UHGV virus genome: UHGV-0351052
Source of the DNA: a virus
Direction: 5' to 3' (one strand)
Length of the DNA: 64,000 bases
Shown: positions 1 to 64,000 of the stretch, in pieces
Position numbering within the stretch: the first letter of the stretch is position 1
Layout of the letters: each line of letters begins with the position of its first letter
Made by a program: the position numbers and the translations under genes
Notes under the pieces: generated by a model
Seen by the model: the letters and a program-made list of their open reading frames with translations, nothing else
The model's database searches: none
Told to the model about the DNA's origin: nothing

Positions 1-302
1 CTGCTCTTGTTCTTCAGCTGCCTGGTATGGATTTTCAACTTCATTAAAGAACCCAGCTTCGTTAGTAGAAAGCCAGATAAAGTTTTCGCCAAGGATATCA
101 CCATATGTTGAATATCCAACTGTGCCAGTAGATGTCACAATTTTAGTAGGACGCCCGTAATAGTCAACATCTAAAATTTTAAAAGGCTCCATACCTAAAC
201 GTCGTGCGTAGATTCCGTTATAAGTATGGTCTTTAATAAAAGCTTCTTGAGCTTGTTTATTTTTAAATTGATACCATTTATTAACTTCAAATTTAATAGC
301 CA
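1..302 (-). CDS. hypothetical protein, 5-prime part only (gene runs off window start)
   Basis: ATG at 300-302 on minus strand, reads [17 protein letters not shown]... to position 1 without stop; goF/39.x slot in T4-type order. Confidence 0.4.
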
Positions 303-518
303 TTAATAAATTTCCTTCCAGTAAGTTGTGCCATCTTCAGTAATTTCACGAAATACGCCATAAATTGGTTGTTTATCACCGACTTTCTCATACACATAAA
401 CCGAAGTCAAGTGAGTAAACTTGCTAGTATGTTCCTTTTGAACTACTACCAAATCTGGATCGAATAATACATCTTCAAATTCATCATTAGTGCAATTCTG
501 AACAATTTTACGTTTCAT
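303..518 (-). CDS. small hypothetical protein (71 aa; size and slot match T4 cef)
   Basis: ORF-track ORF, 71 aa; no motif; assignment by synteny and size only. Confidence 0.4.
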
Positions 519-584
519 TACAATTTCCTCATTAATTAAACATTGGAGCGATGCGTTTCAGAAGAGTATCAGCACCTTTAGCGA

Positions 585-645
585 ATTTCCATTTTATTCT
601 CCAAGTTGTTTTCTGTATCAGTAGTTGATATTGATATAGTACCAT
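585..645. repeat. conserved promoter-leader cassette copy (degenerate -35)
   Basis: ccaagttgttttctgtatcagtagttgata...atagtaccat; upstream of ORF 303..518. Confidence 0.5.
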
Positions 646-690
646 AATCAACTACCGATGTATATAGTTTTATGAAAAAAATTTTAAACT

Positions 691-1182
691 TTATGCATAG
701 CGGGCTTTGCTATAGTGTTTAATCCAACTTTCAGGAATGACTTTGTATGTTCCTAAAAATACCGCGTTGTACAACTTAACGCCATCTTCTACCCACTGAT
801 CGGTAATGTATGCGCACATAGCACGAGTACGCCGAGGAAGTGGTTGTCCACCTTCGGTAAATTCGAATTCATAAGGAGCAATGAACTTAATAGCCTGACC
901 GAGTTTCCACTTAAAGTCTACACCTACATGTGAAGTATCAATCGTTTCAATTCCTTTAGCAGGAACAGCTTTCAAAAACGCAGATTCAAGAAATTTCGCA
1001 CGAACATAGCCAAACTGAGGTTTAGACTTTCCATCTTTAGGAATGATACGCACTTTTACTTCAGAATCTTCATCTTTAACGCCATGTTTAAGCTGAATGC
1101 TTACAATTTCAACCAATTTTCCTGCTGCTTTAGAACGGGATTTATCAGATACACGAGCAATTTCACCAATATTAATAATCAT
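691..1182 (-). CDS. hypothetical protein, 163 aa (MotB slot); paralogue of 1259..1804
   Basis: ORF 163 aa; shares C-terminal motif TDQWVEDGVKLYNAV with next ORF; early promoter at 1227-1256 upstream. Confidence 0.45.
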   Translation of the reverse strand: MIINIGEIARVSDKSRSKAAGKLVEIVSIQLKHGVKDEDSEVKVRIIPKDGKSKPQFGYVRAKFLESAFLKAVPAKGIETIDTSHVGVDFKWKLGQAIKFIAPYEFEFTEGGQPLPRRTRAMCAYITDQWVEDGVKLYNAVFLGTYKVIPESWIKHYSKARYA

Positions 1183-1226
1183 AGTTATCTCTCACTTGTT
1201 AAAAAGATTTTATACTCCACAGGACC

Positions 1227-1256
1227 ATTATACTCTGGTCCCAAGAGTTTGTAAAC
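1227..1256 (-). promoter_or_regulatory. T4-type early promoter (-35 GTTTAC, 18 nt spacer, -10 TATAAT)
   Basis: minus-strand GTTTAC at 1256-1251 and TATAAT at 1232-1227, upstream of ORF starting at 1182. Confidence 0.5.
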
Positions 1257-1258
1257 TA

Positions 1259-1804
1259 TTAATTCAAAATAGCTACCACTGCACTACGAGGTACTACGCT
1301 AAAATCACCTGCATGAACAACGTTCAGAAGTTCAACACCATCTTCAATCCATTGGTCTGTTACCCAACCACAGATAGGATTATCAAAAGGACGACGAATA
1401 GACACAGCAGCACACAACAGGTCTGTAGGGTCTTGTTCTTCAACTTCTTGGAACAGGATGAACTCATCTTCATAAACCAGGTTTTTCTTTATTTTGTTAT
1501 TATCTAACCGGCGACCGTGGATGACGTAAGATTTGTCAAACCACTCACTTTTGGCAAATTCTTCAACAATAAATTCGCCTTCGCCAAAAACATCAGTCAG
1601 AGTTTTATGACCAGAAATCAAGGCATTAGTTTTAATTTTAGGTTCAACCAGTTTGTAGGTTTTGCCGATTTCAATAGCGGTAGTCATAGTAGGTTCCTTA
1701 ATTTCCAGTGGTTTAACAGGGCATACATAAGTGCTTACAACATCAAAATCAATCAGCTTAGCTACCGGATTTGGTGTGTATTCAGGATTATAATTAAATT
1801 TCAT
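1259..1804 (-). CDS. hypothetical protein, 181 aa; paralogue of 691..1182
   Basis: ORF 181 aa; C-terminal GWVTDQWIEDGVELLNVV matches neighbour. Confidence 0.45.
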   Translation of the reverse strand: MKFNYNPEYTPNPVAKLIDFDVVSTYVCPVKPLEIKEPTMTTAIEIGKTYKLVEPKIKTNALISGHKTLTDVFGEGEFIVEEFAKSEWFDKSYVIHGRRLDNNKIKKNLVYEDEFILFQEVEEQDPTDLLCAAVSIRRPFDNPICGWVTDQWIEDGVELLNVVHAGDFSVVPRSAVVAILN

Positions 1805-1806
1805 AA

Positions 1807-2304
1807 TTATCTCATTTCAATAAAATCTACAAGTTCAGCATGCGATTTGCGGAACATTACTTGGTGCCCGCCAATGATAACTTCATCTTCAGGAACTTCG
1901 TATACAGCGAGATAAAATCCTTTAGAAGATAATTCTTCCCGCTCTTCTCGCGTGAACCATCTCATCATATCATATTCGCTAGCGAAAGCAAAATGATAAA
2001 GACCTATAAACCATCCTGGAATATGATATTCTACTCCAACATAATCTTTCTTGAACTTAGTATTAATTACTATATTAGCGTTTTTAACTAATAGTTTATC
2101 TTCGTGTGGTAAAGGAATTCTTTTATTATCGCTATGATGCATAAAATTAGGTCTGTTATAACCTACGTGTAATAGCCACTCTTCACTCCATGAATCTATT
2201 ATACTCCTGTACGGCGTTATTTGAATACAAAGATTTCGACGTATTGTTATAGCATCTTCATTATTAAGAATACTAAAAGATGATTCAACACGATAAATTT
2301 TCAT
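1807..2304 (-). CDS. hypothetical protein, 165 aa
   Basis: ORF 165 aa, 3 nt from next gene; no motif recognised. Confidence 0.4.
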   Translation of the reverse strand: MKIYRVESSFSILNNEDAITIRRNLCIQITPYRSIIDSWSEEWLLHVGYNRPNFMHHSDNKRIPLPHEDKLLVKNANIVINTKFKKDYVGVEYHIPGWFIGLYHFAFASEYDMMRWFTREEREELSSKGFYLAVYEVPEDEVIIGGHQVMFRKSHAELVDFIEMR

Positions 2305-2331
2305 TTTATTATCCTCAGTAGCTATGGTGTT

Positions 2332-2361
2332 ATAATACCATAACTAACCGAGGAAGTAAAC
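2332..2361 (-). promoter_or_regulatory. T4-type early promoter (GTTTAC ... TGGTATTAT)
   Basis: minus-strand GTTTAC 2361-2356, extended -10 TGG+TATTAT 2340-2332; upstream of ORF starting 2304. Confidence 0.45.
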
Positions 2362-2367
2362 AACTTT

Positions 2368-3051
2368 TTATCGTTTTGTTGGAAGAGACAGAGGATCGCA
2401 TTCTTCCTCTGATGGAGCATCTTCGAGACCCATAGCATATCGCAAAGCATACTTCATCATCAGGATGTCTTTCGCACAGTCATGAATAGAATCATGTGCA
2501 ACGAATCCATCTAAAGTTCCCTTTGGAAGAGGACACGTGGTCATATCACGAACAAGCAGAAGTGCTTCAATTCTGGTACGAATATCACGCTGATTCCAGA
2601 ATTTACATGGTTCTAACTTAAATGTATCAAGCTCATTTTCGGAAACGCCGTTAAGACGTTGAATATCACGAATAAGATCGACTAAAATTGGAAAATCAAA
2701 CGACATTCCACGGCACCAGCCTTGAGATTTCCAAGGATCGATATTATGTGCATTGATGTAATCATTAAATTTTGCAATACCGTCAATAGTACTTACATCT
2801 TCATCGGATGGTGCAATATTTTTTCGAGCTTCAGGTGATTGATTTTTCCACCATTCAATAGTGCTTTTAGTAAAAAGACGATGTCCTTTTTGGCTTTTTA
2901 AATCAAATTTGATTTTAATGCCACGTGAAACTAATTCATCAAATGTTTCAACTACTTCTGGATTAGGGTCAAAGGCAATAACAGCCAAATCAATAACAGC
3001 TGCCTTTTCACCGCTTCCCATTGTTTCAAAATCTATAATAAAATCAAACAT
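2368..3051 (-). CDS. dexA: exonuclease A (DexA-like, DEDD 3-prime-5-prime exonuclease)
   Basis: 227 aa; N-terminal IIDFETMG exonuclease motif; directly downstream of dda as in T4. Confidence 0.75.
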   Translation of the reverse strand: MFDFIIDFETMGSGEKAAVIDLAVIAFDPNPEVVETFDELVSRGIKIKFDLKSQKGHRLFTKSTIEWWKNQSPEARKNIAPSDEDVSTIDGIAKFNDYINAHNIDPWKSQGWCRGMSFDFPILVDLIRDIQRLNGVSENELDTFKLEPCKFWNQRDIRTRIEALLLVRDMTTCPLPKGTLDGFVAHDSIHDCAKDILMMKYALRYAMGLEDAPSEEECDPLSLPTKR

Positions 3052-3326
3052 TAAATTTTCCTTGCTAAATCGCGAATTTGACCTACAGTATAGTCTTGAA
3101 TATAAACTTTATTAATGGGCTCATCAATAAATTTTGCCACAGATTCAATGTCTTTTTGTATCTCTTCAAGACTGTATACTATCTTTGAAGCTTTTTCGCG
3201 AATAGTAATATTTTCAGGACCCGGATTTTCTTCAATGACATCTTTAACACTTGTCATAAGAGATTTAAACTGCCACCAACTTAATTCAATCATTAATAAC
3301 CGCCTTATAAAGATAGCTAATTTCAC
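3051..3326 (-). CDS. hypothetical protein, 91 aa
   Basis: ORF-track ORF; no motif. Confidence 0.4.
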   Translation of the reverse strand: MKLAIFIRRLLMIELSWWQFKSLMTSVKDVIEENPGPENITIREKASKIVYSLEEIQKDIESVAKFIDEPINKVYIQDYTVGQIRDLARKI

Positions 3327-3546
3327 CTAAAATGTAATCACTGATTGTAACAGTTTTTACTTCACCACAAAAGAATTCTAACGCAATTAAATCTCGTTCA
3401 ATTTCTTCCAATTGAAGCATTAACTTGCCTGATTCAGTTTTCACATTTTTGCGATTTTTGCTATAAGCAATTTCATAAATTTCGCTTACTTTATCTTGAA
3501 GAAGATAAAACTGATCTTTAGTTATTTCCACGAATAGCTTCCTCAA
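3286..3546 (-). CDS. hypothetical protein, 86 aa
   Basis: ORF-track ORF overlapping previous by 41 nt; no motif. Confidence 0.4.
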   Translation of the reverse strand: MRKLFVEITKDQFYLLQDKVSEIYEIAYSKNRKNVKTESGKLMLQLEEIERDLIALEFFCGEVKTVTISDYILGEISYLYKAVIND

Positions 3547-3552
3547 ATTTAA

Positions 3553-4872
3553 TCATACATAAAACACATCATAACGACCACGCGTTACACCAACATAAAG
3601 AAGTTGTTGAGCCAATTCAGCATCTGCATAATGAATACAAGGCGTATAAATGAAAGCACGGTCTACAGACATGCCCTGAGCTTTATGGAATGTTGATGCA
3701 GGAAGTGCTTTCACTTTACTAAACTGTGATTTAGCATCCCAAAAATCACTCCACGGGGCTTTTCCGCCTTTATTCCAATTTTTATAAGTTTCTGCCGTTT
3801 TACCTAAAAATAGGTTAAACTTATACAATTCTTCATCAGATGAAATTATTTTAATCTTTTCACGATAATATTCATCATCGCCGTAAGTTTCTACTGTTAA
3901 ATCCCAATGACGAATTAAGTATTCTCCAGGAACACCACGGGCTTTAACAAAGGTTGATGTATACTCTGCTTCTATAATACGAACTAATTGTCCGTTATTA
4001 AAAATAATTTCTGACACAGGCTTTCCATCAATTTTATATGTTTTAATTAATGGTTCCTGCATTACAATAATTTCACCAACAATAAAATCTTTATCAGTTT
4101 CAAAAATCTTTTTACGAATAATGCTATTTAACTTGTCAACAGATTTATTCGTAAATGCCATTACGCGATTTTCAAACAAATCATCTAGTGATTTGACGAT
4201 TGAAAAATAATTTACCATAAAATCGCGTAAAGCAGTATCACCAGTAAATCCACGTACTCCATGCCCGTCAACAATTTTATCATAAATCCACTTACCGTTA
4301 CGAACGTCAGTAGCTACATCAATAATAGGAGCATTACTGCGTTTAACTTCAGTGAGTTCACACTGATAAAAATCTTTGTGTGTAAAGAATGGACTGATAT
4401 AAGCAGTATTTTCTCCTGGGTCAACAGGTCTAATTTGCTTATTATCCCCTATTCCAATTATAGTACACCACGGCGGGATAGTTGAAAGCAGAATTTTGAA
4501 TAGCTTTCTATCATACATTGACACTTCATCGCAGATTAATACCCTGCATTTAGCTAAATCTGGTACTTCCTTCTGTTCAAAAAGAACATTTTCTTCATAT
4601 GTTACTGGGTTAATTTTAAGAATACTATGAATAGTACTTGCTTCTTTCCCTGATAGTTTTGAAAGAATCTTTTTAGCTGCATGAGTAGGAGCTGCTAAAA
4701 TAATACCAGTTTCACCCGTAGATATTAAAGCTTCAATGATGAACTTGGTAAGAGTAGTCTTACCGGTACCAGCAGGTCCATTAATAGTTACATGATGTTT
4801 CTTTTCTTTGATAGCCCTCATAACGATGTTAAAGGCATTTTTCTGGCCTTCTGTCAAATCATCAAATGTCAT
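3553..4872 (-). CDS. dda: Dda SF1B DNA helicase
   Basis: 439 aa; Walker A GPAGTGKTT, Walker B LICDEVSM; near-identical to T4 Dda as recalled. Confidence 0.9.
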   Translation of the reverse strand: MTFDDLTEGQKNAFNIVMRAIKEKKHHVTINGPAGTGKTTLTKFIIEALISTGETGIILAAPTHAAKKILSKLSGKEASTIHSILKINPVTYEENVLFEQKEVPDLAKCRVLICDEVSMYDRKLFKILLSTIPPWCTIIGIGDNKQIRPVDPGENTAYISPFFTHKDFYQCELTEVKRSNAPIIDVATDVRNGKWIYDKIVDGHGVRGFTGDTALRDFMVNYFSIVKSLDDLFENRVMAFTNKSVDKLNSIIRKKIFETDKDFIVGEIIVMQEPLIKTYKIDGKPVSEIIFNNGQLVRIIEAEYTSTFVKARGVPGEYLIRHWDLTVETYGDDEYYREKIKIISSDEELYKFNLFLGKTAETYKNWNKGGKAPWSDFWDAKSQFSKVKALPASTFHKAQGMSVDRAFIYTPCIHYADAELAQQLLYVGVTRGRYDVFYV

Positions 4873-5180
4873 CGTAAATTCCCTGCAATTGGTATACTAA
4901 CAATACGCCCAGTATCTAAAATTCGCTGATATAATCTTTGTGTGTCTACATCAGGCTTAACATGTTTAACTTCTATTTTATTAAACCAAAATTTACGTGG
5001 AGTCTCAACTAATCTTGGAATTCCCTTACCTAAAGCTAGTCGATACTGCTCTTTGAGAGTAGTAAAAACTCTATCAGCAATCTCTCTTTCAAAAAACACA
5101 GCAGGACGATGTTCATCAAGCGGAACTGGCGCCGTAAATCCGTCTTTGTCTCGGTAAACTATCGCATATACATAAACCAT
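4869..5180 (-). CDS. hypothetical protein, 103 aa (dda.1 slot)
   Basis: ORF-track ORF; ATGA overlap with dda. Confidence 0.4.
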   Translation of the reverse strand: MVYVYAIVYRDKDGFTAPVPLDEHRPAVFFEREIADRVFTTLKEQYRLALGKGIPRLVETPRKFWFNKIEVKHVKPDVDTQRLYQRILDTGRIVSIPIAGNLR

Positions 5181-5181
5181 A

Positions 5182-5928
5182 TTATCCTCGGATAAGTTTA
5201 AAAATTGAACAATTTAGCGGATATCCTCTTTTCAGTTTAAGTTTATCAATAAAAGACAAGTTTTGATACCGCTCTACACCTTGAATAATTTTATCACACA
5301 TATCATATTGCATTTCTGCTTCTGACAACTTTTTCACAGTTTTCCAATCCGAGCCTTTAAGAAGAACGTTCAATTTAACAACTTCAGCGCCTTCTGCTAT
5401 ACGAGAACCATCAATACGAGCTTTGAGTGCTACAATCGTTAGCTTAATATCAGAGGTTTGTTTTGATTTAGAAAGCTGAGAAATGTGTTCAATTCGGTTT
5501 TCACGTTTTTTCTGTATAGCTTTAATTTGATTATAAGTCTTTTTGATTTTAGCCCATTTCTTTTCATCTAAATTTAGTTTATGAACTTTTTTCGCAGATG
5601 AACGACCAATTCGCAAAGCAAACAAATCACGCTTTTCAATCAACTCTTCTAAAGTATAATCAGAACGAAATGTATTATACTTTTTCTTTACTGCAATAAC
5701 ATTCCCTTTAATGTATCCAACGTTATTATCAAAACGTTCTAATGATAATTTCTCTCCTTCAATACGATTATCAAAAGGTTCTCCCGAGTAAGCGCAAACT
5801 TTCTGATCTAAAATGTTCTTAATGTAATTGAAGTCTAAGTTAAAATCTTTAGAACGTCTTTTAGCAGATGCCTGAGTGTGCTCTAGACGACGTGTAATTT
5901 TACGAATTTGATTTTTAGACAGCTTCAT
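5182..5928 (-). CDS. basic 248-aa protein in the srd slot
   Basis: Lys/Arg-rich; segment CAYSGEPFDN...SLERFDNNVGYIKGNV vaguely HNH-like; assignment by position only. Confidence 0.4.
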   Translation of the reverse strand: MKLSKNQIRKITRRLEHTQASAKRRSKDFNLDFNYIKNILDQKVCAYSGEPFDNRIEGEKLSLERFDNNVGYIKGNVIAVKKKYNTFRSDYTLEELIEKRDLFALRIGRSSAKKVHKLNLDEKKWAKIKKTYNQIKAIQKKRENRIEHISQLSKSKQTSDIKLTIVALKARIDGSRIAEGAEVVKLNVLLKGSDWKTVKKLSEAEMQYDMCDKIIQGVERYQNLSFIDKLKLKRGYPLNCSIFKLIRG

Positions 5929-5966
5929 ATTTTTCTCACATCTTACGGACGATTTAATACTTTATT

Positions 5967-5996
5967 ACTATAACATTTTTACCTTAACTTGTAAAC
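5967..5996 (-). promoter_or_regulatory. T4-type early promoter (GTTTAC ... TGTTATAGT)
   Basis: minus-strand GTTTAC 5996-5991, -10-like TATAGT 5972-5967; upstream of ORF starting 5928. Confidence 0.4.
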
Positions 5997-6053
5997 AACT
6001 TTATGTAAAAATGCTTTAAAAATTTCATGGTATAATGAATCTAAGTCCTTCCA

Positions 6054-6656
6054 TTATAGATTAAATCCTTCAAAATCAAGAGTATAGATAGTGTATGTTG
6101 AATACTTTTTGTACTCATATCTATCTGCAATTCTAAATACGCTTCCAGCCGGTATCATTACTTCTTGTTCATCTGAAACTAATTCCATATTACGATAACG
6201 ATGGCTATCTGGAAACTTAAAGTTTGGATTGTATTCTTTACAGCGTAGAGCTTTTATAGCATACTCCTGGAAATTGAATACCATAGGAGCTTTGAATTCA
6301 AAAATAACTTGTGTGTTATACTCTAACCCAGAAGCAAAATGTAGAGCTATATTTTTATCATATGAAGCTGATACGACTTTATCAAATGTAATAATATCAA
6401 TTCCTTGATTTAATACTTGCTTAGTCTCAGCTGGAACACCTCTCCAAAGAGGTTTATCGTTTGGAACCAAACGAGATTTGATTATTTCATTTAACCAAGT
6501 ATGGTCATCTGGTTTGTTGGTAATACAATGAATTAAAAGTTCAATTTCAGATAAATTAAACCCTTCAGAAAGTAATTCTTCACGAATAGAAGCACGCACC
6601 GATGCATCCACTGATTTTATTTTAAAATCTTTTAGTTGCATTACTGAGTATTTCAT
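6054..6656 (-). CDS. modA: Mod-type ADP-ribosyltransferase (ModA-like, 200 aa)
   Basis: R-S-E ART signature (LWRGV, SAS, EQEVMIP); size and slot. Confidence 0.65.
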   Translation of the reverse strand: MKYSVMQLKDFKIKSVDASVRASIREELLSEGFNLSEIELLIHCITNKPDDHTWLNEIIKSRLVPNDKPLWRGVPAETKQVLNQGIDIITFDKVVSASYDKNIALHFASGLEYNTQVIFEFKAPMVFNFQEYAIKALRCKEYNPNFKFPDSHRYRNMELVSDEQEVMIPAGSVFRIADRYEYKKYSTYTIYTLDFEGFNL

Positions 6657-7288
6657 TCAACTACCTCAATATCATACACTTTAAATGTTCCAAATGAATC
6701 GTGTAATTTTTCTTTTGAAATAGAAGTTATTCTATACTTTCCAATTGGAATCATCCATTCTTGTTCACGCACAATCATCATTAAGTTATCAGTACGTTCT
6801 GAATCTAATCCATCAGTATCTTCATATGTATACTTAAACTCAGTATTAGGAGAAGAAAGTATAATATCGCTGATATGGTCAGAATAATTAAAAGCTTTAT
6901 CAGTTTTTAAGCGAAATATTATTTCAGTGAAATACTCAACATAAGAAAAACCACATGCTGTGAGTAAACTAGTAGTAAATGAATCTACCCTGTTCGTTGA
7001 AAACACTTCTCCAACTTGTAAATCTTTAATGAGTTCTTTTGCCGATTTTGATATACCACGATATAGCTGATAAGGCGATTTAGTTAAATGCTTTTTAACG
7101 ATTTTATTCAACTGCCTATGAAGAGCTTCATTCTTTTTGGCTTCCATACATTGCCAAAGAATTGACTGTTCAAAGTCAGTAAATTTTTCACAGACCTTTT
7201 TATACATATCATATTGAAAATCGACACTTTCAGCTTTTATAGATAACTGTTCAACATCTGCAAGATTAATAATCATGATAGCCTCCAT
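6653..7288 (-). CDS. modB: Mod-type ADP-ribosyltransferase (ModB-like, 211 aa)
   Basis: YRGI, STN/STT and EQEWMIP motifs; tandem with modA. Confidence 0.65.
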   Translation of the reverse strand: MEAIMIINLADVEQLSIKAESVDFQYDMYKKVCEKFTDFEQSILWQCMEAKKNEALHRQLNKIVKKHLTKSPYQLYRGISKSAKELIKDLQVGEVFSTNRVDSFTTSLLTACGFSYVEYFTEIIFRLKTDKAFNYSDHISDIILSSPNTEFKYTYEDTDGLDSERTDNLMMIVREQEWMIPIGKYRITSISKEKLHDSFGTFKVYDIEVVE

Positions 7289-7302
7289 ATACTTCAGAAG
7301 CT

Positions 7303-7332
7303 ATCATATCATCGTTAGAAAGGAAAGTAAAC
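7303..7332 (-). promoter_or_regulatory. T4-type early promoter
   Basis: minus-strand GTTTAC 7332-7327, -10-like TATGAT 7308-7303 with TGA upstream. Confidence 0.4.
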
Positions 7333-7343
7333 AACTTTTTGAA

Positions 7344-7526
7344 TTATTTTGCCCAGGGAGCCCAGGGCGGAGGGTCAAGATGGTATGAAGCTAGTTCTTC
7401 TAGAAGAGCATCTGGGGCTTCAATTCCATAATTCTGTAATACTATACGGTACTCTTTCTTATAATCACTAGAATCATTCTGGATATTCGTAGAATGATTA
7501 TCTTCTAACATCTCAAATAAATCCAT
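7344..7526 (-). CDS. hypothetical protein, 60 aa
   Basis: ORF-track ORF; acidic; no motif. Confidence 0.35.
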   Translation of the reverse strand: MDLFEMLEDNHSTNIQNDSSDYKKEYRIVLQNYGIEAPDALLEELASYHLDPPPWAPWAK

Positions 7527-7534
7527 ATTAATTC

Positions 7535-8005
7535 CTAGCGATAAAAACCAAAATAACGATTAGCTTCAATAATCTTTCTTTCTTCTTCGGACATTCTCCA
7601 GCGTAGTCCAACATCAAAATGAGCCCAGACCATCTTAACAAATGCATTTATATCTTTAATATCTTCAATAATGAATGTTTTACTTTTCGAAGGTTGACTC
7701 GCTAATTTAACTTTATCATCTTCAAACAGGTCAAAAAGACCATATTCATGAGCTCTTTTATAGCCTTTAATAGTTAAAGCTTCGGAAGAAGAAAACGGTG
7801 AATCAGTATTTTGTAAAATATCTTCAGTATGCTTTATAATTAGAATAATATTTTCTGGATATTTTCTTTCTTTTATATCTTTAATTAAAAAATCCGGATT
7901 TTCTGCTAAAGGAATAATCAATGAGCAATTTTTATCAAGCGTATTTACTGATTTACCTTCTTTAGACATAAATTCTATCGAATAATGTTTTGCTACTTCA
8001 ATCAT
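7535..8005 (-). CDS. hypothetical protein, 156 aa
   Basis: ORF-track ORF; no motif. Confidence 0.4.
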
Positions 8006-8158
8006 GTGATTTCCTTTTGCCTACTAATGGACCGTCGGGAATTTTGTTTTCCTGGATATATTTCTCATTTTCTTCCATCATTTTACTACCAATTTTAAGA
8101 AGCAAATCCATTGCTTCATTTGCTTTAGCCTTAGCCTCTTCTAACGTCATATCTTTGT

Positions 8159-8362
8159 TCATGATTTATCCCCATAGATGTCTCTCATCAATTTAAGCGC
8201 TGAGCGTTCTAATTTCTTTTCTTTCTCAGCACTAATCATTGATTTCATCCACTCTTCCGATTCGTTCTGCATTTCTTTATTTGCCTGTTCAACCCAACCA
8301 TCATCAATATACATTGAGTTTGGTCTATTGAACCATTCAAGCATCTTCTTCAGAACTTTCAT
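8159..8362 (-). CDS. hypothetical protein, 67 aa
   Basis: ORF-track ORF; helical, charged. Confidence 0.35.
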
Positions 8363-8834
8363 TTGTTTTACCTAAAACAATAGTAGGAGCATCGTCAAAT
8401 TCATGAATTTTTAGCAATTTTGGATTTAAATTATTCCATACATAATAAATGAAGTATGATAAAGCATCTTCACTCGCAATTATAAATTTATTTCCTTTAT
8501 CTATTTTCCAGTCATATACTGAATCGTACGAATAAAAAGATAAAGGGTTATCATTATATTGTTCTGCGCTAACATTGATGTATTCGGATTTAGTAAATGC
8601 TTCAATTGCTCTAAACGGACTATTTGGCACAGTTTCAATAATTCCGATCTTTTTAAGTTTTATTTCAGCATCTTCTGGAACTGGCATTGAAACGAAATTT
8701 TCTACGAGATACATAGGGTTACGATAACCCTTATCAATCATTACGGCTACAGTAATTGGAACATCTTTAGCAAACGACATGCTATTACTGCTAATATACA
8801 TTTCAAACAAAATCGCTTCCATAATTTTCCTCAA
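8337..8834 (-). CDS. hypothetical protein, 165 aa
   Basis: ORF-track ORF; no motif. Confidence 0.4.
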
Positions 8835-9175
8835 TCACAAGATGTAGATGAACAACTAGAATCACAAGAACTTCCACATGAATCGCCCGTCCATACATGA
8901 ACAGGAACATTAGTATCATATGAATCAGAACTAGACTGTGTATTCTGTGTGTTAGGTGATGTAGTAGGTGTTGACCAGCGCCAAGGATTTTTATAATATT
9001 CTTGGGCTTCTTCATAAGTCATAGTAACTGCTTCTACTGTTCCATCTCCCATATAAACATACTCAACTACAGTTAAAGGAAGATAGTCATTTGAAATAGG
9101 AACTACACCTTCCCCAGGAGTTGTAGAGAAAAAATCCGTAAAGAAACTTTTAAACCAATTAAAGATAAACATCAC
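8831..9175 (-). CDS. hypothetical protein, 114 aa, hydrophobic N-terminus and Cys/Ser-rich C-terminal tail
   Basis: C-terminus [18 protein letters not shown]; ATGA overlap with neighbour. Confidence 0.4.
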
Positions 9176-9384
9176 AAAAATCCTCTTTGAAATTCGACTC
9201 TTTGAAATCCACCCCAGTCAGTATATCGCATTTCAGCATTGAACTCGACTGAACCATCTGCATGCATCATGAATGAATGCGTGACGACATCACAATCCCA
9301 GCTTTTCATACCCCATTTATCAGCGATAGCTTTATCAAGAACCTTCTGGAGGTCTTCATTTGGTTTAATCCAACGATTTAACAT
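9172..9384 (-). CDS. hypothetical protein, 70 aa
   Basis: ORF-track ORF; early promoter 9411-9440 upstream. Confidence 0.4.
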   Translation of the reverse strand: MLNRWIKPNEDLQKVLDKAIADKWGMKSWDCDVVTHSFMMHADGSVEFNAEMRYTDWGGFQRVEFQRGFL

Positions 9385-9410
9385 AGCGCTCTCCTCTATA
9401 AGATAATTTT

Positions 9411-9440
9411 ATTATACCATACTCATTTTGGAAAGTAAAC
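9411..9440 (-). promoter_or_regulatory. T4-type early promoter (GTTTAC ... TGGTATAAT)
   Basis: minus-strand GTTTAC 9440-9435, TGG+TATAAT 9419-9411. Confidence 0.5.
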
Positions 9441-9449
9441 CGTTTAAAT

Positions 9450-9476
9450 GAAAAAAGGACTCCCGAAGGAGTCCTT
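9450..9476 (-). terminator. intrinsic terminator after soc
   Basis: minus-strand RNA GGACUCC-UUCG-GGAGUCC followed by UUUUUU; 7 nt past soc stop. Confidence 0.6.
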
Positions 9477-9482
9477 GAATTA

Positions 9483-9719
9483 TTAACCACCTATTTCTGT
9501 AGGCGTAAACATTGCAGCATTCTTAGTTTTCCAGTCAGCTGCATCAGAAACTACAGTAGAATATGCCGCCTTTTCAGAAGGAAAGGTCTGATAATGAGAA
9601 TCTGCAATACGATGCTCGTTAGAATAGATTTCAAACGGAACAGAAACTTCCATACCTTTAACTTCTTTGCCTTCACCCGCTGGATGAGTAAAGGTCTTGA
9701 TGTTAACGAAACCACCCAT
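9483..9719 (-). CDS. soc: small outer capsid protein Soc
   Basis: 78 aa; VNIKTF...HYQTFPSEKAAYSTV matches T4 Soc as recalled; late promoter upstream. Confidence 0.8.
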   Translation of the reverse strand: MGGFVNIKTFTHPAGEGKEVKGMEVSVPFEIYSNEHRIADSHYQTFPSEKAAYSTVVSDAADWKTKNAAMFTPTEIGG

Positions 9720-9750
9720 AATAAACTCCTTTATTGTTTAATTACAGGTG

Positions 9751-9758
9751 TATTTATA
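9751..9758 (-). promoter_or_regulatory. T4 late promoter TATAAATA upstream of soc
   Basis: plus-strand tatttata = minus-strand TATAAATA about 32 nt before soc ATG. Confidence 0.55.
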
Positions 9759-9932
9759 TCAGTCTTCAATGAAAACTTGTGCCAGGAATTCGTGTTCATC
9801 TTGAATTTGTTTATATAAAGCCATTACAGCATTTATATTAGAGCTATCTACTTTAAGTTGATAAGCATACCACTCGTGTAAATTAATTAAAGCTTTTTGA
9901 CGTCTAATAAATTCTTCTTTGGATATTTTCAT
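9759..9932 (-). CDS. small hypothetical protein, 57 aa (below ORF-track cutoff)
   Basis: hand translation MKISKEEFIRRQKALINLHEW...; start overlaps stop of upstream ORF. Confidence 0.3.
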   Translation of the reverse strand: MKISKEEFIRRQKALINLHEWYAYQLKVDSSNINAVMALYKQIQDEHEFLAQVFIED

Positions 9933-10129
9933 TTTGAATGCTCTATAATTAATTTTAAGGCTTTTTCACTGACAAAAATTTCATCAGGACCTTCTTCTAT
10001 AACCCAATCAACTGTACGAAGCTGATTAGATAGGAGCTCGTATGTGAGCTCCTTGTCATAATTTTTAAATAGCTGGTCAATACGTTTCTTGTGGGCTTTC
10101 TTAAGTTGACGTTTATTTAAACGAGCCAT
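9929..10129 (-). CDS. hypothetical protein, 66 aa
   Basis: ORF-track ORF; basic N-terminus. Confidence 0.4.
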   Translation of the reverse strand: MARLNKRQLKKAHKKRIDQLFKNYDKELTYELLSNQLRTVDWVIEEGPDEIFVSEKALKLIIEHSK

Positions 10130-10662
10130 TAATAACCTCGGTCTTGACGAGCGAAGTTTTCAGCATTTTTCAGATAATAAAGTTTAAAGATTTCTTCTGC
10201 TGTAAGACCAAGACCTTGAAACATGTTCAGAACAAAATGGAGAATATCAATCATTTCGAATTTGATTTCTAACTGGTCCTGTGGAGACAAATCAGTAATC
10301 AGAGTTTCACGACGTTCACCATGCTGAGCTTTCCACGGCTTCCATACAGCAGATGCATCTTTTTCGCCATTGCTCATACCACCAAGAGAAGTCAGAAGTT
10401 CGCGGAATTCATCATCAATATAATCTTTCTGATTACGCAGCCAATCAACAACTTCACCTGCGGTAGCCAAATCATCAGGATGACGATTATATTCAGGTTT
10501 ATCTTTAGCTAAACGAATCTGCAGAGATTTCTGCATGTCAAGCATTACCTGTAGCGGGTCTTTTTCATCACCGAGAATATCCCAATATTCATTTTGAGCT
10601 TTATCAGCGCCTTCGATCAGTTGACTACATTCGTTAAAGTAAGCCATTATTTTTCCTTTCAA
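10129..10662 (-). CDS. 56: dCTP/dUTP pyrophosphatase gp56 (MazG-like)
   Basis: 177 aa; all-helical MazG-like fold features; slot between soc and dam. Confidence 0.6.
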   Translation of the reverse strand: MKGKIMAYFNECSQLIEGADKAQNEYWDILGDEKDPLQVMLDMQKSLQIRLAKDKPEYNRHPDDLATAGEVVDWLRNQKDYIDDEFRELLTSLGGMSNGEKDASAVWKPWKAQHGERRETLITDLSPQDQLEIKFEMIDILHFVLNMFQGLGLTAEEIFKLYYLKNAENFARQDRGY

Positions 10663-10707
10663 TTCATTAATAAGTTAAATAATTATATCATTTGAATATG
10701 TAAGCAA

Positions 10708-11496
<789 letters not shown>

Positions 11497-11595
11497 TCAT
11501 TTATTGCAGCAAAAAACGAATTATACAATTCTTCATCATATGTATTTGATAATACTAACACGTTTTGCGATAAATATTAATTTAAAGGAGGATAC

Positions 11596-11796
11596 ATGGT
11601 ACAAAAATTAATGGCACTTGTTAATGCCATAAAAGGTAATAAGAAACGTATAGCTTTTACTATTTCTGCTATGATAGGAATTTTACTTTGGAATTTTGTT
11701 TTATCGCCAGTTGCTATTGCTCATGGCGTTAGTATTCCAGTAGTTACTCTTGATACATTCGTAGATTTAGCATTTGCTTTAGTTGGGTTAATTTAA
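11596..11796 (+). CDS. small two-helix hydrophobic protein, 66 aa; only intergenic plus-strand ORF in window
   Basis: AAAGGAGG about 5 nt before ATG 11596; no competing minus-strand ORF in the 305-bp dam-61 gap; convergent overlap with gene 61 stop. Confidence 0.35.
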   Translation: MVQKLMALVNAIKGNKKRIAFTISAMIGILLWNFVLSPVAIAHGVSIPVVTLDTFVDLAFALVGLI

Positions 11797-12821
11797 ATCT
11801 TAGCATATTTAGATAGCCGCATTTTAGCCATCAACCCCTGGGCAATATTATTTTTCATATATTCCATAATTTGTTCAGGGGTTGCACCTTCCTTTCTAAT
11901 CATATCATTAACATCTTTTGATTTCCAGGGAGATTTATCCCAAAACATAACCCTTTCTCCTGCATCAACTAATTTAGTCATTCGTTTAATAGTGTCAGGG
12001 TGACGAGGTTCATTATCTAAGACCCACACTCGTCTATCTTTAAATGGAACAACTTCTAGGTCTAATTGACCACCCGTAATAGCTATACCATTTTCAATAA
12101 AAAGTGAATCTATAGGTCCTTCTAGAACATATACATCACCATCTTTAACTCGTTCGACTCCATAGATTTTTGTTGCCTCAGGATAAGCTTTGATGGTGAT
12201 ATATTTTTGAGGAGCATCTTTCTTTAATGCACGTCCTTGAAAAGACTCAGCTTTTCCATTAGCATTATAAATTGGAATAACAAGACGAGGCTCAGAAATT
12301 TCCTTTTTGTATGTTCCCGGTGCTATGCTATTAACCAATTTAGGCCATTCGGTTGTAAACCAAAGATATTTCCATTTATCCTTTGGAATACAACGAGCTT
12401 TTACGTATTTTATAATTGGATGGTCTTCCGCCAGTTTATCTAATCTAACACATGACGGAAGAGATTTAATTATTTTCTTCTCAGGTTGTTTAGGAAGTTC
12501 TTTAGGTTTTTCTACTGGACGACTTTTACCTTTTTCTTTTCTTATTTCAAAGATATACTCACGATATAAATCAGGTTCAAACTCCTTTAGATATATTCCG
12601 ATTGGTGCATGATAGTTACAGTTATAACAATGAATATTTCCTTCATTATTATCACCATAATACCATCCACGGGCTTTATTTTGGTCGGTTTTTGAATCTC
12701 CACAAACAGGACATCTAAACCGTAATTTAAAAGTTGAACTATTATTTACTTGTGTGAATTTAGGTAAATGAGCTAATGCACGGTATGCGAACTCATTATC
12801 AATCCAAGGTATTGATGACAT
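11793..12821 (-). CDS. 61: DNA primase gp61
   Basis: 342 aa; N-terminal zinc ribbon CPVCGDS...CYNCNYH; Toprim-like core. Confidence 0.9.
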   Translation of the reverse strand: MSSIPWIDNEFAYRALAHLPKFTQVNNSSTFKLRFRCPVCGDSKTDQNKARGWYYGDNNEGNIHCYNCNYHAPIGIYLKEFEPDLYREYIFEIRKEKGKSRPVEKPKELPKQPEKKIIKSLPSCVRLDKLAEDHPIIKYVKARCIPKDKWKYLWFTTEWPKLVNSIAPGTYKKEISEPRLVIPIYNANGKAESFQGRALKKDAPQKYITIKAYPEATKIYGVERVKDGDVYVLEGPIDSLFIENGIAITGGQLDLEVVPFKDRRVWVLDNEPRHPDTIKRMTKLVDAGERVMFWDKSPWKSKDVNDMIRKEGATPEQIMEYMKNNIAQGLMAKMRLSKYAKI

Positions 12822-12823
12822 TT

Positions 12824-12988
12824 TTACTCTTCTTTTTCTTTAGATTCCTCTTTTTTCTTTTTAGGAATCTGTTCAGGACCTTTATTTACTACAGCACCTG
12901 ATGTTGTTCCAGTAGAGATATTTTCAGGATTACCACCTGAATCTCCAGCAACCATATCTTCTTTGATAAATTCTTTATATGTTTTCAT
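12824..12988 (-). CDS. 61.1-slot small protein, 54 aa, with internal-protein-like N-terminus
   Basis: hand translation MKTYKEFIKEDMVAGDSGGNPEN...; N-terminal 10 aa match the start of the ipIII-like ORF. Confidence 0.4.
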   Translation of the reverse strand: MKTYKEFIKEDMVAGDSGGNPENISTGTTSGAVVNKGPEQIPKKKKEESKEKEE

Positions 12989-12989
12989 A

Positions 12990-13616
12990 TTAACCTCTAT
13001 TCATAAAAGCATTAAAAATTTGGTCATCAATAGAAACATTTACTTTAGACTGTTTTTCAGATGGCAATTCATATCCACATATTACAATTTTATGATCAAT
13101 ATCAAAATACACAGAAGCAATATGATTAATGATGTTTTCAGTAAAGTCTAAATCAACATCAATATCTTTTTGACCACAGCCCAAAGGATAAATAATGCGA
13201 GTAATTCGATTATCTTTAACAAATATTCCACCGACATACTCTGTGCTGCGTTTAAAGTCTACACGCCGACGAAATGAAAAATATTCAGGCTCTTTATGAG
13301 CTCGGCTCATAGGGCACAACGAATAACTAGAATAAGAGATGTCAAATCCTACGCCTTCAATATGAACTAAATTGTCATGATTAAACCAATTATAATCATA
13401 TGCCAAGTCCATTAGATTGTCATATGTAAAAGGCACCGGATTAACATCATTGGTCACAAGCATATAATTAGCAACTGCTATAATTTCATTATTTTTAACG
13501 AATACAAACCGTGATTGATGCGAATGACCTGGACCTGCGTTTTCACGATTAATGATATAACACTGGGCACCTTTATATTTGTACGTGTCTTTACACTTGT
13601 GCATTTGATAAAGCAT
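12990..13616 (-). CDS. 61.2-slot protein, 208 aa (T4 61.2/AdfA-like by position)
   Basis: size and synteny; no motif verified. Confidence 0.45.
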   Translation of the reverse strand: MLYQMHKCKDTYKYKGAQCYIINRENAGPGHSHQSRFVFVKNNEIIAVANYMLVTNDVNPVPFTYDNLMDLAYDYNWFNHDNLVHIEGVGFDISYSSYSLCPMSRAHKEPEYFSFRRRVDFKRSTEYVGGIFVKDNRITRIIYPLGCGQKDIDVDLDFTENIINHIASVYFDIDHKIVICGYELPSEKQSKVNVSIDDQIFNAFMNRG

Positions 13617-13909
13617 TATTCACCTACCACTTCAGCGATGATATTTTTATTATTAAAGTTTTTATCACAATACAGAACATAATTATACTGCATTACACCA
13701 CCAGACTTAAGCTGTTTTTGCACTTCAGCTTTCATTTCAGGACGATCACGCTCAACTATATTCATAATATCTGCTTCAATTTGAGTTTCAACCTCAGTCT
13801 GATCCGCAGTCATAGACCATTCGCACAAATCTTTATCATAACCTGCCATAGCAGGCTGAGCAGCACAAGAAGCTAAAGCAAAAATTGTAGCAAAGATAAA
13901 TTTTTTCAT
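13616..13909 (-). CDS. sp: Spackle-like periplasmic protein (signal peptide, 97 aa)
   Basis: MKKFIFATIFALASCAAQPAMA signal peptide; 97 aa from ATG 13909; ORF-track start 13957 is an N-terminal over-extension. Confidence 0.55.
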   Translation of the reverse strand: MKKFIFATIFALASCAAQPAMAGYDKDLCEWSMTADQTEVETQIEADIMNIVERDRPEMKAEVQKQLKSGGVMQYNYVLYCDKNFNNKNIIAEVVGE

Positions 13910-13938
13910 GATTAATCTCCTCAGTAGTTTATGTTTAT

Positions 13939-13968
13939 ATAGTATCTCAATTTCCAATAAAAGTAAAC
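13939..13968 (-). promoter_or_regulatory. T4-type early promoter
   Basis: minus-strand GTTTAC 13968-13963, -10-like TACTAT 13944-13939; upstream of sp. Confidence 0.4.
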
Positions 13969-13970
13969 AG

Positions 13971-14228
13971 TTATTTTAAAACTTTTGCATAATCACATGT
14001 TACAAACTGTTTCTCTAACTTGACGATCTTACGAAAATACCTTTTACACTGACGAATCTGCCTCTTCGTAGGACGTACAGCAAACTTAATAAATTCCACT
14101 CGACCAAATGGAGGACTTTCTTCTGCTGGAATATCTAACACCAATTCCCACGTATCTGCAATAAGTGCTTTGAATTGCGTATTTTTCCTGATGTTATACG
14201 GCGTAGGTTTAAATAAAACAATATGCAT
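13971..14228 (-). CDS. 61.4-slot protein (TifA-like by position; 85 aa from internal ATG, 99 aa from first start)
   Basis: size and synteny only; basic C-terminal half. Confidence 0.4.
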   Translation of the reverse strand: MHIVLFKPTPYNIRKNTQFKALIADTWELVLDIPAEESPPFGRVEFIKFAVRPTKRQIRQCKRYFRKIVKLEKQFVTCDYAKVLK

Positions 14229-14229
14229 A

Positions 14230-14412
14230 TTATCCTCGGCAATCCACTTCACATACTTTCTTGTCATCAATGAAAGCTTTAACTAATGCTTTATTAACTT
14301 CAGCATATTGAGTAGTAGCCCATTGAACGTCATCTTTCATCATTGTGGTTTCTTTAGTAAACATGCTTTCATTCTTAAACCACCCCATAAAAACTACCTT
14401 TACCAATTCCAT
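14230..14412 (-). CDS. dmd: Dmd-like antitoxin-type protein, 60 aa
   Basis: 60 aa, immediately downstream of gene 41; size and slot match T4 dmd (61.5). Confidence 0.5.
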   Translation of the reverse strand: MELVKVVFMGWFKNESMFTKETTMMKDDVQWATTQYAEVNKALVKAFIDDKKVCEVDCRG

Positions 14413-14441
14413 AACAATCTCCTCATTTAACCAACAAGACT

Positions 14442-14471
14442 ACTATACCATAGTCTCGTCAGCTTGTAAAC
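14442..14471 (-). promoter_or_regulatory. T4-type early promoter
   Basis: minus-strand GTTTAC 14471-14466, TGG+TATAGT 14450-14442. Confidence 0.45.
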
Positions 14472-15898
14472 TAAAATTTTAATTCATTTGCCAAAGCATC
14501 TAACTGAGCTCGAGTGGATTCGTTTCTTTGATAGCGATTCTGCTCAGCCTGAATCTGCTGCGAACCTGCTACTTCACTCACTCCAGTTGGAGTAGAATCT
14601 TGTTCAATTTCTACCCATTTCTGATTTCCCTTTTGAACACCCATCAAAAACTTATTCCATTTGTTCTTATCACCATATCGTGATTTGATTTGCTTAATGA
14701 GTTGTTGCTCAGCAGCTGCTAGCTCCTCAGTTTCAATGACCGCAAGCATAAAATCAGCTGTTGCTGGAAGACCAGCAGATTCTGCAATATCGCTCATGTT
14801 AACATCGGAAGAGTCCCAAGCTTGTTTACCAACCTGTGCTGCAGTCCAAAGAACAGTTTCGGTTTCAACAGCCAGAGCACGCAATTCCTCTGCAATAGCT
14901 TTAACAGTTGTGTAACTATTTTCTGAATAAACTCTAATGCGGCAAGATTTACAAATACCTAGATAGTCAACAATAATGATTGTTGGAACAAAATTCTTCT
15001 TGAGCTTTAATTCATTTAAAAGCGATCGAAATGTATTAGCATCTGCTCCACCGGTAGGATACTGTTTAACGATTAAACGACCGAGAGTAGATTTCTCACG
15101 CCATTTTTCCATTTTTCCTTTATACTCAGCGTAAGAAATATGCCCATCATCAATGTCATCAAGAGAAACATCAAGCATATTAGCATCAATACGCTTAGCA
15201 CAGACTTCTTCTGCCATTTCCATGGAAATGTAAAGAACATTATGTCCGAGCTGTAAATAATCTGCTGCCAATGAACACAGACCTAATGACTTACCAACGT
15301 TAACGCCAGCCATTAAAACGTTCAGTGTTCCAGTTTCAGCTCCGCCTTTAGTAATTTTGTTTAGAATTCTGAGTTTAAATGGAACCTTACGAGCTTTATT
15401 CATATAAGATAGCCAACGTGCTTCATAGTCATCCATCCAATCATGACCAACGTAACTATCAAATGAAATTGATAATGCTTGGCGCATGATGTCAGGAATA
15501 GCACCAACATCCGGCATTTTCTTATTTCGTTTTTCCGGAGGAAGCTCAGCATTAGTTTGAATTTCGATTATTTTAGACGTAGCATTAAACATCGCCCTTT
15601 GCTGAACATATTTTTCTGTTTCTTTTACTAACCAGCTATGGTCTTCCGGAGAATCAGCTAGTTTTGAAATAAGTGTTTTTACACCAGAATATTCTGTTTC
15701 AGTAAATGAACTATTTTCTAATGCAACATTTAACGCATTAATAGATGGAACGCTATGATACTCATTGACATGAGATTTAATTAATTTGAATGTATTTTTA
15801 GCTGGACCACTTTCAAAATATTCTGAATCCATATATGGCCAAACTTTTGAAAAATAAGCTTGATCAAATATGAGATGAGAAAGAATAATTTCTACCAC
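14471..15898 (-). CDS. 41: replicative DNA helicase gp41 (DnaB family)
   Basis: 475 aa; Walker A GVNVGKS; DnaB-like architecture. Confidence 0.9.
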   Translation of the reverse strand: MVEIILSHLIFDQAYFSKVWPYMDSEYFESGPAKNTFKLIKSHVNEYHSVPSINALNVALENSSFTETEYSGVKTLISKLADSPEDHSWLVKETEKYVQQRAMFNATSKIIEIQTNAELPPEKRNKKMPDVGAIPDIMRQALSISFDSYVGHDWMDDYEARWLSYMNKARKVPFKLRILNKITKGGAETGTLNVLMAGVNVGKSLGLCSLAADYLQLGHNVLYISMEMAEEVCAKRIDANMLDVSLDDIDDGHISYAEYKGKMEKWREKSTLGRLIVKQYPTGGADANTFRSLLNELKLKKNFVPTIIIVDYLGICKSCRIRVYSENSYTTVKAIAEELRALAVETETVLWTAAQVGKQAWDSSDVNMSDIAESAGLPATADFMLAVIETEELAAAEQQLIKQIKSRYGDKNKWNKFLMGVQKGNQKWVEIEQDSTPTGVSEVAGSQQIQAEQNRYQRNESTRAQLDALANELKF

Positions 15899-15907
15899 AC
15901 TTACTCC

Positions 15908-16270
15908 TTAAAAGAATTTAAATTTTTTCTTTGACCTTTTATTAAATGCATCTTGCAGTTGCATTGTAATACATTTTTCTACATGAGGAGCTAACTCAGC
16001 TTTTCTTTCTTGGTCAAGAACAGCAAAGTCCATTACAACCTTTCCATCAACCCAATCCAGTTTAGTTACATACACTATATGTGTAGAACCATCTTCTAGT
16101 TTAATGACAATCTCCTGGATAACATTTTCCATAGCGGATTTAATTATCTTAAGAGACTCATTAAAAAGACGTTCTTTTCTTTCTTCTTCCCCCTCCGAAG
16201 AGGGGGATTCATCGATAATTTCTAGATCTAAATCTAAATCATCTTTACTCATTAAATTCTTCCATATCAC
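15908..16270 (-). CDS. hypothetical acidic protein, 120 aa (gene 40 slot)
   Basis: position between 41 and uvsX; no motif. Confidence 0.4.
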   Translation of the reverse strand: MIWKNLMSKDDLDLDLEIIDESPSSEGEEERKERLFNESLKIIKSAMENVIQEIVIKLEDGSTHIVYVTKLDWVDGKVVMDFAVLDQERKAELAPHVEKCITMQLQDAFNKRSKKKFKFF

Positions 16271-17426
16271 TTAACTGCTCGAGGTCAGTTTCTAAATCAG
16301 CAGCTGATTTACTTTTACTTTCTGGAGATTTAAATTTTTCAACCTTTGAGTTAATCAATTCATCAACTTCAGCTTCAACAATTTCATTACTATCAATAGC
16401 ACCTAACTGATAAGCGCGTTTAATAGCATCTCGGAATGGTTGATGCTTAAATAAAGGACCCCAGAATGTAGTGCAGTTGGTATCTTTTGCACGCCAAGAT
16501 TTTTCTTCGCGAATCATCTCGCCAGTTTCTTCGTCAAGAAATTCACGAGCATACCAGCCATTTTTAGGTTTTACTACAAATCCTAATTCTAGAGCCATAT
16601 CTAACAATCCAGAATAAGGATCGATACCACCGTCAAATTTAACATCAATAAAGAATTTACTTTTTTCTTTAACGGTACGAGATTTTTCTACATTTAGAAC
16701 AAATTGATACCCCTGAAGATCAGAACCATCTTTAATCTGACGCTTACCGATAATGAATACGGTATCAGCCGAATACATTACGCCTGTACCACCTGTCATC
16801 ACGGTTTTACTAAACATTTCAATTGTTTCAATTGTATGGTTAACCGCAACACATGGAATATTTTTAATGCTAAAATAAGGAGTAACAATACGGAATAATG
16901 ACTTCAGTGATTTAGCACGAGTCATATCTGCCACAGATTTTTCATTCAAGGCATCTTCCGTTTCTTTCTTAGAAGCCATATTACCGATTGAGTCGATGAA
17001 TACAATAACCTTTTCACCACGCTCAATAGCTTCAAGCTGGTTCACCATATCAATTTTCAGCTGTTCAACTGACTGAATTGGCGTATGAATTACTCGTTCC
17101 GGGTCAACTCCCATGGATCGCAAATAAGCTGGAGTAATACCAAATTCGCTATCATAGAATAGACAAACCGCGTCAGGATATTTGTTCAAATATGCCGCAA
17201 CCATAGTCAAAGACATATTTGATTTAAAGTGTTTAGAAGGCCCTGCGAAAATAGTTAAACCAGACTGCATACCGCCATCAATCGCACCAGAAATAGCGAT
17301 ATTAAGCATTGGAATTTTTGTACGAATTACATCCTTTTCATTAAAGAATTTAGATGTAGTCAGTTCAGCAGTCATTTTAGAAGTGGAAGCTTTAATCAAA
17401 CGGGATTTTAAATCTGCAATAGACAT
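16245..17426 (-). CDS. uvsX: UvsX recombinase (RecA/Rad51 family)
   Basis: 393 aa; Walker A GPSKHFKS; RecA-fold core. Confidence 0.9.
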   Translation of the reverse strand: MSIADLKSRLIKASTSKMTAELTTSKFFNEKDVIRTKIPMLNIAISGAIDGGMQSGLTIFAGPSKHFKSNMSLTMVAAYLNKYPDAVCLFYDSEFGITPAYLRSMGVDPERVIHTPIQSVEQLKIDMVNQLEAIERGEKVIVFIDSIGNMASKKETEDALNEKSVADMTRAKSLKSLFRIVTPYFSIKNIPCVAVNHTIETIEMFSKTVMTGGTGVMYSADTVFIIGKRQIKDGSDLQGYQFVLNVEKSRTVKEKSKFFIDVKFDGGIDPYSGLLDMALELGFVVKPKNGWYAREFLDEETGEMIREEKSWRAKDTNCTTFWGPLFKHQPFRDAIKRAYQLGAIDSNEIVEAEVDELINSKVEKFKSPESKSKSAADLETDLEQLSDMEEFNE

Positions 17427-17503
17427 TCATTTTTTCCATAGGCATCATTATATTTTCCTCACTGGTTAAAGATAGAGTAATTATAACACAATAAATTTAG
17501 GCA

Positions 17504-18352
17504 TTAATCAACTGCTATTGGATGAATAGCATTAAACTTATGAAATGCTTCTGATTTTTCTTTACGCGAAACACACATGCGAAGAACCTTTAATGGCTCG
17601 TCTTCTTCACCCAACGATTTTCGTTTTTCAATATTCGATGTTTTCCAACGAGCTTGCTCTGGAAACTCTCTATTGATTTGCTCAAGCGCTCTATTATGTT
17701 TAGAATTACTACGAATTGAACTACACCCACCGGGAGCGTGTGATTTTCCAGATACAACTAGATATTTGAACAAGGCCAAATGCGGATAACCTTGATTAAT
17801 TAAATTGAGAAATGCATACATATCTTCGCATAAATCAATTTTTCCATACCCAATTTGTTCTGTCGTAAGTTTTCCGAGGTCATACCATGTATTCGTGAAT
17901 CCATATGAGTTTTCACGATAATTACCCCAAGATGAAGTAATTTTAAAAATTGGTAGACGAGCATGACCGTGATAATACCCGCAATCCATGGCATCCTCAA
18001 CGTATTGAATCAATTCATAGAACTGTTCACGAGTTAATTGATTAATTTTATCTACGCGCCGTTTATCGTCTCTCTTTCGTATTGAACTCATACGAATAGT
18101 AGTATCATCATCAATCATCCAGATTCGTTGACCTGCATACATATCAGTAATTGCTTTACGAGTACCGGCAATTCCGTTTACATCATCAGGAATAGTTACA
18201 ATTTTAGCTCTAGACCCATAAGCATCATAATAAGCTTTTTCTTCGTGTTCACGCACTACAATATGGGGCTCATAATCAGTCGGAAACATATTAAGGGCAG
18301 AAACTGCCCCTACACGCTGATAACTTGGAATTACGAATTGAATCATTTCCAC
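17504..18352 (-). CDS. GT-A fold glycosyltransferase in the beta-gt slot (beta-alpha-glucosyltransferase-like)
   Basis: 282 aa; VIPSYQR N-terminus and WMIDDDT (DxD) motif; sits between uvsX and 42. Confidence 0.5.
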   Translation of the reverse strand: MEMIQFVIPSYQRVGAVSALNMFPTDYEPHIVVREHEEKAYYDAYGSRAKIVTIPDDVNGIAGTRKAITDMYAGQRIWMIDDDTTIRMSSIRKRDDKRRVDKINQLTREQFYELIQYVEDAMDCGYYHGHARLPIFKITSSWGNYRENSYGFTNTWYDLGKLTTEQIGYGKIDLCEDMYAFLNLINQGYPHLALFKYLVVSGKSHAPGGCSSIRSNSKHNRALEQINREFPEQARWKTSNIEKRKSLGEEDEPLKVLRMCVSRKEKSEAFHKFNAIHPIAVD

Positions 18353-19083
18353 TCACCGTTATAATCTTTTTTCACAATATGAGTTTCGCCAGTATTCCAC
18401 CAATGATCAACCAAGTAAAAATGACGAGAATATACATGAAGACTTCCAACATTCCATATAATAGAACCTGCTTTATACTGACGAGTTGAATCGCCTGCAT
18501 TCAAATCAGATACTAATTTATCTAATACGTATTTTTGCCATGCATAATCATTACGGAATCCGAAGACCACGTCATTTGAGCGCATGTTAACAACCGCATT
18601 GACTTTCTTATCACGAATCAGGTACTGTACTGTATTAGTACACATGAAATCTGACATACCATCTTTATTGTAGTCAAATTGCATGGATGGACGAGTATAA
18701 ATCATGATACCACGTCGAGAATCAGGATTTTGACCAAGTTCAGCTAAACACATATCATACTGAGCATAGTTATCTTCTGACCAGATAGCCCAACCATAAT
18801 TCGAGTTAATTTCGCCTTTAGAAGATGCTACTTGTTGCCAAATCTTTGGTGTTTCACCCGGAATATCTTTAACGAACAAGCTTTTAGATTTATACCATTC
18901 AAGTTCACGCTGAATGTATTCATCATTAAGAGCGCCAAAAATAAACGGTTCATCTGCTACAAATGATGCGCCAATAATTTCAATAGTTTTAACACCAGTT
19001 TTATCAACTACGAAATCTTTTTCTTTTAATGCAAGCCCCAAATGAAGACGGATTTCTTCAACTGTCATAGAGTCACTAATCAT
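18343..19083 (-). CDS. 42: dCMP hydroxymethylase gp42 (thymidylate-synthase fold)
   Basis: 246 aa; TS-like fold; matches T4 gp42 as recalled. Confidence 0.85.
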   Translation of the reverse strand: MISDSMTVEEIRLHLGLALKEKDFVVDKTGVKTIEIIGASFVADEPFIFGALNDEYIQRELEWYKSKSLFVKDIPGETPKIWQQVASSKGEINSNYGWAIWSEDNYAQYDMCLAELGQNPDSRRGIMIYTRPSMQFDYNKDGMSDFMCTNTVQYLIRDKKVNAVVNMRSNDVVFGFRNDYAWQKYVLDKLVSDLNAGDSTRQYKAGSIIWNVGSLHVYSRHFYLVDHWWNTGETHIVKKDYNGEWK

Positions 19084-19090
19084 TTAAACC

Positions 19091-19240
19091 TCAATTGATA
19101 CATTCATATTTAACTTGTAACAGTAATAAACCCCAACCTAAAATAATAGTTGGAATCATAAGAGGAACCGTTACACTATAGTATATACTTATTATAATCA
19201 TCAAGATTAAAAGCAATGCTGCTATAATTTTGCTTTTCAT
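19091..19240 (-). CDS. small hydrophobic peptide, 49 aa (below ORF-track cutoff)
   Basis: hand translation MKSKIIAALLLILMIIISIYY...; fills 42-imm gap. Confidence 0.3.
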   Translation of the reverse strand: MKSKIIAALLLILMIIISIYYSVTVPLMIPTIILGWGLLLLQVKYECIN

Positions 19241-19488
19241 TCCTTTTCTCTGATGATAATTACCTGATTTGGCTGTGCAGACTTTTTAGTTTCACCCGCA
19301 ATTGACCAAATAAATGTAATAAACCAACCAATAATTGACCAGTTAAACAGTAAAGATGTGAAAAAGATTCCTACTGTCGATTTTGACCCACGCATCAAGG
19401 CAATAAACCATGGAAGCATGTATATAATAATAGCCAACACACCTGAAACTAAAACCATAAAAATTGAACCTGCTACTAAAGTTTCCAT
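19237..19488 (-). CDS. imm: Imm-like membrane protein (superinfection immunity)
   Basis: 83 aa, two TM helices; size and slot match T4 imm. Confidence 0.55.
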   Translation of the reverse strand: METLVAGSIFMVLVSGVLAIIIYMLPWFIALMRGSKSTVGIFFTSLLFNWSIIGWFITFIWSIAGETKKSAQPNQVIIIREKE

Positions 19489-19495
19489 GTTTTCC

Positions 19496-19876
19496 TCACT
19501 TAGTCAAATTTTTTACACATGAATTATAAGAATTCACTACATACTCCATCGGAGCATTTTTACCTGTACGCCATTGGTAATTATTAGCCCAATTTGCCCA
19601 AAGTTCAGCGCAGTAGTTTTCAATTTTTTCTTCGCGTGTAATTACATCAGAATTACGATATGCTTGAGCAGATTCATCTGGACGAATAGCCTCGTCAAAA
19701 TTCGCCTGCATTTGTTCTACTGTCTGTTTTGGAGCTTCTTTATAACACTTGACATTAGGATTATAAAACTTGCTTGAACAGTTTACAATTTTTCCTACAT
19801 CAGACTGATTTACTACCGGTCCTTGAGCCACACAACCAGTAAGACCTAATGCAATAACCAAAATAGCGATTTTCAT
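19496..19876 (-). CDS. secreted/lipoprotein-like protein, 126 aa
   Basis: signal peptide with LTGC lipobox-like motif. Confidence 0.4.
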   Translation of the reverse strand: MKIAILVIALGLTGCVAQGPVVNQSDVGKIVNCSSKFYNPNVKCYKEAPKQTVEQMQANFDEAIRPDESAQAYRNSDVITREEKIENYCAELWANWANNYQWRTGKNAPMEYVVNSYNSCVKNLTK

Positions 19877-19886
19877 AATAATTTCC

Positions 19887-20123
19887 TCAAATGCAAGTAG
19901 TAATTACTCCAGTAGTGCTTATGCAGGTATTACCCATTTGCACACCTAAAGATCCATTTGTATTCACATGAAGATTATCATCAATTTTAACTGATATTTT
20001 ACCATTAGTGTGAATAACGGTGCTAGATTTAATCACAGGTTGAGTATCATTTTCAACACTAACAAATGGAACTGCTACTAATGCAACTAAACACACTGCT
20101 AAGCAACCATAAACAATTTTCAT
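19887..20123 (-). CDS. small secreted protein (about 78 aa from ATG; ORF-track start is TTG at 20135)
   Basis: MKIVYGCLAVCLVALVAVPF signal peptide; own promoter 20161-20190. Confidence 0.4.
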   Translation of the reverse strand: MKIVYGCLAVCLVALVAVPFVSVENDTQPVIKSSTVIHTNGKISVKIDDNLHVNTNGSLGVQMGNTCISTTGVITTCI

Positions 20124-20160
20124 TTCATTCTCCAAATCCGTATCAGTAGTTGATAGTTGT

Positions 20161-20190
20161 ATAGTACCATAGAAGAACAGGGATGTAAAC
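20161..20190 (-). promoter_or_regulatory. T4-type early promoter cassette (GTTTAC ... TGGTACTAT, conserved leader)
   Basis: minus-strand GTTTAC 20190-20185, TGG+TACTAT 20169-20161; leader ACAACTATCAACTACTGATAC shared with other copies. Confidence 0.5.
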
Positions 20191-20272
20191 AGTTTTGTGA
20201 AAAATTTTTAGGGAATCCAAAGGGTCCAGAATCATCTCTTTTTCATAAGTATAGATTTATATTACTTGTATG

Positions 20273-20293
20273 AAAAAGGGACCTGGAGGTCCC
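20273..20293 (-). terminator. intrinsic terminator after gene 43
   Basis: minus-strand RNA GGGACC-UCCA-GGUCCC followed by UUUUU; 14 nt past gp43 stop. Confidence 0.6.
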
Positions 20294-20306
20294 TAGATTT
20301 ATTCTA

Positions 20307-23003
20307 TCAGCCAAACAGGAAGTCTAACGAAGCTTTTTCTTCATAGTCCATACCAGCCGATTCACACATGCCTGCAAGCGGTTTAACAAACGATTTTTGG
20401 AACAAAGTTGAGTGGTCAATCCAAGATAGTACGTCAGAACGAATTTCTTTTGGAAGTTCTGTACCAGACGGCCAAGCAATGCATTTGTCACCAAATGGAT
20501 TTCCTTCACGTAATGGAAGAACCATTACTTTATTTCCATCCAAAATTGGAGCTACACCCAGACCACTAACAGCTCGACGATAAGTTAGCACACCGCGAAT
20601 ATGGAACGGGCATTTAAATCCTGGCCAACCTTTATCATCATATTTCGCTATATCGTTCGCAGTTTTTACTTCAGCAATAACTTTATAGTCGAGTTGACGA
20701 TATTCTTTCTCGAAGTTCTTGTAGTATTCTTGGACAGACTCTTCGCCTTCCTGAAGAATACGACGAATACTTTCTTCGAGAGCTTCTTGCACTGCTTTTG
20801 GTGTTGAACTCTGCTGAGTTTCCATACCCATGATTTTTAGATGCGGTTCAGCAAATCGCTTATCTTCCATATCATAAACGTTCAGAGCATAACGCTTTTT
20901 CGCTTTCCAAAATCCACCAACGCCCTTTGAACCAAGTGGAGGACAAGAAATAGCTTCACGGTCCATATGCATCAGATGCTCGCGGTTATTCATATAATCA
21001 CATAACTCACGATATGCAACATCAATCATAGGTTCCATCTTTTTCTTACCGAACTGATTCATAAATTCAACCAAATCGTTCTGCTCTTTGAATCGGTCAA
21101 GACCAACTTTTTCAATAACTTTATCTACACAAACATATACCGAATCAGTATCACCTGCTGCGATAAAATCTTCACCATTAGTTCCGCATACTTTATTCAG
21201 ATATTCATTGATTTTACGAGCAATCCACTGAATACCGACTTGGCCAAAAATTGTGATAGCAGTAGCATTTCGCAAATCATAGTAACGGAAATGAATATTA
21301 CCAAGAGCACCATAAAGACTGTTAATGAGAATTTTACGGTTCAGCTGATTTGTGTTAGCAAGTGTAGCAGCTTTTTCACATTCCTCAATCAGACTATTGA
21401 GAACAGATTCAGTATAATTCGACAGTTCATTTAAGAAATCATCACTGAACTTAACATATCGTTCAACTTCTGGTTTAGTTGAACAAGACCCTGCGCCTTT
21501 CATAATAATCTTTTTAATAGCTTCGGCATTCATTTCTTCAGCGAACATTTTCTTTTTCCAGTCTTTACGCTGGAAAAATACTTTAGCGATTTCCTTTGGA
21601 ATGATACCTTCTTGATGCTTATCATACATCCATCCATTCGGAGAACAAGAATATTCTTCACTTGGCTTAGGAGCTGTTCCTGCGATATATTCATGGATTG
21701 GATGAACTTTAAATTGTCCACGAATAGTCTCAGGACTAATGTTAACCTGACGAATAATGCTCGGATACAGAGACGTCAAGTCAAAACTCATAATATATCG
21801 ACGAGCAATTGGTTTAGGTTCAAACACAAATGCACCCGGAAAACTCTGTTTAACGTGCGAACCTTGTTGAGGAATAACCTTATGTTCACCTTTCAATGAG
21901 TTAAAAATAATAGCATCCCAAGTTTTAATAGGACTCATTACACCGGAAAAAGGCATTTTAGCGTAATAAGACATACTTAAAACTAGATCGATAAACCCGC
22001 GAATTTTATCAATTGCTTGAACTGATTCTACGTCAATGATGTTATAACTAATGTATCGTTGATGATTAGTTTCACGAAGTTTATTAATAGGACCGTCGTA
22101 TGGTAATTTACCTTTTTTGGTTTCATGTTGAGCAACTGATTCCAAAGAGAATGACGGCAAATTAGTAAATGCGAACTTCTTGTACAAATCTAAATAATCA
22201 AGAATAGATACGCCATCAATAGAATAAATTTCTTTGCTACCGTACACATTTTGAATTAGTTTAGATTTTACTCGACCGATTGGAGAGAAGCGTTTCATAC
22301 TACGTTCACCGAGAACCATTTTAACACGATTCATGATATACGGAACGTCAAATCCCTCAATATTCCAACCGGTAAAAATAGCAGGTCGTTTCTGTTCCCA
22401 GAGATTAATATATTCCATGAGCATATCACGCTCATTATCAAATGGCATATAAATTACTCGGTCAAGAATTTCTTGAGGAACTTCATCACCACCTTCACAG
22501 TCAAGCTTAGCAGCTAACTTTGCATCCCATTTTGATACTGAACCGTACATTGAATTCAACAAATCAAAGACGTAAAAACGATCGTCAATTGAATCATAAT
22601 GAGTGATAGCATCAATTTCATATTCTGCTTTCATTGGGTCAGGAAATTTATCACCAGTAACCTCAATGTCGCAGTTAGCTACACGAACAAATTTTCGGTC
22701 ATAAACAATTTCTGAACCATATGTATCACTGATGTAAGCGAGTTTAAAATCGTTCATACCGAGAGCTTCGAGACCGATGTCTTCCATTCGCTTCATCCAG
22801 TCTCGTGCATCTTTCATTGATGGAAATTTTTGAGGAGCGCAGTTTTTACCATAGATGTCTTTGTATTTTGACTCTTCCTTACAATGTCTAAACATAGTTG
22901 GAAGATATTCTACTTCACGAGTACGTTCCTTTCCGTTTTCATCAATATAACGTTCAACAATGTTATTTCCGACTGTTTCAATAGAGATATAAAATTCTTT
23001 CAT
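20307..23003 (-). CDS. 43: DNA polymerase gp43 (family B, with 3-prime-5-prime exonuclease)
   Basis: 898 aa; Pol B motifs (DxxSLYPS, KILINSLYG, AAGDTDSVY). Confidence 0.95.
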   Translation of the reverse strand: MKEFYISIETVGNNIVERYIDENGKERTREVEYLPTMFRHCKEESKYKDIYGKNCAPQKFPSMKDARDWMKRMEDIGLEALGMNDFKLAYISDTYGSEIVYDRKFVRVANCDIEVTGDKFPDPMKAEYEIDAITHYDSIDDRFYVFDLLNSMYGSVSKWDAKLAAKLDCEGGDEVPQEILDRVIYMPFDNERDMLMEYINLWEQKRPAIFTGWNIEGFDVPYIMNRVKMVLGERSMKRFSPIGRVKSKLIQNVYGSKEIYSIDGVSILDYLDLYKKFAFTNLPSFSLESVAQHETKKGKLPYDGPINKLRETNHQRYISYNIIDVESVQAIDKIRGFIDLVLSMSYYAKMPFSGVMSPIKTWDAIIFNSLKGEHKVIPQQGSHVKQSFPGAFVFEPKPIARRYIMSFDLTSLYPSIIRQVNISPETIRGQFKVHPIHEYIAGTAPKPSEEYSCSPNGWMYDKHQEGIIPKEIAKVFFQRKDWKKKMFAEEMNAEAIKKIIMKGAGSCSTKPEVERYVKFSDDFLNELSNYTESVLNSLIEECEKAATLANTNQLNRKILINSLYGALGNIHFRYYDLRNATAITIFGQVGIQWIARKINEYLNKVCGTNGEDFIAAGDTDSVYVCVDKVIEKVGLDRFKEQNDLVEFMNQFGKKKMEPMIDVAYRELCDYMNNREHLMHMDREAISCPPLGSKGVGGFWKAKKRYALNVYDMEDKRFAEPHLKIMGMETQQSSTPKAVQEALEESIRRILQEGEESVQEYYKNFEKEYRQLDYKVIAEVKTANDIAKYDDKGWPGFKCPFHIRGVLTYRRAVSGLGVAPILDGNKVMVLPLREGNPFGDKCIAWPSGTELPKEIRSDVLSWIDHSTLFQKSFVKPLAGMCESAGMDYEEKASLDFLFG

Positions 23004-23061
23004 AGATATTCCTTAGTTTATAGCCCGAGTTATTAGGCTCTTGATATATTATACTCCAAAT

Positions 23062-23079
23062 AAGGGGCCGAAGCCCCTT
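23062..23079 (-). promoter_or_regulatory. UUCG-tetraloop hairpin between small ORF and gene 43
   Basis: AAGGGGC-cgaa-GCCCCTT; no clear U-tract, so RNA-stability or regulatory rather than a terminator. Confidence 0.4.
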
Positions 23080-23081
23080 GC

Positions 23082-23303
23082 TTAAATTAGTACTATTTGC
23101 CGGGTGAAAATTGTCAATCCATCTGCATTAATTGACTTAACGACTGCTGTAAAATGTTTTTGTTCTGGATGAACTAGTTTTTGAAATTCTACCTGAAATT
23201 TTAGTTGGAGGTTTTCTGGTAAATCAAAAAGTGTTTCTGTTGCAGAAAGATTATATTTTTCTTTAAGAGACACCATGTATTCTTGCGGGGTTATAGCAGT
23301 CAT
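23082..23303 (-). CDS. hypothetical protein, about 73 aa, between regA and gene 43
   Basis: ORF-track 23082..23345; likely start at internal ATG overlapping regA stop. Confidence 0.35.
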   Translation of the reverse strand: MTAITPQEYMVSLKEKYNLSATETLFDLPENLQLKFQVEFQKLVHPEQKHFTAVVKSINADGLTIFTRQIVLI

Positions 23304-23304
23304 A

Positions 23305-23673
23305 TTAATTACCAATCGTATATTTAGGAACGAGTTTCCATTCATGTTTTTGTTTAAAAGAAATAACTCGGAAGTTATTAGTTAAATCTTTCATAAAAGT
23401 TCTTTGACCAGGGACGATTTCAATCAGTCCCCAATCTTCTAACAACCATGCAATCGAATCACGACGAACTTCATCTTCTTCTGTCATTTCAACTTGACGA
23501 CCATCCATACGAAGCATTTCTTTAAAATGGACGATATAGTATAGTCCTTTTTTCTGAAGAATATGACAGGACTGATACAGAACTTTATCTTTATTATTAG
23601 CAATTCCCATACGAGTCAAAGTTTCTTTTACTTTCAGAAAATCTTCAGGTTTTTTAAGAGTAATTTCAATCAT
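23305..23673 (-). CDS. regA: translational repressor RegA
   Basis: 122 aa; size, slot and sequence match T4 RegA as recalled. Confidence 0.8.
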   Translation of the reverse strand: MIEITLKKPEDFLKVKETLTRMGIANNKDKVLYQSCHILQKKGLYYIVHFKEMLRMDGRQVEMTEEDEVRRDSIAWLLEDWGLIEIVPGQRTFMKDLTNNFRVISFKQKHEWKLVPKYTIGN

Positions 23674-23674
23674 T

Positions 23675-24259
23675 TTACCATTCCAATGCTAGTTTTTTGA
23701 GTTGTTTCTGTTCTTTTACGTTCTTAGTCACTTCTTTCAAAAAATCATCCGTGACTAAACCTTTTAGTTCTTTTAATACTAAAGGAAGTTTTCCATTTTT
23801 AGTAAGAATTGATTTATAGTTAATTGCATCATTTGTATTAACTTGATACCGTTTAGCAAGTAACTTAATAATCAATACTTCGGTGGAATCTTCAACCAGT
23901 TTTGCCCATTTACCGTATCTTTTACCCCGAGGAACAGCAGCCATCAGATAATTAAAATGGGCTTCATCACTTAAACCTGATCCAATTAAATTCATAGCAT
24001 ATACAGCTGGCATGCATTCAGGAAATTGTGATAATGCATTCTCAACCATGTATTTTGAATAATCTTTTTGAGCAATAGAGCATTTAGTTTTATTATTAAT
24101 AGCTCCAATTATTTCAAAAAATTCATTTTCAGCTTTTTCTTTAAAAGAATCAGCAGCGGATTGGACAGCTGTCCAATCTTTTGAATACCAAGCAACTTGA
24201 TGCTCGTTTAATTGAATATCATCTTCAAATAAGCTCATATCACTTCCACTGCATTTCAC
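23675..24259 (-). CDS. 62: clamp loader small subunit gp62
   Basis: 194 aa; position between regA and gp44. Confidence 0.7.
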
Positions 24260-25214
24260 ATGCCAATTGAATGAAAAGATATGCTAAATGTAATTCAGTA
24301 TTAGCCGCAATTCCATGATACTGGTTATTTTCACCAACAATTTCATACATACGAATAATACTTTGCGGAGTTACGCGTGTATAGATTTCTTCGGCAAGTT
24401 TACCAACGAACCACGAATAATCAGCTGCATATTTTGGTGCTAAAGCTCTGAGTTGTTTAACATCTTTATTTTTGAGAGACTCAAGAACATCATCAATAGC
24501 ACCACGATCGTTAGTAACCAGTGATAAAATACCAGCATCCAAAACACCTTTAGATGAATAACTATCGAGCTCGCCAATAGTTTTACGAAAATCAGGAAAA
24601 TTCTTTTTAACCAAAGCTGCTACAACTTTCATATCAGCTATAGCAATTCCTTCACGCTTGCAGATTTCAGTCAATCGACGAATCATCTGCTTCATCATTT
24701 CAATTTTATCTTCATCGGTCGGTTGACCGAATGTAATAACTCGGCAGCGTGACTGAAGCGGTTTAATAATACCATCAATATTGTTAGCAGTAATAATAAT
24801 ACTACAGTTTGAACTATAAGCTTCCATAAAGGAACGAAGATGTCGCTGAGACTCTGCTAACCCTGAGCGGTCAAATTCATCAATAACGATTACTTTTTGA
24901 CGACCATCAAATGAAGCTGCACTCGCAAAATTAGTTAAAGGACCACGAACGAAATCAATTTTACAATCTGATCCATTCACAAACATCATATCAGCATTTA
25001 CATCATGACACAATGCTTTTGCTACAGTTGTTTTACCTGTTCCTGGAGAAGGAGAATGAAGAATAATATGTGGAATCTTACCTTTACTTGTAATAGATTT
25101 AAAGGTTTCTTTATCAAAGGCGGGAAGAATACATTCATCGATAGTAGATGGACGATATTTCTGTTCAAGAATGTGTTCTTTTTCATTTACGGTAATCATA
25201 ATTTCCTCATTCAA
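24240..25214 (-). CDS. 44: clamp loader ATPase gp44 (RFC-like AAA+)
   Basis: Walker [11 protein letters not shown], Walker [12 protein letters not shown]-like arginine finger; track start is TTG, ATG six codons in. Confidence 0.9.
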
Positions 25215-25231
25215 GTTTTAGTGTAAATTAT

Positions 25232-25249
25232 AAAGGGCCGAAGCCCTTT
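25232..25249 (-). promoter_or_regulatory. UUCG-tetraloop hairpin between genes 45 and 44
   Basis: AAAGGGC-cgaa-GCCCTTT. Confidence 0.4.
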
Positions 25250-25250
25250 A

Positions 25251-25937
25251 TTAAAAATCGTGGGTAGAATCAGCTTCAAGAGCTACCACATAATTCGCGT
25301 GTTCACCTTCAAATTTAGCAGCACCTTGTTTACCTTTTGCCCAGAGCAGAAGTTTATAATTTCCTGGTTGCATTTTCATATTTGCCATATTGATAATGAA
25401 ATTAAATGTATTTTCACCATCATAATCACCAAGAGTCAAAGAATATTTAACACGGGTCAGAGCAGAATCTTCTACTTTATTAAAACCGTTAATTACGATT
25501 TTACCTTCTTTTACCGTGATAGCAATTGTATCAATTTGCAGACCACGAGATACACGCAACAGTTGTTGAAGGTCTTCAGCTTTAATTTCAGTAACAACAG
25601 ATGCTACCGGGAATGGAATTGGTTTATTAGGAGCAACTACTGTACTCGGATCGGCTGCTGGCCAAAAAATTGTTGAACGAGCATCAGCAATTTTAATATT
25701 TCCATCTTCTGACTGGGAAATTTCTGCATCATCATTAACTAGCGACAGAATACCGAGAAAACCGTTCAAATCGTAAATTGCTACATCAAAATCAATAGTG
25801 TCAGAAATATTTGCTTCCGCATAAGTTGTACCATTAACTGCGCGAGTCATAATAAATTGACCGGATTTAAGCATAATACCGGAGTTAATAGTAGCGAAAT
25901 TTTTAAGCAGAGCGGTAGTATCTTTAGACAGTTTCAT
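25251..25937 (-). CDS. 45: sliding clamp gp45
   Basis: 228 aa; size and synteny. Confidence 0.7.
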   Translation of the reverse strand: MKLSKDTTALLKNFATINSGIMLKSGQFIMTRAVNGTTYAEANISDTIDFDVAIYDLNGFLGILSLVNDDAEISQSEDGNIKIADARSTIFWPAADPSTVVAPNKPIPFPVASVVTEIKAEDLQQLLRVSRGLQIDTIAITVKEGKIVINGFNKVEDSALTRVKYSLTLGDYDGENTFNFIINMANMKMQPGNYKLLLWAKGKQGAAKFEGEHANYVVALEADSTHDF

Positions 25938-25993
25938 GTAATTTCCTTCAATTCAAATGAGATTTAATTTTATAACTAATTTAATAAAAGCAA

Positions 25994-26383
25994 TTAACGA
26001 TTAAAATCAGCCGCAATTGTTTCGGCAACAATTTGAGCAGCAACAATCAGACGTTCATCTGCATTGCCGCAATATTCATCTTCAAGGCGTTCACCACATG
26101 AAGTCATAATAAATTTAGCACCAGCGTTTAGGGATTCTGTAGTATGTTTGCGCATTAGTTCAATCCATTTATTACTTACTTCACGATCGATAGCTTCATA
26201 ATACGCATGACGAGCAGGTGCAGATTTAATTTTGTTCTGAATAACTTCCATTGCGTTATCAGAAAGAGACAAAACCCATGCTCGACGAATTTTATTTTGG
26301 TTTTGTGGATTTGATTCAGAACGCACGTGTTTTGGCTGAATATCTTTTACGTCAACAGTATAATTCACAGTAATTTTAGTCAT
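25994..26383 (-). CDS. rpbA: RpbA-slot protein, 129 aa
   Basis: size and synteny only. Confidence 0.45.
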
Positions 26384-26392
26384 AATACACCT

Positions 26393-26581
26393 TTAGTCAT
26401 AATAATCAGTAACAGTCCAAGCTTCATTTCTATTGGACATTATTTTTGTATATTCTGCTTTAAATGCATTCCTAAGCATAGATTCAGTAACTATATGCTC
26501 TTCATTAGAAAAATTATTTCTCAGAATATATCGTTTTATTTCAGGAATAGTTAATAGATGCTGTCCAGTTGAATATTCCAT
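26393..26581 (-). CDS. hypothetical protein, 62 aa (45.2 slot)
   Basis: ORF-track ORF. Confidence 0.4.
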   Translation of the reverse strand: MEYSTGQHLLTIPEIKRYILRNNFSNEEHIVTESMLRNAFKAEYTKIMSNRNEAWTVTDYYD

Positions 26582-26636
26582 GTTTTTCCTCCATAGAGAT
26601 TATACTCTAATAAATTAAAGCATAATCTCTTATAAA

Positions 26637-28319
26637 TTAAACCATTACAGTAAATCGACCGACTTTCTTCATTTGAAGATGCTGACCATATTCTTGTGGG
26701 TCATGGTCTTTATGCGAAATTATAAAAACATTAGTGTTTTTCATTGAATTTATAATATTAGCTACACCTTTAATACCTTCGGCATCAAATGACCCATCAA
26801 ACACTTCATCAAGAATTAATGTACTAATACTAACACCAGATACGATAGAAGCAATATCACGCCAAGTAAATAAAAGAGCAATATCAATTCGTGCCTTTTC
26901 ACCTTCACTAAATGAAGCATAACTAAAATCTTCACGACCACGGGATTTAATTGTCTCATTAAATTCTTCATCTAATGTAAACACATAATCCGCTTCCATT
27001 ATTTTAAGATAATGGTTAATCTGCTTATTAAATAATGGAATGTACTTTTTAATAATAGCACCTTTAATACCAGAATCTTTGAGCATATCAGTCAAAATTC
27101 CTCGGTGGTATTTTTCCATTACTAAATTAGTTTTTGTCTTAACAATTTTATCAAGTTCTTCTTGAAGCAGTGCTATTTCATCAGCATGGTCAATAAACTC
27201 AGAAGATGCTTTTTCTATAGCCGCTTTAACCTTTTTGGCTTTATCTACCGTCGTGATTAGAGATTGCTTTTTATTGCGAATATCATTTGCCAACGACTGT
27301 TGGGTTTTAATATTATCTCGGTATTCATCAACAAGAACTTTTAAATTATCACGATGTGTTGAAAGCTGTTCAAATGAATGTGTGCATTCAGAAACTTTAT
27401 CTTTAATTTTAGAAACAACTTTATCACCGGAACTTAATTGTGACAAACAGGTTGGGCATAATCCACCTTCGTGATACATATTAATGACTTTATTATACGA
27501 GTCAATTTTTGATTTAATTAAAAATGCTTCTTGACCGATTTTATTAAATGCATCAGTCGGGTCTTCATCTAAAACAATATTAACTAATCTTTCATTAGCT
27601 TCTTCTATTTCCGATTTTAGCGTTCTAGCTTCTTTTGCCAAATCATCATACATATTTTGTAGACGAGTAAGGTTGTCACCAGTTAATTTTTTCTGGCGTT
27701 CAACGTTATCATTATATATTTTAATTTGTTGGATAATACTATCTTTTTTAACATCAAGCACTTGGTTCTGCGAATTTAATTCACGTATTAGTGCTTTATT
27801 AAGCTTATCCATTTCAGCTAATGTTCCTACCTCAAGCAGGTCTTCCACAAGCTTTCTTCGCGCAGGGGTCGACAAACCCATGAAAGGGGTATACCCTGCT
27901 GTACCAAGGACAACAATCTGCTTGAAACTGGCATATGACATTCCGATAAGCTGTTCAAATTCTGCTTGGAAATCTTTACTGCTGGCAGATTCATTAAGAC
28001 GTGTACCGTTAACGGTGATTTCGAAAACGTTCGGTTTTTGTCCTCTTTTGATATAGTACTTTTTCTCATCATATTCCATCCACAGTTCAACTAAAAGTTC
28101 TTTCTTATTTGTGCTGTTTATTAATTGGCCTTTCTTTACATCACGGAATGGTTTGCCAAAAAGCCCAAATGTGATGGCTTCTAGCATAGTAGACTTACCA
28201 CCGCCATTTCGGCCAGTAATAAGAGTTTTTTGAACCTTATCTAATTGAATGTCAATCCCATTTTGACCAACTGACATTATATTTTTATATTTTACTCTAT
28301 TAAGTTTAAAATTCTTCAC
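26637..28319 (-). CDS. 46: recombination nuclease subunit gp46 (Rad50/SbcC-like ATPase)
   Basis: 560 aa; Walker A GRNGGGKST, central coiled coil with CPTC zinc hook, signature and D-loop at C-terminus. Confidence 0.9.
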   Translation of the reverse strand: MKNFKLNRVKYKNIMSVGQNGIDIQLDKVQKTLITGRNGGGKSTMLEAITFGLFGKPFRDVKKGQLINSTNKKELLVELWMEYDEKKYYIKRGQKPNVFEITVNGTRLNESASSKDFQAEFEQLIGMSYASFKQIVVLGTAGYTPFMGLSTPARRKLVEDLLEVGTLAEMDKLNKALIRELNSQNQVLDVKKDSIIQQIKIYNDNVERQKKLTGDNLTRLQNMYDDLAKEARTLKSEIEEANERLVNIVLDEDPTDAFNKIGQEAFLIKSKIDSYNKVINMYHEGGLCPTCLSQLSSGDKVVSKIKDKVSECTHSFEQLSTHRDNLKVLVDEYRDNIKTQQSLANDIRNKKQSLITTVDKAKKVKAAIEKASSEFIDHADEIALLQEELDKIVKTKTNLVMEKYHRGILTDMLKDSGIKGAIIKKYIPLFNKQINHYLKIMEADYVFTLDEEFNETIKSRGREDFSYASFSEGEKARIDIALLFTWRDIASIVSGVSISTLILDEVFDGSFDAEGIKGVANIINSMKNTNVFIISHKDHDPQEYGQHLQMKKVGRFTVMV

Positions 28320-28579
28320 AAAAGATTCCTTTTAATGTATCTTTTAGACCATTCTATCATATCATCATAATCTAAAAAGTATTCATCAAATTCAGCCATG
28401 CAAACAACACCTTGTGCTGCTTTTGATGTGATATAAATTATTCCAACATATCTAGAATCTTCTTCGGTATAATCAATATTTGCTATAAATTCATCATTAA
28501 TGTCAAATGTCGAAAACTTCACAGTATGCATCCTTAATACAAGATACAGCCATATCTCGCAATGATTTAGGTGTGTCAT
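28316..28579 (-). CDS. hypothetical protein, 87 aa
   Basis: ORF-track ORF. Confidence 0.4.
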   Translation of the reverse strand: MTHLNHCEIWLYLVLRMHTVKFSTFDINDEFIANIDYTEEDSRYVGIIYITSKAAQGVVCMAEFDEYFLDYDDMIEWSKRYIKRNLL

Positions 28580-28766
28580 TATCTAAAATGTTAAAGTTAA
28601 AAGATACAGCCCAGTCAGTGCAGACCGTAACCTTTTTAATACAATTATCTTCAACTTCTAGCGGTTCAAACCAGTATTCAATAATTTCTTTATGCCCAAT
28701 ATCATCTTTTACTTCGCATTCAAAATGCTGACTCATCATAACATTTTTAAATTCATCAAAAGTCAT
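28503..28766 (-). CDS. hypothetical protein, 87 aa
   Basis: ORF-track ORF overlapping previous in another frame. Confidence 0.4.
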   Translation of the reverse strand: MTFDEFKNVMMSQHFECEVKDDIGHKEIIEYWFEPLEVEDNCIKKVTVCTDWAVSFNFNILDNDTPKSLRDMAVSCIKDAYCEVFDI

Positions 28767-29782
28767 TGTGTTGCCTCTACATATAGCTGGTTTGCATATT
28801 GAATAAGTGCTTCACGGTCAGAATCAGTGATGTCTGGAATTGCATTAATGTATTCTTCCATCAACGTCTGAAGAGATTGAACTTCAACCTCTTCGCTGTC
28901 ATCTGACTCGACAGAGTTATCAATCTTTGACACAACTCGTAACGAATGCACAACTTTCTCTAGTTCAGATTCGAACTTCGTCAGATTTTTGTCTACTTCA
29001 GTTACTATAACACGTACTGATAGATTTGTAAAATCTTTATAGTCAATTTTTCCTTTAAATGGATAATGAATTCTACGATGCCAGGTAGTATTGTTTGGAA
29101 TAAATTCCATTCGTTCTGTTTCTGTATCAAACATCCAGAACCCACGAGGGTCATTCTCGTCACCTGCAGTTAGTGTCCATGGTGTCCCAATATATCTGAC
29201 GTTTGCAGCCTCAGAAATAGTATGGAAGTGACCAGACCACACTTCTTTATAAGTCTTAAGGAAATCAGGTTCAAGACCGTGAGATTTCATTCCTTTATAA
29301 AAATAAAATCCATTCAGTTCCCAGTGACCGACACAAAAAGAAGCAGATGAAGTTTTGATATGCTCAAGAATTTCACCAGTATTTTCTTCGCACATCCAAG
29401 GAATCAAATCAATCAAACATCCGTCAAAATCTACTGTAGTAGGCTTATCATATACTTTAACATTAGGATATTTAGCCAAAAGCTCAGTAGAGGCATTTGG
29501 ATGCATTACATTTTTATAGTGGAGATCGTGATTTCCTACAATAGTATGTAATGTAATTCCAGCATCATCAAGCGTTTGAACTATTTCACGGGCAAACTCC
29601 ATAGTTTTATGTGTGATCGCTTTTCGCACATCAAAAATATCACCGTATTGAATCCAGGTAGTAATTCCATTTTTCTTAGAATATTCTATTGCTTGTTTAA
29701 TTCCATCAATTTGAATACCGCGAATCCACTCATCATCAGCTTTAACGCCTAAATGCCAATCACCTAAATTTAAAATTTTCAT
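28763..29782 (-). CDS. 47: recombination nuclease subunit gp47 (Mre11/SbcD-like phosphoesterase)
   Basis: 339 aa; calcineurin-like motifs LGDWH, GDIFD, GNHD, GHWE. Confidence 0.9.
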   Translation of the reverse strand: MKILNLGDWHLGVKADDEWIRGIQIDGIKQAIEYSKKNGITTWIQYGDIFDVRKAITHKTMEFAREIVQTLDDAGITLHTIVGNHDLHYKNVMHPNASTELLAKYPNVKVYDKPTTVDFDGCLIDLIPWMCEENTGEILEHIKTSSASFCVGHWELNGFYFYKGMKSHGLEPDFLKTYKEVWSGHFHTISEAANVRYIGTPWTLTAGDENDPRGFWMFDTETERMEFIPNNTTWHRRIHYPFKGKIDYKDFTNLSVRVIVTEVDKNLTKFESELEKVVHSLRVVSKIDNSVESDDSEEVEVQSLQTLMEEYINAIPDITDSDREALIQYANQLYVEATQ

Positions 29783-29919
29783 ATATCAAGAACCGTCATT
29801 GAAATGCAAAATAAAATTATTGAAATAAATCCATCTGGAGTGCTAAAGAACCCAATCCAACATGCTCTAGTGAATAGATAAAATGCAAGAAAAAGTATCA
29901 CATATCCAAGAAATATCAT
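29779..29919 (-). CDS. small membrane peptide, 46 aa (47.1 slot)
   Basis: hand translation MIFLGYVILFLAFYLF...; ATGA overlap with gp47 start. Confidence 0.3.
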   Translation of the reverse strand: MIFLGYVILFLAFYLFTRACWIGFFSTPDGFISIILFCISMTVLDI

Positions 29920-29942
29920 TATATCAAACTCCGCATAAAGCT

Positions 29943-29960
29943 AAAGGGCCGAAGCCCTTT
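29943..29960 (-). promoter_or_regulatory. UUCG-tetraloop hairpin at alpha-gt stop
   Basis: AAAGGGC-cgaa-GCCCTTT overlapping the stop codon. Confidence 0.4.
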
Positions 29961-31161
29961 ATTTTGTAATAATGTCAAACTGTTCTTTAAAGCAGAAGCT
30001 TGAATCTTGATGCTGATACAAAAATTCATATGCTTTTTCTCGCTCACGGTCATAAAGAGCTCGGTCAGATGACAATTCTTTAATACGTTCAAATGTTGAT
30101 TCCATGTCATTTTCATCAAACCAAATGATACCACTATCATGTGAGGTCAAAGGAGTATTATCAACACGGAATTTTAAATTATCACCCGTTGATTTCCAGA
30201 AAACAGGAATTGTTCCACATGCACCAAGCTCGAGATGAGTATATTCGAGTGAGCGTTGTAAGTATTTTTGGTTAAGTTTACTCAACTGATATCCAAAGCC
30301 AGATTTACTCATTCGTTCAAGCATTTCACTATTAATATAACAATCTAGGATTTGTGCCGGTTGATTCGGCGTGAGATTCATTTTATCAATCTCACGATTA
30401 CCATAATATTCATACGGAATACCTTTTTCCTTAATTGCAATAAAAGCAGGGGAACGTTCAAGACCTTCCATTACAGTGGATTTACCAGCAGGTTTTAAGA
30501 ATTTTTCGTGAAAATCAAACATCTGATAAAAACCTTTCCATGTAGTCGTACGACCAATCCAACGGTTGATGTTCATGTTAATTTCAGAAACATCTTTCCA
30601 ATAAGTTGACCGAACCTTCACAATATCCATAGGAGGCTGAAAATTATATACTGTTGGTGCTTCTTCAATATCATCAAACAGAGAAACAGTTTCTGGATAC
30701 CATTCTTTCATCAGAACTTTATTAAAATCACCATTATCAGAATGGCTAAAAATAACGTCAGCTCGACGAACAGTTTCTTCTAATCCCAAATTTCGACGCA
30801 AAGAAAGAACAGAATGATCATGCTGATAAACTACAACACGAATAGAAGGTTTAATATTATCTAAAAGTTTTTTATAGTTATTAATCGTGGCTTCTTGAAC
30901 GGAAGTAGCAGGAACAGAATTAATAATTAGAATATCACAATCATTTACCAGCTTAAGTGCTTTATCGTATTCTTTAGCTAAAATAACTGGAATTGAAAAT
31001 GATTTGTGGTCATGAGAACTTGTACGAGTAAATGATTTATCTTTAGCATAAACCAAAGTTACTTCATGACCATTTTTAATAAACCAATCACGCTGCTCAA
31101 GAGAAAATTTAGTTACACCGCAACCTTCAAGACCCCGAGCCAGAAAAATGCATACTTTCAT
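29959..31161 (-). CDS. agt: DNA alpha-glucosyltransferase
   Basis: 400 aa; GT-B-like; size and slot between 47 and 55. Confidence 0.7.
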   Translation of the reverse strand: MKVCIFLARGLEGCGVTKFSLEQRDWFIKNGHEVTLVYAKDKSFTRTSSHDHKSFSIPVILAKEYDKALKLVNDCDILIINSVPATSVQEATINNYKKLLDNIKPSIRVVVYQHDHSVLSLRRNLGLEETVRRADVIFSHSDNGDFNKVLMKEWYPETVSLFDDIEEAPTVYNFQPPMDIVKVRSTYWKDVSEINMNINRWIGRTTTWKGFYQMFDFHEKFLKPAGKSTVMEGLERSPAFIAIKEKGIPYEYYGNREIDKMNLTPNQPAQILDCYINSEMLERMSKSGFGYQLSKLNQKYLQRSLEYTHLELGACGTIPVFWKSTGDNLKFRVDNTPLTSHDSGIIWFDENDMESTFERIKELSSDRALYDREREKAYEFLYQHQDSSFCFKEQFDIITK

Positions 31162-31213
31162 TTAATATCCTCTTTGTTTTGGTTTATTTTATCAAAAAAT
31201 TTATAAAGCAATA

Positions 31214-31231
31214 TAGGAGCCGAAGCTCCTA
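31214..31231 (-). promoter_or_regulatory. UUCG-tetraloop hairpin upstream of alpha-gt
   Basis: TAGGAGC-cgaa-GCTCCTA. Confidence 0.35.
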
Positions 31232-31406
31232 TCCGCATAATACGCCATACAGAGGCTCATTAGAACTTTTAAATTTTTATGCGCTTATATGTTATAGTTC
31301 CTTCTGCTTTAGCTTTATCGTAAGACTCTTTAAAGCGTCTCATCATTTCCTCTTTAGAGAAACGAATTTTATTATAATCTATTTCAGAAGTCTGGGTGTT
31401 CATCTT

Positions 31407-31613
31407 TCATAACTGCCACCATTTTTTGACTTGATAAGAATCAACCCACACTTTCATATTAGGGTCTGCTCTTACAATAGGAGGATTAACTTCTTTAATT
31501 GAACTATCATGGTATTCTTTTTCAGAAATTTTCACACAAAGATGACCATTTAAAGATTCAGTAAATCCTGCATTAATTTTAAGACGCTTGAATTTTACGT
31601 GTGTAAGCATCAA
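31407..31613 (-). CDS. hypothetical protein, 68 aa
   Basis: ORF-track ORF. Confidence 0.35.
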   Translation of the reverse strand: MMLTHVKFKRLKINAGFTESLNGHLCVKISEKEYHDSSIKEVNPPIVRADPNMKVWVDSYQVKKWWQL

Positions 31614-31896
31614 TCATATCCTCAATCTGCGATCTAGTAGTCTTCCAAAGAATACTGATGAGTTCATCGTTATATGGCTGTTTCAGAATATCCCGACTTT
31701 TCTTGATAGCATATTCGTATTGAGCAAAATTATTATTTTCAGCTGCGATCTGAGCGTGCTTATAAAGACGATTCAGTTCGCGTTTGTTTTTAGACAATAA
31801 CTTATTTGCTTTTCTTTCTGCTTCAAGACGGTTCTTTTCTTCAATAGAAGAAATAAGCTTTTCCACTTCATCATTAATTTCGGGTTTATCAGTCAT
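31579..31896 (-). CDS. hypothetical coiled-coil protein, 105 aa
   Basis: ORF-track ORF. Confidence 0.4.
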   Translation of the reverse strand: MTDKPEINDEVEKLISSIEEKNRLEAERKANKLLSKNKRELNRLYKHAQIAAENNNFAQYEYAIKKSRDILKQPYNDELISILWKTTRSQIEDMIDAYTRKIQAS

Positions 31897-31897
31897 A

Positions 31898-32116
31898 TTA
31901 TTTCTCTAATATAAAATAAAAATCATCATCTGTTAAATGATACCGATAGTTTAATTCTACACCATTAGATTTAAAAGCGGTATCATACGGATTTTCTGGA
32001 TCAATATCAATGTCAAGAGCTAAAACTTCCCTGAGATACATTTTAAGTAAATAGGGAATAGCTTCAACTTCAGGTATTTCTTCCAAGAATCCGGAGAGGT
32101 TAATCGTTAGCCTCAT
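31898..32116 (-). CDS. hypothetical protein, 72 aa
   Basis: ORF-track ORF. Confidence 0.4.
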
Positions 32117-32663
32117 ATAAAAAATCCAAACTAGGAGAATCGTCTACAACACTTTTCTTTTCAGCCCCCGGTGTTCTATAGGTTGATTCTTCGTAATGCG
32201 TCATTTTATCGTAGATGTCTTGAATAAAAGTTTCATCTACTAACGCAACCATATCGTCGTCACGGCTGTCATAGACATTGTGAACGAAGTAACTATATTT
32301 CTTTGCAACTTCCTTACGTTCTTTTTTAATACGTTGGACGAATGCATTAAAACAAGCTTGAGTTATATACGCATGTGGGTTTTTATATTTCGTTTCATCA
32401 AAATTGTGAAGCCCCTTAATAGAAGCTTCTATACCATCTGCAATCATTTCTTGTTTCCAAGACTGGGTGTATCCTGAAAAGTTGAAACGTTTAGATAAGC
32501 CTTCTGCAATAAGCATAATGGCTAATCCGATAGTATCATTCTGACGAACTACTTTATTTGGGTCTTTATTATTTGCTAATTCTGTTTTCCAATCAATAAT
32601 AGCTTGTAAAAGCTCTTTATTGTTTACGTAATTATATTTAGGCTTAGTTTCTGACATTTTCAC
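32100..32663 (-). CDS. 55: late-transcription sigma factor gp55
   Basis: 187 aa; size, slot and sequence match T4 gp55 as recalled. Confidence 0.75.
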
Positions 32664-32735
32664 CTCTTAGCTCAATTCATAGATCTATTATATCATAATA
32701 TTTGAAGACCTATCTTAAAGCATAGAGGATATCAG

Positions 32736-33005
32736 TTATCTAAGTAAACAGTATGCTTGGAATACTTTCTCCATCATCTTTTTAAATTCATGAATATCTA
32801 TATAATGACTAGTTAGATCAGCATGATATAAAAAGTCTAAAAACTTTTCATGTGTGCTAACATATTCGCTTTCATTTAATTCAGAAACATGGCTTTCCCA
32901 ATATCCAACACCAGTCTTATTTGGGAAAAATGAAATTTTCATGTATTGGTCAACATAGAAAATGCCATAATTTTCAATAGTAATAGAAATATTAATAAAT
33001 TTCAT
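32736..33005 (-). CDS. hypothetical protein, 89 aa
   Basis: ORF-track ORF. Confidence 0.4.
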   Translation of the reverse strand: MKFINISITIENYGIFYVDQYMKISFFPNKTGVGYWESHVSELNESEYVSTHEKFLDFLYHADLTSHYIDIHEFKKMMEKVFQAYCLLR

Positions 33006-33217
33006 ACATTCATCAACTTAGCCGCTTCAAGAGCTGCATCTAGTGAATCAAATTGGTCAACATATTCAATCAATTCGCCGTAATTAGCATATAACCACCA
33101 TTGGCTAAATTCATACTCAAGGATGAATCCGTTTCCTTCAATTTGAGTTAAACCAATGCCATTTGTATTTACTTCATACCCAGCAAGACGTAAATCGTTA
33201 ATAAGAGCTTCGTTCAT
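33002..33217 (-). CDS. hypothetical protein, 71 aa
   Basis: ORF-track ORF. Confidence 0.4.
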   Translation of the reverse strand: MNEALINDLRLAGYEVNTNGIGLTQIEGNGFILEYEFSQWWLYANYGELIEYVDQFDSLDAALEAAKLMNV

Positions 33218-33219
33218 AA

Positions 33220-33546
33220 TTATACCTTAGTAATTTTCAGGTCTGCAAATTTTTTCTTGCGTTGATTTTTCATGCGACGAATAGTTTTATCGGAAATTTC
33301 ATGCTTTTGATAAGCTTTAGATTCTACACCAAAAGCTTTAACATCAAATTCTGACAAGATATATTGAACCAACAATTCACGGACAGTATTGCGTCCAATC
33401 TTCTGATCATTCTGTTTCATCATCTGATGAAGCTCTTTTTCCCATTTATCCAAAATTTGAGGAGTTACAATATCGCCTTTTTCTAGCAAAGAAACTACTT
33501 TATCATATGCGTAAGAATTAATGACGTTTTTAATTTGAATAGTCAT
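33220..33546 (-). CDS. hypothetical protein, 108 aa
   Basis: ORF-track ORF. Confidence 0.4.
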   Translation of the reverse strand: MTIQIKNVINSYAYDKVVSLLEKGDIVTPQILDKWEKELHQMMKQNDQKIGRNTVRELLVQYILSEFDVKAFGVESKAYQKHEISDKTIRRMKNQRKKKFADLKITKV

Positions 33547-33581
33547 ACATTATCCTCAATTACGTTAAAATTTTATTATCC

Positions 33582-33600
33582 AAAAAGGGCCGAAGCCCTT
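33582..33600 (-). terminator. probable intrinsic terminator (UUCG hairpin plus U-run)
   Basis: minus-strand RNA AAGGGC-UUCG-GCCCUU followed by UUUUU; overlaps stop of 33599..33799. Confidence 0.5.
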
Positions 33601-33799
33601 AGCTAAACTTTTTGGCACCCTTCCAGCCTTCATACATCATTGCGGCTGATATTAATATTGCTCCTGAGCAACTTGAATATTTGTGGTTCCAAAACCAGTT
33701 TAGAAAAACTTCGTCATCAATACCTTGGGCTATCATATTTTCAAAGAACTGACGACGAGCTTCGGCAATTCGCTGCGATAATTTAGATTCAGGATTCAT
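33599..33799 (-). CDS. hypothetical protein, 66 aa
   Basis: ORF-track ORF. Confidence 0.35.
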   Translation of the reverse strand: MNPESKLSQRIAEARRQFFENMIAQGIDDEVFLNWFWNHKYSSCSGAILISAAMMYEGWKGAKKFS

Positions 33800-34018
33800 T
33801 TAAATTTCCCACCAATTGCCATTTTCATCAATAAATTTAATCCAGTCATTTACTGACCACTTGGTCGTATCGCCTTTTGGAGTAACATTTAAAGTATATA
33901 GCCCTTGCTTAAAAAGCATTCGTTTGATATTCATATTTTCCTCAGCTATAACGATAGCACTCGTTTGATTTACGTTTAGCAACTCGTTGAGAAGTATTAT
34001 AATCAAAATCATCGTCAA
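33800..34018 (-). CDS. hypothetical protein, 72 aa
   Basis: ORF-track ORF. Confidence 0.35.
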   Translation of the reverse strand: MTMILIIILLNELLNVNQTSAIVIAEENMNIKRMLFKQGLYTLNVTPKGDTTKWSVNDWIKFIDENGNWWEI

Positions 34019-34280
34019 TGTAAACTGATTTTTTCAACTTTCTTACTTCACCACGTAATTGACGATTTAGCTCATCTTTAACTTCTGAATCAATGCCTTT
34101 CATTCTACGCCATTTATCTGAGCGAAAAATGTTTTCAACCATATCTTTATGACTTACACCATCAGGAGCTTTGCGCTTTCCGAAATAGTCATAATCACGA
34201 ACTTTCAAGTCTCTACGACGATACGTTTTACCCATGGAGTTTAATTTCCTTAGCAACTGAACTAAATACAGCACGGTCAC
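33942..34280 (-). CDS. hypothetical basic protein, up to 112 aa (start probably internal)
   Basis: ORF-track ORF; overlaps neighbour by 77 nt. Confidence 0.35.
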   Translation of the reverse strand: MTVLYLVQLLRKLNSMGKTYRRRDLKVRDYDYFGKRKAPDGVSHKDMVENIFRSDKWRRMKGIDSEVKDELNRQLRGEVRKLKKSVYIDDDFDYNTSQRVAKRKSNECYRYS

Positions 34281-34410
34281 AAATCATCTGTTTATGTAAC
34301 TTGAGTATAAGATAATAAACTTCAAAACCGTTTACGTAAGTAACACGAACAACATTACCATTAATAAAATAATATTGTCCCTTTTTAATTTCTTTATCAA
34401 CCACAACCAT
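34228..34410 (-). CDS. hypothetical protein, 60 aa
   Basis: ORF-track ORF; early promoter 34441-34470 upstream. Confidence 0.35.
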   Translation of the reverse strand: MVVVDKEIKKGQYYFINGNVVRVTYVNGFEVYYLILKLHKQMICDRAVFSSVAKEIKLHG

Positions 34411-34440
34411 ATTAATTCCTCAAAGGCAATTCATGTGTTA

Positions 34441-34470
34441 ATAATACCACAGTTTGAACTTGTTGTAAAC
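34441..34470 (-). promoter_or_regulatory. T4-type early promoter cassette
   Basis: minus-strand GTTTAC 34470-34465, TGG+TATTAT 34449-34441; upstream ATTCCCTAAAATAATTTCACAAAG element. Confidence 0.5.
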
Positions 34471-34550
34471 AACTTTGTGAAATTATTTTAGGGAATGATA
34501 AGAAGGGAACGATAGCTTAGAATGGTAATATACAGAATGTGAGAAAGAAA

Positions 34551-34563
34551 GGCCCAGAGGGCC
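34551..34563 (-). promoter_or_regulatory. short GC hairpin after nrdH
   Basis: GGCCC-aga-GGGCC then U-rich on minus strand; possible weak terminator. Confidence 0.3.
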
Positions 34564-34567
34564 CGTC

Positions 34568-34891
34568 TTAGTCTTCTATGATATCTCTATCATATCCAAG
34601 TGAAATGAGAGTTTCTTTGAAGTGTTTAATGTTCTTTTGTCTAGAATCATTGATGAAAATGACTGGATAACGAATGTTAAGAGATGTGAATCCAGCTCGT
34701 TTAGCAAGAGATACAATCAGTGGACGATCATACTCAATCTTACCATTATTTGTAAGAACTTTATAGAAAGTAAAAGGAGCATTGAGCTCCTTTAGAAGTT
34801 TTGTAACTGATTGACATCCAGGACAACGACCTACTTCTTCGGGGATGCCATAGATTTCAATCTTATTCTTTAAGTTCGAGTTTTGTTCCAC
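34568..34891 (-). CDS. nrdH: NrdH-like glutaredoxin
   Basis: CPGC redox motif; likely GTG start at 34891 with AAGGAA ribosome-binding site; ORF-track start 35020 is an over-extension. Confidence 0.7.
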   Translation of the reverse strand: MEQNSNLKNKIEIYGIPEEVGRCPGCQSVTKLLKELNAPFTFYKVLTNNGKIEYDRPLIVSLAKRAGFTSLNIRYPVIFINDSRQKNIKHFKETLISLGYDRDIIED

Positions 34892-35174
34892 GAGAAATAA
34901 TTCCTTGATAAGCCCAGTATGGCGGGTTAACAGAATCCTCACCAGAGTTTTCTTCAGGAAAATAAACCTGGATAACGAAGCCGGATTCATCAAAGGTGAA
35001 ATAAGTAGTAGGCAGTTCACCTAACAAATCGGCACGAGCGTTGATTTCTTCGAGGTCTTGTTCACGTCCAGCCCAGAAGCTTGGGTTCAGACTACATTCA
35101 TAGAAATAATAGTCATTACCGAACATATCAAAACCATTCCAACTCTCTACTACATACCGCTCAAAACTAATCAT
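34863..35174 (-). CDS. hypothetical protein, 103 aa
   Basis: ORF-track ORF. Confidence 0.4.
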   Translation of the reverse strand: MISFERYVVESWNGFDMFGNDYYFYECSLNPSFWAGREQDLEEINARADLLGELPTTYFTFDESGFVIQVYFPEENSGEDSVNPPYWAYQGIISRGTKLELKE

Positions 35175-35176
35175 AA

Positions 35177-35392
35177 TTAAGCCTTTTTATCAAGAACAGC
35201 ATTCAACTTATTAGTAATTTTATCCAGACGTTCATTGAACTCACTAGAAGATAAGCCCTTTTCTGGAGAAATCAAACTAATCACAAAAAATATAGCAATA
35301 AAAGGAATAAGGAAAATAGCTCCAACTGCCATAAACAGAAAGAATGTTACAGTTGTAAGAAAATCAGCTAAACCTTTACGAAATTTATACAT
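35177..35392 (-). CDS. small membrane protein, 71 aa
   Basis: one TM helix (FFLFMAVGAIFLIPFIAIFFVISL). Confidence 0.4.
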   Translation of the reverse strand: MYKFRKGLADFLTTVTFFLFMAVGAIFLIPFIAIFFVISLISPEKGLSSSEFNERLDKITNKLNAVLDKKA

Positions 35393-35507
35393 ATTTTACC
35401 CTTAATTGATTAACCAAGCATTGATAAGCACTAAACTATACTGCGAATAAAATTCTGGACCAAAATGAAAAATCATATCATTTATAGTATCCATAATATA
35501 ATTCAAT

Positions 35508-35978
35508 TTAATCATGTTTCCACACCCCATCGGTATTTGACCAAAGTCGCTGATTATCTGATCCTCGCCACAGCTTTTTAGTCGGAAGATTTTTCTCATA
35601 CTTCCCATCAATAATAACATCAACATATTTAAGCATTTCTAGTTGTTTAATATCTTCAAACTTATATCCTGTCCACAACCAAATGCTTTTATTGGGATAA
35701 AGATTTTTTACTGTTTGAACAATGCAATGAACAACATCTCGGTTATCAGGATAGAGAGGGTCTCCTCCAGTTATAGTTAATCCTTCTATATAATCATTAT
35801 TCAAACATTCAATTAATTGTTCCAGTGTTTCACCAGTGAATGGAACGCCATTTCTAGCATTCCAAGTACTACGATTATAACAACCTTCGCATTTATGCAA
35901 ACAACCTGTAACGAAAAGAACGACCCTGCATCCAGGGCCATTCACAAAATCGCAAGGATAAAATCTATCATAATTCAT
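35508..35978 (-). CDS. nrdG: anaerobic ribonucleotide reductase activase NrdG (radical SAM)
   Basis: 156 aa; radical-SAM cluster CLHKCEGC; adjacent to nrdD. Confidence 0.9.
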   Translation of the reverse strand: MNYDRFYPCDFVNGPGCRVVLFVTGCLHKCEGCYNRSTWNARNGVPFTGETLEQLIECLNNDYIEGLTITGGDPLYPDNRDVVHCIVQTVKNLYPNKSIWLWTGYKFEDIKQLEMLKYVDVIIDGKYEKNLPTKKLWRGSDNQRLWSNTDGVWKHD

Positions 35979-35990
35979 TGGTGTTTAACC

Positions 35991-37808
35991 CTATGCATGT
36001 TTTACTCGTTTTACCATTTCTTTCATTTTACCTAAATTCCATGGAACAACGCTAGGAGTTCCAAGATATCCGCATGTTCTTCTTATGGTATTCATCTTTT
36101 TAGGATCAGTTTCTCCACAAATAGAACAAACAAATCCGTTTTCAGTAGGAGTCATTTCATGGGTGCTTCCGCATGTAAAACACTTATCTACTGGCATATT
36201 AACACCAAAATAATCTAAATGCTGTGCAGCATAATCCCATACGGCCTCAAGTCCTTTTAAGTTATTTTTCATATCAGGAAGTTCAACATAAGAAATGTGA
36301 CCACCTGTCGCAATGAAATGATATGGCGCTTCACGAGAAATCTTTTCAAACGGAGTAATATTTTCTTCTACTGAAACATGGAAACTGTTAGTGTACCAAC
36401 CTTTATCGGTAACATCTTTTACGCTTCCATATTTTTCTGTATCGAGTTTACAGAAGCGATAACAAAGGTTTTCAGCAGGAGTCGAATATAAACTAAAAGC
36501 AAATCCAGTTCTTTCAGTCCACTGTTTAAGATGAGCATTCATTTTAGTTAAAATTTCTCGTCCAATATCACGACCGACAAGAATATTCAATTCGTGAATA
36601 CCAATGTATCCTAGGGACACTGAACTTCTACCGTTTTTAAATAACTCAATTATGTCGTCATCAGGTTTAAGACGAACCCCGAATGCACCTTCTTGGTAAA
36701 GAATAGGAGCAACAGTAGCTTTAACTCCTTTTAAGGAACTAATTCTACACATCAAAGCTTCAAAACACAAATCCATTCGTTCATTGAATAATTCAACAAA
36801 TTTCTGTTCATTGAACTGTGTTCCAATATAAGAATCTAACGCGATGCGAGGAAGATTCAGTGTTACAACACCAAGATTATTACGTCCATCAAGAATTTCA
36901 TTGCCAGTCGAATCTTTCCATACGCTCAAGAAACTACGGCAACCCATTGGAGAAACAGGAACAGATGAACCGGTGATAGCTTTATTGTTCTTAGCCGAAA
37001 TGATGTCAGGATACATTCTTTTACTTGCACACTCTAGAGCAAGCTGCTTAATATCATAGTTCGGATCGTCTTTATAAAGATTAACACCTTCTTCAACGAA
37101 CATAACAAGCTTAGGGAAAATAGGAGTTATCCCATCGCGGCCAAGACCTTTAATGCGATTTTTCAGAATTGCTTTCTGAATCATTCGTTCAGTCCAGTCA
37201 GTTCCCGTACCAAATGTAATTGTTACAAAAGGCGTTTGTCCGTTTGAACTAAAGAGAGTATTTACTTCATATTCATAAGCTTGGAATGCATCGTATACGT
37301 CTTTTTCTGTTTTAGATTGGGCATAATTCAACGCGTCAGCGATTTGCCATTTTTCTGCGTCCTCAATATGTTTTGCATAGGTGTGTTTAACATAAGGAGA
37401 AAGTACTTTATCTACATTCGCAAAAGTTGTTCCGCCATATTGATGGGAAGCAACCTGCGCAGTAATTTGTGCCATAATTGCAGTAGCAACGCCGATTGAT
37501 TTAGGAGTTTCAATCTGTGCATTGCCGAGCTTAAATCCGTTTTCAAGCATTCCTTTTAAATCTACTAAACAGCAATTAGTAAATGGAAGAGCAGGGGAAT
37601 AATCAATATCATGGAAATGGATAATTCCGCTTTCATGCGCTTTCATAATAAAAGACGGGACCATATTTTTGGCAATGTGTTTAGACACAATACCAGCCAT
37701 AAGGTCCCGTTGAGTTGGAAAAACACGAGAATCTTTATTAGCATTCTCGTTCAAAAGGTCTTTATTAGTTTTATGAATCAATCCTTCAATTTCTTTTTCA
37801 ATTGTCAT
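35991..37808 (-). CDS. nrdD: anaerobic ribonucleotide reductase NrdD (glycyl radical enzyme), uninterrupted
   Basis: 605 aa; C-terminal Zn site CxxC...CxxC and glycyl-radical motif RTCGYLG; continuous ORF, no intron. Confidence 0.95.
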   Translation of the reverse strand: MTIEKEIEGLIHKTNKDLLNENANKDSRVFPTQRDLMAGIVSKHIAKNMVPSFIMKAHESGIIHFHDIDYSPALPFTNCCLVDLKGMLENGFKLGNAQIETPKSIGVATAIMAQITAQVASHQYGGTTFANVDKVLSPYVKHTYAKHIEDAEKWQIADALNYAQSKTEKDVYDAFQAYEYEVNTLFSSNGQTPFVTITFGTGTDWTERMIQKAILKNRIKGLGRDGITPIFPKLVMFVEEGVNLYKDDPNYDIKQLALECASKRMYPDIISAKNNKAITGSSVPVSPMGCRSFLSVWKDSTGNEILDGRNNLGVVTLNLPRIALDSYIGTQFNEQKFVELFNERMDLCFEALMCRISSLKGVKATVAPILYQEGAFGVRLKPDDDIIELFKNGRSSVSLGYIGIHELNILVGRDIGREILTKMNAHLKQWTERTGFAFSLYSTPAENLCYRFCKLDTEKYGSVKDVTDKGWYTNSFHVSVEENITPFEKISREAPYHFIATGGHISYVELPDMKNNLKGLEAVWDYAAQHLDYFGVNMPVDKCFTCGSTHEMTPTENGFVCSICGETDPKKMNTIRRTCGYLGTPSVVPWNLGKMKEMVKRVKHA

Positions 37809-38278
37809 TTTAAACTCTTTCTAAGCTGCTTCTTAAATGAAGCTATTAATTGTGTTTTGGTGTCAGATTCATTATATTCAAATCCTCTTTGAAGCATCTC
37901 AGCCATCATTTCCTCTTTTCCTAAACGAGAAAATTCCTTTGATTTATCTCCAACAAAGTTAGGGTGAATATTATTTTGGGTGTAATCGGATTTTAAATAA
38001 GTAAGTAAATTTTCTAACCATTCAAGATAATCAACACCTTGTCCCTTTAAGCCAGAACGATTAAATTTGTGCTTCATTTGACCTTCTGCGGCATTGCAGA
38101 GATTACAAAGCAATCCACGCACCTTTCCTGCTTTTGGTCCATTTAATTCATGGTCATGGTCGAGGTGATTAGCTTGAACATCAGGATTTAATTCTCGTTG
38201 GCAAATTAAGCATTTACCGTTTTGTGCATTATAAAATTTCTGTTTTTCTTCTTTGTATAATTTGCCAGTCAATAACAT
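37805..38278 (-). CDS. 49: endonuclease VII gp49 (Holliday junction resolvase)
   Basis: 157 aa; Cys/His zinc motifs CLICQ...HLDHDH...CNLCN. Confidence 0.8.
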   Translation of the reverse strand: MLLTGKLYKEEKQKFYNAQNGKCLICQRELNPDVQANHLDHDHELNGPKAGKVRGLLCNLCNAAEGQMKHKFNRSGLKGQGVDYLEWLENLLTYLKSDYTQNNIHPNFVGDKSKEFSRLGKEEMMAEMLQRGFEYNESDTKTQLIASFKKQLRKSLK

Positions 38279-38320
38279 AATAAAACCCTTACCTTAAATA
38301 GATAAGGGTATTTATTATTT

Positions 38321-38368
38321 TTAAGTATTGTAAAACATTCGATGCAATCGTTTATACTGTCGAATCAT
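38321..38368. repeat. 48-bp direct repeat copy 1 (encodes C-terminal tail ...QYKRLHRMFYNT)
   Basis: about 85 percent identical to 38534-38581. Confidence 0.6.
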
Positions 38369-38497
38369 CTTTTTAGTAGGACGAGAATAGGTTCCTACGC
38401 AAGTGGTCATATGAGGGTCCGTAGAATGTCCTTTAATAAAAAGTTTCCAAACCTTACCGCCATTTAACTTTTCAGTATAAACCAATTCGGTTTTCAT
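38321..38497 (-). CDS. small hypothetical protein, 58 aa, sharing C-terminal tail with next ORF
   Basis: hand translation MKTELVYTEKLNGGKVWKLF...IRQYKRLHRMFYNT. Confidence 0.3.
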   Translation of the reverse strand: MKTELVYTEKLNGGKVWKLFIKGHSTDPHMTTCVGTYSRPTKKMIRQYKRLHRMFYNT

Positions 38498-38533
38498 TAA
38501 AATGTCCTGTCAGAAAAAGAATTTTGAGTTTTT

Positions 38534-38581
38534 TCAAGTATTGTAAAACATTTGATTCAATCGCTTATATTGCCGAATCTT
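38534..38581. repeat. 48-bp direct repeat copy 2
   Basis: ttcaagtattgtaaaacatttgattcaatcgcttatattgccgaatc versus copy 1. Confidence 0.6.
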
Positions 38582-39037
38582 TTGGTCAGAAAAAGAAATT
38601 TGATTTTCAAGCCATTCAATGTATTCTGCAGCAGCTTGCATCAGGTTACCTTCATAGCCATCGTTATTTTCTTGCGCAGCTAATTTAGCTAATGCGTATG
38701 AAATACGTTCACCTTGAAAAGAGGCTTTAGGCTTCTGAACAACTTGATTAGTTCTCTCTACAACTTCTTCAATTTCGCCATTTTCAACGGATTCAGTATT
38801 CCATAAGCACCAATACGTAATTGGCTTATCATAGATATTAATAATCTTTCCGTCGGAAAGTTCAATTTCAATAATTCCAGTATCAGGTTCTATATCATCT
38901 TCACATTCTTTTGCAAGTTCACGAACTTTAAAGACAGTACCTGCGCTAAGTTCCGGCCAGTAATTACACAGCCCTGTATCAGCACGATTAATTCTAAACC
39001 ACTTATCTACTGTAATCATGTTCCATCTCCATATCAA
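38534..39037 (-). CDS. hypothetical protein, 167 aa (pin/49.x slot)
   Basis: ORF-track ORF; C-terminus ...IRQYKRLNQMFYNT. Confidence 0.45.
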   Translation of the reverse strand: MIWRWNMITVDKWFRINRADTGLCNYWPELSAGTVFKVRELAKECEDDIEPDTGIIEIELSDGKIINIYDKPITYWCLWNTESVENGEIEEVVERTNQVVQKPKASFQGERISYALAKLAAQENNDGYEGNLMQAAAEYIEWLENQISFSDQKIRQYKRLNQMFYNT

Positions 39038-39141
39038 TTAAGTCATTTATCGTTGGTTCATTATATACTGTTTCTTCATCAGTGTAAACCGGTTCTTCCG
39101 GCTCTGGCTCTACAGTTTCCCATCTAGCCGCCCACCAAGGT

Positions 39142-39351
39142 TTAACCCCGAAGCTTATTAAGTTCTTCATAATCAATCCAGGATTCTAATCCTGATGGCA
39201 AATCAGATTCAATTTCCCAAAGAAGTTCTTCAATTTTATGAAGACGATCTAATTCTTCAACTGGAATAGTAACCATTGACGGAGCTCTTGCTGCATTAAT
39301 ATCGTAAATCATATTTACCCCAGTTTGACCATGCAATCGCCGTATTTCCAC
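39142..39351 (-). CDS. hypothetical protein, 69 aa
   Basis: ORF-track ORF. Confidence 0.4.
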   Translation of the reverse strand: MEIRRLHGQTGVNMIYDINAARAPSMVTIPVEELDRLHKIEELLWEIESDLPSGLESWIDYEELNKLRG

Positions 39352-39530
39352 TTAGAAATAGACTTTTCACCATTAGAATAATAAACTTCGAGTTTAGCGC
39401 GGCCATTTTTAATTTGAATAACCTTGGCTGTCATCAAAGTTCCATATCCATAGTAAACTGCAACTTCATCACCTACATATACCGCGCTTCCGCGGTAATC
39501 ATGGATATAATCAGTTCCTTCAAGCATCAT
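39315..39530 (-). CDS. hypothetical protein, 71 aa
   Basis: ORF-track ORF. Confidence 0.4.
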   Translation of the reverse strand: MMLEGTDYIHDYRGSAVYVGDEVAVYYGYGTLMTAKVIQIKNGRAKLEVYYSNGEKSISKWKYGDCMVKLG

Positions 39531-39790
39531 TTAAAGTATTCCCGCAATTGGTCAAATCCACCAATATGACTTCCATCAGGAGCAAATACCTGAGGCATTG
39601 TCAAGCCGATTTGAGTATCACGACCTAGTTTAGCTAGAAGCTCAGCAATTTTCTCATCATCAAAAACACCTTTTTCCGGCATAATGTTGATAAATTCAAA
39701 CGGCTGTTTTTTCACGGTCAAGAGACGTTTTGCATTATCACAATACACACATTTATGGATGTTGCTATCATAACCATATACTTTAAACAT
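39527..39790 (-). CDS. nrdC: thioredoxin/glutaredoxin NrdC
   Basis: 87 aa; CVYC redox motif; near-identical to T4 NrdC as recalled. Confidence 0.8.
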   Translation of the reverse strand: MFKVYGYDSNIHKCVYCDNAKRLLTVKKQPFEFINIMPEKGVFDDEKIAELLAKLGRDTQIGLTMPQVFAPDGSHIGGFDQLREYFK

Positions 39791-39791
39791 A

Positions 39792-40034
39792 TTATTCCTT
39801 AATTCCTAGTACTTGTTTAAAAGTCTCGTCGTAATCAAGACTTTGGCCCGTTTGTTCTTTATGTTTGTATATAATATCACTTACTTCTGATAGCATATTT
39901 TTATATGAACGAGTTAAAGCAGATTTAAGCACGCTGTATCTATCAGGAAATTTACCATGTTCATTATAATACGCTATTGCTAATTCACGGACTGCCTTTT
40001 CAGCAGCCTCCATATATTCTTTACGCTTTGTCAT
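39792..40034 (-). CDS. hypothetical protein, about 80 aa (ORF-track 39792..40193 over-extended)
   Basis: internal start [18 protein letters not shown]...; upstream part overlaps next gene. Confidence 0.4.
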
Positions 40035-40338
40035 TTTCTTCTCGGTCAAATCGGTGTTTACAATGGCGACATTTATAACGAAGATTACTAGTCTGCCAAT
40101 GGACCAATTGCACCTGTTCAGTTCCACATTCAGGGCAATTAGGAACGTTTTTAGAAGCACGTTCGCGGCGTTCAACCATAACCATAATGGCATCCCAGGC
40201 TGGAGGTTTAAAATCTAAATCATCACAACCGTGAATCTTTCTACGCATTTCCAGATTGTCTTCTTCACCAGCCATAATAATTTTAATTAGACTAGAATTA
40301 CTTGAAGCTGCAATGTCTTCTAATAGACGCTTTTTCAT
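40021..40338 (-). CDS. zinc-ribbon protein, 105 aa
   Basis: CPECG ... CRHCKH four-Cys ribbon. Confidence 0.45.
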
Positions 40339-41261
40339 TTCAATACCTCAATAGCATTACGTAAACCATTTGCTTTTGCATTAAGAGCTTTTAACAATTT
40401 GGTGTGTTCTGCAATTTGGGCTTCAACTTCAATCAAACGAGCATTGAGATATTCGCGTTCTTCACTCAGATTATCAGCCTTTTCTGCTTTAGGTTCTTTT
40501 ACAACTTGCTTATATGTATTAGGGTTCTTCAGTTTAATTAGAATGCGTGAACTGTACAGCATTGAACCATTATCTTCGGTTTCGTCATACATTTCCACTA
40601 CGTCCATCATCTCCACCATCGTGCAGAGTTTATAAGACAACGAACGAATAATTTTGTTGTGCTTATTAATTTCTCTAGCTGTCATGGTGCCGAGATTACG
40701 TGAGTAATAATAAGGAACCTGGATATTAATTAATACTGATGAACCACCTGGCTTATGTGTTACTTCATCAGCAATAACCCAGTCCTTAACATGAACTGTA
40801 TTTGTACGGTCATCACCAGCGGTAAATAGTTTGCGAGCATGCTTAAAAAGCATATTCACTTGGGTATTGAATTGACAAGCAAATTTATCAGCAAATTTAG
40901 TTTCAGGAATGGTAGATAACCAATCAGCCAAATGGGTCTTTTTAACATCGTTAACAATAGTAAATTCAACCAAATCGGTTATAGATGTTGTAGATTTAAT
41001 GAAGCTTGGCTTCATAAAGTTTTTAATGTTATCGCGAGCTATAGTAGAAGATAACATACGAGAACGTTTAAACCATTCAAGCAAATTGCCTAACGAATGA
41101 GAATAAGCGTTTTGAGTATCTTTACAGATATGATTTTCCTGGCCAACATATTGAAGGAAATCACGAAGAATATTATTAATTACTGCTCTGTGTCCGATCT
41201 GATAATTGCGGGGTTTAGTAATAAGACTGTCAAAATAATCAATATAATGTTTACGAGTCAT
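40335..41261 (-). CDS. hypothetical protein, about 309 aa, globular N-domain plus C-terminal coiled coil
   Basis: true start ATG 41261 after GAGGAG ribosome-binding site (track start 41312 is TTG inside promoter). Confidence 0.45.
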   Translation of the reverse strand: MTRKHYIDYFDSLITKPRNYQIGHRAVINNILRDFLQYVGQENHICKDTQNAYSHSLGNLLEWFKRSRMLSSTIARDNIKNFMKPSFIKSTTSITDLVEFTIVNDVKKTHLADWLSTIPETKFADKFACQFNTQVNMLFKHARKLFTAGDDRTNTVHVKDWVIADEVTHKPGGSSVLINIQVPYYYSRNLGTMTAREINKHNKIIRSLSYKLCTMVEMMDVVEMYDETEDNGSMLYSSRILIKLKNPNTYKQVVKEPKAEKADNLSEEREYLNARLIEVEAQIAEHTKLLKALNAKANGLRNAIEVLK

Positions 41262-41289
41262 AATAATCTCCTCAGTAGAAAGTAAGAAC

Positions 41290-41319
41290 ATTATACCACA
41301 TCCTTGTGGCAAAGTAAAC
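41290..41319 (-). promoter_or_regulatory. T4-type early promoter (GTTTAC ... TGGTATAAT)
   Basis: minus-strand GTTTAC 41319-41314, TGG+TATAAT 41298-41290. Confidence 0.5.
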
Positions 41320-42341
41320 TAGTTCAGTGCATTTAGTGCATTGTTCAGTTTAGAACGTTGCTTTGTCAGATTTTGAACCCTTGACTGTGCTTGTTCTAAC
41401 GCCTTTTCAGCTTCTAACACTTCATTAGTTGCTTTAACGAGTTCATCATCTACTGCTTTAAGAGACTTCTCAATCGCGTCAGCGTGCCATTTTTCTACAG
41501 GTTTAAAATTTGAATTTTCAGTAGGAAGAAAACTCACTTTATTAAGTTTACATGCATCTATATTGCTTGAGCTATACATCCAAAATTTAGGATCGTTTGA
41601 TAAGTAATTGGATAAATTTAAGTTATCTTGCACTTCCTGCTTTTTCTCTTGCGGGACTTCATCCTTTCTCAAAAAATCATATTTAAATGAAACGATCATA
41701 TCAAGTTCATACGTTGTTGTATGTTCCCAATTTCGCTCAAAATGAGGTAAAATCTTAGACTGAACAGCGGCAACAACATCCATATACTTAAATGCTTCTG
41801 TCAACTGCGATTTAAGGCATTCACAAATTGAAAGAGAATTTTTTGTATTAGGTTTAAAGCTAATTCGTGCAGTTCTGTTATTTTCTTTTAATGGTCTTAC
41901 TTCCATCTGAAGAGTATAACCATCAAATTTCAGGTTCTTTAAGTTAATGTCAGAACCTTTTAATCGACTAGCCGTCGACAAAATTTGCTTTAATTGTTTA
42001 CGGAATAGAGCAATAAATCTCCATTCAATACGATAATGATTTGGATTAAAAAATCCAGATGATAAATCAACCTTACTTTGACCAACGCCTTGAACAAATA
42101 GAGGATTTTTATAATCAATAGTTTTACAGAAATCGGTGAGCTGCTCACGAGCAGTCATTTGTGTAATATACCCTGCTTTACTAAAATTACGCACCCATTC
42201 ACTGCTATTCGTATACTTAAAGTGATGAATAACACGATTAACTTTATCAGGGTCTAAATTATTTTCACACAAAAATGTCATAACATCACGAGTATAACTG
42301 GCATTACGAACCATATCTTCAATTTGAGAACGAGTTTTCAT
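41319..42341 (-). CDS. hypothetical protein, 340 aa, C-terminal coiled coil
   Basis: ORF-track ORF. Confidence 0.45.
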   Translation of the reverse strand: MKTRSQIEDMVRNASYTRDVMTFLCENNLDPDKVNRVIHHFKYTNSSEWVRNFSKAGYITQMTAREQLTDFCKTIDYKNPLFVQGVGQSKVDLSSGFFNPNHYRIEWRFIALFRKQLKQILSTASRLKGSDINLKNLKFDGYTLQMEVRPLKENNRTARISFKPNTKNSLSICECLKSQLTEAFKYMDVVAAVQSKILPHFERNWEHTTTYELDMIVSFKYDFLRKDEVPQEKKQEVQDNLNLSNYLSNDPKFWMYSSSNIDACKLNKVSFLPTENSNFKPVEKWHADAIEKSLKAVDDELVKATNEVLEAEKALEQAQSRVQNLTKQRSKLNNALNALN

Positions 42342-42349
42342 AGTGTTCC

Positions 42350-43258
42350 TTAAGATTTAAGTAAATCAACAATTTTAATTAATTTTTCACGCTCAGATTT
42401 AGCTTTACTACTCAGTCCAGATAGTCTGAAAATTTCATCATCATATTGTTGAATAGAAATATTCAGCTCTTCAATCTGCTTATTAAAATAATCAATTTGT
42501 TCAGAATGTTTTTCGTTACTACGAACTGGTACAGGGTTTGTAGGCAATTTAGTTGAACTGGATTCATCCGGGCGATAAATTAAAATACAACTTGAACCAA
42601 TCGGGCATTTAGCACCAGATGAATATTCTAATGTTCCAGCTTCTTTTAAAACTTCAAAAGCTAAACAGAGGTGATGCCCCATATTAACATAATCTGTAGA
42701 GCGAGCTCTGATATAATAATCATCGCCCCTAGTACTAAATTTAAAGCATTTAAGGTCTTCTGTATTATTAGTTTTAAAAATCATTTGTTTATCTAGACCT
42801 TTAGCTAATCGAGCGCCTAATGCTAATAATCGTCGTTGATTTTCCCACAAATCTGCGATCATTTGGTCAAATGATAATTTCGGCATTAGTCGGCCATAAA
42901 GGTCATATCCTTTATTATAATTGCGAAGGATTTCACTCGCATTAATACGAGACAATGCTCCAATTTTATTAAGGGCTTTCATAATGCGATTAGATAAATC
43001 CATTCCAGACTCGTGTGTTCGCTGCAAATGTTTTTCTAATCCAAATCCAATATCAACTTTAAATTTATCTAAAATTTCAGCATGAACATCTTTGTCAATA
43101 ACATTCAAATTCAGAGTTAGATTAAATCTATGAAAAAATTTATCTGGCTCTCCACGACGAAGTACAGTCCATTCATTCAATTTTTTATTAACTAAAGATT
43201 TAATTACTGTATTGACATTATTAATTGCTACTGACATATTTTCCTCACTCAATTTCAA
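42350..43258 (-). CDS. hypothetical protein, 302 aa, C-terminal coiled coil
   Basis: ORF-track ORF. Confidence 0.45.
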   Translation of the reverse strand: MKLSEENMSVAINNVNTVIKSLVNKKLNEWTVLRRGEPDKFFHRFNLTLNLNVIDKDVHAEILDKFKVDIGFGLEKHLQRTHESGMDLSNRIMKALNKIGALSRINASEILRNYNKGYDLYGRLMPKLSFDQMIADLWENQRRLLALGARLAKGLDKQMIFKTNNTEDLKCFKFSTRGDDYYIRARSTDYVNMGHHLCLAFEVLKEAGTLEYSSGAKCPIGSSCILIYRPDESSSTKLPTNPVPVRSNEKHSEQIDYFNKQIEELNISIQQYDDEIFRLSGLSSKAKSEREKLIKIVDLLKS

Positions 43259-43652
43259 TTTTACTAAATATACAGAATAAGATGGAACAGACTATATAAG
43301 CACCACACACAGATTGAACTAATACCATTCCAAAGAACCAAACAATATTATCAAACAATGTCTGTTTTACGTCGAAAGGACGTAAACTTACAGTAATATT
43401 ATCACCTTTTTCTATTGAAGAATACATCTCTGGTGAAATATATTCACTAAATCTATAACCGTCTTTGAGTTCATATACGGCAATAAACGATAAACTAGAC
43501 CCCTTTCCTTGAGTTCCTGTAAGGGTATTAACTACAGTAACATCATAATCTTTATAATGCATATAATCATTAATTGCGTAATAACCATATGCAACTACTA
43601 CACATAAACAACATATCAATAAATTCAATCTTTTAATTATCAGCTGTTTCAT
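43245..43652 (-). CDS. membrane protein, 135 aa (two TM helices)
   Basis: hydrophobic N- and C-terminal segments. Confidence 0.4.
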   Translation of the reverse strand: MKQLIIKRLNLLICCLCVVVAYGYYAINDYMHYKDYDVTVVNTLTGTQGKGSSLSFIAVYELKDGYRFSEYISPEMYSSIEKGDNITVSLRPFDVKQTLFDNIVWFFGMVLVQSVCGAYIVCSILFCIFSKIEIE

Positions 43653-43707
43653 AATAATCTCAATTAAAAGGGCTTAGAACCATTATACCATCCTTGGTAT
43701 AAAGCAG

Positions 43708-44235
43708 TTATGCGAGTACCGTCTTTAACCGTTCTTCAAACTTCCGAAGAGTATTTTGGCGTTCAGCTCTTTGCTTTTTGTAAGTTTCAATACGCTCTGA
43801 AATGAGAGTGTATCGTTCATTTACTGATTCTTTCATAAAATCAGGAATTTCACGAGAAGCTTTAATCTCGTCAAATTTATCAATAACAGCTTGCTCTTCA
43901 GCAATTAAGTTATCATACATCAAAATATCTTTCTTGATGAACTCAATATCTTCTTGAGTTACACGAGATAATTTAGATGCTTTATCCTTTTTGTACTGTT
44001 CGTTAGTATCACGAGACCAGTGTAATGTACGATTTTTATTCGTATTCTTGTAAATTTCTACAATACCAATCTCATCAATAATAACGATCCAATTCCAACG
44101 GGATTTGTAAATTTGTCCTCCATCAACCGTGATTTCACCTCCGATTGAGATGTCATTAAAGAACTTGCTTTGTGCTTCTGATTTAAATTTACCATCGTTG
44201 TAATTTACCAGGTTGAAAATATCTTTAGCGTTCAT
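43708..44235 (-). CDS. hypothetical protein, 175 aa
   Basis: ORF-track ORF; promoter 44264-44293 upstream. Confidence 0.45.
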   Translation of the reverse strand: MNAKDIFNLVNYNDGKFKSEAQSKFFNDISIGGEITVDGGQIYKSRWNWIVIIDEIGIVEIYKNTNKNRTLHWSRDTNEQYKKDKASKLSRVTQEDIEFIKKDILMYDNLIAEEQAVIDKFDEIKASREIPDFMKESVNERYTLISERIETYKKQRAERQNTLRKFEERLKTVLA

Positions 44236-44263
44236 TTTGTGTTCCTCCGTAGTTGATAGTTGT

Positions 44264-44293
44264 ATAGTACCACAGAGGAACGATCTTGTAAAC
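44264..44293 (-). promoter_or_regulatory. T4-type early promoter cassette
   Basis: minus-strand GTTTAC 44293-44288, TGG+TACTAT 44272-44264; conserved leader ACAACTATCAACTAC. Confidence 0.5.
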
Positions 44294-44295
44294 CA

Positions 44296-44610
44296 CTAAA
44301 AGAAACTTCTTTCACAATTTTTTCCACTGAACCAAGCGCTCACTGCTTTCTTAGTCTCAGGAGCAGTGTTATCCATAAACCATTCAAAGGCAGCCTTTTT
44401 ATGATTCTGGAGGGCTTCTCGGGCTTTAATCTGCTCACGGTCTATTAACACTAACATATGAGCCTTTCTTGTCACCAGGGGCTTCTTATGATTTTTTGAA
44501 TACTCCCAATCATTTGTCCATCGCATCGTTGTTGCGAATTGAAATACTGCTTCTTTAATTTTAGTTTCGTAAATTTCACGAGCCTTTGAGTATAACATCA
44601 TTACCTCCAT
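44296..44610 (-). CDS. hypothetical protein, 104 aa
   Basis: ORF-track ORF. Confidence 0.4.
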   Translation of the reverse strand: MEVMMLYSKAREIYETKIKEAVFQFATTMRWTNDWEYSKNHKKPLVTRKAHMLVLIDREQIKAREALQNHKKAAFEWFMDNTAPETKKAVSAWFSGKNCERSFF

Positions 44611-44700
44611 TTACCAGTTTAATTCTAGTCATCTTTTTAATGGCAGTCCATATAATCTATTTCTGAACTGCCTTTTTGTCTTAGAAGTCCTCTTATGAAT

Positions 44701-45681
44701 TTATTTCAGAAGAGTAACCTCAGCGATTTCTTCCCAACCGTTTTTGTCGGTCATAATGAAGTCAGCAAGATAAAGAGCAGTACGCAGTGAAACATTACGT
44801 AAACGGTTAACATTGACTTTCATCCATGATAATGCTTTATAAGTTTCTTCATCAGAAAGACCACGCTTTTGCATCATGTCGGTTGAAAGAATAACATCTT
44901 CAACCCTGACCATAATTTCTTCATTAGTGTGAACACCCAAATCCAAATAAACTGAGCGGGACACTAATGCTTGTAAATGTGGAGCAAGTTTAGTACCACG
45001 GTCTAATTCGCGGTCAATATCAACGTTTGTGATAAAAACAATCGTTCCTTTAAATTCAAACTCACGCTCAATGCCTTTTTCTTCTAAGTAAGAAGATGCG
45101 GTGCTCCAGCAGACTTTACGGGTCTCTCCGGTGTCCAGAGCAGCTTTCAGAAGATTAAGAATGTCCATATCAGAGAAAACATCCACATCATCAATCAAAA
45201 GGACAGAATTCTCTTCACGATTATTCCAGAGCTGTTCATAAAGACCGATACCAGAGATTTTACCGTTAATGCTTTTATATTCAATGTATCCATTATCATT
45301 TGCTTTATTTAAAGCTTTATCTAAAGAATACGTTTTACCAATACCCGCCGCACCAGAGATAATTAATGAACGAATGTTTCCGTTAATAATACCATTCGTC
45401 ATCATTCCCATAACATTAAATCTTTTATTAATGCGGGTTTTCATATCTTCATATGATTCTTTAACTTCTTCAACTTTTACACCATCATATGAAATGTCTG
45501 ATTTGTAAACCCAAACACCGCGACGCTTACCGTCAATTTCAACAAAAACTTTACCATCTCCTTGCGCATCTACCGGAGCATTATCTGGGAACCATTCGCC
45601 TAAGAGCTCAAAAGTTCCAGAGATTTCTTTACCGAAGTAGATACCCTTATTGATAGTTACAGTTTTCATTTTATTCTCCAA
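44701..45681 (-). CDS. P-loop ATPase (AAA-like), 326 aa
   Basis: Walker A GAAGIGKT, Walker B LLIDDVD, sensor-like ITNV; extra N-terminal domain of about 110 aa. Confidence 0.55.
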   Translation of the reverse strand: MENKMKTVTINKGIYFGKEISGTFELLGEWFPDNAPVDAQGDGKVFVEIDGKRRGVWVYKSDISYDGVKVEEVKESYEDMKTRINKRFNVMGMMTNGIINGNIRSLIISGAAGIGKTYSLDKALNKANDNGYIEYKSINGKISGIGLYEQLWNNREENSVLLIDDVDVFSDMDILNLLKAALDTGETRKVCWSTASSYLEEKGIEREFEFKGTIVFITNVDIDRELDRGTKLAPHLQALVSRSVYLDLGVHTNEEIMVRVEDVILSTDMMQKRGLSDEETYKALSWMKVNVNRLRNVSLRTALYLADFIMTDKNGWEEIAEVTLLK

Positions 45682-45705
45682 TTTTACATTTGTTTTGATA
45701 GGGTA

Positions 45706-45735
45706 ATAGTATCACACTACTACCCTACTGTAAAC
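45706..45735 (-). promoter_or_regulatory. T4-type early promoter
   Basis: minus-strand GTTTAC 45735-45730, TGA+TACTAT 45714-45706. Confidence 0.4.
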
Positions 45736-45738
45736 AAT

Positions 45739-46002
45739 TTATTTTAACGTTCGCCAAATTTTTACTGCTTCACGGCGAGATACTTCTACAGCTCCAAGTT
45801 CTACAGCTTTTTGGCGTCGGCGAGCGTGTAAGTCATAATGTTTAATGCGTTTATCTTGAAACCAAGAACGTTTCATTCCTATTGCTTCTGCCATTTCATG
45901 AAGCTCTTCAATATCTCCATCAGTGAACATATGACAATTTTTAGTTGGATGACCGCGAAGTTTCCATCCATGATTCATTAAAACATCTACGTAAACTGTC
46001 AT
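45739..46002 (-). CDS. hypothetical protein, 87 aa, resembling a prophage-associated domain of unknown function
   Basis: MTVYVD...HMFTD...ELHEMAEAIGMKRSWFQ...HYDL...AVELGAVEV pattern. Confidence 0.4.
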   Translation of the reverse strand: MTVYVDVLMNHGWKLRGHPTKNCHMFTDGDIEELHEMAEAIGMKRSWFQDKRIKHYDLHARRRQKAVELGAVEVSRREAVKIWRTLK

Positions 46003-46148
46003 TGATTCTTCTCCAAATAAGTTTCGATAATTTTCTGAGCGAGATAAACTGCATTATCTTCAGTTGCATCTTCTAAGAAACTTTCAAAACACTCTGAAAT
46101 TTCTTCTGTGTCAATCAACTTTTTTACTTCAATTGGTGTAATTTTCAT
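45999..46148 (-). CDS. small acidic protein, about 49 aa
   Basis: internal ATG MKITPIEVKK...; ORF-track start 46217 lies inside promoter. Confidence 0.3.
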   Translation of the reverse strand: MKITPIEVKKLIDTEEISECFESFLEDATEDNAVYLAQKIIETYLEKNQ

Positions 46149-46185
46149 TTTGTTTTTCCGTTTAAGTGTTTGTTTTGATAGTTGT

Positions 46186-46215
46186 ATAGTACCATAAAGC
46201 TTTATGCTTGTAAAC
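46186..46215 (-). promoter_or_regulatory. T4-type early promoter cassette
   Basis: minus-strand GTTTAC 46215-46210, TGG+TACTAT 46194-46186. Confidence 0.5.
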
Positions 46216-46240
46216 AACTTTGTGAAAAATTTTTGAAATA

Positions 46241-46263
46241 AAAAAGGGAGCCCGAAGGCTCCC
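46241..46263 (-). terminator. intrinsic terminator
   Basis: minus-strand RNA GGGAGCC-UUCG-GGCUCCC followed by UUUUU(U); just past stop of 46266..47279. Confidence 0.6.
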
Positions 46264-46265
46264 TA

Positions 46266-47279
46266 TCATTTATAATAACTTCGGTGGTTTTCAAGATAGA
46301 CCTTCTCAAGGAAGTCATCCCAGAAACTCATGTCTACTGTTTTAGGCATACCGTTCTTAGAAGCTTCAGTAGATGCTGCTTCTACTTGATCGACCACATC
46401 TTCCAAAAACTCTTGAACTGTTTTAAATGGATGTTTACCCAACTTCACGTCGAGAATAAATGGAGCGTCTTGAAGTGGATAAACCAAGTCACCAGTTTTG
46501 TAAATTTCCAATAGTTGGAGTCCACCGCGACAAGCATGGCTCAGAGCTTTCCAGTCAATGCCTTCGTTGGCTTCGGCCTTACGAGCACGTTCACCATATT
46601 CAGCATCTAATTTGTTCAGTGACTGCTTAAGCTCAATAAGAGAAAGCGTTGTCTGATATTTACGACCCAACACAGTGTAGAACATTTGTGGGCCTGTTTT
46701 CTCATGATTATGGAACACCCATTCACAGAATTCGTTTTCTGGAAGACGATGCTTAATATCTTCAACTTTAGTACGACGCTGCTTAATGGAACCGTCTTCT
46801 TGGTAATCAACCCATTGCTCAGGGATTTGATTAACTACTTTCAATACATCGCGTAATGCAGCCAAACGAGAACCCTTGACACCGTATTTAGAAGCTTGCT
46901 TGCGGACATATCCTAAATAGGATTTCATGTTAGTCGTATAAAAACGAGAACGGTTGTCTTGAATAAACTTCCACACATCAGGCAAATCGGATTTAACCAC
47001 TAGTTCAGGTGGAGTGTGAAGCATATCCAACGCTACAGTTTCACCATCTGCTGCTAATTTAAAGAAATATTTAAGACTGTATAGTTCATGGTCAATATCA
47101 TCTTTAGTGTTTTTAGATGATGTGTTGTTGGTATTTTTACTCATATGCTCTTTAACATTTCCGATAAGAATATCACGAGCAGGAGGAACAAAGATTTCTT
47201 TAAAATCTACATCAGATTCTGGGGTAGAAGTTCCATAAAGATGACTACCAAAATAGCTTTTCATTACTGTTTTCATCAT
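46266..47279 (-). CDS. nucleotidyltransferase-fold protein (Pol-beta-type NTase), 337 aa
   Basis: N-terminal hG[GS]x10DxD signature YFGSHLYGTSTPESDVDF; downstream acidic ALDMLH. Confidence 0.5.
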   Translation of the reverse strand: MMKTVMKSYFGSHLYGTSTPESDVDFKEIFVPPARDILIGNVKEHMSKNTNNTSSKNTKDDIDHELYSLKYFFKLAADGETVALDMLHTPPELVVKSDLPDVWKFIQDNRSRFYTTNMKSYLGYVRKQASKYGVKGSRLAALRDVLKVVNQIPEQWVDYQEDGSIKQRRTKVEDIKHRLPENEFCEWVFHNHEKTGPQMFYTVLGRKYQTTLSLIELKQSLNKLDAEYGERARKAEANEGIDWKALSHACRGGLQLLEIYKTGDLVYPLQDAPFILDVKLGKHPFKTVQEFLEDVVDQVEAASTEASKNGMPKTVDMSFWDDFLEKVYLENHRSYYK

Positions 47280-47761
47280 TTAGCCTTATATTCAATAACA
47301 GGACATACTTTAGCTTTACGAGCTTTTAAAAATTCGACGATAATAGATTTCTTGGGTTGAATAGGCTCAAGTCCATTTTTGATTCGTTCTTCGTTTTGTA
47401 CAATGAACTCAATTTCTTTATTGAGCTTTCGGTCGTTATATTTGTCTAACAACCAGGAAGGACCAATTACCGCCCCGACAGCAATAAGAACCATAACCGA
47501 TAATGCTAAAATGCCTATACCAATTGAAGCCGGAACTAATGTCCATAGACTACTAAAGACAAAGAATTTAATTAAAATTTCTTGGCCAATTATTGCGGCA
47601 CCTGCTAAAGTTGCAAATCCAACAATTGAAACAGCTAATACCGGGAGAAACGTTTTCCAAAAATAAGCACATAACGTTTTTGGACGATTCCATGTGCTAT
47701 TAAATGCCGAGTAAATTTTATAGTGCCAAGAGTTTTCATTAATAATCATAATTATAATCAT
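47276..47761 (-). CDS. membrane protein, 161 aa
   Basis: two long hydrophobic helices. Confidence 0.45.
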   Translation of the reverse strand: MIIIMIINENSWHYKIYSAFNSTWNRPKTLCAYFWKTFLPVLAVSIVGFATLAGAAIIGQEILIKFFVFSSLWTLVPASIGIGILALSVMVLIAVGAVIGPSWLLDKYNDRKLNKEIEFIVQNEERIKNGLEPIQPKKSIIVEFLKARKAKVCPVIEYKAK

Positions 47762-48279
47762 CCTTTCATTGAAGGTGTAACAGTTGTTAAATACTTAATC
47801 ATAGCTTCAGCTTCTGATTTTGATAATGAAATTTCTTCATTGTTTTGACGAATAGAAATAAAATCCGGATGACGGTCACCACCGGCTTTTAAAACACACA
47901 TATAAGTATCAGTTTCATCTTCAATATTTGAAATGATTGAAGCAGTTCCACACGAATGTGGTTTTTGATAAATCAATACAGCTTTTCTTCCACCGTTTGA
48001 CTGTTCATAAACTTTTAATACATCAAACAAATCACTTCTTTTATCAATAGCTAAAATGTTATTTTCATCTTCAATGTTAAATCCTTCGGATACTTCATAA
48101 AGTGTCACCCATAAATCACCTATATCGATAGTAGCATTTTCCTTTCCATGACTTTCAAGAGCATGACAAATTTTCTTAATTTCGTCATAACTCATTTTAA
48201 TAATATCATCTCCTTGAATAAGGAAGATGTCATTTTTAAATTCAACACGAATTAAACCGCTTCCACTTGAAATAAACAT
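47758..48279 (-). CDS. hypothetical protein, 173 aa
   Basis: ORF-track ORF; C-terminus resembles next ORF. Confidence 0.45.
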   Translation of the reverse strand: MFISSGSGLIRVEFKNDIFLIQGDDIIKMSYDEIKKICHALESHGKENATIDIGDLWVTLYEVSEGFNIEDENNILAIDKRSDLFDVLKVYEQSNGGRKAVLIYQKPHSCGTASIISNIEDETDTYMCVLKAGGDRHPDFISIRQNNEEISLSKSEAEAMIKYLTTVTPSMKG

Positions 48280-48285
48280 ATTTCC

Positions 48286-48840
48286 TCACTTTGAAATCAT
48301 AGTTGGAATGACAGAATCAAGATAAGTCTTTAACGCAATAGCTTCGTCTTTGGTAAATGTGACAATATGCGCTCGAAAATCATCAATTTGACGAATAGTT
48401 AAGACATCTCCATCTTCATAGCATTTTGACACATTTAAAATAGTTTCATCATTCTGATTACAGGAGTTAGTAATAATAGCATTGCAATTTTTAAGCCATT
48501 TTAAACTATGTTTTCTTTCATTAGAATAATAAAAATATTTAATCTTAGCTATAAAACTATCCCAATGGATAACTGATAAACACATTGACTCACTTTTAAT
48601 ATTAAATCCTGGGCATGAAGAATAAAAATGAATTTTGTGCTCATCATTGATGCTTACTATTTTATCAGTATAAGGATATTCAATTTGGGTTAAATGAATG
48701 ATTTCACTAGGCGTAAAATACAGCATATCGTCTTCTTGCGTCAAACGATACATATTATTTACTTTTTCTATAGCCAATTCACCAAAAAGTGGACTAACTT
48801 CTAATACTAATCGTTTCATATTAATCCTTTTTATTGGCAC
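48286..48840 (-). CDS. hypothetical protein, 184 aa
   Basis: ORF-track ORF; possible paralogue of previous (...AIALKTYLDSVIPTM versus ...AMIKYLTTVTPSM). Confidence 0.45.
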   Translation of the reverse strand: MPIKRINMKRLVLEVSPLFGELAIEKVNNMYRLTQEDDMLYFTPSEIIHLTQIEYPYTDKIVSINDEHKIHFYSSCPGFNIKSESMCLSVIHWDSFIAKIKYFYYSNERKHSLKWLKNCNAIITNSCNQNDETILNVSKCYEDGDVLTIRQIDDFRAHIVTFTKDEAIALKTYLDSVIPTMISK

Positions 48841-49099
48841 GAATTTGTTCTAAAATTTTAGAGTATTCCTTTGTATCAGATTTACGTACAATCGATACAC
48901 TATAAGGCATACTATCGGTGTCTTTTATAAAGCGTTCCAAATGACACTCTAACAAAATTTCTGGATTATAAATCGTGTACATCAAATTACCTGTTGCTCC
49001 ACGATATTGACAGATTTCTACTGATTGAGCATCATTCCACAATTTTGTTAAAACTAAATCACCTACTTCTAATTTAGGAAAGCCCATGTTATTCACCAA
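48821..49099 (-). CDS. hypothetical protein, 92 aa
   Basis: ORF-track ORF. Confidence 0.4.
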   Translation of the reverse strand: MVNNMGFPKLEVGDLVLTKLWNDAQSVEICQYRGATGNLMYTIYNPEILLECHLERFIKDTDSMPYSVSIVRKSDTKEYSKILEQIRANKKD

Positions 49100-49274
49100 T
49101 TAAAGTTTCAATATAAGAATCAAGATTTACTTTAGCTTCTTCCATAAGAGTTTTGTATTTAATCTTGTTAGCATGTCCGGAGAAAGCTGATTCATCAATA
49201 ACTGTTGCTGTATGAACAGCTTTACTATACGTCTCAATTAATTCTCTTAATTTAAAAGCCTGCTCACTTGTCAT
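49089..49274 (-). CDS. small helical protein, 61 aa (family member A)
   Basis: N-terminal SEQxxKLxELI and C-terminal DSYIETL; see paralogue finding. Confidence 0.4.
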   Translation of the reverse strand: MTSEQAFKLRELIETYSKAVHTATVIDESAFSGHANKIKYKTLMEEAKVNLDSYIETLIGE

Positions 49275-49378
49275 TACATACTCCTCTGAATCATATCAAT
49301 AATGTTGTTCACCAGATTATAAGTAAACATTGGGTAATTATATTGAATCATCACATACACAACAAACAAAACTTTCAT
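49274..49378 (-). CDS. small hydrophobic peptide, 34 aa
   Basis: AAGGAGA ribosome-binding site before ATG 49378; MKVLFVVYVMIQYNYPMF... Confidence 0.3.
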   Translation of the reverse strand: MKVLFVVYVMIQYNYPMFTYNLVNNIIDMIQRSM

Positions 49379-49406
49379 TCTCTTCTCCTTGGCAGTTGAC
49401 AAGATT

Positions 49407-49436
49407 ACTATACCATAACCTTGCCAACTTGTAAAC
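49407..49436 (-). promoter_or_regulatory. T4-type early promoter
   Basis: minus-strand GTTTAC 49436-49431, TGG+TATAGT 49415-49407. Confidence 0.45.
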
Positions 49437-49438
49437 CG

Positions 49439-49612
49439 TTAAATGTTGTTTTCAATAAAATTCTGAAGCTTTGTGTGAGCATCAACCATGATTTTCATTT
49501 CTTCTTTGGCGAAAGCTGTACCTCTTTCCCGAGCAGAATACTCATAGTCAGAAACTGCATTAGCATATTCTTCAATTAGCTTCATTAAAAACATCTGCTT
49601 TTCAGTTTTCAT
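49439..49612 (-). CDS. small helical protein, 57 aa (family member B; below ORF-track cutoff)
   Basis: hand translation MKTEKQMFLMKLIEEYANAV...LQNFIENNI. Confidence 0.3.
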   Translation of the reverse strand: MKTEKQMFLMKLIEEYANAVSDYEYSARERGTAFAKEEMKIMVDAHTKLQNFIENNI

Positions 49613-49796
49613 TGTTCCACCTAATCATTTCAAGATATTGAACTAACTTAGCTTTAGATTTATCCAAATCCTTTTTAGCTGCTTCTATACCGTCGTATGA
49701 ATATCCTTCACAATGCTCAACTGCTAATTGGTATGAATCTATTTCAATATCACGTGCTAATTTAATGATTTTTTCAAACTGTTCACGTGTTAGCAT
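49602..49796 (-). CDS. small helical protein, 64 aa (family member C)
   Basis: MLTREQFEKIIKL...LVQYLEMI. Confidence 0.4.
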   Translation of the reverse strand: MLTREQFEKIIKLARDIEIDSYQLAVEHCEGYSYDGIEAAKKDLDKSKAKLVQYLEMIRWNNEN

Positions 49797-49798
49797 AA

Positions 49799-50038
49799 TT
49801 AAACTCTCGTATTATGATCGATAATTTCATCAAGAAACATATCTAACGCTTCTATAGCATTATCCACTTTAGTTTCAAAGTCTTTAATGCCTTTATTCGA
49901 AATACCCGATGAATACCAAGCAAAGTCAATCAGCTCTTCATCTGCTTTGCGAATTGAAGCCACTAATTCCTTAATTTTATCCGCTTGTTCGATACTAATC
50001 ATTATTCCACCACATATGAAAGAGAGAATATTGCACAC
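49799..50038 (-). CDS. small helical protein (family member D; probably 67 aa from internal ATG)
   Basis: [14 protein letters not shown]...ALDMFLDEI. Confidence 0.4.
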
Positions 50039-50190
50039 GCCATGTGAGTTGCAACTTCATCACACATATTATAACGTTTCTTAAGAAGTTCTACAAGTTC
50101 TTCACTAGTGACTTCATCCATGTCGACGAAAAAATCACCATTAATGATGACGTAGATATTTCCTTCTTGATTAAGTGCTTCAATTTTCAT
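50002..50190 (-). CDS. hypothetical acidic protein, about 62 aa
   Basis: AAAGAGGAGAA ribosome-binding site before ATG 50190; track start 50235 lies inside promoter. Confidence 0.35.
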
Positions 50191-50218
50191 GATGTTCTCC
50201 TCTTTATCCGATGGTTGT

Positions 50219-50248
50219 ATAGTACCACGGCTCAAACGGAAAGTAAAC
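50219..50248 (-). promoter_or_regulatory. T4-type early promoter cassette
   Basis: minus-strand GTTTAC 50248-50243, TGG+TACTAT 50227-50219. Confidence 0.5.
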
Positions 50249-50258
50249 CGGTAAAATG

Positions 50259-50281
50259 AAAAAAGTCTCCCGAAGGAGACT
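50259..50281 (-). terminator. intrinsic terminator
   Basis: minus-strand RNA GUCUCC-UUCG-GGAGAC followed by UUUUUU; 5 nt past stop of 50286..50672. Confidence 0.6.
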
Positions 50282-50285
50282 AATG

Positions 50286-50672
50286 TTATTCGAGGGAAAG
50301 AAGATACTTACTCTGGTAAAACATTCCAGTAATATCATCTATCGTGCTTTGGATGGCTGGAGGCATTTCTTTATAAATGCTGTTAGATTGGTCTAGTATG
50401 CGATCAATCATTTTAATTGTGTCGGTAGGAAGTTTACTGGCATCTGGAATTGAAGGTGTGTATTTTCTACCAGAATACCCCAAATATTGCTCACCAAATT
50501 TATCAATCAAATCTGGCAACTCGGAGAAAATAAAATCGTATGCTTTGTGTCTAGCATAACTTTTAGTTTCAAAATGTGCAGAATGAAAATAAGCTTGTGC
50601 AGCCATTAATAAACCTAAGTATTCATCTGCCTTTGAAGGTTTTCCACTTTGTGAAAAGTCGCTGAATTTCAT
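50286..50672 (-). CDS. hypothetical protein, 128 aa
   Basis: ORF-track ORF; immediately downstream of rI. Confidence 0.45.
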
Positions 50673-50962
50673 TCAGTCTCCAATTTAATATTCATAATTC
50701 TAGCGTATGATTGTGCCATCTCCGCGCCTCGTTCTATACATTCAAAATCAGAAGAGCACGGGTCATTTTTATAGGTCGTTCTCATAAAACTATAGAATTG
50801 TTCAGACGATTCTACGCTTTTATTTTCAAAAAGCATATAAACGTGTCTAATACCAGATTCCATAAATTTATCAAAATGAGGATCGACATTCGCTTCAATC
50901 GATGGAGATAAAGCAAACGCTAATCCTAGCATGGCAAATAGTGCCGTTGCTTTTAAGGCCAT
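50669..50962 (-). CDS. rI: lysis-inhibition regulator RI-like (signal-anchor protein)
   Basis: 97 aa; N-terminal hydrophobic anchor ALKATALFAMLGLAFALS; size and slot match T4 rI. Confidence 0.55.
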   Translation of the reverse strand: MALKATALFAMLGLAFALSPSIEANVDPHFDKFMESGIRHVYMLFENKSVESSEQFYSFMRTTYKNDPCSSDFECIERGAEMAQSYARIMNIKLETE

Positions 50963-50974
50963 AAAGGCCTCCTA

Positions 50975-51187
50975 TCATTTTTGCCCTGTATTTACTTTAT
51001 GCCGATGCACGGCCTTAACTTTATCAAGGTATTTTTCAAAATTTCGCAATCTAGTATAGTCTGCCGGAGATTGGTTGAGTGATACTTCTCGACGCAAAGC
51101 TGAAATGATATTTCCAACTTCCCTACGAATTTCATCTAATTGAAGCACAGTAAGATTGCGAAGTTGCTTTTCAGTTAATTGTAGCAT
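50975..51187 (-). CDS. small helical protein, 70 aa (possible family member)
   Basis: [14 protein letters not shown]...NFEKYLDKV. Confidence 0.4.
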
Positions 51188-51229
51188 ATATACCCCTTTA
51201 GTTAGATAAACCTATTTATAACTTTTGCA

Positions 51230-51811
51230 CTAACCGAGCTTTTTAGTTAATTCATTCCAATGTTTTCTACACAAAGAAACATAAATTTCATCACCAATAC
51301 AGATTTGATTACCTTCTTTAACGGGTGTTCCATCTTCCATTAATCGAGCTGTCATAATCGCTTTTTTACCACAATGACAAACTGCCTTTAGTTCAATAAG
51401 TTTATCTGCGATCGCCAAAAGTTCTTTAGAACCTTCAAACAATTTTCCAGCGAAATCAGTCCTTAATCCATAAGCCATAACAGGAACATTATATGTATCA
51501 ACAATTCGGCTCAATTGATGCACCTGTTCAGTTTTTAAAAACTGGGCTTCATCTACAAATACACAATGAATATCTTTTTGTGCTTCAGCCCATTTATAGA
51601 ACTCAAAAATATCCATATCATCTGTAATAATATTTGCTTCCTGCCTAATTCCAATGCGAGAAACGACTTCACAGACAGAATCGCGAGTATCAATAGCAGG
51701 CTTAAGAACTAATACACTCATTCCACGTTCTTTATAATTATGTGCAGCAGTCAAAAGAGAAGCAGATTTTCCAGCATTCATTGCTGCATAAGTAAAAATT
51801 AAACTCGCCAT
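51230..51811 (-). CDS. tk: thymidine kinase
   Basis: 193 aa; P-loop AMNAGKSASLL, Walker B VFVDEAQF, zinc-ribbon CxxC pairs. Confidence 0.9.
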   Translation of the reverse strand: MASLIFTYAAMNAGKSASLLTAAHNYKERGMSVLVLKPAIDTRDSVCEVVSRIGIRQEANIITDDMDIFEFYKWAEAQKDIHCVFVDEAQFLKTEQVHQLSRIVDTYNVPVMAYGLRTDFAGKLFEGSKELLAIADKLIELKAVCHCGKKAIMTARLMEDGTPVKEGNQICIGDEIYVSLCRKHWNELTKKLG

Positions 51812-51812
51812 C

Positions 51813-52001
51813 TTAGTCCTTAGTTAAATTTTCTAAATATGTTTTTAAATCATTTTCAGCTTTATCGATAGATTTTACTAATTCGTAATATGTTTCGGCA
51901 TCTCCATATTCAGAAGATATTTCAAAAGACAAATCCTTTTCTAAACTAATAATTTCACCAACTAAAAATAATATTTCGTTCTTTTGTTCGCGAGTAATCA
52001 T
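51813..52001 (-). CDS. small helical protein, 62 aa (family member E)
   Basis: MITREQKNEILFLV...LKTYLENL. Confidence 0.4.
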   Translation of the reverse strand: MITREQKNEILFLVGEIISLEKDLSFEISSEYGDAETYYELVKSIDKAENDLKTYLENLTKD

Positions 52002-52183
52002 AAGGAATTTATATAATCAATAAGTTCTTGTTCTTTATTATCGAATTCTTTAGAAAGTTCTTCGTACTCGTTTGCACTAAAAGGACCGCATTCATTACAA
52101 ACTTTTTCCAATTCACTATTTTTATCCATAACTTCGTGGATAAGAGAAAAGAGTCTGTCTTTTTGTTCTTTGCTTAGGCTCAT
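51998..52183 (-). CDS. small helical protein, 61 aa (family member F)
   Basis: MSLSKEQKDRLFSLI...LIDYINSL. Confidence 0.4.
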   Translation of the reverse strand: MSLSKEQKDRLFSLIHEVMDKNSELEKVCNECGPFSANEYEELSKEFDNKEQELIDYINSL

Positions 52184-52353
52184 ATATTAATTTCCAGAAG
52201 TTTTAAAATAATTCGCTTTTGCTTAAATATTTCCATAGTTAAATGATCAGTATCTTTTTGGCCAATTCCAATGGCAAAACCTTTATTAGCAGCGAGTTCA
52301 ATTAAATTATCAAGTTCACGTGACACTTCATATTGTAACTCAGAACTATTCAT
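52180..52353 (-). CDS. small hypothetical protein, 57 aa (below ORF-track cutoff)
   Basis: hand translation MNSSELQYEVSRELDNLIELAANKGF... Confidence 0.25.
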   Translation of the reverse strand: MNSSELQYEVSRELDNLIELAANKGFAIGIGQKDTDHLTMEIFKQKRIILKLLEINI

Positions 52354-52562
52354 TTCGGTTTACCTTCTTTAACGAAATCTGGATAAGGATAAAATCCCGA
52401 ATAAAATCCTTCACCTTTATGATTGATGCATCCTTTATTAGAACAATAGCACCAATAATCGAAATCACAAGCCATTTCATCGTTGCATAAAGCAAAAACA
52501 ACTGGCCATTTACACTTTTCACAATGGGCATTTTTAAGAATACTAGTTTGGCTCATAACCAT
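52350..52562 (-). CDS. Cys-rich small protein, 70 aa (probable zinc-binding)
   Basis: eight Cys: CEKC...C...C...CYC...C. Confidence 0.4.
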   Translation of the reverse strand: MVMSQTSILKNAHCEKCKWPVVFALCNDEMACDFDYWCYCSNKGCINHKGEGFYSGFYPYPDFVKEGKPK

Positions 52563-52780
52563 GTCACCTTTAAGCAGTATTCTTCTACATGTTGTTTACG
52601 ACCTTTCTTATCAATAAAGGTATATTCAACGAATGTTCCAATGTAGTCTTTATCTACATCATGTGGACTATTAATTGGACATTTAGTACGGCAAATGCGT
52701 TCCCATTGACGAATAATTACTGCCTTATTCTTTGGGTCATATGGATGTGGATAATGTATATTCATAATAATGGTTCCCAA
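52553..52780 (-). CDS. hypothetical protein, 75 aa
   Basis: ORF-track ORF. Confidence 0.4.
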   Translation of the reverse strand: MGTIIMNIHYPHPYDPKNKAVIIRQWERICRTKCPINSPHDVDKDYIGTFVEYTFIDKKGRKQHVEEYCLKVTWL

Positions 52781-53229
52781 TCAACAATCACAATTTCTAA
52801 TTTAGAGGAATATGTATCTAAAATCCCCTCAATAATATCCCAGTTCCCTTTACCTATGCCTGCACCAATCCTAGGCATATAGATTGTAGGTTTAATCAGT
52901 TTATTTTCACCAAACTCATTTAATTCTAACATACAATTCATTAAAGCGGAATACTCAAAATTTGGCCCTGGTTGAAATTGAGTATAAAGATTGAAGCAGT
53001 AAGCTTTATGAGTCCTAAAGTATTTTTCATAGACTGAATAAGAACCAAGTTTAGTTACATCACCCCATTCAGTCTGTAATTTATCAGCTTCCAAAATTTT
53101 AGGGAAAGCTTTGGTTAATTGACCTGCGACTCCAGCTTTCATCGTATGAAAACAATTGCATCCATGCGCAATATTTTTACCTTCAGCGAAAAGGGCGACA
53201 ATATCGCCCTTGATATATTTTACAATCAT
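52762..53229 (-). CDS. macrodomain protein (TARG1/OARD1/DarG-like ADP-ribose hydrolase fold), 155 aa
   Basis: IKGDIV...IAHGCNCFHTMKAGVAGQ...YMPRIGAGIGKGNW aligns with TARG1-type KGDLF...LAHCIS.DC.MGAGIA...MPRIGCGLDRLQW. Confidence 0.55.
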   Translation of the reverse strand: MIVKYIKGDIVALFAEGKNIAHGCNCFHTMKAGVAGQLTKAFPKILEADKLQTEWGDVTKLGSYSVYEKYFRTHKAYCFNLYTQFQPGPNFEYSALMNCMLELNEFGENKLIKPTIYMPRIGAGIGKGNWDIIEGILDTYSSKLEIVIVDWEPLL

Positions 53230-53573
53230 TTAGTACTCAATCCTCGATTATAAGAATCTACCAAACGGTCAACCATTGAATGACAAGCGGCTTTATCTTT
53301 CTCCTCCGCAACTGAACATTCTAAGGTATTCCACTTTTTAGCATATCGTTTTAATAATGTATCGTTTTTGTATCTGCTTGATTTATCTCTTTCTCCATCT
53401 TTATATGCATATATTAATTTCTGCGCAAATTCAGCTTGGCATGCTTTATTTTTCCCACAATAATCTGCCGCAGTGCGATTTACATATTCTCTAATTTCAG
53501 TATATGATGTATCTGCTGACGCAGAAGCAGAAAATGAAATTAATCCTATACATAAAACCAAAATTTTAGTCAT
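53226..53573 (-). CDS. secreted protein, 115 aa (signal peptide, four Cys)
   Basis: MTKILVLCIGLISFSASASA signal peptide. Confidence 0.45.
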   Translation of the reverse strand: MTKILVLCIGLISFSASASADTSYTEIREYVNRTAADYCGKNKACQAEFAQKLIYAYKDGERDKSSRYKNDTLLKRYAKKWNTLECSVAEEKDKAACHSMVDRLVDSYNRGLSTK

Positions 53574-54111
53574 TTACTATTTCCAAAAGTTTATTATTTT
53601 TAAGGTAATTAGCCTTTTCTAGGACTTCAGAAGCATATTTAGAACCAGCTTTAACATTCCATCCCGAATTATAAGAGGATATTGCTTTTCTTATATCGCC
53701 CTTATGTATATTTAACCAATAAGAAAGTTCAATGTACGCCCAGGAAGCTGAATTGGATCGTTTATTCAACATTCTTTTTATTTCAGCATCGGTCATATTA
53801 TAACCAAGTTCCTTAACTCTCGCTCGCATAGTAGGCAAATAATTTTGGAACATTCCGTAGGCGTGATGCTTTGGTTTAGATTTTAAATTAACTCCGCCAG
53901 AGCTTTCTTGCCATAAAATGGCTGCCATTATATGACCTAATCCACTCTTGTGGATGTTTTTGTGTGTTTTATATTTTCCATCCTTAGAAAATTGTTCCCC
54001 GAATTGATACGCGTAACGCATGTTATCGAGTTGGACATTACTGAAAGTATGCTCGGAGCTATGTGCCATCATTGAAATGGCCAATAGACCAGCGAGTAGT
54101 GCTTTTCTCAT
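53566..54111 (-). CDS. secreted lysozyme-like/transglycosylase-like protein, 181 aa
   Basis: signal peptide; ILWQESSG Glu-Ser motif typical of SLT/goose-type lysozyme folds. Confidence 0.45.
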   Translation of the reverse strand: MRKALLAGLLAISMMAHSSEHTFSNVQLDNMRYAYQFGEQFSKDGKYKTHKNIHKSGLGHIMAAILWQESSGGVNLKSKPKHHAYGMFQNYLPTMRARVKELGYNMTDAEIKRMLNKRSNSASWAYIELSYWLNIHKGDIRKAISSYNSGWNVKAGSKYASEVLEKANYLKNNKLLEIVND

Positions 54112-54118
54112 GCTTACC

Positions 54119-54580
54119 TCATTGAGTTTTAATTACTGCTTTAGAAGCCTTTCCTGGTAAACGACGACTGTTGATAATTGCCATCCTACATTGAAGTGAC
54201 GGGTCTTTGAACTTCGCGTTAGGTTTACAAACTGTAAATCCAAGCCAAAGATTTCCATCTGTGATTTCTAAACGTCCAGGACGATATTCAACCCCATCAA
54301 TAAAATCCTCGTCAATGTCAGGACGCGGAGGCATACTCAGGAATTCATTAACTTCTAAAACATGGTCTTTTATTTTATGGAATAATTCAAAAACATATGT
54401 CTCATCAATCTCCCGTTGAATTGCGCGATCAAGAAGATGTTGAGAATATTTTAGATGAAACGATGAGACCCCTGCTGCTTTTGATGCCTCACGAATCTCA
54501 TTGTTGATTTGACGAAACTCCGACTCAAAGTGACGACGAAGCTTATTTCGACGGATAAAAACTTCTGTATTGATAGTCAT
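54119..54580 (-). CDS. regB: RegB endoribonuclease
   Basis: 153 aa; size, slot and sequence match T4 RegB as recalled; own early promoter. Confidence 0.6.
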   Translation of the reverse strand: MTINTEVFIRRNKLRRHFESEFRQINNEIREASKAAGVSSFHLKYSQHLLDRAIQREIDETYVFELFHKIKDHVLEVNEFLSMPPRPDIDEDFIDGVEYRPGRLEITDGNLWLGFTVCKPNAKFKDPSLQCRMAIINSRRLPGKASKAVIKTQ

Positions 54581-54607
54581 GTTATTCTCCTCTTAACTGA
54601 TAGAAAA

Positions 54608-54637
54608 ATTATACCACAGTCAAGAGGAAAAGTAAAC
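54608..54637 (-). promoter_or_regulatory. T4-type early promoter (GTTTAC ... TGGTATAAT)
   Basis: minus-strand GTTTAC 54637-54632, TGG+TATAAT 54616-54608; 27 nt before regB ATG. Confidence 0.55.
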
Positions 54638-54639
54638 AG

Positions 54640-54960
54640 TTATTCTTTAAATCTAATCAATTTATTCATAGACTTTGAAACTTCTGCACGAACCTCATGT
54701 AGATTTTTGAGCTGTTCAAGACGCTGCTCATAGTAAGCAATTTCATCTTCTTCGAGACAGTCCTGTGAATCTTCTTTAAGATAACGTGCATAGTCCTGGA
54801 AAGCATTACGAACTACTTCCTGGAAGTCATCAAGACTTTGAATTTTCTTAGGAGCAACAGATACACGACGAGGGGCAGTATAATACTCATAACCAAACCC
54901 TGCGCTTAATTGAGCCATTAGTATTTTTCCTCTGGTTGGAACACTGCGCGACAAGCCCAC
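54640..54960 (-). CDS. hypothetical protein, 106 aa
   Basis: ORF-track ORF. Confidence 0.4.
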
Positions 54961-55220
54961 ATACTGGCTTCTTTGAGTTTCGTTTTAGCAATAGCTAACT
55001 GATCGAGGCTTTCAGCATAATTCTTCGCGAGTTCAAAGTCTTCGCAATCATCCCACGCTTCCCAGAATTCATCGTATAAAGCATCAAAGATAAGTCCTAA
55101 ACGAACTTCAGCGTCTTTGATAGCATTCACTTTACCGATTTTCTCTTCAGTATGTGGTTTATAACCCTTAATATCTTCAATCATATTTGACTTCCTCACC
55201 AGTACATAAATCGTATTCAA
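54918..55220 (-). CDS. hypothetical helical protein, 88-100 aa (vs.4 slot)
   Basis: ORF-track ORF; position-only relation to T4 vs.4. Confidence 0.4.
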
Positions 55221-55398
55221 CTAAACGAATAGGTTCATGAATGCCATATCCCTGAACAGAAATTTCTGTCGTGGGATAAATTCCATCAATATCGCCCATA
55301 TTCCACGCTTCATTAAATTGCTGTTCGCCTGAATTACTAAACCATTCGGCGAAAGCATTTAGCACATCTTCAGAACCTTCAATAATTATCTTTGCCAT
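55177..55398 (-). CDS. hypothetical acidic protein, 73 aa
   Basis: ORF-track ORF. Confidence 0.35.
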   Translation of the reverse strand: MAKIIIEGSEDVLNAFAEWFSNSGEQQFNEAWNMGDIDGIYPTTEISVQGYGIHEPIRLVEYDLCTGEEVKYD

Positions 55399-55760
55399 TA
55401 CAAACTCTCGGTAAAGGTACGAGCGATAACGTCGCGCTGCTGTTCCGGAGTCAGAGAGTTAAAGCGAACTGCATAACCGGATACACGGATGGTCAGCTGC
55501 GGATATTTTTCCGGATGCTTAACTGCATCTTCCAGAGTTTCACGACGCAGAACGTTAACGTTCAGGTGTTGACCACCTTCAATTTTAACTGTAGGCTGTT
55601 GCTCAATTTCAATTTCACGGGCATGCAAACCGTAGAAAATTTCTGGGTCTACAAAAGAGTCCTCTTTAAAGGTTTTAGAGACAATAATTCGTGCTTGAAT
55701 ACCATCTTCAAAATAAATAGTACCTTTATGTGTGCCTTCAAGAATTTGATATGCTTTCAT
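55398..55760 (-). CDS. autonomous glycyl radical cofactor (GrcA/YfiD-like)
   Basis: C-terminal 60 aa match E. coli GrcA as recalled, including glycyl-radical motif RVSGYAV. Confidence 0.8.
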
Positions 55761-55767
55761 ATAAACC

Positions 55768-56148
55768 TCAATTAGAAAATAAATTTATCCAAGATTGTTC
55801 TTTAATTAAAAATGGCTCAGAATCATATGCCATTAAACTCTGTGTGATTAGTCCTTTAAAAGGCCCATCAATAAATTCCATGGTAAAATATGGAATTTTA
55901 TTCATTAGCCGTGCATTAGGAGCAGTGCACAAAACTCTGCATCCTTTGAATACACCTTTTTGTAATTTGTATTGCTTGGGATAAAATTCGCTCAAAATGT
56001 TATTTTTTGCCAAAATTTCAAAATGATTCACCAATTTATTTTTAATAGTTTTTGGCGAAAAATAAAGATATTCGAAAAGCTGAGTGTCTGTCATCATTGC
56101 ATTCCGATTACGAAAAACTGTGGACGAGTAATACCACCAATGCAACAT
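55768..56148 (-). CDS. hypothetical protein, 110-126 aa
   Basis: ORF-track ORF; start region overlaps end of upstream ATPase ORF. Confidence 0.4.
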
Positions 56149-56681
56149 TTAATATTACAGCAGCAGTGTACAGTGTCAATATGGACACTATAAATCTTAT
56201 CCATATCAGGAGATTTGACAGGCTCATCAATTATATACAAAATTCGCGAAAGCGATAAACCTCTGAACTTGCTTCCTTTATTACCAATAAAACTGCGCAC
56301 AGAATCAGTAAATAAACGAAAACGTATATCATCATTAGAATAACGCGAAAATTCCTTTTTAATATTATCTGCGGAAATTTTAGCGTAAGCTGAAGTATTA
56401 GAAAGAACAATAACTGTTCCACCGTCATACAACCAATTAGCGGCAAAATTAGTTACTGCAGTTGATTTACCGGATTGACGTCCACCATCTATACGAAGTG
56501 TGCAATACTGTTTAAGTAAGTCTTCAAATGGTGGGATATAATCGTTTTTACAAATTTCTTCTACTCTAGCATCAGAATGGTGTGTAAAAGCATTCATCAG
56601 GGATAGATAAGGACCAGTTAAAAATGTTCTCATTTTGTTCTCTCTAGGTTTGGGCCATTCCATGGCGCATGAATTGTCCAT
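56094..56681 (-). CDS. small P-loop NTPase, 179-195 aa
   Basis: Walker A GGRQSGKST, Walker B ILYIIDEP. Confidence 0.5.
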   Translation of the reverse strand: MDNSCAMEWPKPRENKMRTFLTGPYLSLMNAFTHHSDARVEEICKNDYIPPFEDLLKQYCTLRIDGGRQSGKSTAVTNFAANWLYDGGTVIVLSNTSAYAKISADNIKKEFSRYSNDDIRFRLFTDSVRSFIGNKGSKFRGLSLSRILYIIDEPVKSPDMDKIYSVHIDTVHCCCNIKCCIGGITRPQFFVIGMQ

Positions 56682-56810
56682 TTCTGTATTTACCCATTAC
56701 CGCACTTGGGCTCGACCTTATTACAGGTTGGCGGGAATCCCTCACAGAATCATGAGGTCCAGGTTGTTCCCATGTTATTTGAATGTAAATAGGCCTATAC
56801 TTAGGCCTTA

Positions 56811-57386
56811 TTAATTACCACGGGCCGCATTAGCAACGGCGTAAGCATACTGAACATTAGCGTCCTTAAACGTACCTTTAGAGGTATCTATTTCTGCCTT
56901 AAAGCCGCCTTTAGCCATAACATCGGCAAATTCTTTACGGAAAGCCATTGCATCAAGACCTTTCCATGATGATTTATGCTTGGCAAATTCAAGACCAGCG
57001 TAGTTGACAGCCTTAGCTAATTTATTATCAATAACCCATTTACCAGCTTTAGGCACAAACACCGGGCCTTTCTGTTTGGAGAATAGTTTTAAATTCCAGC
57101 GACGAAGGTCACCGTCAGCTTTAACAAAAGCTGCGTCCAAGTTACTAGCAACAACATCTTGAATATGGCCAAATTTAAGCCCATCAACTTCAATATTTAG
57201 ATCGGTACGCCAGCGAAGTCCTTCCCAAGCGAAGCCTTTAAAGTCGGAAGCCTTTGTAGCTAAGTACCGTTCAATAGGAGCTGTTTTAGGGTCAAAGCCG
57301 TTTCCTCGGTAAGTCCACTCATCTTTATTAATGCCTTTGGCCTTTTCCACAGAAGCTTCGGCGATAAATTCTTTATACGTTTTCAT
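56811..57386 (-). CDS. ipIII: internal protein (ipIII-like), capsid-targeted
   Basis: N-terminus MKTYKEFIAE = T4 internal-protein capsid-targeting sequence; 191 aa, basic; just downstream of e. Confidence 0.6.
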   Translation of the reverse strand: MKTYKEFIAEASVEKAKGINKDEWTYRGNGFDPKTAPIERYLATKASDFKGFAWEGLRWRTDLNIEVDGLKFGHIQDVVASNLDAAFVKADGDLRRWNLKLFSKQKGPVFVPKAGKWVIDNKLAKAVNYAGLEFAKHKSSWKGLDAMAFRKEFADVMAKGGFKAEIDTSKGTFKDANVQYAYAVANAARGN

Positions 57387-57440
57387 ATGTTTCCTTTAAA
57401 TATTTTAATTAGTAATTTGTCTCTTCAAGTAACTGTGAAT

Positions 57441-57470
57441 ATACTATCACAATTCCAAGAGAAAGTAAAC
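57441..57470 (-). promoter_or_regulatory. T4-type early promoter upstream of ipIII-like gene
   Basis: minus-strand GTTTAC 57470-57465, TGA+TAGTAT 57449-57441. Confidence 0.4.
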
Positions 57471-57474
57471 AACT

Positions 57475-58005
<531 letters not shown>

Positions 58006-58461
58006 TTAAAAGAGGTTGTTCATTATTCGGTAAAGTGAAGGACCCATCACATATTGCCACTGAGTACGAGGAATAAGAGCAAAAGCGTCCATCTCTGGAA
58101 TCATAACACCATCTTTATTTTCAAAATAAGACTCACAATGGCAATTTCTAAACATCTCATGCTCTACTGGAATCGTATAATAAAATAACTGTAAGTCTTT
58201 ATTACTAGAATATTTAAATACACCTAGGTCTTCTAGAAGGTCTGGATTATAATTGCTAAAACCGGTCTCTTCTAAGCATTCTCTTTTTGCAGCTTCCAGT
58301 GCATTCAAATCAGAACTTTCTACACGACCTTTTGGAATATCCCAGCGATGTGCCATCATTCCAGGCTTACGAGAACCAGTAACCCGACCCATAAATAAAT
58401 CTTTATCTTCTGTCATGAAGATAATACCAGCTGATAATGTTTTCATTTTAATTTCCTGCAT
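58006..58461 (-). CDS. nudE: Nudix hydrolase NudE
   Basis: 151 aa; Nudix box GRVESSDLNALEAAKRECLEETG. Confidence 0.8.
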   Translation of the reverse strand: MQEIKMKTLSAGIIFMTEDKDLFMGRVTGSRKPGMMAHRWDIPKGRVESSDLNALEAAKRECLEETGFSNYNPDLLEDLGVFKYSSNKDLQLFYYTIPVEHEMFRNCHCESYFENKDGVMIPEMDAFALIPRTQWQYVMGPSLYRIMNNLF

Positions 58462-58946
58462 TCAGTGATAAAGTTATTTAAATTTTGAGCATATTTCTTT
58501 TCATCATAAATCTTTTGCTGTCTGCGTAAACGCCATGGCATTTCAATGAACACACGCCATATTCCTGATAATACTGCTGCTGTAAAAATATTAACAAGTA
58601 TAGTTAAAAGAACCCAATCTCCTATTCTGTCCATTGGATTTTTTATAAAAAAGTAAAATACGAATGATGATATAGGAAGACTAATGATATACCATAGAAG
58701 AACCTTCTTATTTGTGAACCAATCAGCATTCGTTAACTTAGCGCGACCATTTTGAATACACACGAATTTATCATCTGTTACAGTAAATGGCTTAGCTGCT
58801 TGATATCCCATTCTAAACTCCCTAATTAATCGTTTCTTTGTATCTTCGGAACAACCATTCCAATCAACTCTATCAACTGAAATGCCATCATCCCCATCGT
58901 CTAAGTCATACCAGCGAGTTTTTAAAATCATCTGATTTTCCTGCAA
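58443..58946 (-). CDS. membrane protein, 167 aa
   Basis: two TM helices; C-terminal tail NFITECRKLK. Confidence 0.4.
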   Translation of the reverse strand: MQENQMILKTRWYDLDDGDDGISVDRVDWNGCSEDTKKRLIREFRMGYQAAKPFTVTDDKFVCIQNGRAKLTNADWFTNKKVLLWYIISLPISSFVFYFFIKNPMDRIGDWVLLTILVNIFTAAVLSGIWRVFIEMPWRLRRQQKIYDEKKYAQNLNNFITECRKLK

Positions 58947-59290
58947 TCACTCACAAACTCTTTCATTGATTCATTTTCAATATAAGACATGTAGTTGTTA
59001 TATTCTTTTAATTGTATTTTGTAATCTTTTTTTCTTTGCCAATTTATTTTAAAATTATCATAATGAAAATATAACATGGTACCAAAGAATGAAAATAATG
59101 AAATCGCTATAGTATAATGAAGTTCACTCCAAACTTCTATTATATTTACTGTGCCGTCAATGTTTAAAATAAGACAGTCAATTAACAATCCAAAAAGACT
59201 ACCCGCAAGAGCTGCAGCCAACGCCACAGCAAAAATTAAAAATGACTCAGGAAGCGAATATTTGGCTTTATTTAGTTTTGGCTTTTGCAT
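58928..59290 (-). CDS. membrane protein, 120 aa
   Basis: TM helices; C-terminal tail EFVSDCRKIR. Confidence 0.4.
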   Translation of the reverse strand: MQKPKLNKAKYSLPESFLIFAVALAAALAGSLFGLLIDCLILNIDGTVNIIEVWSELHYTIAISLFSFFGTMLYFHYDNFKINWQRKKDYKIQLKEYNNYMSYIENESMKEFVSDCRKIR

Positions 59291-59685
59291 CGTGATTCCT
59301 TAACAAATTTCATAATTTCATCAAATTCATACGCAGCAAGTTTAAGCTGATGTTCCTTTTTAATCTTTTTACACTGTGCTTTCCAATCACGTACGCGTTT
59401 ACGATAATGCCTTCCTTGATACCAGTATCCTACCCAATTTACAGGTACTAATAAAAGCGGAACTACTAATGGAAGAATTAATACTAACAGAAATATTACG
59501 CCAGATTCAATATCAGTCATAAAATCTATAATCATTCCAACAATCAATAGAATTACAAATGATATAGCTGTCACAGGACCTATTAACACATCAGTAGAAA
59601 TTATCTGACGCTTTAATTCATACTTCAACGGTTTACTTGGAAGATACATTGATGGCTTTGACATATTCTCTACATTCCTTAACAA
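59272..59685 (-). CDS. membrane protein (137 aa from first start; about 130 from ATG near 59664)
   Basis: TM helices; C-terminal tail KFVKESRCK. Confidence 0.4.
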   Translation of the reverse strand: MLRNVENMSKPSMYLPSKPLKYELKRQIISTDVLIGPVTAISFVILLIVGMIIDFMTDIESGVIFLLVLILPLVVPLLLVPVNWVGYWYQGRHYRKRVRDWKAQCKKIKKEHQLKLAAYEFDEIMKFVKESRCKSQN

Positions 59686-60241
59686 ATTTTTCTAATAATA
59701 AATCGCTTTCAAAATTGGGATTTTCTACGAATTTATCAAAAAGATCATCAACAATATTCAAGATATTCCTTTTACTAAGAATACGTTTATTTTCATGCTT
59801 CGTTTCAGAATCAACTATAAGAGTAAAGAAATATTTCTTGCCCTGAAATTTTACAGTAGTATCAATATAAAATAAATTTGACTTTTGTAAATTACGTTTA
59901 AACCATGCGTCACTTAAACTATAAACGCCAAGATAATCATAATCGTTGTTTAAATAACAGACCGTCCATTCAGGAGAAACAAAATCAGTAAATTCAACAT
60001 CAAAATCACACGTCAATAAATGAATTGATTCAATACTGTTAATAAGTATTCCAGGACGTATTAAAGACTTTTTACCTCTGGAAAATCTTCCAGAAAGACT
60101 TTCATTAGTTTCATATGAAGAACCCCAATAATAATTACGCCCTTCTGCCATACGTTTAAGAGCATTTAGTAATTGGTCTGGAACATCAACCTGTCTTTGG
60201 AACTCTTCAAACATTGAATTAAAATCACTTTGCATTTTCAT
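59633..60241 (-). CDS. hypothetical protein, 202 aa
   Basis: C-terminal tail EKFVKECREYV. Confidence 0.45.
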   Translation of the reverse strand: MKMQSDFNSMFEEFQRQVDVPDQLLNALKRMAEGRNYYWGSSYETNESLSGRFSRGKKSLIRPGILINSIESIHLLTCDFDVEFTDFVSPEWTVCYLNNDYDYLGVYSLSDAWFKRNLQKSNLFYIDTTVKFQGKKYFFTLIVDSETKHENKRILSKRNILNIVDDLFDKFVENPNFESDLLLEKFVKECREYVKAINVSSK

Positions 60242-60261
60242 TCCTACTTACTCCAAGTAAT

Positions 60262-60277
60262 AGGGGCCGAAGCCCCT
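60262..60277 (-). promoter_or_regulatory. UUCG-tetraloop hairpin
   Basis: AGGGGC-cgaa-GCCCCT between two ORFs. Confidence 0.4.
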
Positions 60278-60282
60278 TATCA

Positions 60283-60876
60283 TTATTTCAGAGAATTAAT
60301 ATATTCCTGAACATCGGCAGAGGTAGTTTCAACCCCAGAAATATTGCCATTAAAGGTTTCAACTCGGGCGAGAGTATCTTCAATATCAACCTTAGTCAGC
60401 GCTGCAATTTCAACTACATCATCAGCAGTACTAATTCCAAGGGCATTTGCTGCACGAGTTTCACGGATATATTCCAATTTAACTGCAAGTTCTTGACGAG
60501 CATCATCTAACTCAACTACTTTCTTAGCGATTTCAATTCGCATTTCAGCATAACCATCAGCTTTAGTAGTCAGCTGTTCAGCTGTTCGACGATATAGCAA
60601 GCCGAGTTTAGCATGCATTGTTACATCTTGACCTTCGGAAAGAAGCTTGCGAATTTCACGCTCTTTTGATTCGGCCTGCTTATTCTTTTCAATAACAAGT
60701 TCACGAATACGTTTTTCTTCATTAATAGATTTAACAGAAGCAGTTTTTAGATCTTTAATTTTATCAAGCAGTTTTGCTGCTGCGGCAGTATACTGTTCTT
60801 CAACAGATAGATTTTTAGCCATAGCAGAACTAAGTTTAGTGCGAATAAACTCAATAATTTTCTTCAGTGTGTTCAT
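60283..60876 (-). CDS. coiled-coil protein, 197 aa
   Basis: long heptad-like helices throughout; similarity to PspA-type proteins not verified. Confidence 0.45.
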
Positions 60877-60918
60877 AGTATTTCCTTAGGTTGATTAAAA
60901 ATTAAAATCTGTGGAAGA

Positions 60919-60948
60919 ATTATATCCCATTACTCGAGGGATGTAAAC
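60919..60948 (-). promoter_or_regulatory. T4-type early promoter (GTTTAC ... TATAAT)
   Basis: minus-strand GTTTAC 60948-60943, TATAAT 60924-60919. Confidence 0.45.
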
Positions 60949-61453
60949 TATTTTTAATTTTACAAATTCGTTCAGCTTCTTCAACAGCGGCAGTGATAAT
61001 GCTTTTAGCTATAGGAGTACTAATATTAGTAGCTTTTACACTTAACACGATTTCTTTATCTTTACCAGGCCAACCCCACGATTTTTCACCATGAGTGCCT
61101 TTAATTACAGCAGACACCTCAAGTGAGCATCCATTATCGCATGTTTTTACATTAACAACCCAAGTGTCACTTTTCTCAACCGGTTTATCCCAGTAAATAT
61201 TAAGAATACGTGGGACATCAAATTTAGCAGGGCAAATCTTAACAGTAAGACCTTCGCTTTCTAGCCAATTAATAAGAGGGCGTTCATACATGCGGAGATG
61301 TGGGCTTTGAACTCGACAAGCCTTGTACCCATTGCTTGCGGCTTCACTAAGCTCTTCTAATACCTGCTTTTGCATTATTGATAAGATACCATCAAAAGAT
61401 TTTTCGGAAGTTTCATTCAGTTCGGTATAAAGAGACATAACAGTTTTCCTCAA
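60920..61453 (-). CDS. hypothetical protein, 177 aa
   Basis: ORF-track ORF. Confidence 0.45.
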   Translation of the reverse strand: MRKTVMSLYTELNETSEKSFDGILSIMQKQVLEELSEAASNGYKACRVQSPHLRMYERPLINWLESEGLTVKICPAKFDVPRILNIYWDKPVEKSDTWVVNVKTCDNGCSLEVSAVIKGTHGEKSWGWPGKDKEIVLSVKATNISTPIAKSIITAAVEEAERICKIKNSLHPSSNGI

Positions 61454-61464
61454 ATTATAGGCTC

Positions 61465-61494
61465 ATAATATCTCAATCATGAGCCTATGTAAAC
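61465..61494 (-). promoter_or_regulatory. T4-type early promoter with inverted repeat in spacer
   Basis: minus-strand GTTTAC 61494-61489, -10 TATTAT 61470-61465; palindrome AGGCTCAT/ATGAGCCT spans spacer. Confidence 0.4.
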
Positions 61495-61758
61495 TTATTT
61501 CATATTATTGAAATATTCTTCTGCGATTTCGTCGTTATCATGGTAAACTTTAGAAGACAGTTTAACATAACCTTCTGCCGTGAACATATTAATCACAACC
61601 TTTACAGTATACCACTGACCGTCTTCATTACCCATTACTGCGTAAGTTTCAAACATCGGATGATCAGGACCGATAACTTTAATATCATTCACTGTACGAC
61701 CGAAATCTTCTGAAACGCATTTCATAAAGAAGTTGAACAGTTCGCCGTAATTATCCAT
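61495..61758 (-). CDS. hypothetical acidic protein, about 87 aa
   Basis: GGAGAA ribosome-binding site before ATG 61758; track start 61821 lies inside promoter. Confidence 0.4.
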   Translation of the reverse strand: MDNYGELFNFFMKCVSEDFGRTVNDIKVIGPDHPMFETYAVMGNEDGQWYTVKVVINMFTAEGYVKLSSKVYHDNDEIAEEYFNNMK

Positions 61759-61811
61759 TTCATTCTCCAAGTTGTTTTCTGTATCAGTAGTTGATAGTTG
61801 TATAGTACCAT
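61755..61811. repeat. conserved promoter-leader cassette, near-identical to 585-645
   Basis: attctccaagttgttttctgtatcagtagttgata shared with 585-630; leader also at 20136-20170 and 44245-44272. Confidence 0.6.
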
Positions 61812-61831
61812 GGAAGGACAAGGATGTAAAC
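61802..61831 (-). promoter_or_regulatory. T4-type early promoter cassette
   Basis: minus-strand GTTTAC 61831-61826, TGG+TACTAT 61810-61802. Confidence 0.5.
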
Positions 61832-61955
61832 CGTTTTGTGAAAAAAATTTTTAAAAAGTTTTAGGGAATTCTAGGGCAGGGAGGGGTAATTAAAAGATAG
61901 GATAATATATTATAAAGGGTAGAAACTAAATGATACCTAGAGAGGTCCAGAAAGG

Positions 61956-61982
61956 CCTAGATACCAAAAAGCCCCAACCTTT
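61956..61982 (-). terminator. intrinsic terminator at end of stable-RNA region
   Basis: minus-strand RNA GCCCCGACC-GAAA-GGUUGGGGC followed by UUUUU. Confidence 0.6.
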
Positions 61983-62300
61983 CGGTCGGGGCTAAGCCTT
62001 GCGGCAACCTTGTCGGGGTTCCACCTGCTAAGGCAAGTGTTTGTACGAAACGCCGGGATTCGAACCCGGTTATTAAGTAGTTGACGCTACTCAATATTTT
62101 TAAAAGGCCATATCTCGACTATATCCGAACGTTCCGTCAAAAACGCTACTCGGCTTACGGCAAAGATATTTCCTCGAATCGATAATTCGGTGCGCCGTTT
62201 CTGCTGTGATATAAGTGGACATTAGCAAAACATAAAGATTTATTAATGCCAGTCCTTAAACAGGGAACATCAGTCCGACGACTTACCGGTAGCGACCCGG
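61983..62300 (-). ncRNA. non-coding interval likely encoding small stable RNA(s), analogous to T4 species 1/2 RNAs
   Basis: about 320 bp with no ORF on either strand; contains tRNA-like T-arm GGTTCGAATCC; bounded by terminator. Confidence 0.3.
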
Positions 62301-62304
62301 TTTC

Positions 62305-62655
62305 TTAATATTCTTTTAAAGAATCAATATATTCACGGCGTTTACGCCACAAATCAATTGCTTCATACGCGGATTCAGCATTTCGAATTGGTCGGCATTT
62401 ATGTAAAGACTTATGATTTTGATATTGTGTAGATAACGGAATTGTATCTAAAAGGTCTTTACGATCAAAATATTCGTAACCATCTAAACCAAATGAACGA
62501 TTTTTAAGAAATTGCCAATGACCATATTCGTTTTCGACATAAACATAATCTGCATGCTGATAAAGCAAATTAATTACACGTTCAGAAATAACAGTATCAT
62601 TATGATTAAAATAGAATGTTAAATCATGAACTACTAAATAAACATTACCTTTCAT
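62305..62655 (-). CDS. hypothetical protein, 116 aa
   Basis: ATG 62655; ORF-track TTG start 62703 would overlap tRNA-Arg. Confidence 0.4.
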   Translation of the reverse strand: MKGNVYLVVHDLTFYFNHNDTVISERVINLLYQHADYVYVENEYGHWQFLKNRSFGLDGYEYFDRKDLLDTIPLSTQYQNHKSLHKCRPIRNAESAYEAIDLWRKRREYIDSLKEY

Positions 62656-62673
62656 ATTTTCCTCACTTATAAT

Positions 62674-62750
<77 letters not shown>

Positions 62751-62753
62751 TAA

Positions 62754-63419
62754 TTAAAATTTCATTTTTCGACCTTTAAACCATCCTTCTGGAATTGGGT
62801 CAGTTTTCTTAATACGTTTAGAAACTTTTTCATCTAATGAATGAATCCACATCATACCAAATTGGGAATTCTTTTCGCCCTGTTGATGTTTATTTCTGGC
62901 GTGAGATTCTTTCATTTTATTAATAGTTTCAGGAGTATGGGTCTTACCCAAGAAAGATTTAGTATTTAAAAATTTCTCTCTATACTTAGGATTATCCCAA
63001 AGCTGTTTAAACCTTTCTGAACCCATTTTACGATATTTTTCTTTAAGGTCTGGGTCGTTCTCAAATCTGGTTTTAAAAGCGGCAGCTCCTTTTAAAGAAG
63101 CTTCTTTCTTTTTATCCAAATATTCTTTAGTGTTTAAATGGTCCCAACCACCTTCACCACCTAATTTCAAATTATAAACATCAGAGCGCTTTAAAAACTC
63201 TTCAGTCACAATATTCTTTTCTGACTCAAACATAGAGGTTTTATCGTCAAAGAACTCTAATATTTCTTTAGAAAAATTTTCTATACCATACTTATCTTGG
63301 GCTCTTTTTAATAATTTACCAGAACCCATATATCCATCATCTAAATTTTCGGTAGAATGAGCGCCTATATAGATTTTATTATTAATTTTATTTGTTATTT
63401 TATAAATGTAATGGAACAT
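62754..63419 (-). CDS. segB: GIY-YIG homing endonuclease (SegB-like) within tRNA cluster
   Basis: 221 aa; GIY-YIG motif HYIYKITNKINNKIYIGA; location between tRNA genes as in T4 segB. Confidence 0.8.
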   Translation of the reverse strand: MFHYIYKITNKINNKIYIGAHSTENLDDGYMGSGKLLKRAQDKYGIENFSKEILEFFDDKTSMFESEKNIVTEEFLKRSDVYNLKLGGEGGWDHLNTKEYLDKKKEASLKGAAAFKTRFENDPDLKEKYRKMGSERFKQLWDNPKYREKFLNTKSFLGKTHTPETINKMKESHARNKHQQGEKNSQFGMMWIHSLDEKVSKRIKKTDPIPEGWFKGRKMKF

Positions 63420-63461
63420 AAATATCTCCTATTTCTAAGAGTATTTATGTTCTCAAAATAT

Positions 63462-63533
63462 GGCCCTGGGTGGAATTGAACCACCATCTGGCGATTATGA
63501 GTCGCTTGCTTGAACCTTCCAGCTACAGGGCCT
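63462..63533 (-). tRNA. tRNA-Ile (anticodon CAU, lysidine-type) or tRNA-Met
   Basis: acceptor GGCCCTG/CAGGGCC, anticodon loop CTCATAA, T-arm GGTGG-TTCAATT-CCACC; no encoded CCA. Confidence 0.6.
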
Positions 63534-63539
63534 TGATAT

Positions 63540-63612
63540 GCTGATTGACGGAATCGAACCGCCGACGTCCTCATTACAAGTGAGGTGCTCTACCTACTGA
63601 GCTAAATCAGCG
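63540..63612 (-). tRNA. tRNA-Thr (anticodon UGU)
   Basis: acceptor GCTGATT/AATCAGC, D-arm GCTC-AGTAGGTA-GAGC, anticodon loop CTTGTAA. Confidence 0.7.
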
Positions 63613-63619
63613 AAATTAC

Positions 63620-63706
63620 GGAGGCGATAGGATTTGAACCTATGAGTCGCCGGAGCGACTGCCGGTTTTCAAGACCGGTGCATTAAACCACTCTGCCACG
63701 CCTCCA
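63620..63706 (-). tRNA. tRNA-Ser (anticodon UGA), long variable arm
   Basis: acceptor GGAGGCG/CGCCTCC, anticodon loop CTTGAAA, 87 nt with extra arm. Confidence 0.7.
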
Positions 63707-63708
63707 GT

Positions 63709-63782
63709 CTCCGTGGCAGGATTTGAACCTACGACATTCTGCTCCCAAAGCAGACGCTCTACCAAACTGAGCTACACGGAGT
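63709..63782 (-). tRNA. tRNA-Pro (anticodon UGG)
   Basis: acceptor CTCCGTG/CACGGAG, anticodon loop TTTGGGA, T-loop TTCAAAT. Confidence 0.7.
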
Positions 63783-63793
63783 AAATTAAATTT

Positions 63794-63867
<74 letters not shown>

Positions 63868-63872
63868 AATTT

Positions 63873-63959
63873 GGTACGAGAAGTGGGACTCGAACCCACA
63901 AGGAAATCATTCCGCAGCATTTTAAGTGCTGTGCCTTTACCAATTTGACCATTCTCGCG
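63873..63959 (-). tRNA. tRNA-Leu (anticodon UAA), long variable arm, CCA encoded
   Basis: acceptor GCGAGAA/TTCTCGT, anticodon loop CTTAAAA, T-arm GTGGG-TTCGAGT-CCCAC. Confidence 0.7.
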
Positions 63960-63960
63960 C

Positions 63961-64000
63961 TGGGAATAAAGGACTCGAACCTTTGCATCTAGCAGTCAAA
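63961..64000 (-). tRNA. tRNA (probably Gln), 3-prime portion only; continues past window end
   Basis: T-arm AAAGG-TTCGAGT-CCTTT and acceptor 3-prime strand ATTCCCA; first tRNA of T4-type order is Gln. Confidence 0.4.

What the first reader, a model, noticed from the sequence alone, without database searches (positions are those of the whole stretch)
49089..52183. Family of six or more paralogous small helical proteins in tandem
Six ORFs of 57-67 aa (49089..49274, 49439..49612, 49602..49796, 49799..50038, 51813..52001, 51998..52183) share an N-terminal (S/T)xEQxxK(I/L)xxL(I/V) and a C-terminal LxxY(L/I)E(x)L pattern; 50975..51187 may be a seventh. They look like diversified copies of one small helical module, the kind of architecture expected for variable binders of host targets.
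Basis: seen in the sequence. Interest (0 to 1): 0.4.

Follow-up and report, generated by a model that had tools for sequence, protein, structure and literature searches.

The report
T4-type DUF7438 helical-hairpin gene family
Six small early genes around the thymidine kinase gene of this T4-like phage are real, anciently duplicated copies of one 60-residue two-helix hairpin protein; databases already list the family as DUF7438, and its function is still unknown.

Summary
The window is a Tequatrovirus (97.7% identical to wV7/RB14/T6). The six ORFs are tk.2, tk.1, mobD.4, mobD.3, mobD.2a and an RB14ncORF101c-type gene. All six match Pfam PF24219 (DUF7438) at 1e-15 to 1e-18. In leave-one-out profile searches of all 718 window ORFs, each left-out member was the best non-training hit. 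AlphaFold2 predicts the same antiparallel two-helix hairpin for the strongest and the weakest member (pLDDT 91.5 and 94.8).

The proposed seventh member, rI.1, is not a member, and the window holds no others.

The copies share no DNA similarity, and each has orthologues in other genera, so the duplications are old. Five of six are under purifying selection (dN/dS 0.05-0.18). Copy number runs from 1 in unrelated phages, through 2-4 in other T4-like phages and contigs, to 4-6 in Tequatrovirus. In T4 the RNAs are early and four of the proteins are detected. The nrdC.11-mobD.3 segment can be deleted.

Every family-wide conserved residue is structural (helix caps, a/d core, loop Gly), and the proteins are acidic. 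They are therefore most likely diversified protein-binding modules for host takeover or counter-defence. No target is known, and this part is inference. The family is already known and uncharacterised; interest is modest.

The parts
51998..52183 (-). tk.2 orthologue, 61 aa, DUF7438 member
   Evidence: Pfam PF24219 at 67.4 bits, E 1.4e-18. Named tk.2 in RB14. AlphaFold2 hairpin H5-30/H37-60, pLDDT 91.5. Its stop overlaps the tk.1 start (ATGA).
51813..52001 (-). tk.1 orthologue, 62 aa, DUF7438 member, immediately upstream of tk (one base between its stop and the tk ATG)
   Evidence: Pfam PF24219 at 55.6 bits, E 7.1e-15. Gene name; sequence. In T4 the RNA is early and the protein is detected (supplement of PMC9697503).
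   Evidence: Pfam PF24219 at 59.4 bits, E 4.4e-16. RB14 annotation. The hairpin tip (residues about 24-45) is the variable part among orthologues, with 60-, 63- and 67-aa length variants.
49602..49796 (-). mobD.3 orthologue, 64 aa, DUF7438 member
   Evidence: Pfam PF24219 at 64.1 bits, E 1.5e-17. dN/dS 0.05 within Tequatrovirus. In T4 both RNA and protein are early.
49439..49612 (-). mobD.2a orthologue, 57 aa, DUF7438 member; overlaps mobD.3 by 11 nt
   Evidence: Pfam PF24219 at 59 bits, E 5.8e-16. AlphaFold2 hairpin H4-29/H32-56, pLDDT 94.8. Frameshifted into two fragments in T4 itself.
49089..49274 (-). RB14ncORF101c-type gene, 61 aa, DUF7438 member; absent from T4 and from many other Tequatroviruses
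   Evidence: Pfam PF24219 at 58.2 bits, E 1e-15. phrog_4859, which is mislabelled 'helicase loader'. Presence and absence among relatives.
50219..50247 (-). Early-promoter-like site (TTTACT-17 nt-TACTAT) upstream of mobD.5, heading the mobD.5-mobD.4-mobD.3-mobD.2a cluster
   Evidence: Read from the sequence. It falls below the scan tool's 9-of-12 threshold. In T4 a mobD.5 promoter gives a transcript 3 min after infection that RegB does not cleave (PMC1702504).
49407..49435 (-). Promoter-like site (TTTACA-17 nt-TATAGT with an upstream TG) ahead of mobD.2 and the ncORF101c-type gene
   Evidence: Consensus scan, 10 of 12 matches. Consensus match only.
50264..50281 (-). Terminator-like hairpin after rI.-1, separating the tk/rI unit from the mobD.5 unit
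   Evidence: AGTCTCCTTCGGGAGACT followed by TTTTTT.

Best explanation
Shown. The six genes are anciently duplicated members of one phage protein family, Pfam DUF7438. Each protein is about 60 residues, acidic, and folds as an antiparallel two-helix hairpin. The genes sit in two tightly packed, translationally coupled early clusters: tk.2-tk.1-tk, and mobD.5-mobD.4-mobD.3-mobD.2a followed by mobD.2 and the ncORF101c-type gene. In T4 they are transcribed early and four of the proteins are detected. At least part of the set can be deleted in the laboratory. Five of the six are nevertheless kept under purifying selection. Copy number and alleles differ between close relatives.

Inferred. The residues conserved across the whole family only build the scaffold:
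- a hydrophobic staple plus capping box (I-T-x-E-Q) at the start of helix 1
- a narrow a/d core with Ala at the centre
- a Gly-Ser/Thr turn
- an L..Y/F-I/L..L/I closure at the C-terminus

The exposed positions and the hairpin tip differ between paralogues. I therefore think each copy acts stoichiometrically as a small binding module with its own partner. The partner is most likely a host protein or a host defence component, met in the first minutes of infection. The set would then be an accessory host-takeover or counter-defence toolkit whose composition tracks the hosts a lineage has met.
For: - Family membership and more-than-chance similarity.
- Fold.
- Only structural residues are conserved; a/d pattern.
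- Acidic: net charge -2 to -8 for the six copies here, -1 to -11 for 35 of 36 family members, pI about 4-6.
- No DNA-level repeats between copies, and each paralogue has orthologues of 44-64% identity among metagenomic and related-phage proteins; P896 (Gaprivervirus) carries tk.2-, tk.1- and mobD.3-type copies. The duplication is therefore old.
- dN/dS 0.05-0.18 for five genes.
- Copy number: 6 here and in RB14/wV7; 4 intact plus 1 frameshifted in T4; 4-5 in HY01/RB5/ECp13; 3 in P896; 2 in S16 and the Proteus phage; 2 plus 1 weak hit in Ursula; 2-4 in metagenomic T4-like contigs; 1 in unrelated phage contigs.
- A tk.2 allele of 56% identity sits in otherwise 93-94% identical genomes, and tk.2/tk.1 chimeras exist.
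- Expression in T4: mobD.3 and mobD.4 have early RNA and early protein; tk.1 and tk.2 have early RNA and middle protein (supplement of PMC9697503). The mobD.5 promoter is active at 3 min (PMC1702504).
- Dispensable: the nrdC.11-mobD.3 deletion is viable (PMC9825161).
- Neighbourhood: an Acb2 homologue at 54918-55184 (PF24729, 1.2e-20). T4 nrdC.5 (anti-Dsr1) and ipIII, accessory genes of the same genome, counter host defences (PMC9391042).
Against: - No partner, phenotype or interaction is known for any member. Literature searches found nothing on their function.
- A conserved scaffold with variable surfaces is what any small helical protein looks like, so the binding-module inference is weak.
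- Within Tequatrovirus the orthologues are strongly conserved (dN/dS about 0.1). That is not the signature of an ongoing arms race at the residue level; the variation is by gene and allele presence instead.
- The pair upstream of tk is conserved across genera, which could equally point to a phage-internal role.
Confidence: 0.4

Rival explanations
1. The hairpins work on the phage's own machinery. For example, they could be small adaptor or regulatory subunits for nucleotide-metabolism enzymes, the function of several neighbours (tk, the nrd genes).
For: - A DUF7438 gene or pair lies upstream of tk, directly adjacent in most cases, in every T4-like locus examined that includes tk, across several genera. 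Here tk.1 is translationally coupled to tk.
- In unrelated short contigs a single member lies next to a Thy1-type gene (weak Pfam hit; L005) or an AAA_33 kinase (L006/L007), within about 2-3 kb of a nucleoside deoxyribosyltransferase gene (L003) and of a dCMP deaminase gene (L020).
Against: - Synteny within Straboviridae is inherited, so it is not independent evidence.
- Phage early regions are full of nucleotide-metabolism genes, so chance adjacency is likely.
- Other members sit next to a lysozyme gene or among unrelated small ORFs.
- tk.1 is missing in RB5, ECp13 and HY01 although tk is intact.
- The mobD-cluster copies are not next to such enzymes.
Confidence: 0.2
2. The hairpins assemble into oligomers that sequester a small molecule. 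This would resemble Acb2 and Tad1, whose helical hairpins form sponges for immune signalling nucleotides.
For: - A true Acb2 hairpin protein is encoded 2.7 kb upstream in the same transcription direction.
- DUF7438 is likewise a short helical hairpin expressed early.
Against: - No Pfam PF24729 hit for any of the six at E up to 1.
- hhalign of the family profile against the window's Acb2 gives probability 0.7%.
- No conserved polar or aromatic surface residues that could line a common pocket.
- The strongly acidic charge is unfavourable for binding anionic nucleotides.
Confidence: 0.08
3. They are Rop-like: two hairpins pair into a four-helix bundle that binds structured RNA or DNA and regulates phage or host gene expression.
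For: - Size and a/d core pattern are similar.
- Rop is also acidic (from my own knowledge).
Against:
- No conserved basic or polar face; net charge reaches -11.
Confidence: 0.06
4. The resemblance is a chance product of short, AT-rich, helix-prone ORFs, or the ORFs are not real genes.
For: Individual pairwise similarities can be weak: the mobD.2a/mobD.4 z-score is 0.9, and identities are 20-31%.
Against: - Pfam scores are more than twice the cutoff.
- Leave-one-out recovery among 718 ORFs.
- Purifying selection.
- Proteins detected by mass spectrometry in T4.
- Family members with the same length and motifs occur in unrelated phages.
Confidence: 0.01

Closest known systems
Pfam PF24219 (DUF7438); PHROGs 653, 2758 and 4859. 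Includes T4 Tk.1 (P13306), Tk.2 (P13307), MobD.3 (P39238), MobD.4 (P39237) and MobD.2a
   Same: The six proteins are orthologues of these T4-type proteins and score 55-67 bits against the family model over its full length.
   Different: Nothing differs in kind. This phage carries six intact copies; T4 has four intact copies and one frameshifted one and lacks the ncORF101c-type gene. The family has no assigned function.
Acb2/Tad1 hairpin sponges (Pfam PF24729; T4 vs.4)
   Same: A short helical-hairpin protein, expressed early, in the same accessory arm of the genome. The window's own Acb2 homologue is at 54918-55184.
   Different: No sequence or profile relationship. DUF7438 is shorter (about 60 aa against 88 aa), more acidic, and lacks conserved candidate ligand-binding residues. 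Its oligomeric state is unknown.
Rop (ColE1 repressor of primer)
   Different: No detectable homology. The fold match is generic. Dimerisation and RNA binding were not shown for DUF7438.
Small T4 early counter-defence and host-takeover proteins (TifA, Dmd, NrdC.5, IPIII)
   Same: Small, early, non-essential accessory genes, variable between T-even phages, in the same type of genome region (PMC9391042).
   Different: Those have known targets (ToxN, RnlA, Dsr1). No target or phenotype is known for any DUF7438 member, and there is no sequence relationship.

Membership tests
Pfam PF24219 DUF7438 | Whole-protein HMM score above the curated gathering cutoff (25 bits), covering the 57-position model end to end | tested here: met
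   All six score 55.6-67.4 bits and cover model positions 1-56/57.
Pfam PF24219 DUF7438 | A protein of about 57-67 aa that folds as one antiparallel two-helix hairpin | tested here: met
   AlphaFold2: tk.2 H5-30/H37-60 (pLDDT 91.5) and mobD.2a H4-29/H32-56 (pLDDT 94.8). The other four were aligned but not modelled.
Pfam PF24219 DUF7438 | The candidate seventh copy, rI.1 (50975-51187), reaches family-level similarity | tested here: not met
   No Pfam hit; HMM E 3.2; hhalign probability 2.4%. Genes at the same position in related contigs carry PF26904.
Acb2/Tad1 hairpin (PF24729) | Match to the family HMM, or profile similarity to a bona fide Acb2 | tested here: not met
   No hit at E up to 1. 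hhalign against the window's Acb2 gives probability 0.7%.
Acb2/Tad1 hairpin (PF24729) | An oligomer that forms pockets binding cyclic nucleotides | not testable with these tools
Rop | Sequence or profile homology to Rop | tested here: not met
Rop | Helical-hairpin fold | tested here: inconclusive
Rop | Homodimeric four-helix bundle that binds RNA loop-loop complexes | not testable with these tools
   Monomer models only.
Replicative helicase loader (label carried by phrog_4859 and by RefSeq records for the 49089-49274 orthologue) | Similarity to a known helicase-loader family, or linkage to a helicase gene | tested here: not met
   Apart from DUF7438 the only Pfam hit at E up to 1 is an unrelated weak one, Toast-rack_PspC-Cterm at E 0.031. 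Its neighbours here are mobD.2 and a tudor-domain gene. The label looks like an annotation artefact.
Molybdopterin-guanine dinucleotide biosynthesis protein MobD (RefSeq label on several orthologues) | Similarity to Mob proteins | tested here: not met
   Only DUF7438 hits and no NCBIfam hit. The label follows from the T4 gene name mobD (a homing endonuclease).

The most novel reading that the evidence does not exclude
DUF7438 could be a modular anti-immunity scaffold. On this reading each paralogue has evolved to neutralise a different host defence or host factor. The two ancestral copies next to tk expanded to six in Tequatrovirus, and copies are exchanged, fused and lost as host immune repertoires change. 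That would make it a multi-copy counter-defence family in the best-studied lytic phage.
Probability: 0.2. Interest if true: 0.65.

Novelty: already known. Interest (0 to 1): 0.27.

Why it matters
About half of T4's genes still lack a function (my own knowledge). This family accounts for four to six of them per genome and is made as protein early in infection. A confirmed paralogue set with a confident fold, known expression timing and natural presence/absence variation is a compact target for anti-defence or host-takeover screens. As it stands the finding adds no new kind of element: the family is already curated as a DUF, and these genes are near-identical to ones annotated in hundreds of phage genomes.

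Tried and rejected
- **Solved structures by sequence:** a PDB search with the family profile found nothing below E 0.38.
- **Other protein libraries:** NCBIfam gave no hits.
- **Candidate extra members and relatives:** hhalign of the family profile against rI.1, the 52180 ORF, Rop and the window's Acb2 was negative in every case.
- **Related loci:** The search for related loci with the family alignment failed because no stretch was conserved enough.
- **Second protein search:** a word-indexed search with the wider alignment added little.
- **Literature:**
  - Searches for mobD.2a, mobD.3, mobD.4, tk.1, tk.2 and DUF7438 found no functional study.
  - The supplements of the CRISPRi-ART preprint and of a 2026 PNAS paper did not mention these genes.
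- **DNA repeats:** none between the paralogues, so recent duplication is rejected.
- **Database labels:** 'helicase loader' and 'MobD molybdopterin...' are rejected as artefacts.
Full report
**Identity of the window**

The 3.6 kb around the finding is 97.7% identical to Escherichia phage wV7, 97.6% to RB14 and T6, and similar to hundreds of other Tequatrovirus genomes. All genes in the region are on the minus strand. Using the T4-style names in the RB14 record, the six ORFs are:

| Gene | Coordinates | Length |
|---|---|---|
| tk.2 | 51998-52183 | 61 aa |
| tk.1 | 51813-52001 | 62 aa |
| mobD.4 | 49799-50002 | 67 aa |
| mobD.3 | 49602-49796 | 64 aa |
| mobD.2a | 49439-49612 | 57 aa |
| RB14ncORF101c type | 49089-49274 | 61 aa |

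The annotated start is the ATG at 50002, whose A is the last base of the mobD.5 stop codon.

**Is the similarity real?**

Yes.
- Each of the six matches Pfam PF24219 (DUF7438) end to end at 55.6-67.4 bits, against a gathering cutoff of 25. They fall in PHROGs 653, 2758 and 4859, which cross-hit one another.
- Pfam's seed probably contains their orthologues, so I also ran leave-one-out profiles built only from the other five window proteins. These were searched against all 718 stop-to-stop ORFs of the window. The left-out protein was always the first non-training hit (E 5e-7 to 0.013), and the best unrelated ORF had E of 0.24 or worse.
- Global pairwise scores against 300 shuffles give z from 0.9 to 6.8. 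All six are connected by edges above 4.5.
- A 36-sequence family profile finds exactly these six in the 64 kb window.

The suggested seventh copy, rI.1, fails every test. Genes at its position in related contigs carry a different Pfam family, PF26904. The 57-aa ORF at 52180-52353 is also unrelated.

**Structure**

AlphaFold2 with shallow family alignments predicts one antiparallel helical hairpin for tk.2 (helices 5-30 and 37-60, pLDDT 91.5). It predicts the same for the weakest sequence-level member, mobD.2a (helices 4-29 and 32-56, pLDDT 94.8).

Column statistics over 36 family members show that everything conserved is structural:
- I-T-x-E-Q at the N-terminus, which reads as a hydrophobic staple plus capping box for helix 1. 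This reading is my inference from standard helix-capping rules.
- An a/d heptad stripe, with Ala (or Ser in helix 2) at the two central d positions.
- Gly followed by Ser/Thr in the turn.
- L..(Y/F)(I/L)..(L/I) near the C-terminus.

No polar surface position is conserved family-wide. The proteins are acidic: net charge is -2 to -8 for the six here and -1 to -11 for 35 of the 36 members, with pI mostly 4-5.3.

The fold itself is uninformative:
- Foldseek against viral models returns only uncharacterised phage proteins.
- No solved structure matches by sequence.

**Distribution and evolution**

A full HMMER scan of 1.84 billion cluster representatives finds only 44 clusters at E of 0.001 or better. 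Nearly all are 59-65 aa with the same MITxEQ...YLExIT frame.

Copy number in the syntenic vs-to-nrdC region, counted with the family profile:

| Phage or contig | Copies |
|---|---|
| This window, RB14, wV7 | 6 |
| T4 | 4 intact, plus mobD.2a split by a frameshift; no ncORF101c-type gene |
| RB5, ECp13 | 5 |
| HY01 | 4 |
| P896 (Gaprivervirus) | 3 |
| S16 and a Proteus phage (Gelderlandvirus) | 2 |
| Citrobacter phage Ursula | 2 plus a weak third |
| Two metagenomic T4-like contigs | 2 and 4 |
| Unrelated phage contigs (one 45 kb with PolA and an Sf6-type terminase) | 1 |

- The copy or pair upstream of tk (directly adjacent in most loci) is the part shared across genera.
- There are no DNA-level repeats between the copies.
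- Each paralogue has its own orthologues at 44-64% identity among metagenomic and related-phage proteins, and P896 (Gaprivervirus) carries tk.2-, tk.1- and mobD.3-type copies. The duplications are therefore old.
- Within Tequatrovirus, pooled Nei-Gojobori estimates give dN/dS of 0.05-0.18 for five genes. tk.1 has too few differences to judge (0 synonymous, 9 non-synonymous over non-independent pairs).
- Variation is mostly by gene and allele content:
  - RB5, ECp13 and HY01 lack tk.1 and carry a tk.2 allele only 56% identical to the one here, in genomes otherwise 92-94% identical.
  - tk.2/tk.1 chimeras occur in the databases (P0014, P0087).
  - mobD.4 orthologues differ mainly at the hairpin tip, with 60-, 63- and 67-residue forms.

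**Expression and dispensability (from the literature on T4)**

- A mobD.5 promoter gives a transcript 3 min after infection that RegB does not cleave (PMC1702504). The matching site here is TTTACT-17-TACTAT at 50247-50219. It follows a terminator-like hairpin at 50281-50264.
- A second, stronger promoter-like site lies at 49435-49407, ahead of mobD.2 and the ncORF101c-type gene.
- In time-resolved omics of T4, mobD.3 and mobD.4 are classed early at both RNA and protein level. tk.1 and tk.2 are classed early for RNA and middle for protein. mobD.2a has early RNA with no protein class, which fits its frameshift in T4 (supplement of PMC9697503).
- A T4 mutant lacking nrdC.11 through mobD.3 is viable (PMC9825161).
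- I found no paper on the function of any member.

**What it most likely does**

The shown facts are a scaffold-only conservation pattern, acidic charge, early synthesis, laboratory dispensability with purifying selection, and lineage-specific copy and allele content. The genes also lie in an arm that encodes a true Acb2 sponge (54918-55184, PF24729 at 1.2e-20). In T4 the accessory genes nrdC.5 and ipIII act against host defences (PMC9391042).

My best reading is that each copy is a small stoichiometric binding module with its own partner, probably a host or host-defence protein. I put this at about 0.4; it is an inference with no direct test.

The rivals are:
- a phage-internal role tied to nucleotide-metabolism enzymes (0.2), supported only by adjacency to tk and a few similar contexts
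- an Acb2-like oligomeric sponge (0.08), disfavoured by the lack of homology, the lack of conserved pocket residues and the negative charge
- a Rop-like nucleic-acid binder (0.06)
- chance or non-genes (0.01), refuted

**Comparison with what is known, and novelty**

These proteins are members of DUF7438 by the family's own criterion. Pfam and PHROGs already group the T4 genes tk.1, tk.2, mobD.2a, mobD.3 and mobD.4. The finding is therefore correct but already known as an uncharacterised family. Its only added value is the comparative picture and the pointer to a testable anti-defence hypothesis.

Two database labels on orthologues are artefacts: 'helicase loader' (from phrog_4859) and 'molybdopterin-guanine dinucleotide biosynthesis protein MobD' (a gene-name collision).

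**Limits**

- The structure models are monomers from alignments of 16-26 sequences; the oligomeric state is unknown.
- The dN/dS values pool non-independent pairs from seven genomes.
- Promoter and terminator calls are consensus matches, apart from the T4 mobD.5 promoter taken from the literature.

Noticed in passing
window 54918-55184 (-): An 88-aa ORF matches Pfam PF24729 (Acb2/Tad1 hairpin domain) at 1.2e-20. It corresponds to the T4 vs.4 anti-CBASS sponge and lies 2.7 kb upstream of tk.2 in the same orientation.
   Followed up: partly
window 47758-48279 (-) and 48286-48840 (-): A second tandem paralogue pair. Both proteins (173 and 184 aa) carry T4_y05I_N plus T4_y05I_C domains ('putative transcription factor', mobD.1-like). 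In this phage, as in RB14, they occupy the place of the T4 mobD homing endonuclease gene.
   Followed up: partly
L014 (ECp13), L015 (HY01), L016 (RB5), between tk and the RB32ORF110c-type gene: These Tequatroviruses have a single gene where the window has tk.2 plus tk.1. It is a divergent tk.2 allele, 56% identical in protein (dS about 1.2), in genomes otherwise 92-94% identical. This suggests allele replacement by recombination.
   Followed up: partly
proteins P0014 and P0087: Natural chimeras that join the N-terminal helix of tk.2 to the C-terminal helix of tk.1. One is 64 aa; the other is a 50-aa deletion fusion. This suggests recombination between the adjacent paralogues.
   Followed up: no
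L008 (T4 AF158101.6) 2497-2678 (-): T4's own mobD.2a is split by a frameshift into two fragments that together cover the family model. The annotated 38-aa MobD.2a is a truncated pseudogene product. No protein class is recorded for it in the T4 omics data.
   Followed up: yes
RefSeq records of relatives (e.g. NC_019505.1, NC_042129.1, NC_027349.1): Several product names look like systematic artefacts. 'Helicase loader' is applied to the 61-aa ncORF101c-type protein. 'Molybdopterin-guanine dinucleotide biosynthesis protein MobD' is applied to mobD.x genes. 'Starvation-inducible transcriptional regulator' is applied to rI.-1, which hits only DUF5856 here.
   Followed up: partly
window 51813-52001 (tk.1), compared with RB14, T4 and wV7: All differences between tk.1 orthologues are non-synonymous (0 synonymous, 9 non-synonymous over pooled pairs). 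The other five paralogues have dN/dS of 0.05-0.18. The sample is too small to interpret.
   Followed up: no
protein P0122 (936 aa, metagenomic): The C-terminal half is 14 or more tandem repeats of about 23 residues (LSSEQRxxLTELLHxIESxSETx). These repeats resemble the N-terminal helix of DUF7438 and produce a profile hit at 2e-8. This is probably convergent low-complexity similarity.
   Followed up: no
window 55398-55760 (-): A 120-aa ORF whose C-terminal part matches the glycine radical domain (PF01228, 2.5e-18). It looks like a stand-alone glycyl-radical 'spare part' protein in the vs region.
   Followed up: no
window 62674-63958 (-): A cluster of seven tRNA genes (Arg-tct, Met-cat, Thr-tgt, Ser-tga, Pro-tgg, Gly-tcc, Leu-taa), the T4-type tRNA region at the end of the window.
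   Followed up: no
window 52762-53229 (-) and 48821-49099 (-): The tk.4 orthologue carries a Macro domain (E 1.9e-5). The gene just downstream of the ncORF101c-type gene is a 'Phage tudor' domain protein (PF24144, 4.8e-40). Both have unknown roles in this accessory arm.
   Followed up: no

What the first reader, a model, noticed from the sequence alone, without database searches (positions are those of the whole stretch)
52762..53229. TARG1/DarG-type macrodomain ORF in the tk-regB interval
The 155-aa ORF carries the diagnostic TARG1/OARD1-type macrodomain signatures (KGD..., AHGCNC...M.AGVAG, MPRIGAGxxxxxW). This is the fold used by the DarG antitoxin and by TARG1 to remove ADP-ribose from DNA bases and acidic side chains. 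A phage copy could reverse ADP-ribosylation imposed by host DarT-like or ART-based defences, or edit the phage's own ModA/ModB marks. The position aligned with the TARG1 catalytic Asp appears substituted (GIGKGNW versus GLDRLQW), so it may be a binder or use different chemistry.
Basis: partly seen in the sequence, partly recalled or inferred. Interest (0 to 1): 0.55.

Follow-up and report, generated by a model that had tools for sequence, protein, structure and literature searches.

The report
T4 Tk.4 (AdfM) anti-DarT2 macrodomain

Summary
The 155-aa ORF at 52762..53229 (-) is real and is tk.4 of a T4/T6-like phage. It is 153/155 identical to T4 Tk.4.

A November 2025 preprint (HIDEN-SEQ) found T4 tk.4 as the single transposon-screen hit needed on DarTG2-expressing hosts. 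A clean knockout became DarTG2-sensitive, and the gene was renamed adfM. The finding is therefore correct but already known.

The more telling difference was missed: the catalytic Lys of TARG1 (K84) and DarG (K80) is an invariant Gln (Q84) throughout the Tk.4 family. The same substitution occurs in Streptomyces SCO6735, which cleaves thymidine-linked ADP-ribose and requires that Gln.

Tk.4 therefore probably removes ADP-ribose from DarT2-modified thymidines by lysine-independent chemistry. It is not a DarG orthologue. It also belongs to a different subfamily from the Lys-containing PhiKZ "AdfM". No enzymology exists for the T4-type protein.

The parts
52762..53229 (-). tk.4 / adfM coding sequence: 155 aa, a single macrodomain with no extra domain
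   Evidence: ORF list. 153/155 identical to T4 Tk.4 NP_049723. Pfam Macro. AF2 pLDDT 95.9.
53152..53169 (-). Codons 21-26, AHGCNC. H22 and N25 line the distal-ribose side of the ADP-ribose pocket. They correspond to SCO6735 H24/N27, DarG N22 and PhiKZ gp104 N23.
   Evidence: H22 conserved in 100/105 and N25 in 104/105 family members, and 80/80 each in bacterial relatives. Alignment to references. DarG N22A, PhiKZ N23A and SCO6735 N27S mutants are described.
53122..53142 (-). Codons 30-36, MKAGVAG: phosphate-binding loop 1 (the 'GxG' loop). The first Gly is Lys in this phage (T4 has MGSGVAG).
   Evidence: G33 and A35 are invariant. Position 31 is G in 89/105 and K in 5/105. Comparison with T4.
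53125..53143 (-). Mosaic patch: 9 of the 13 nucleotide differences from T4 tk.4 fall in these 19 bases (codons 29-35).
52978..52992 (-). Codons 80-84, NLYTQ. Q84 (CAA, 52978-52980) occupies the position of the catalytic Lys of TARG1 (K84) and DarG (K80), and of Gln85 of SCO6735.
   Evidence: hhalign column mapping. hmmsearch alignments to TARG1 and BT1257. Q84 conserved in 105/105 and 80/80. SCO6735 Q85 literature.
52840..52878 (-). Codons 118-130, MPRIGAGIGKGNW: ADP-ribose-grasping loop 2. G126 aligns with TARG1 D125 and with DarG G121.
   Evidence: P119, I121, G122 and G124 are invariant and W130 is in 102/105.
53226..53573 (-). Upstream gene vs (valyl-tRNA synthetase modifier). Its TGA stop overlaps the tk.4 ATG (ATGA).
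52553..52765 (-). Downstream gene tk.3 (70 aa). Its ATG overlaps the tk.4 TGA stop (ATGA).
   Evidence: (identical to T4 Tk.3).
54608..54636 (-). Sigma-70-like promoter (TTTACT-17-TATAAT with TG) just upstream of regB. It is a candidate early promoter for the regB-vs.1-vs-tk.4...tk transcript. The only minus-strand terminator-like site found downstream of it is at 50264-50281.
   Evidence: Consensus scan only. Promoter-like sites were not enriched over shuffles, so this is weak evidence.

Best explanation
The ORF is tk.4 (adfM), a stand-alone macrodomain of the ALC1/TARG1-like class. It is made early in infection together with regB, vs and tk.

Proposed mechanism: when a host DarTG2 system releases DarT2, the toxin ADP-ribosylates thymidines in single-stranded phage DNA and blocks replication. 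Tk.4 binds the ADP-ribose in its cleft (loop 1 residues 30-36, loop 2 residues 118-130). It then hydrolyses the ribose-thymine bond, releasing ADP-ribose and restoring the base, so replication continues.

Unlike TARG1 and DarG, Tk.4 has no catalytic lysine. An invariant Gln84, with H22 and N25, occupies the site, as in Streptomyces SCO6735. The chemistry is therefore most likely lysine-independent: Gln positions the distal ribose and a water molecule attacks.

Shown: the domain identity and its class; the residue mapping; and, for the 98.7%-identical T4 protein, the genetic requirement on DarTG2 hosts (published). Inferred: the hydrolytic activity, the substrate and the catalytic mechanism of the T4-type protein, and that the Lys31 allele in this window behaves like the T4 allele.
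For: Identity with T4 Tk.4 is 153/155, with the same synteny.

Published genetics: tk.4 was the single significant HIDEN-SEQ hit on DarTG2 hosts, a clean knockout was sensitised, and the gene was named adfM. T4 lacking adfA and adfN stays DarTG2-resistant, so another factor was expected.

Active site: Q84 aligns with DarG K80 and TARG1 K84 and with SCO6735 Q85. Q84, H22 and N25 are conserved in 105 family members and 80 bacterial relatives.

Precedent: SCO6735 cleaves dT-ADPr on ssDNA, Q85A and Q85E are inactive, and it protects against DarT. This was confirmed with synthetic substrates. A DarG macrodomain alone is sufficient as an antitoxin. Another phage macrodomain, PhiKZ gp104, removes DarT2 marks in vitro.

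Supporting context: a NADAR gene (guanine-ADPr hydrolase family) sits directly upstream of Tk.4-like genes in 3 of 80 bacterial loci. Tk.4 protein is detected in T2-infected cells.
Against: No biochemical assay of any T4-type Tk.4 was found in the searchable literature. The preprint itself only infers hydrolysis.

The catalytic Lys that is essential in DarG and TARG1 is absent. Overall, the Tk.4 family is no closer to SCO6735 (hhalign score 105.5) than to DarG (113.9), so the Gln analogy rests on one aligned position plus H and N. The SCO6735 DNA-binding lysines K34 and K89 and its longer mobile loop are not conserved.

This window's allele replaces the first Gly of the conserved GxG loop with Lys, and that allele is untested. 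I could not inspect the model coordinates to confirm that H22, N25 and Q84 face the pocket.
Confidence: 0.75

Rival explanations
1. Tk.4 protects against DarTG2 without catalysis, either by binding and inhibiting DarT2 directly or by shielding ADP-ribosylated sites. This would resemble the small Adf proteins AdfA and AdfB, or the 'interaction-inhibition' reported for catalytically dead SCO6735.
For: The catalytic Lys and Asp of TARG1 are both missing. SCO6735 Q85A still inhibits DarT in vitro. AdfA acts by binding DarT1.
Against: Invariance of H22, N25, Q84 and both ADP-ribose loops across phage and bacterial homologues from many phyla argues for a conserved small-ligand or enzyme site, not for a surface matched to one toxin. 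None of the 80 bacterial loci examined has a DarT2 gene nearby. The TaqDarG macrodomain K80A alone did not inhibit DarT. Binding to the lesion would not restore replication.
Confidence: 0.1
2. Its main job is small-molecule ADP-ribose metabolism: ADP-ribose-1''-phosphate phosphatase or O-acetyl-ADP-ribose deacetylase. This is the historical 'A1pp phosphatase' annotation. On this view the DarTG2 phenotype is a side activity.
Against: These annotations come from motif transfer, not experiment. Poa1p F152 aligns to G126, and Poa1p has Ser where the Tk.4 family has an invariant Gln (alignment, plus my own reading of the Poa1p sequence). tk.4 was the only T4 gene specifically required on DarTG2 hosts. 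T4 RNA repair does not generate Appr1p (established knowledge).
Confidence: 0.08
3. It erases protein or RNA ADP-ribosylation. The targets would be marks written by the phage's own Alt/ModA/ModB enzymes, or by other host ART defences such as CmdTAC.
For: ModA- and ModB-like genes are in the same window (6054-7288). SCO6735 and TARG1 also act on Glu/Asp-linked protein ADPr.
Against: Alt and Mod enzymes modify arginine (established knowledge), a linkage that this macrodomain class is not known to cleave. T4 carrying tk.4 is still strongly restricted by CmdTAC. No genetic or contextual link to mod or alt genes was found.
Confidence: 0.05
4. In this particular phage the Lys31 allele is a non-functional or specificity-shifted variant of AdfM.
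For: G31 is the first Gly of the near-universal GxG loop. It is G in 89/105 family members, and in DarG, TARG1 and SCO6735. The change sits in a 19-nt mosaic patch.
Against: The same MKAG allele occurs in a 122-member protein cluster and in other phages (P0001, P0003). Thirty-seven phage records are at least 99% identical. K or R at this position is also seen in 5 of 80 bacterial relatives. The ORF is otherwise intact, and most substitutions in the patch are synonymous.
Confidence: 0.1

Closest known systems
T4 Tk.4 = AdfM (anti-DarT factor Macrodomain), HIDEN-SEQ preprint 10.1101/2025.11.20.689424
   Same: Orthologue: 153/155 identical, same length, and same position between vs and tk.3.
   Different: Two adjacent residues in loop 1 differ (G31K, S32A), inside a 19-nt mosaic patch. 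This phage also has a 367-bp insertion with two extra small ORFs further downstream, between tk.2 and tk.3.
Streptomyces coelicolor SCO6735 (PDB 5e3b) and its Bacteroides homologue BT1257 (2fg1/2afc)
   Different: Only about 25-29% identical. Profile-profile score is no better than to DarG. Tk.4 lacks the roughly 5-residue longer mobile loop and lysines K34 and K89, which matter for DNA substrates in SCO6735. Tk.4 has YTQ where SCO6735 has IGQ.
DarG antitoxin macrodomain (M. tuberculosis 5m3i, T. aquaticus 5m31/5m3e)
   Different: No catalytic Lys (K80 becomes Q84). No C-terminal DarT-binding domain (155 aa against about 340). No adjacent darT gene. It scores 25 bits against the NCBIfam DarG cut-off of 250.
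PhiKZ gp104, also named AdfM (Cell Rep 2026, PMC13309987)
   Same: A phage-encoded single macrodomain that counters DarTG2. Its removal of T-ADPr has been shown in vitro.
   Different: A genuine DarG-type sequence with the FPTK Lys motif. BLASTP against Tk.4 is insignificant (E 0.018 over 23 aa). The two 'AdfM' proteins therefore belong to different subfamilies and were probably recruited independently.
Human TARG1/OARD1 (4j5r/4j5s)
   Same: Best Foldseek hit (E 2e-10). Gapless register around the catalytic strand: T83, position 84, Y93 and L96 share the same numbering. The His (H32 / H22) and the MPRIG loop are shared.
   Different: K84 is Q84 and D125 is G126, so the Lys/Asp dyad is absent.
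Yeast Poa1p ADP-ribose-1''-phosphate phosphatase (6lfq)
   Different: Poa1p has Ser at the Gln84 position, and its F152 aligns to Gly (alignment). No evidence links Tk.4 to Appr1p.

Membership tests
Macro domain (Pfam PF01661) | Whole-protein score at or above Pfam's gathering threshold | tested here: met
   25.0 bits against a cut-off of 22, E 1.9e-5, covering residues 22-132.
Macro domain (Pfam PF01661) | Three-layer alpha/beta/alpha macro fold | tested here: met
ALC1/TARG1-like macrodomain class | Closest structural and profile neighbours are TARG1, DarG, Poa1p, SCO6735 or ALC1 rather than MacroD, PARG or macroH2A types | tested here: met
TARG1/OARD1 | Catalytic Lys84 | tested here: not met
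   Aligns to Gln84, which is invariant in the family.
TARG1/OARD1 | Catalytic Asp125 | tested here: not met
   Aligns to Gly126.
DarG antitoxin (NCBIfam NF048014 equivalog) | Score at or above the curated cut-off (250 bits) | tested here: not met
   25.1 bits, matching only profile positions 2-146 of 338. The PADLOC DarG hit likewise covers positions 2-145 of 329.
DarG antitoxin | C-terminal DarT-binding domain | tested here: not met
   The protein ends at residue 155, and the macrodomain fills it.
DarG antitoxin | Catalytic Lys80 in an FPTK motif | tested here: not met
   Tk.4 has LYTQ. Q84 aligns to K80.
DarG antitoxin | Encoded next to a darT toxin gene | tested here: not met
   The neighbours are vs and tk.3. 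No DarT2-like sequence lies within 5 kb of 80 bacterial relatives by tblastn with one DarT2 query. That test has limited sensitivity.
SCO6735-type (Gln-type) thymidine-ADPr hydrolase | Gln at the position of the TARG1/DarG catalytic Lys | tested here: met
   Q84 aligns with SCO6735 Q85 and the BT1257 Gln. Conserved in 105/105 and 80/80.
SCO6735-type (Gln-type) thymidine-ADPr hydrolase | His24 and Asn27 of the AHVCND motif | tested here: met
   AHGCNC with H22 and N25.
SCO6735-type (Gln-type) thymidine-ADPr hydrolase | Extended mobile loop with Lys89, and loop-1 Lys34, used for DNA substrates | tested here: not met
   The loop after Q84 is short (FQPGPNFEY) and has no Lys. K34 aligns to A32, although this allele has K31 next to it.
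SCO6735-type (Gln-type) thymidine-ADPr hydrolase | Hydrolysis of dT-ADPr on ssDNA that depends on the Gln | not testable with these tools
   Needs enzyme assays. None was found for Tk.4 in the literature searched.
AdfM of T4 (Tk.4) | Orthology to T4 tk.4 by sequence and synteny | tested here: met
   153/155 identical. The flanks are 98% identical at the DNA level.
AdfM of T4 (Tk.4) | Required for plating on DarTG2-expressing hosts | not testable with these tools
   Published for T4. Not tested for this phage or this allele.
Poa1p-like Appr1p phosphatase | Residues probed in the Poa1p crystal structures (H23, S30, F152) | tested here: inconclusive
   H23 = H22 is conserved. S30 = T29 (Thr in 68/105). 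F152 aligns to G126.

The most novel reading that the evidence does not exclude
T4-type AdfM is not a captured DarG antitoxin. It represents a separate, very widespread Lys-less 'HxxN...YTQ' clade of ALC1-like macrodomains, found in about 5% of sequenced phage genomes and in hundreds of bacterial genomes. This clade would remove thymine-linked ADP-ribose by a Gln- and water-based mechanism like that of SCO6735. On this reading the two phage proteins called AdfM (T4 Tk.4 and PhiKZ gp104) are independent recruits with different catalytic chemistry. The bacterial members would be stand-alone DNA-ADPr 'immunity/repair' enzymes, sometimes paired with a NADAR. The loop-1 mosaic patch (Lys31 allele) may tune substrate or DNA binding.
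Probability: 0.5. Interest if true: 0.4.

Novelty: already known. Interest (0 to 1): 0.28.

Why it matters
DarTG systems are common anti-phage defences, and T-even phages resist both types. Tk.4/AdfM explains the DarTG2 half of that resistance, and gp30.3/AdfN explains the DarTG1 half. For this scan the practical result is that the finding re-discovers a gene whose domain has been annotated for two decades and whose role was published in 2025.

One point is still open and directly testable. The T4-type enzyme lacks the lysine that DarG and TARG1 need, and it carries the Gln seen in SCO6735. It would therefore be a second, phage-borne test case for lysine-independent removal of ADP-ribose from DNA bases. 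It also shows that 'AdfM' currently names two mechanistically different proteins.

Tried and rejected
1. I looked for a DarT partner near 80 bacterial Tk.4 relatives by tblastn with P. aeruginosa DarT2. There was no hit better than E 2.6. The 'orphaned TA antitoxin' origin is therefore unsupported, though a single-sequence search is not very sensitive.

2. I tried to decide whether the family is closer to SCO6735/BT1257/ALC1 or to DarG by profile-profile comparison. The scores were 105.5 and 113.9, which is inconclusive.

3. Exact-match scans of IMG/VR for the two loop-1 alleles gave 3 hits for the window allele and 0 for the T4 allele. This is uninformative about allele frequency, because synonymous variation breaks exact matches.

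4. In the promoter/terminator scan, promoter-like sites were not enriched (21 found against 26 expected). Only a plausible site upstream of regB is noted.

5. Neighbours of five bacterial homologues were scanned with Pfam. The contexts were heterogeneous (bactofilin, halogenase, Uma2, CbiJ, TK, integrase, NADAR, EamA), with no conserved partner apart from the occasional NADAR.

6. Literature checks for a link to CmdTAC, to RNA-ADPr reversal, or to a specific mention in the Iyer/Aravind survey found nothing about Tk.4.

7. I considered the ORF being a thymidine-kinase-related protein, as mislabelled in a T2 preprint. I rejected this, because the gene name only reflects its map position.

Full report
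**What is there.** The window is a Tequatrovirus (T4/T6-like) genome segment. The 2.6 kb around the finding is 99.2% identical to Escherichia phage JEP6 and 98.6-98.7% identical to T6. It is about 98% identical to T4 coordinates 58.5-64 kb, apart from one 367-bp insertion.

The ORF at 52762..53229 on the minus strand encodes 155 aa. It lies between vs (53226..53573) and tk.3 (52553..52765), inside the regB-vs.1-vs-tk.4-tk.3...tk block, exactly as in T4. Its ATG overlaps the vs stop codon, and its TGA overlaps the tk.3 ATG. Both are ATGA overlaps, read directly, so the three genes are probably translationally coupled.

The protein is 153/155 identical to T4 Tk.4 (NP_049723, annotated 'phosphatase; contains A1pp phosphatase motif').

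**Domain and class.** Pfam Macro (PF01661) matches above its gathering score, at 25 bits against 22. PHROG 335 ('phosphatase') matches at 1e-64. The PADLOC and NCBIfam DarG models match only over their macrodomain parts. The NCBIfam hit, at 25 bits, is far below the 250-bit cut-off.

After these the scores drop to 13.7 or less for coronavirus, PARP14 and MacroD-type domains. Foldseek ranks TARG1, Poa1p, BT1257 and DarG on top. A family profile scores the same set at 48-74 bits, against about 21 bits for viral MacroD-type domains. The 'TARG1/DarG-type' (ALC1-like class) assignment is therefore correct.

**What is already known.** The HIDEN-SEQ preprint (bioRxiv 10.1101/2025.11.20.689424, November 2025) reports three things. 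First, tk.4 was the single significant transposon-insertion hit when the T4 library was grown on a DarTG2-expressing host. Second, a clean tk.4 knockout sensitised T4 to DarTG2. Third, the AlphaFold model resembles the M. tuberculosis DarG macrodomain.

The authors named the gene adfM and wrote that it 'seems likely' to remove ADP-ribose from DNA enzymatically. No assay was shown. This filled a gap left by earlier work, which had found that T4 lacking adfA and adfN remains DarTG2-resistant.

Separately, a Cell Reports 2026 paper gave the same name, AdfM, to PhiKZ gp104. It showed in vitro that gp104 removes DarT2-made T-ADPr from an oligonucleotide, with an N23A mutant impaired. I found no biochemical study of the T4-type protein. 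A T2 preprint detects Tk.4 protein in infected cells and its mRNA in RIL-seq chimeras with the host sRNA ArcZ, but mislabels it a thymidine kinase.

**Active-site anatomy.** I recovered the true sequences of TARG1, M. tuberculosis and T. aquaticus DarG, BT1257, SCO6735 and the ALC1 macrodomain from PDB searches. PhiKZ gp104 came from the paper's methods.

Profile-profile alignment of the Tk.4 family to DarG and TARG1 has 99.5% probability and places three key positions as follows:

| Tk.4 | DarG | TARG1 | Note |
|---|---|---|---|
| Q84 | K80 | K84 | catalytic Lys position |
| G126 | G121 | D125 | TARG1 catalytic Asp position |
| N25 | N22 | – | PhiKZ gp104 N23 |

These placements are confirmed.

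It is not diagnostic, because DarG also lacks that Asp, as the SCO6735 paper states explicitly.

The bigger departure is the catalytic lysine. K80A inactivates DarG and abolishes rescue from DarT. In Tk.4 that position is Gln. The Gln is invariant in all 105 family members aligned. It is also invariant in all 80 bacterial relatives retrieved with patterns that did not include it. H22, N25, N80 and Y82 are equally conserved.

**Precedent for a Gln-type enzyme.** Streptomyces SCO6735 (PDB 5e3b) is a stand-alone ALC1-like macrodomain with Gln85 at this same position. It hydrolyses thymidine-linked ADP-ribose on ssDNA efficiently and loses all activity in Q85A and Q85E mutants. The proposed mechanism uses an activated water, with Gln85 hydrogen-bonding the distal-ribose ring oxygen. 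It also protects cells against DarT, and its activity was re-confirmed with synthetic substrates.

SCO6735 and its close homologue BT1257 share several features with Tk.4: the His and Asn (AHVCND against AHGCNC), the N-x-x-x-Q strand end (NMIGQ against NLYTQ) and the IGxGxxGGxW loop. BT1257 is the best structural and profile match to Tk.4.

The analogy has limits. Overall profile similarity to the SCO6735 group (score 105.5) is no higher than to DarG (113.9). Tk.4 also lacks SCO6735's longer mobile loop and its DNA-contacting lysines K34 and K89. I therefore file Tk.4 as its own clade within the ALC1-like class that works like SCO6735 or DarG. It is not a member of either family.

**Relation to the other 'AdfM'.** PhiKZ gp104 has the DarG-type FPTK motif with the lysine. 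It shows no significant BLASTP similarity to Tk.4 (E 0.018 over 23 residues). The two phage proteins sharing the name therefore come from different subfamilies and probably use different chemistry.

**Distribution and context.** tblastn finds Tk.4 relatives in 2,734 of 50,697 phage records. Most are large myoviruses of Escherichia, Klebsiella, Salmonella, Pseudomonas, Vibrio, Acinetobacter and Aeromonas. BFVD structure hits agree.

At least 499 bacterial genome loci encode relatives across many phyla. No DarT2-like gene lies within 5 kb of the best 80, and the neighbours are heterogeneous. In 3 of the 80 loci (two Ruegeria and one Bacteroidales) a NADAR gene sits immediately upstream. That pairing mirrors T4's own pair of AdfN (NADAR, guanine-ADPr) and AdfM (macro, thymine-ADPr), and it fits a DNA-ADPr-reversal role.

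**This phage's allele.** The only protein differences from T4 are G31K and S32A, in phosphate-binding loop 1 (TMGSG becomes TMKAG). Nine of the 13 nucleotide differences in the gene cluster within 19 bases there, at 53125-53143, so this is a local recombination patch.

G31 is the first Gly of the conserved GxG loop. Even so, the Lys allele is common. It is carried by the representative of a 122-member protein cluster (P0001) and by P0003, 37 phage records are at least 99% identical to this protein, and K or R occurs at this position in 5 of 80 bacterial relatives. I therefore expect it to be functional. It has not been tested.

**Most likely mechanism.** Confidence is about 0.75. The gene is expressed early from the regB-proximal transcript (an inference; the promoter evidence is weak). 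The protein binds ADP-ribosyl-thymidine in ssDNA made by DarT2. It then hydrolyses the N-glycosidic ribose-thymine bond without a lysine nucleophile, with Gln84, Asn25 and His22 positioning the substrate and a water molecule, and so restores replicable DNA.

The rivals are non-catalytic DarT2 inhibition (0.1), small-molecule Appr1p or OAADPr processing as the main role (0.08), erasure of protein or RNA ADP-ribosylation including ModA/ModB marks (0.05), and an impaired or specificity-shifted Lys31 allele in this phage (0.1).

**Verdict.** The remaining novelty is mechanistic: a Lys-less Gln-type site, distinct from DarG and from PhiKZ AdfM. It is modest and directly testable.

Noticed in passing
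window 53125-53143 (-), codons 29-35 of tk.4: Nine of the 13 nucleotide differences from T4 tk.4 are packed into 19 bases that encode ADP-ribose-binding loop 1 (TMGSGVA becomes TMKAGVA). This looks like a short recombination or gene-conversion patch in an otherwise 99% identical gene.
   Followed up: partly
window 52185-52551 (-): A 367-bp insertion relative to T4, between tk.2 and tk.3, carries two small ORFs. One is 57 aa (52180..52353, PHROG 3452). The other is 70 aa and Cys-rich, with a zinc-ribbon-like CxxC...CxC...C pattern (52350..52562, PHROG 2306). Both are of unknown function.
   Followed up: partly
window 6054-6656 and 6653-7288 (-): Two tandem ModA/ModB-like ADP-ribosyltransferase genes (PHROG 832, 'RNA polymerase ADP-ribosylase') lie in the same window. 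The phage therefore carries both writers and an eraser-type domain, but nothing links them.
   Followed up: no
window 12990-13616 (-): A 208-aa ORF downstream of the primase-sized ORF (11793..12821) sits in the position of T4 gene 61.2 (AdfA, the anti-DarT1 factor) (PHROG 3781). It has His at residue 165 in an 'INHIAS' context. Equivalence to the critical His164 of RB69/T4 AdfA was not checked.
   Followed up: partly
loci L017 4535-4993, L054 4532-4987, L046 4565-4999: In two Ruegeria genomes and one Bacteroidales MAG, a NADAR-domain gene ends a few bases before the Tk.4-like macrodomain gene. This may be a two-enzyme cassette for reversing DNA ADP-ribosylation.
   Followed up: partly
phage record OL964745.1, 53142-53586: A record labelled Escherichia phage T4 (159.7 kb) has tk.4 matched in two pieces and annotated as two macro-domain CDSs. 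This suggests a frameshifted or split tk.4 in that stock.
   Followed up: no
window 53191-53211: An 8-bp-stem GC-rich inverted repeat (AAGGGCGACAATATCGCCCTT) lies within codons 7-13 of tk.4, close to its start codon. It was flagged only as a plus-strand terminator-like site. Any role in tk.4 mRNA structure or sRNA pairing (the T2 tk.4 mRNA pairs with ArcZ) is unknown.
   Followed up: no
window 53566-54111 (-), vs.1: The 181-aa Vs.1 homologue has an N-terminal signal-peptide-like segment and weak PHROG matches to lytic tail-protein and endolysin families, on top of its own family of unknown function (PHROG 600).
   Followed up: no
locus L025 5818-6486: In Flagellimonas marina a thymidine kinase gene lies about 360 bp downstream of the Tk.4-like macrodomain gene. 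This echoes the tk-tk.4 proximity in T4, and was seen in only 1 of 80 loci.
   Followed up: partly

Follow-up and report, generated by a model that had tools for sequence, protein, structure and literature searches.

The interval between a GrcA-like gene and an ipIII-like gene in the virus genome UHGV-0351052 raises the question of whether two overlapping minus-strand open reading frames have taken the place that denV and ipII hold in phage T4. The first of them (56094..56681) comprises 195 aa from its first ATG and carries the motifs GGRQSGKST and ILYIIDEP, while the second (55768..56148), with at most 126 aa, overlaps it. A first-pass annotation of the window, by which we mean the whole stretch of 64,000 nucleotides analyzed here, had read them as a P-loop NTPase and its partner forming an accessory or counter-defence module in the position of denV and ipII. 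Megablast aligned the window to T4 in two pieces with 95–96% identity across 98% of the query, and by this measure its source is a T4-like phage (Tequatrovirus). The T4 annotation gives the order vs.6-vs.7-vs.8-denV-ipII-ipIII, and the corresponding part of the window contains the following features:

55398..55760, minus strand: vs.6, GrcA-like glycyl-radical cofactor (Gly_radical, E 2.5e-18; 98% identity to T4 Vs.6 by tblastn)
55768..56097, minus strand: vs.7 orthologue, 109 aa (109 of 109 residues identical to T4 Vs.7; phrog_2049, E 6e-54)
56094..56097, minus strand: ATGA overlap of the vs.8 stop codon TGA and the vs.7 start codon ATG, read from the sequence
56094..56633, minus strand: vs.8 orthologue, predicted 179-aa single-domain P-loop (ASCE) ATPase (phrog_1488; 90% identity to T4 Vs.8)
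56649..56770, minus strand: conserved structured RNA-like element upstream of vs.8 (covariance model R1, pair counts)
56772..56801, no strand: 30-bp joint replacing the 886-bp denV-ipII cassette of T4 (blastn break points)
56791..56808, minus strand: terminator-like hairpin (AGGCCTA-AGTA-TAGGCCT) immediately past the ipIII stop codon (consensus scan only)
56811..57386, minus strand: ipIII orthologue (phrog_5341, E 2.5e-116; 92.7% identity to T4 IpIII)
57475-57969: e (96% identity to T4 e by tblastn)

The reading that best explains these features as a whole, with a probability of roughly 85%, is that the two genes are orthologues of T4 vs.8 and vs.7 next to a lost denV-ipII cassette, that they encode a mini-ATPase and its partner, and that a structured RNA lies upstream of them.

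Twelve homologues of the NTPase align from the ATG at 56633, and this conserved start gives a protein of 179 aa (MRTFLTG...); the PHROG profile spans residues 19–195 of the 195-aa frame. The protein matches phrog_1488 with an E-value of 9.9e-80 over profile positions 2–177 of 177, shares 90% identity with residues 26–219 of T4 Vs.8 (NP_049732) in tblastn, and its gene is flanked, on the same strand, by vs.7 and the ip/denV locus, all of which fits the T4 Vs.8 family (PHROG 1488). Read from the ATG at 56097, the second frame encodes 109 aa that are 100% identical to T4 Vs.7 (NP_049731) and fit PHROG 2049 by sequence; PF26834 is recorded for its homologues. Because of these corrected start codons, the true overlap of both genes is the 4-nt ATGA and not about 55 nt. 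Judged by identity and position, vs.8 and vs.7 are thus T4 early-region orthologues in the canonical order vs.6-vs.7-vs.8, and they resemble their T4 counterparts in order, strand and ATGA overlap, whereas the upstream neighbor of vs.8 is denV in T4 and ipIII in the window. The first-pass annotation had correctly placed an NTPase frame with both motifs between the GrcA-like and ipIII-like genes and had seen that a partner overlaps it, but its 195-aa reading shortens to 179 aa, its partner of 110–126 aa to 109 aa and the overlap to 4 nt (56094–56097).

What became of denV and ipII is apparent from the blastn break points. Window positions 55000–56771 correspond to 1201–2979 of the T4 locus (L001) and 56802–58600 to 3866–5671, and one break coincides with the denV stop codon, the other being 9 nt past that of ipIII. 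By these break points, denV and ipII (886 bp) are lost as a clean cassette with 30 bp in their stead, which leaves e-ipIII-vs.8; ipIII and e are direct neighbors with no other ip gene and no denV between them. The pair does not, as had been proposed, sit where denV and ipII would be, since vs.8 and vs.7 are in their canonical T4 place and the denV-ipII slot is the 30-bp joint. That denV is missing from the window was borne out by tblastn with nine DenV proteins, which found none in the 64 kb (best E 0.18–2.2) and gave an E-value of 1e-94 on T4 as positive control. The closest complete relative, 235Ecol030PP (167,904 bp), retains only a 42-aa C-terminal denV remnant at the canonical locus, and tblastn found no other copy in its whole genome. 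Likewise, 7 of 41 vs.8 loci in IMG/VR are without an intact denV between e and vs.8, a scan that cannot prove denV absence because near-identical loci appear merged. We infer from the window, which represents 64 kb of the genome, and from this relative that the phage lacks endonuclease V altogether. With denV probably absent, its UV sensitivity should exceed that of T4.

Whole-cassette variation between e and vs.8, as found here, also occurs among other T-even relatives, and the ip/denV locus has been counted among the hyperplastic regions of these phages (PMC2839356, PMC4122927). Phage PST carries ipIV-ipIII and UFV13 carries ip-denV-ip-ip-hyp-ipIII in this interval, and the window, with ipIII only, has the smallest version among those compared. 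No sequence among the best 40 of 886 matches was collinear across both junctions. By its informative sites, the e-ipIII-vs.8 arrangement is a mosaic: most of ipIII follows UFV13, whereas its 3′ terminus and the sequence preceding its start follow T4/HMD-9. This pattern is finer than one crossover within ipIII would leave, and such an origin was therefore rejected. A consensus scan recognized no promoter in the interval between ipIII and vs.8. In phage SA21RB, a terminator analogous to the hairpin behind ipIII is annotated between ip4 and vs.8. The pair is composed of already known T4 genes beside a common cassette polymorphism.

The sequence immediately upstream of the conserved vs.8 start holds an element of about 120 nt (120–140 nt; 56649–56770, minus strand) with a near-invariant core at 56678–56736, whose T4 counterpart is located at NC_000866 64816–64937. 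The 195-aa frame runs into it with its 5′ part, and in T4 the element corresponds to the 40-codon N-terminal extension of the annotated gene. The core consensus, ACCUGUAAYAAGGUC-hairpin-GGUAA, is enclosed by covarying helices. These helices were derived by hand and then checked by pair counts, which support seven of them plus a possible pseudoknot: 90.8% of the positions pair, compared to 22–41% when the partners are slid, and 15 of 25 pairs show compensatory changes. The covariance model R1 found the element with 97.7 bits (E 1.8e-21) as its sole match in the window, and the same was true of the core model R2 with filters off. Folding of the single sequence gave no unusual stability (z = +0.84), and RNAalifold recovered only 6 pairs from the MAFFT alignment. 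In the broad core alignment of 52 sequences, the support consists of helices P4 and P5 together with sequence inspection, while helix P3 is only 58% paired there owing to a one-position shift of its register among lineages. Taken together, the covariation suggests that the element probably folds as RNA, and transcription on the strand of vs.8 would yield it in structured form.

Of 41 T4-like loci, 39 have the element, with a single copy per genome, and the window and the whole 235Ecol030PP genome likewise hold one copy each. Rfam 15 gave no match at E ≤ 1 for the window region and six T4-like loci and nothing at E ≤ 0.1 for the element in eight non-T4-like loci, and ARAGORN recognized no tRNA or tmRNA at the element. 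PeSL promoter/stem-loop shuffling cassettes were also considered and rejected, as these are short and occur in many copies per genome at cassette borders, whereas the element is single and 120–140 nt long. A catalogue of viral structured RNAs lists 8,495 unnamed candidates (PMC10690425), and the element may be among them.

Outside the T4-like phages, 25 contigs have the core without vs.8 or vs.7, and in 15 of these it is found within 560 nt of tRNA genes on the same strand; in one contig, it begins 10 nt past a tRNA and has an intrinsic terminator behind it. The location of the core inside tRNA clusters of other large phages would point to a small, stable RNA that undergoes processing with the tRNAs and acts in trans. 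We regard it as an even bet that the element belongs to an undescribed family of structured phage RNAs, of which most T4-like phages, including T4, have one copy per genome and which other large phages carry in tRNA clusters, and that it would act as such a stable trans-acting RNA, for example in translation or against tRNA-directed host defences.

The foremost competing reading is that the element is no free-standing small RNA but controls vs.8-vs.7 in cis, as a leader that would be a translational operator or a riboswitch-like structure. T4 uses RNA operators like this at other genes, and in 35 of 41 T4-like loci the element lies on the same strand immediately 5′ of vs.8, ends in hairpins P6 and P7 and stops about 15–30 nt before the ATG, with an ip-like gene inserted between element and vs.8 in four further loci. 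The same four insertions, however, also speak against a leader, the vs.8 Shine-Dalgarno sequence is not visibly sequestered, and the 25 contigs without vs.8 and vs.7 usually carry the core in or beside same-strand tRNA clusters. We thus consider a leader function rather unlikely, although it fares better than any other alternative discussed below. A riboswitch proper was discarded, since vs.8 is downstream in T4-like phages only and the element is elsewhere mostly found at tRNA clusters with no shared downstream ORF.

With regard to the pair itself, the gene that comes right after vs.8 encodes a Vs.7 homologue in 36 of 40 related loci, and a stop/start overlap of 4 nt or 1 nt is present in 34 of 40, which upholds the earlier suggestion of a two-gene unit; from this linkage, vs.8-vs.7 is a real and conserved unit. 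The ATGA overlap suggests translational coupling, by which Vs.7 would be made in step with Vs.8 and may act as its partner. A KOW/SH3-like fold of Vs.7, suspected from GPFKG motifs, was dropped because hhalign against the NusG KOW domain reached a probability of only 2%.

The same linkage bears on the proposal that NTPase and partner are an accessory or counter-defence module standing in for denV and ipII beside the injected-protein locus. Host-interaction genes abound nearby, the locus adjoins the ip genes, and vs.3, four genes downstream, encodes the anti-type IV Thoeris sponge TadIV-1, of which the window has a 99% identical copy. The Vs.8 family moreover comprises 41 clusters among 1.84 billion representative proteins, nearly all complete ones measuring 163–185 aa, and is seen in phage sequences only; no relatives turned up when bacterial and archaeal genomes were scanned. 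On the other hand, the 36 linked loci retain vs.8 and a Vs.7 homologue as a fixed anchor regardless of their upstream content, and T4 has vs.8 and vs.7 in addition to denV and ipII, therefore nothing has been replaced. That both ORFs are orthologues of T4 vs.8 and vs.7 is also the first half of what the first-pass annotation itself had named as refuting its proposal, whereas for the second half, a denV elsewhere in the genome, the lone remnant in 235Ecol030PP points in the opposite direction. In a published test of T4 Vs.3 to Vs.8, expressed one by one against type IV Thoeris, only Vs.3 worked, and neither Vs.7 nor Vs.8 inhibited this system (PMC13243611). The matches in PADLOC were all weak and confined to the P-loop (E 0.002 at best). 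A replacement module is hence improbable, while Vs.8/Vs.7 may have a counter-defence role.

A start of Vs.8 further upstream, with the upstream block conserved as protein-coding (195 aa here and 219 aa in T4), is suggested by the T4 annotation and by tblastn, which, distant loci included, matched 'PVIRSSPSAV' ahead of vs.8. However, the T4 N-terminal frame runs into a TAG in the window, where the 195-aa ORF uses another frame, and the reading frame across identical conserved nucleotides differs between T4 and a second locus (L012). The block contains 1-nt and other non-triplet indels and is indel-rich just before the vs.8 ATG, the changes in the helices are compensatory and include G-U intermediates that pair on the vs.8 strand only, and the core recurs in other phages, mostly near tRNA genes, with no common ORF. 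We consider an upstream start very improbable; the sequence ahead of the conserved vs.8 start is probably non-coding. Least probable of all, to the point of being negligible, is that vs.8 and vs.7 are a single gene split by a frameshift, be it a pseudogene or a programmed one, for although the frames overlap and switch at the junction, two separate ORFs are also found in T4 and divergent loci, the Vs.8 C-terminus is conserved (FFVIGMQ) with an ATG exactly at the vs.8 stop codon, none of the 41 clusters contains a fused homologue, and four loci have vs.8 without vs.7.

The P-loop NTPase identity assigned in the first-pass annotation was confirmed by phrog_1488, conserved motifs and an AlphaFold2 model. 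Vs.8 possesses a Walker A motif (G51-R-Q-S-G-K56-S57) and a Walker B motif (I-I-D136-E137) that agree with the ASCE pattern of P-loop NTPases (GxxxxGK[ST]; hhhhD plus a catalytic glutamate). G51, G55 and K56 are invariant or nearly so across all 33 family members, D136-E137 are invariant in the 13 closer ones, and R52, Q53, R113 and G125 are also near-invariant, with R113 and R124-G125 conserved. Modeling with the 33-sequence alignment gave a pLDDT of 86, whereas the 13 close sequences alone yielded an unusable model (pLDDT 50). In Foldseek, the model matched terminase-type ATPases, among them the P74-26 terminase and the packaging ATPase of phi29 (4znk, 7ks4, 5hd9), as well as domain 1 of helicases, the latter being the best structural matches (probability 0.9–1.0). 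With hhalign, Vs.8 aligned to residues 158–262 of T4-type terminase gp17 over 97 columns (probability 81%, E 1.2e-5) with Walker A, RG and Walker B in register, and the PDB profile match to gp17 had an E-value of 0.039. All Pfam matches stayed under the gathering score (AAA_14, 19 bits versus 27; Terminase_6N, PF03237, 14.2–14.4 versus 22), with weak Terminase_6N matches in 19 of 33 family members (best E 6.8e-5). Since these scores are sub-threshold and the TM-scores are only 0.45–0.53, the link to terminases and helicases is one of resemblance and not of membership. Sequence searches with Vs.8 and Vs.7 against PDB, NCBIfam and PADLOC returned nothing meaningful, the 'endoribonuclease' labels of some GenBank vs.8, vs.7 and vs.3 homologues had no backing in any profile search, and a literature search on vs.7/vs.8 found no biochemical or genetic datum on either protein. 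The model points to an ATPase that is minimal, stands alone and has a single RecA-like domain, nearest to the terminase ATPase core and helicase domain 1. Such a protein would most likely hydrolyze ATP as an oligomer with R124 as trans-acting arginine finger, might act on nucleic acid or protein, and would have a dispensable accessory role in the cell.

Vs.8 and Vs.7 form a tightly linked pair around a terminase-like mini-ATPase and merit a place in screens for anti-defence and host takeover. The vs.8 gene as annotated in the T4 reference (219 aa), of which the 40-aa N-terminal extension is not kept as coding sequence, probably swallows a non-coding structured RNA, and if this RNA is real, T4 itself still hides an RNA gene family common to non-T4-like phages.

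When compared to known systems, Vs.8 shares with the large terminases (T4 gp17, P74-26 TerL, phi29 gp16) the xRQxGK[ST] Walker A motif, the next beta-strand, the RG before Walker B and hhhhDE, but differs from them in its size of about 175 aa and in having neither a nuclease domain nor subdomain II. In addition, vs.8 sits among early accessory genes, in contrast to terminase ATPases, which are encoded in the packaging module, and from the relative 235Ecol030PP we infer that the phage carries its own terminase elsewhere. SF1/SF2 helicases (DSH9, RadD, RecD, DEAD-box, UvsW) are the best structural matches and likewise have DE after Walker B, yet they need two RecA-like domains, whereas Vs.8 has one that ends right past the fifth strand, and only domain 1 of the Foldseek targets was matched. 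The RNA element, in turn, can be compared to the small stable RNAs of tRNA clusters, such as T4 species 1 and 2 RNAs, which are co-encoded with phage tRNA clusters. Outside the T4-like phages, it resembles them in the proximity of its core to same-strand tRNAs, while in T4-like phages it differs from them in its position, which is immediately ahead of vs.8 and about 6 kb away from the tRNA cluster.

The first-pass annotation had placed an overlapping NTPase pair where T4 carries denV and ipII. The genes concerned are, in transcription order:

57475-57969, minus strand: e
56811-57386, minus strand: ipIII
56094-56681 at most, minus strand: ORF with the motifs GGRQSGKST and ILYIIDEP
55768-56148 at most, minus strand: ORF overlapping the preceding one
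55398-55760, minus strand: GrcA-like gene

A megablast search of a database of 50,697 phage records matched 920 of them. T4 aligns at 95-96% identity to 98% of 55300-57500, but the alignment falls into two parts, which together extend over 3,069 bp of T4 versus 2,201 bp of the window; the matching T4 stretch is annotated as vs.5, vs.6 (GrcA), vs.7, vs.8, denV, ipII, ipIII and e. When the T4 proteins were used in tblastn, Vs.7 was identical at 109/109 residues (56097-55771) and Vs.8 showed 90% identity over T4 residues 26-219, with 98% for Vs.6, 93% for IpIII and 96% each for e and NudE; the PHROG profiles phrog_1488 (E 9.9e-80) and phrog_2049 (E 6e-54) were matched as well. By homology, these results identify the pair as the T4 vs.8/vs.7 orthologues in their canonical position instead of the place of denV and ipII. 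The presence of both ORFs was borne out, their limits and setting were not, and the initial observation comes down to an ordinary, already known gene pair and a common polymorphism. What is worth following is the 5' end of vs.8, probably mis-annotated in T4, and the RNA family behind it. Next to the pair, vs.5 (55177-55398, minus strand) is an intact 73-aa ORF, as in the phages UFV13 and PST; T4 reference vs.5 looks frameshifted, because its annotated 58-aa product matches the window gene in two different frames.

Thirteen Vs.8 homologues align from MRTFLTG, corresponding to the ATG at 56633, the PHROG profile begins at residue 19 of the 195-aa ORF, and the 40-residue extension annotated in T4 has a window counterpart only in another frame, which reaches a TAG. 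All three argue for a predicted Vs.8 of 179 aa (56094-56633). With the Vs.7 start at 56097, ATGA (56094-56097) contains both the vs.8 stop and the vs.7 start codon. Of 40 evaluable loci, 36 have an ORF whose start lies 1 or 4 nt inside the stop codon of vs.8; an iterated HMM finds a Vs.7 homologue downstream of vs.8 likewise in 36/40, with an overlapping start in 34 of these 36, and four of the 40 loci carry vs.8 without vs.7. Vs.7 has a variable N-terminus and a conserved core of ~55 aa ([RK]YxFxxGPFKG...EFIxGPxKGLxTxSLIxYD), and matched none of the local Pfam models or PDB sequences. A KOW-like fold was tested for it and rejected.

The missing denV was confirmed: across the 64 kb, nine DenV queries gave no match; the T4 control was recovered with E 1e-94. 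The blastn alignment to T4 breaks at 56771, which aligns with the last base ahead of the denV stop codon of T4, and at 56802, 9 nt past the ipIII stop codon, and 30 bp thus stand for 886 bp of T4 (denV, ipII and spacers). Among relatives the locus varies by cassettes, with vs.8-ipIV-ipIII-e and no denV in PST, vs.8-ipIII-hyp-ip-(ip)-denV-ip-e in UFV13 and HMD-9, and vs.8-ipIII-hyp-gap-ip-e in 235Ecol030PP, which is the most similar record over 25 kb; of 886 matches, the best 40 include none that is collinear across the two window junctions. In the 41 IMG/VR loci obtained with a Vs.8 profile search, e and vs.8 are fixed anchors, and an intact denV is missing between them in 7/41. The only DenV similarity in the whole 235Ecol030PP genome (167,904 bp) is a 42-aa C-terminal remnant in an unannotated gap of the canonical locus, and loss of denV without relocation is thus documented in this nearest relative; the window phage would likewise have lost denV without relocation. 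The unannotated remnant lies at 3883-4008 of the 235Ecol030PP locus L005 (PP355091.1, about 64882-65007), and a second one at 1800-1925 of the IMG/VR contig L007; both are decaying copies, not clean cassette losses. That T-even phages differ naturally in UV sensitivity is known from classical genetics. A leader of ~47 bp, comprising the ribosome-binding site and the targeting sequence MKTYQEFIAEA, recurs at the start of each ip gene (window 57355-57401 and 12944-12990; T4 locus L001 3728-3864), and such short homologies could mediate cassette gain and loss. Cassette shuffling has been described for the hyperplastic regions of T4-type phages (PMC2839356, PMC4122927).

We aligned the 230 nt 5' of the vs.8 ATG from phages with differing upstream genes (denV, ipIV or ipIII). 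A near-invariant block of ~125 nt directly follows the upstream gene, an indel-rich stretch precedes the ATG, and the block can be recognised even where a T4-like phage has a Vs.8 of only 35-45% identity. Its variation marks the block as non-coding, because the same nucleotides lie in differing frames in T4, the window and locus L012, and because indels are not multiples of three. The block contains the following element:

56649-56770, minus strand: RNA-like element of ~120 nt with covarying helices, directly upstream of vs.8
NC_000866 64816-64937 (complement): same element in T4, where the annotation makes it codons 1-40 of Vs.8

Compensatory variation is seen in its hand-derived helices P1-P7. 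P1 occurs as CCG/CGG, CCA/UGG, CACAC/GUGUG, CGC/GCG, CCUG/CAGG and CUCG/CGAG, P2 is a hairpin of varying length in which an entire base pair can be missing from both strands, P3 reads CCC/GGG versus CUGG/CCAG, P4 (ACCU/AGGU, loop GUAAUA) shows A-U to G-C changes, and P5, P6 and P7 vary in a compensatory manner as well. In a plain MAFFT alignment 90.8% of cells are paired versus 22-41% with slid partners, 9 pairs change on both sides and 0/500 shuffles reach the observed values, a control biased by deriving the structure from the same sequences. An alignment based on the covariance model R1 shares this bias and is fitted to the model; it gives 91.4% versus at most 40.6% paired, 15/25 compensatory pairs and a covariation score of 0.203 versus at most 0.076. 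The many G-U pairs are compatible with the vs.8 strand alone, the single-sequence fold is not unusually stable (z = +0.84), and there is only weak support for a pseudoknot in which GUAA of the P4 loop pairs with UUAC following P3.

R1 has one match in the window (56649-56770, 97.7 bits), one in the 235Ecol030PP genome and one in T4 (L001 2857-2978, i.e. NC_000866 64816-64937), and the element is present in 39/41 vs.8 loci. Two T4-like contigs carry tandem copies upstream of vs.8:

L016 2717-2831 and 2852-2972
L027 2724-2839 and 2859-2978

In four loci (L020, L022, L024 and L035) an inserted ip-like gene (MKTYKEFITEA...) parts the element, at about 2431-2589, from vs.8 at about 2995. A partial second P6-P7 copy lies right before vs.8 there, which gives the 3' hairpins the appearance of a recombination joint.

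IMG/VR was searched by two pattern scans and R2, a 59-position core model that scores true copies with at least 42.6 bits and chance matches with at most 27.5 bits. The core was found in 25 non-T4-like contigs, none of which encodes Vs.8 or Vs.7; among the copies inspected in detail, four lie on contigs of 75-360 kb. Same-strand tRNA genes occur in the stretch examined in 17/25, in 15 of them within 560 nt, and in contig L187 the element starts 10 nt past a tRNA, with an intrinsic terminator at its end. The window has its own tRNA cluster (62677-63958), and R2 with filters off found no second copy of the element in the window. No Rfam 15 family matched the element in 15 stretches, and each of the 15 pattern matches from genomes of bacteria and archaea scored within the chance range. 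The motif may be among the unnamed candidates of PMC10690425. In the non-T4-like phage contig L153, an abiF RNA match (RF03085; 3624-3655, minus strand; 45.4 bits, gathering score 37) sits between a tRNA and the core.

The upstream element would be an RNA, and its homes in tRNA clusters elsewhere make a stable small RNA more likely than a leader specific to vs.8. Between the terminator-like hairpin of ipIII (56791-56808) and vs.8 no promoter was recognised, and this region is probably transcribed by read-through from upstream.

The sole relevant paper found on vs.7/vs.8 (PMC13243611, Nat Commun 2026) identifies T4 vs.3 as the gene of TadIV-1, which acts as a sponge on the signal of type IV Thoeris; when Vs.3 to Vs.8 were produced one at a time under 'the promoter of vs.8', immunity was impaired by vs.3 alone. 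Window Vs.3 (54640-54918, minus strand) is 91/92 identical to T4 TadIV-1, and the window phage probably resists type IV Thoeris. Homologues of vs.8, vs.7 and vs.3 are labelled 'endoribonuclease' in GenBank (PV287714, MZ502380, OM386662), as are the homologues P0004, P0006 and P0023 in nr. None of the profile searches run supports this label, which is probably a carry-over from neighbouring regB.

Vs.8 forms a small family of 21 clusters at 90% identity, with 41 representatives among 1.84 billion proteins and complete members of mostly 163-185 aa. The contigs of the 41 IMG/VR loci all carry T4-type e, nudE and ip genes, 40 of these contigs are 100-178 kb long, and two peptide patterns found no Vs.8 in 185,579 bacterial and archaeal genomes. 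The ATPase motifs are intact: Y9, T45, G51, R52, Q53, G55, K56, A59, F63, R113, G125, P171 and G177 are near-invariant, Walker B reads IIDEP and the C-terminal end FFVIGMQ. Two distant relatives, P0059 and P0061, have histidine for the Walker A lysine (GPRQTGHT, ARRSGHS) and lost the Walker B DE, and are probably inactive.

Pfam matches remain below threshold (AAA_14 in 27/33 members, Terminase_6N in 19/33), and the Vs.8 profile matches T4 gp17 weakly among PDB sequences (E 0.039). Using hhalign, T4-type gp17 aligns with 81% probability (E 1.2e-5), pairing RQxGKT, the next strand, the RG motif and the Walker B DE. A confident AlphaFold2 model from 33 sequences (pLDDT 86, pTM 0.85) has a five-stranded alpha/beta domain and two N-terminal helices; Foldseek relates it to domain 1 of helicases (DSH9, RadD, RecD, DEAD-box, UvsW) and to terminase and phi29 packaging ATPases (TM 0.45-0.53 for both), and in a viral library to numerous uncharacterised large-phage proteins of 120-185 aa. 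This likeness suggests that Vs.8, a predicted ATPase, works like a terminase/helicase ATPase core. As an oligomer it would hydrolyse ATP with R124 serving as a finger in trans, as in terminase ATPases; Vs.7 would be co-translated via the ATGA overlap and act as its partner or specificity factor, and the pair would have a dispensable early accessory function. Vs.8 nevertheless falls outside the terminases, with Pfam matches below threshold and no nuclease domain, and outside the helicases, as it possesses a single RecA-like domain.
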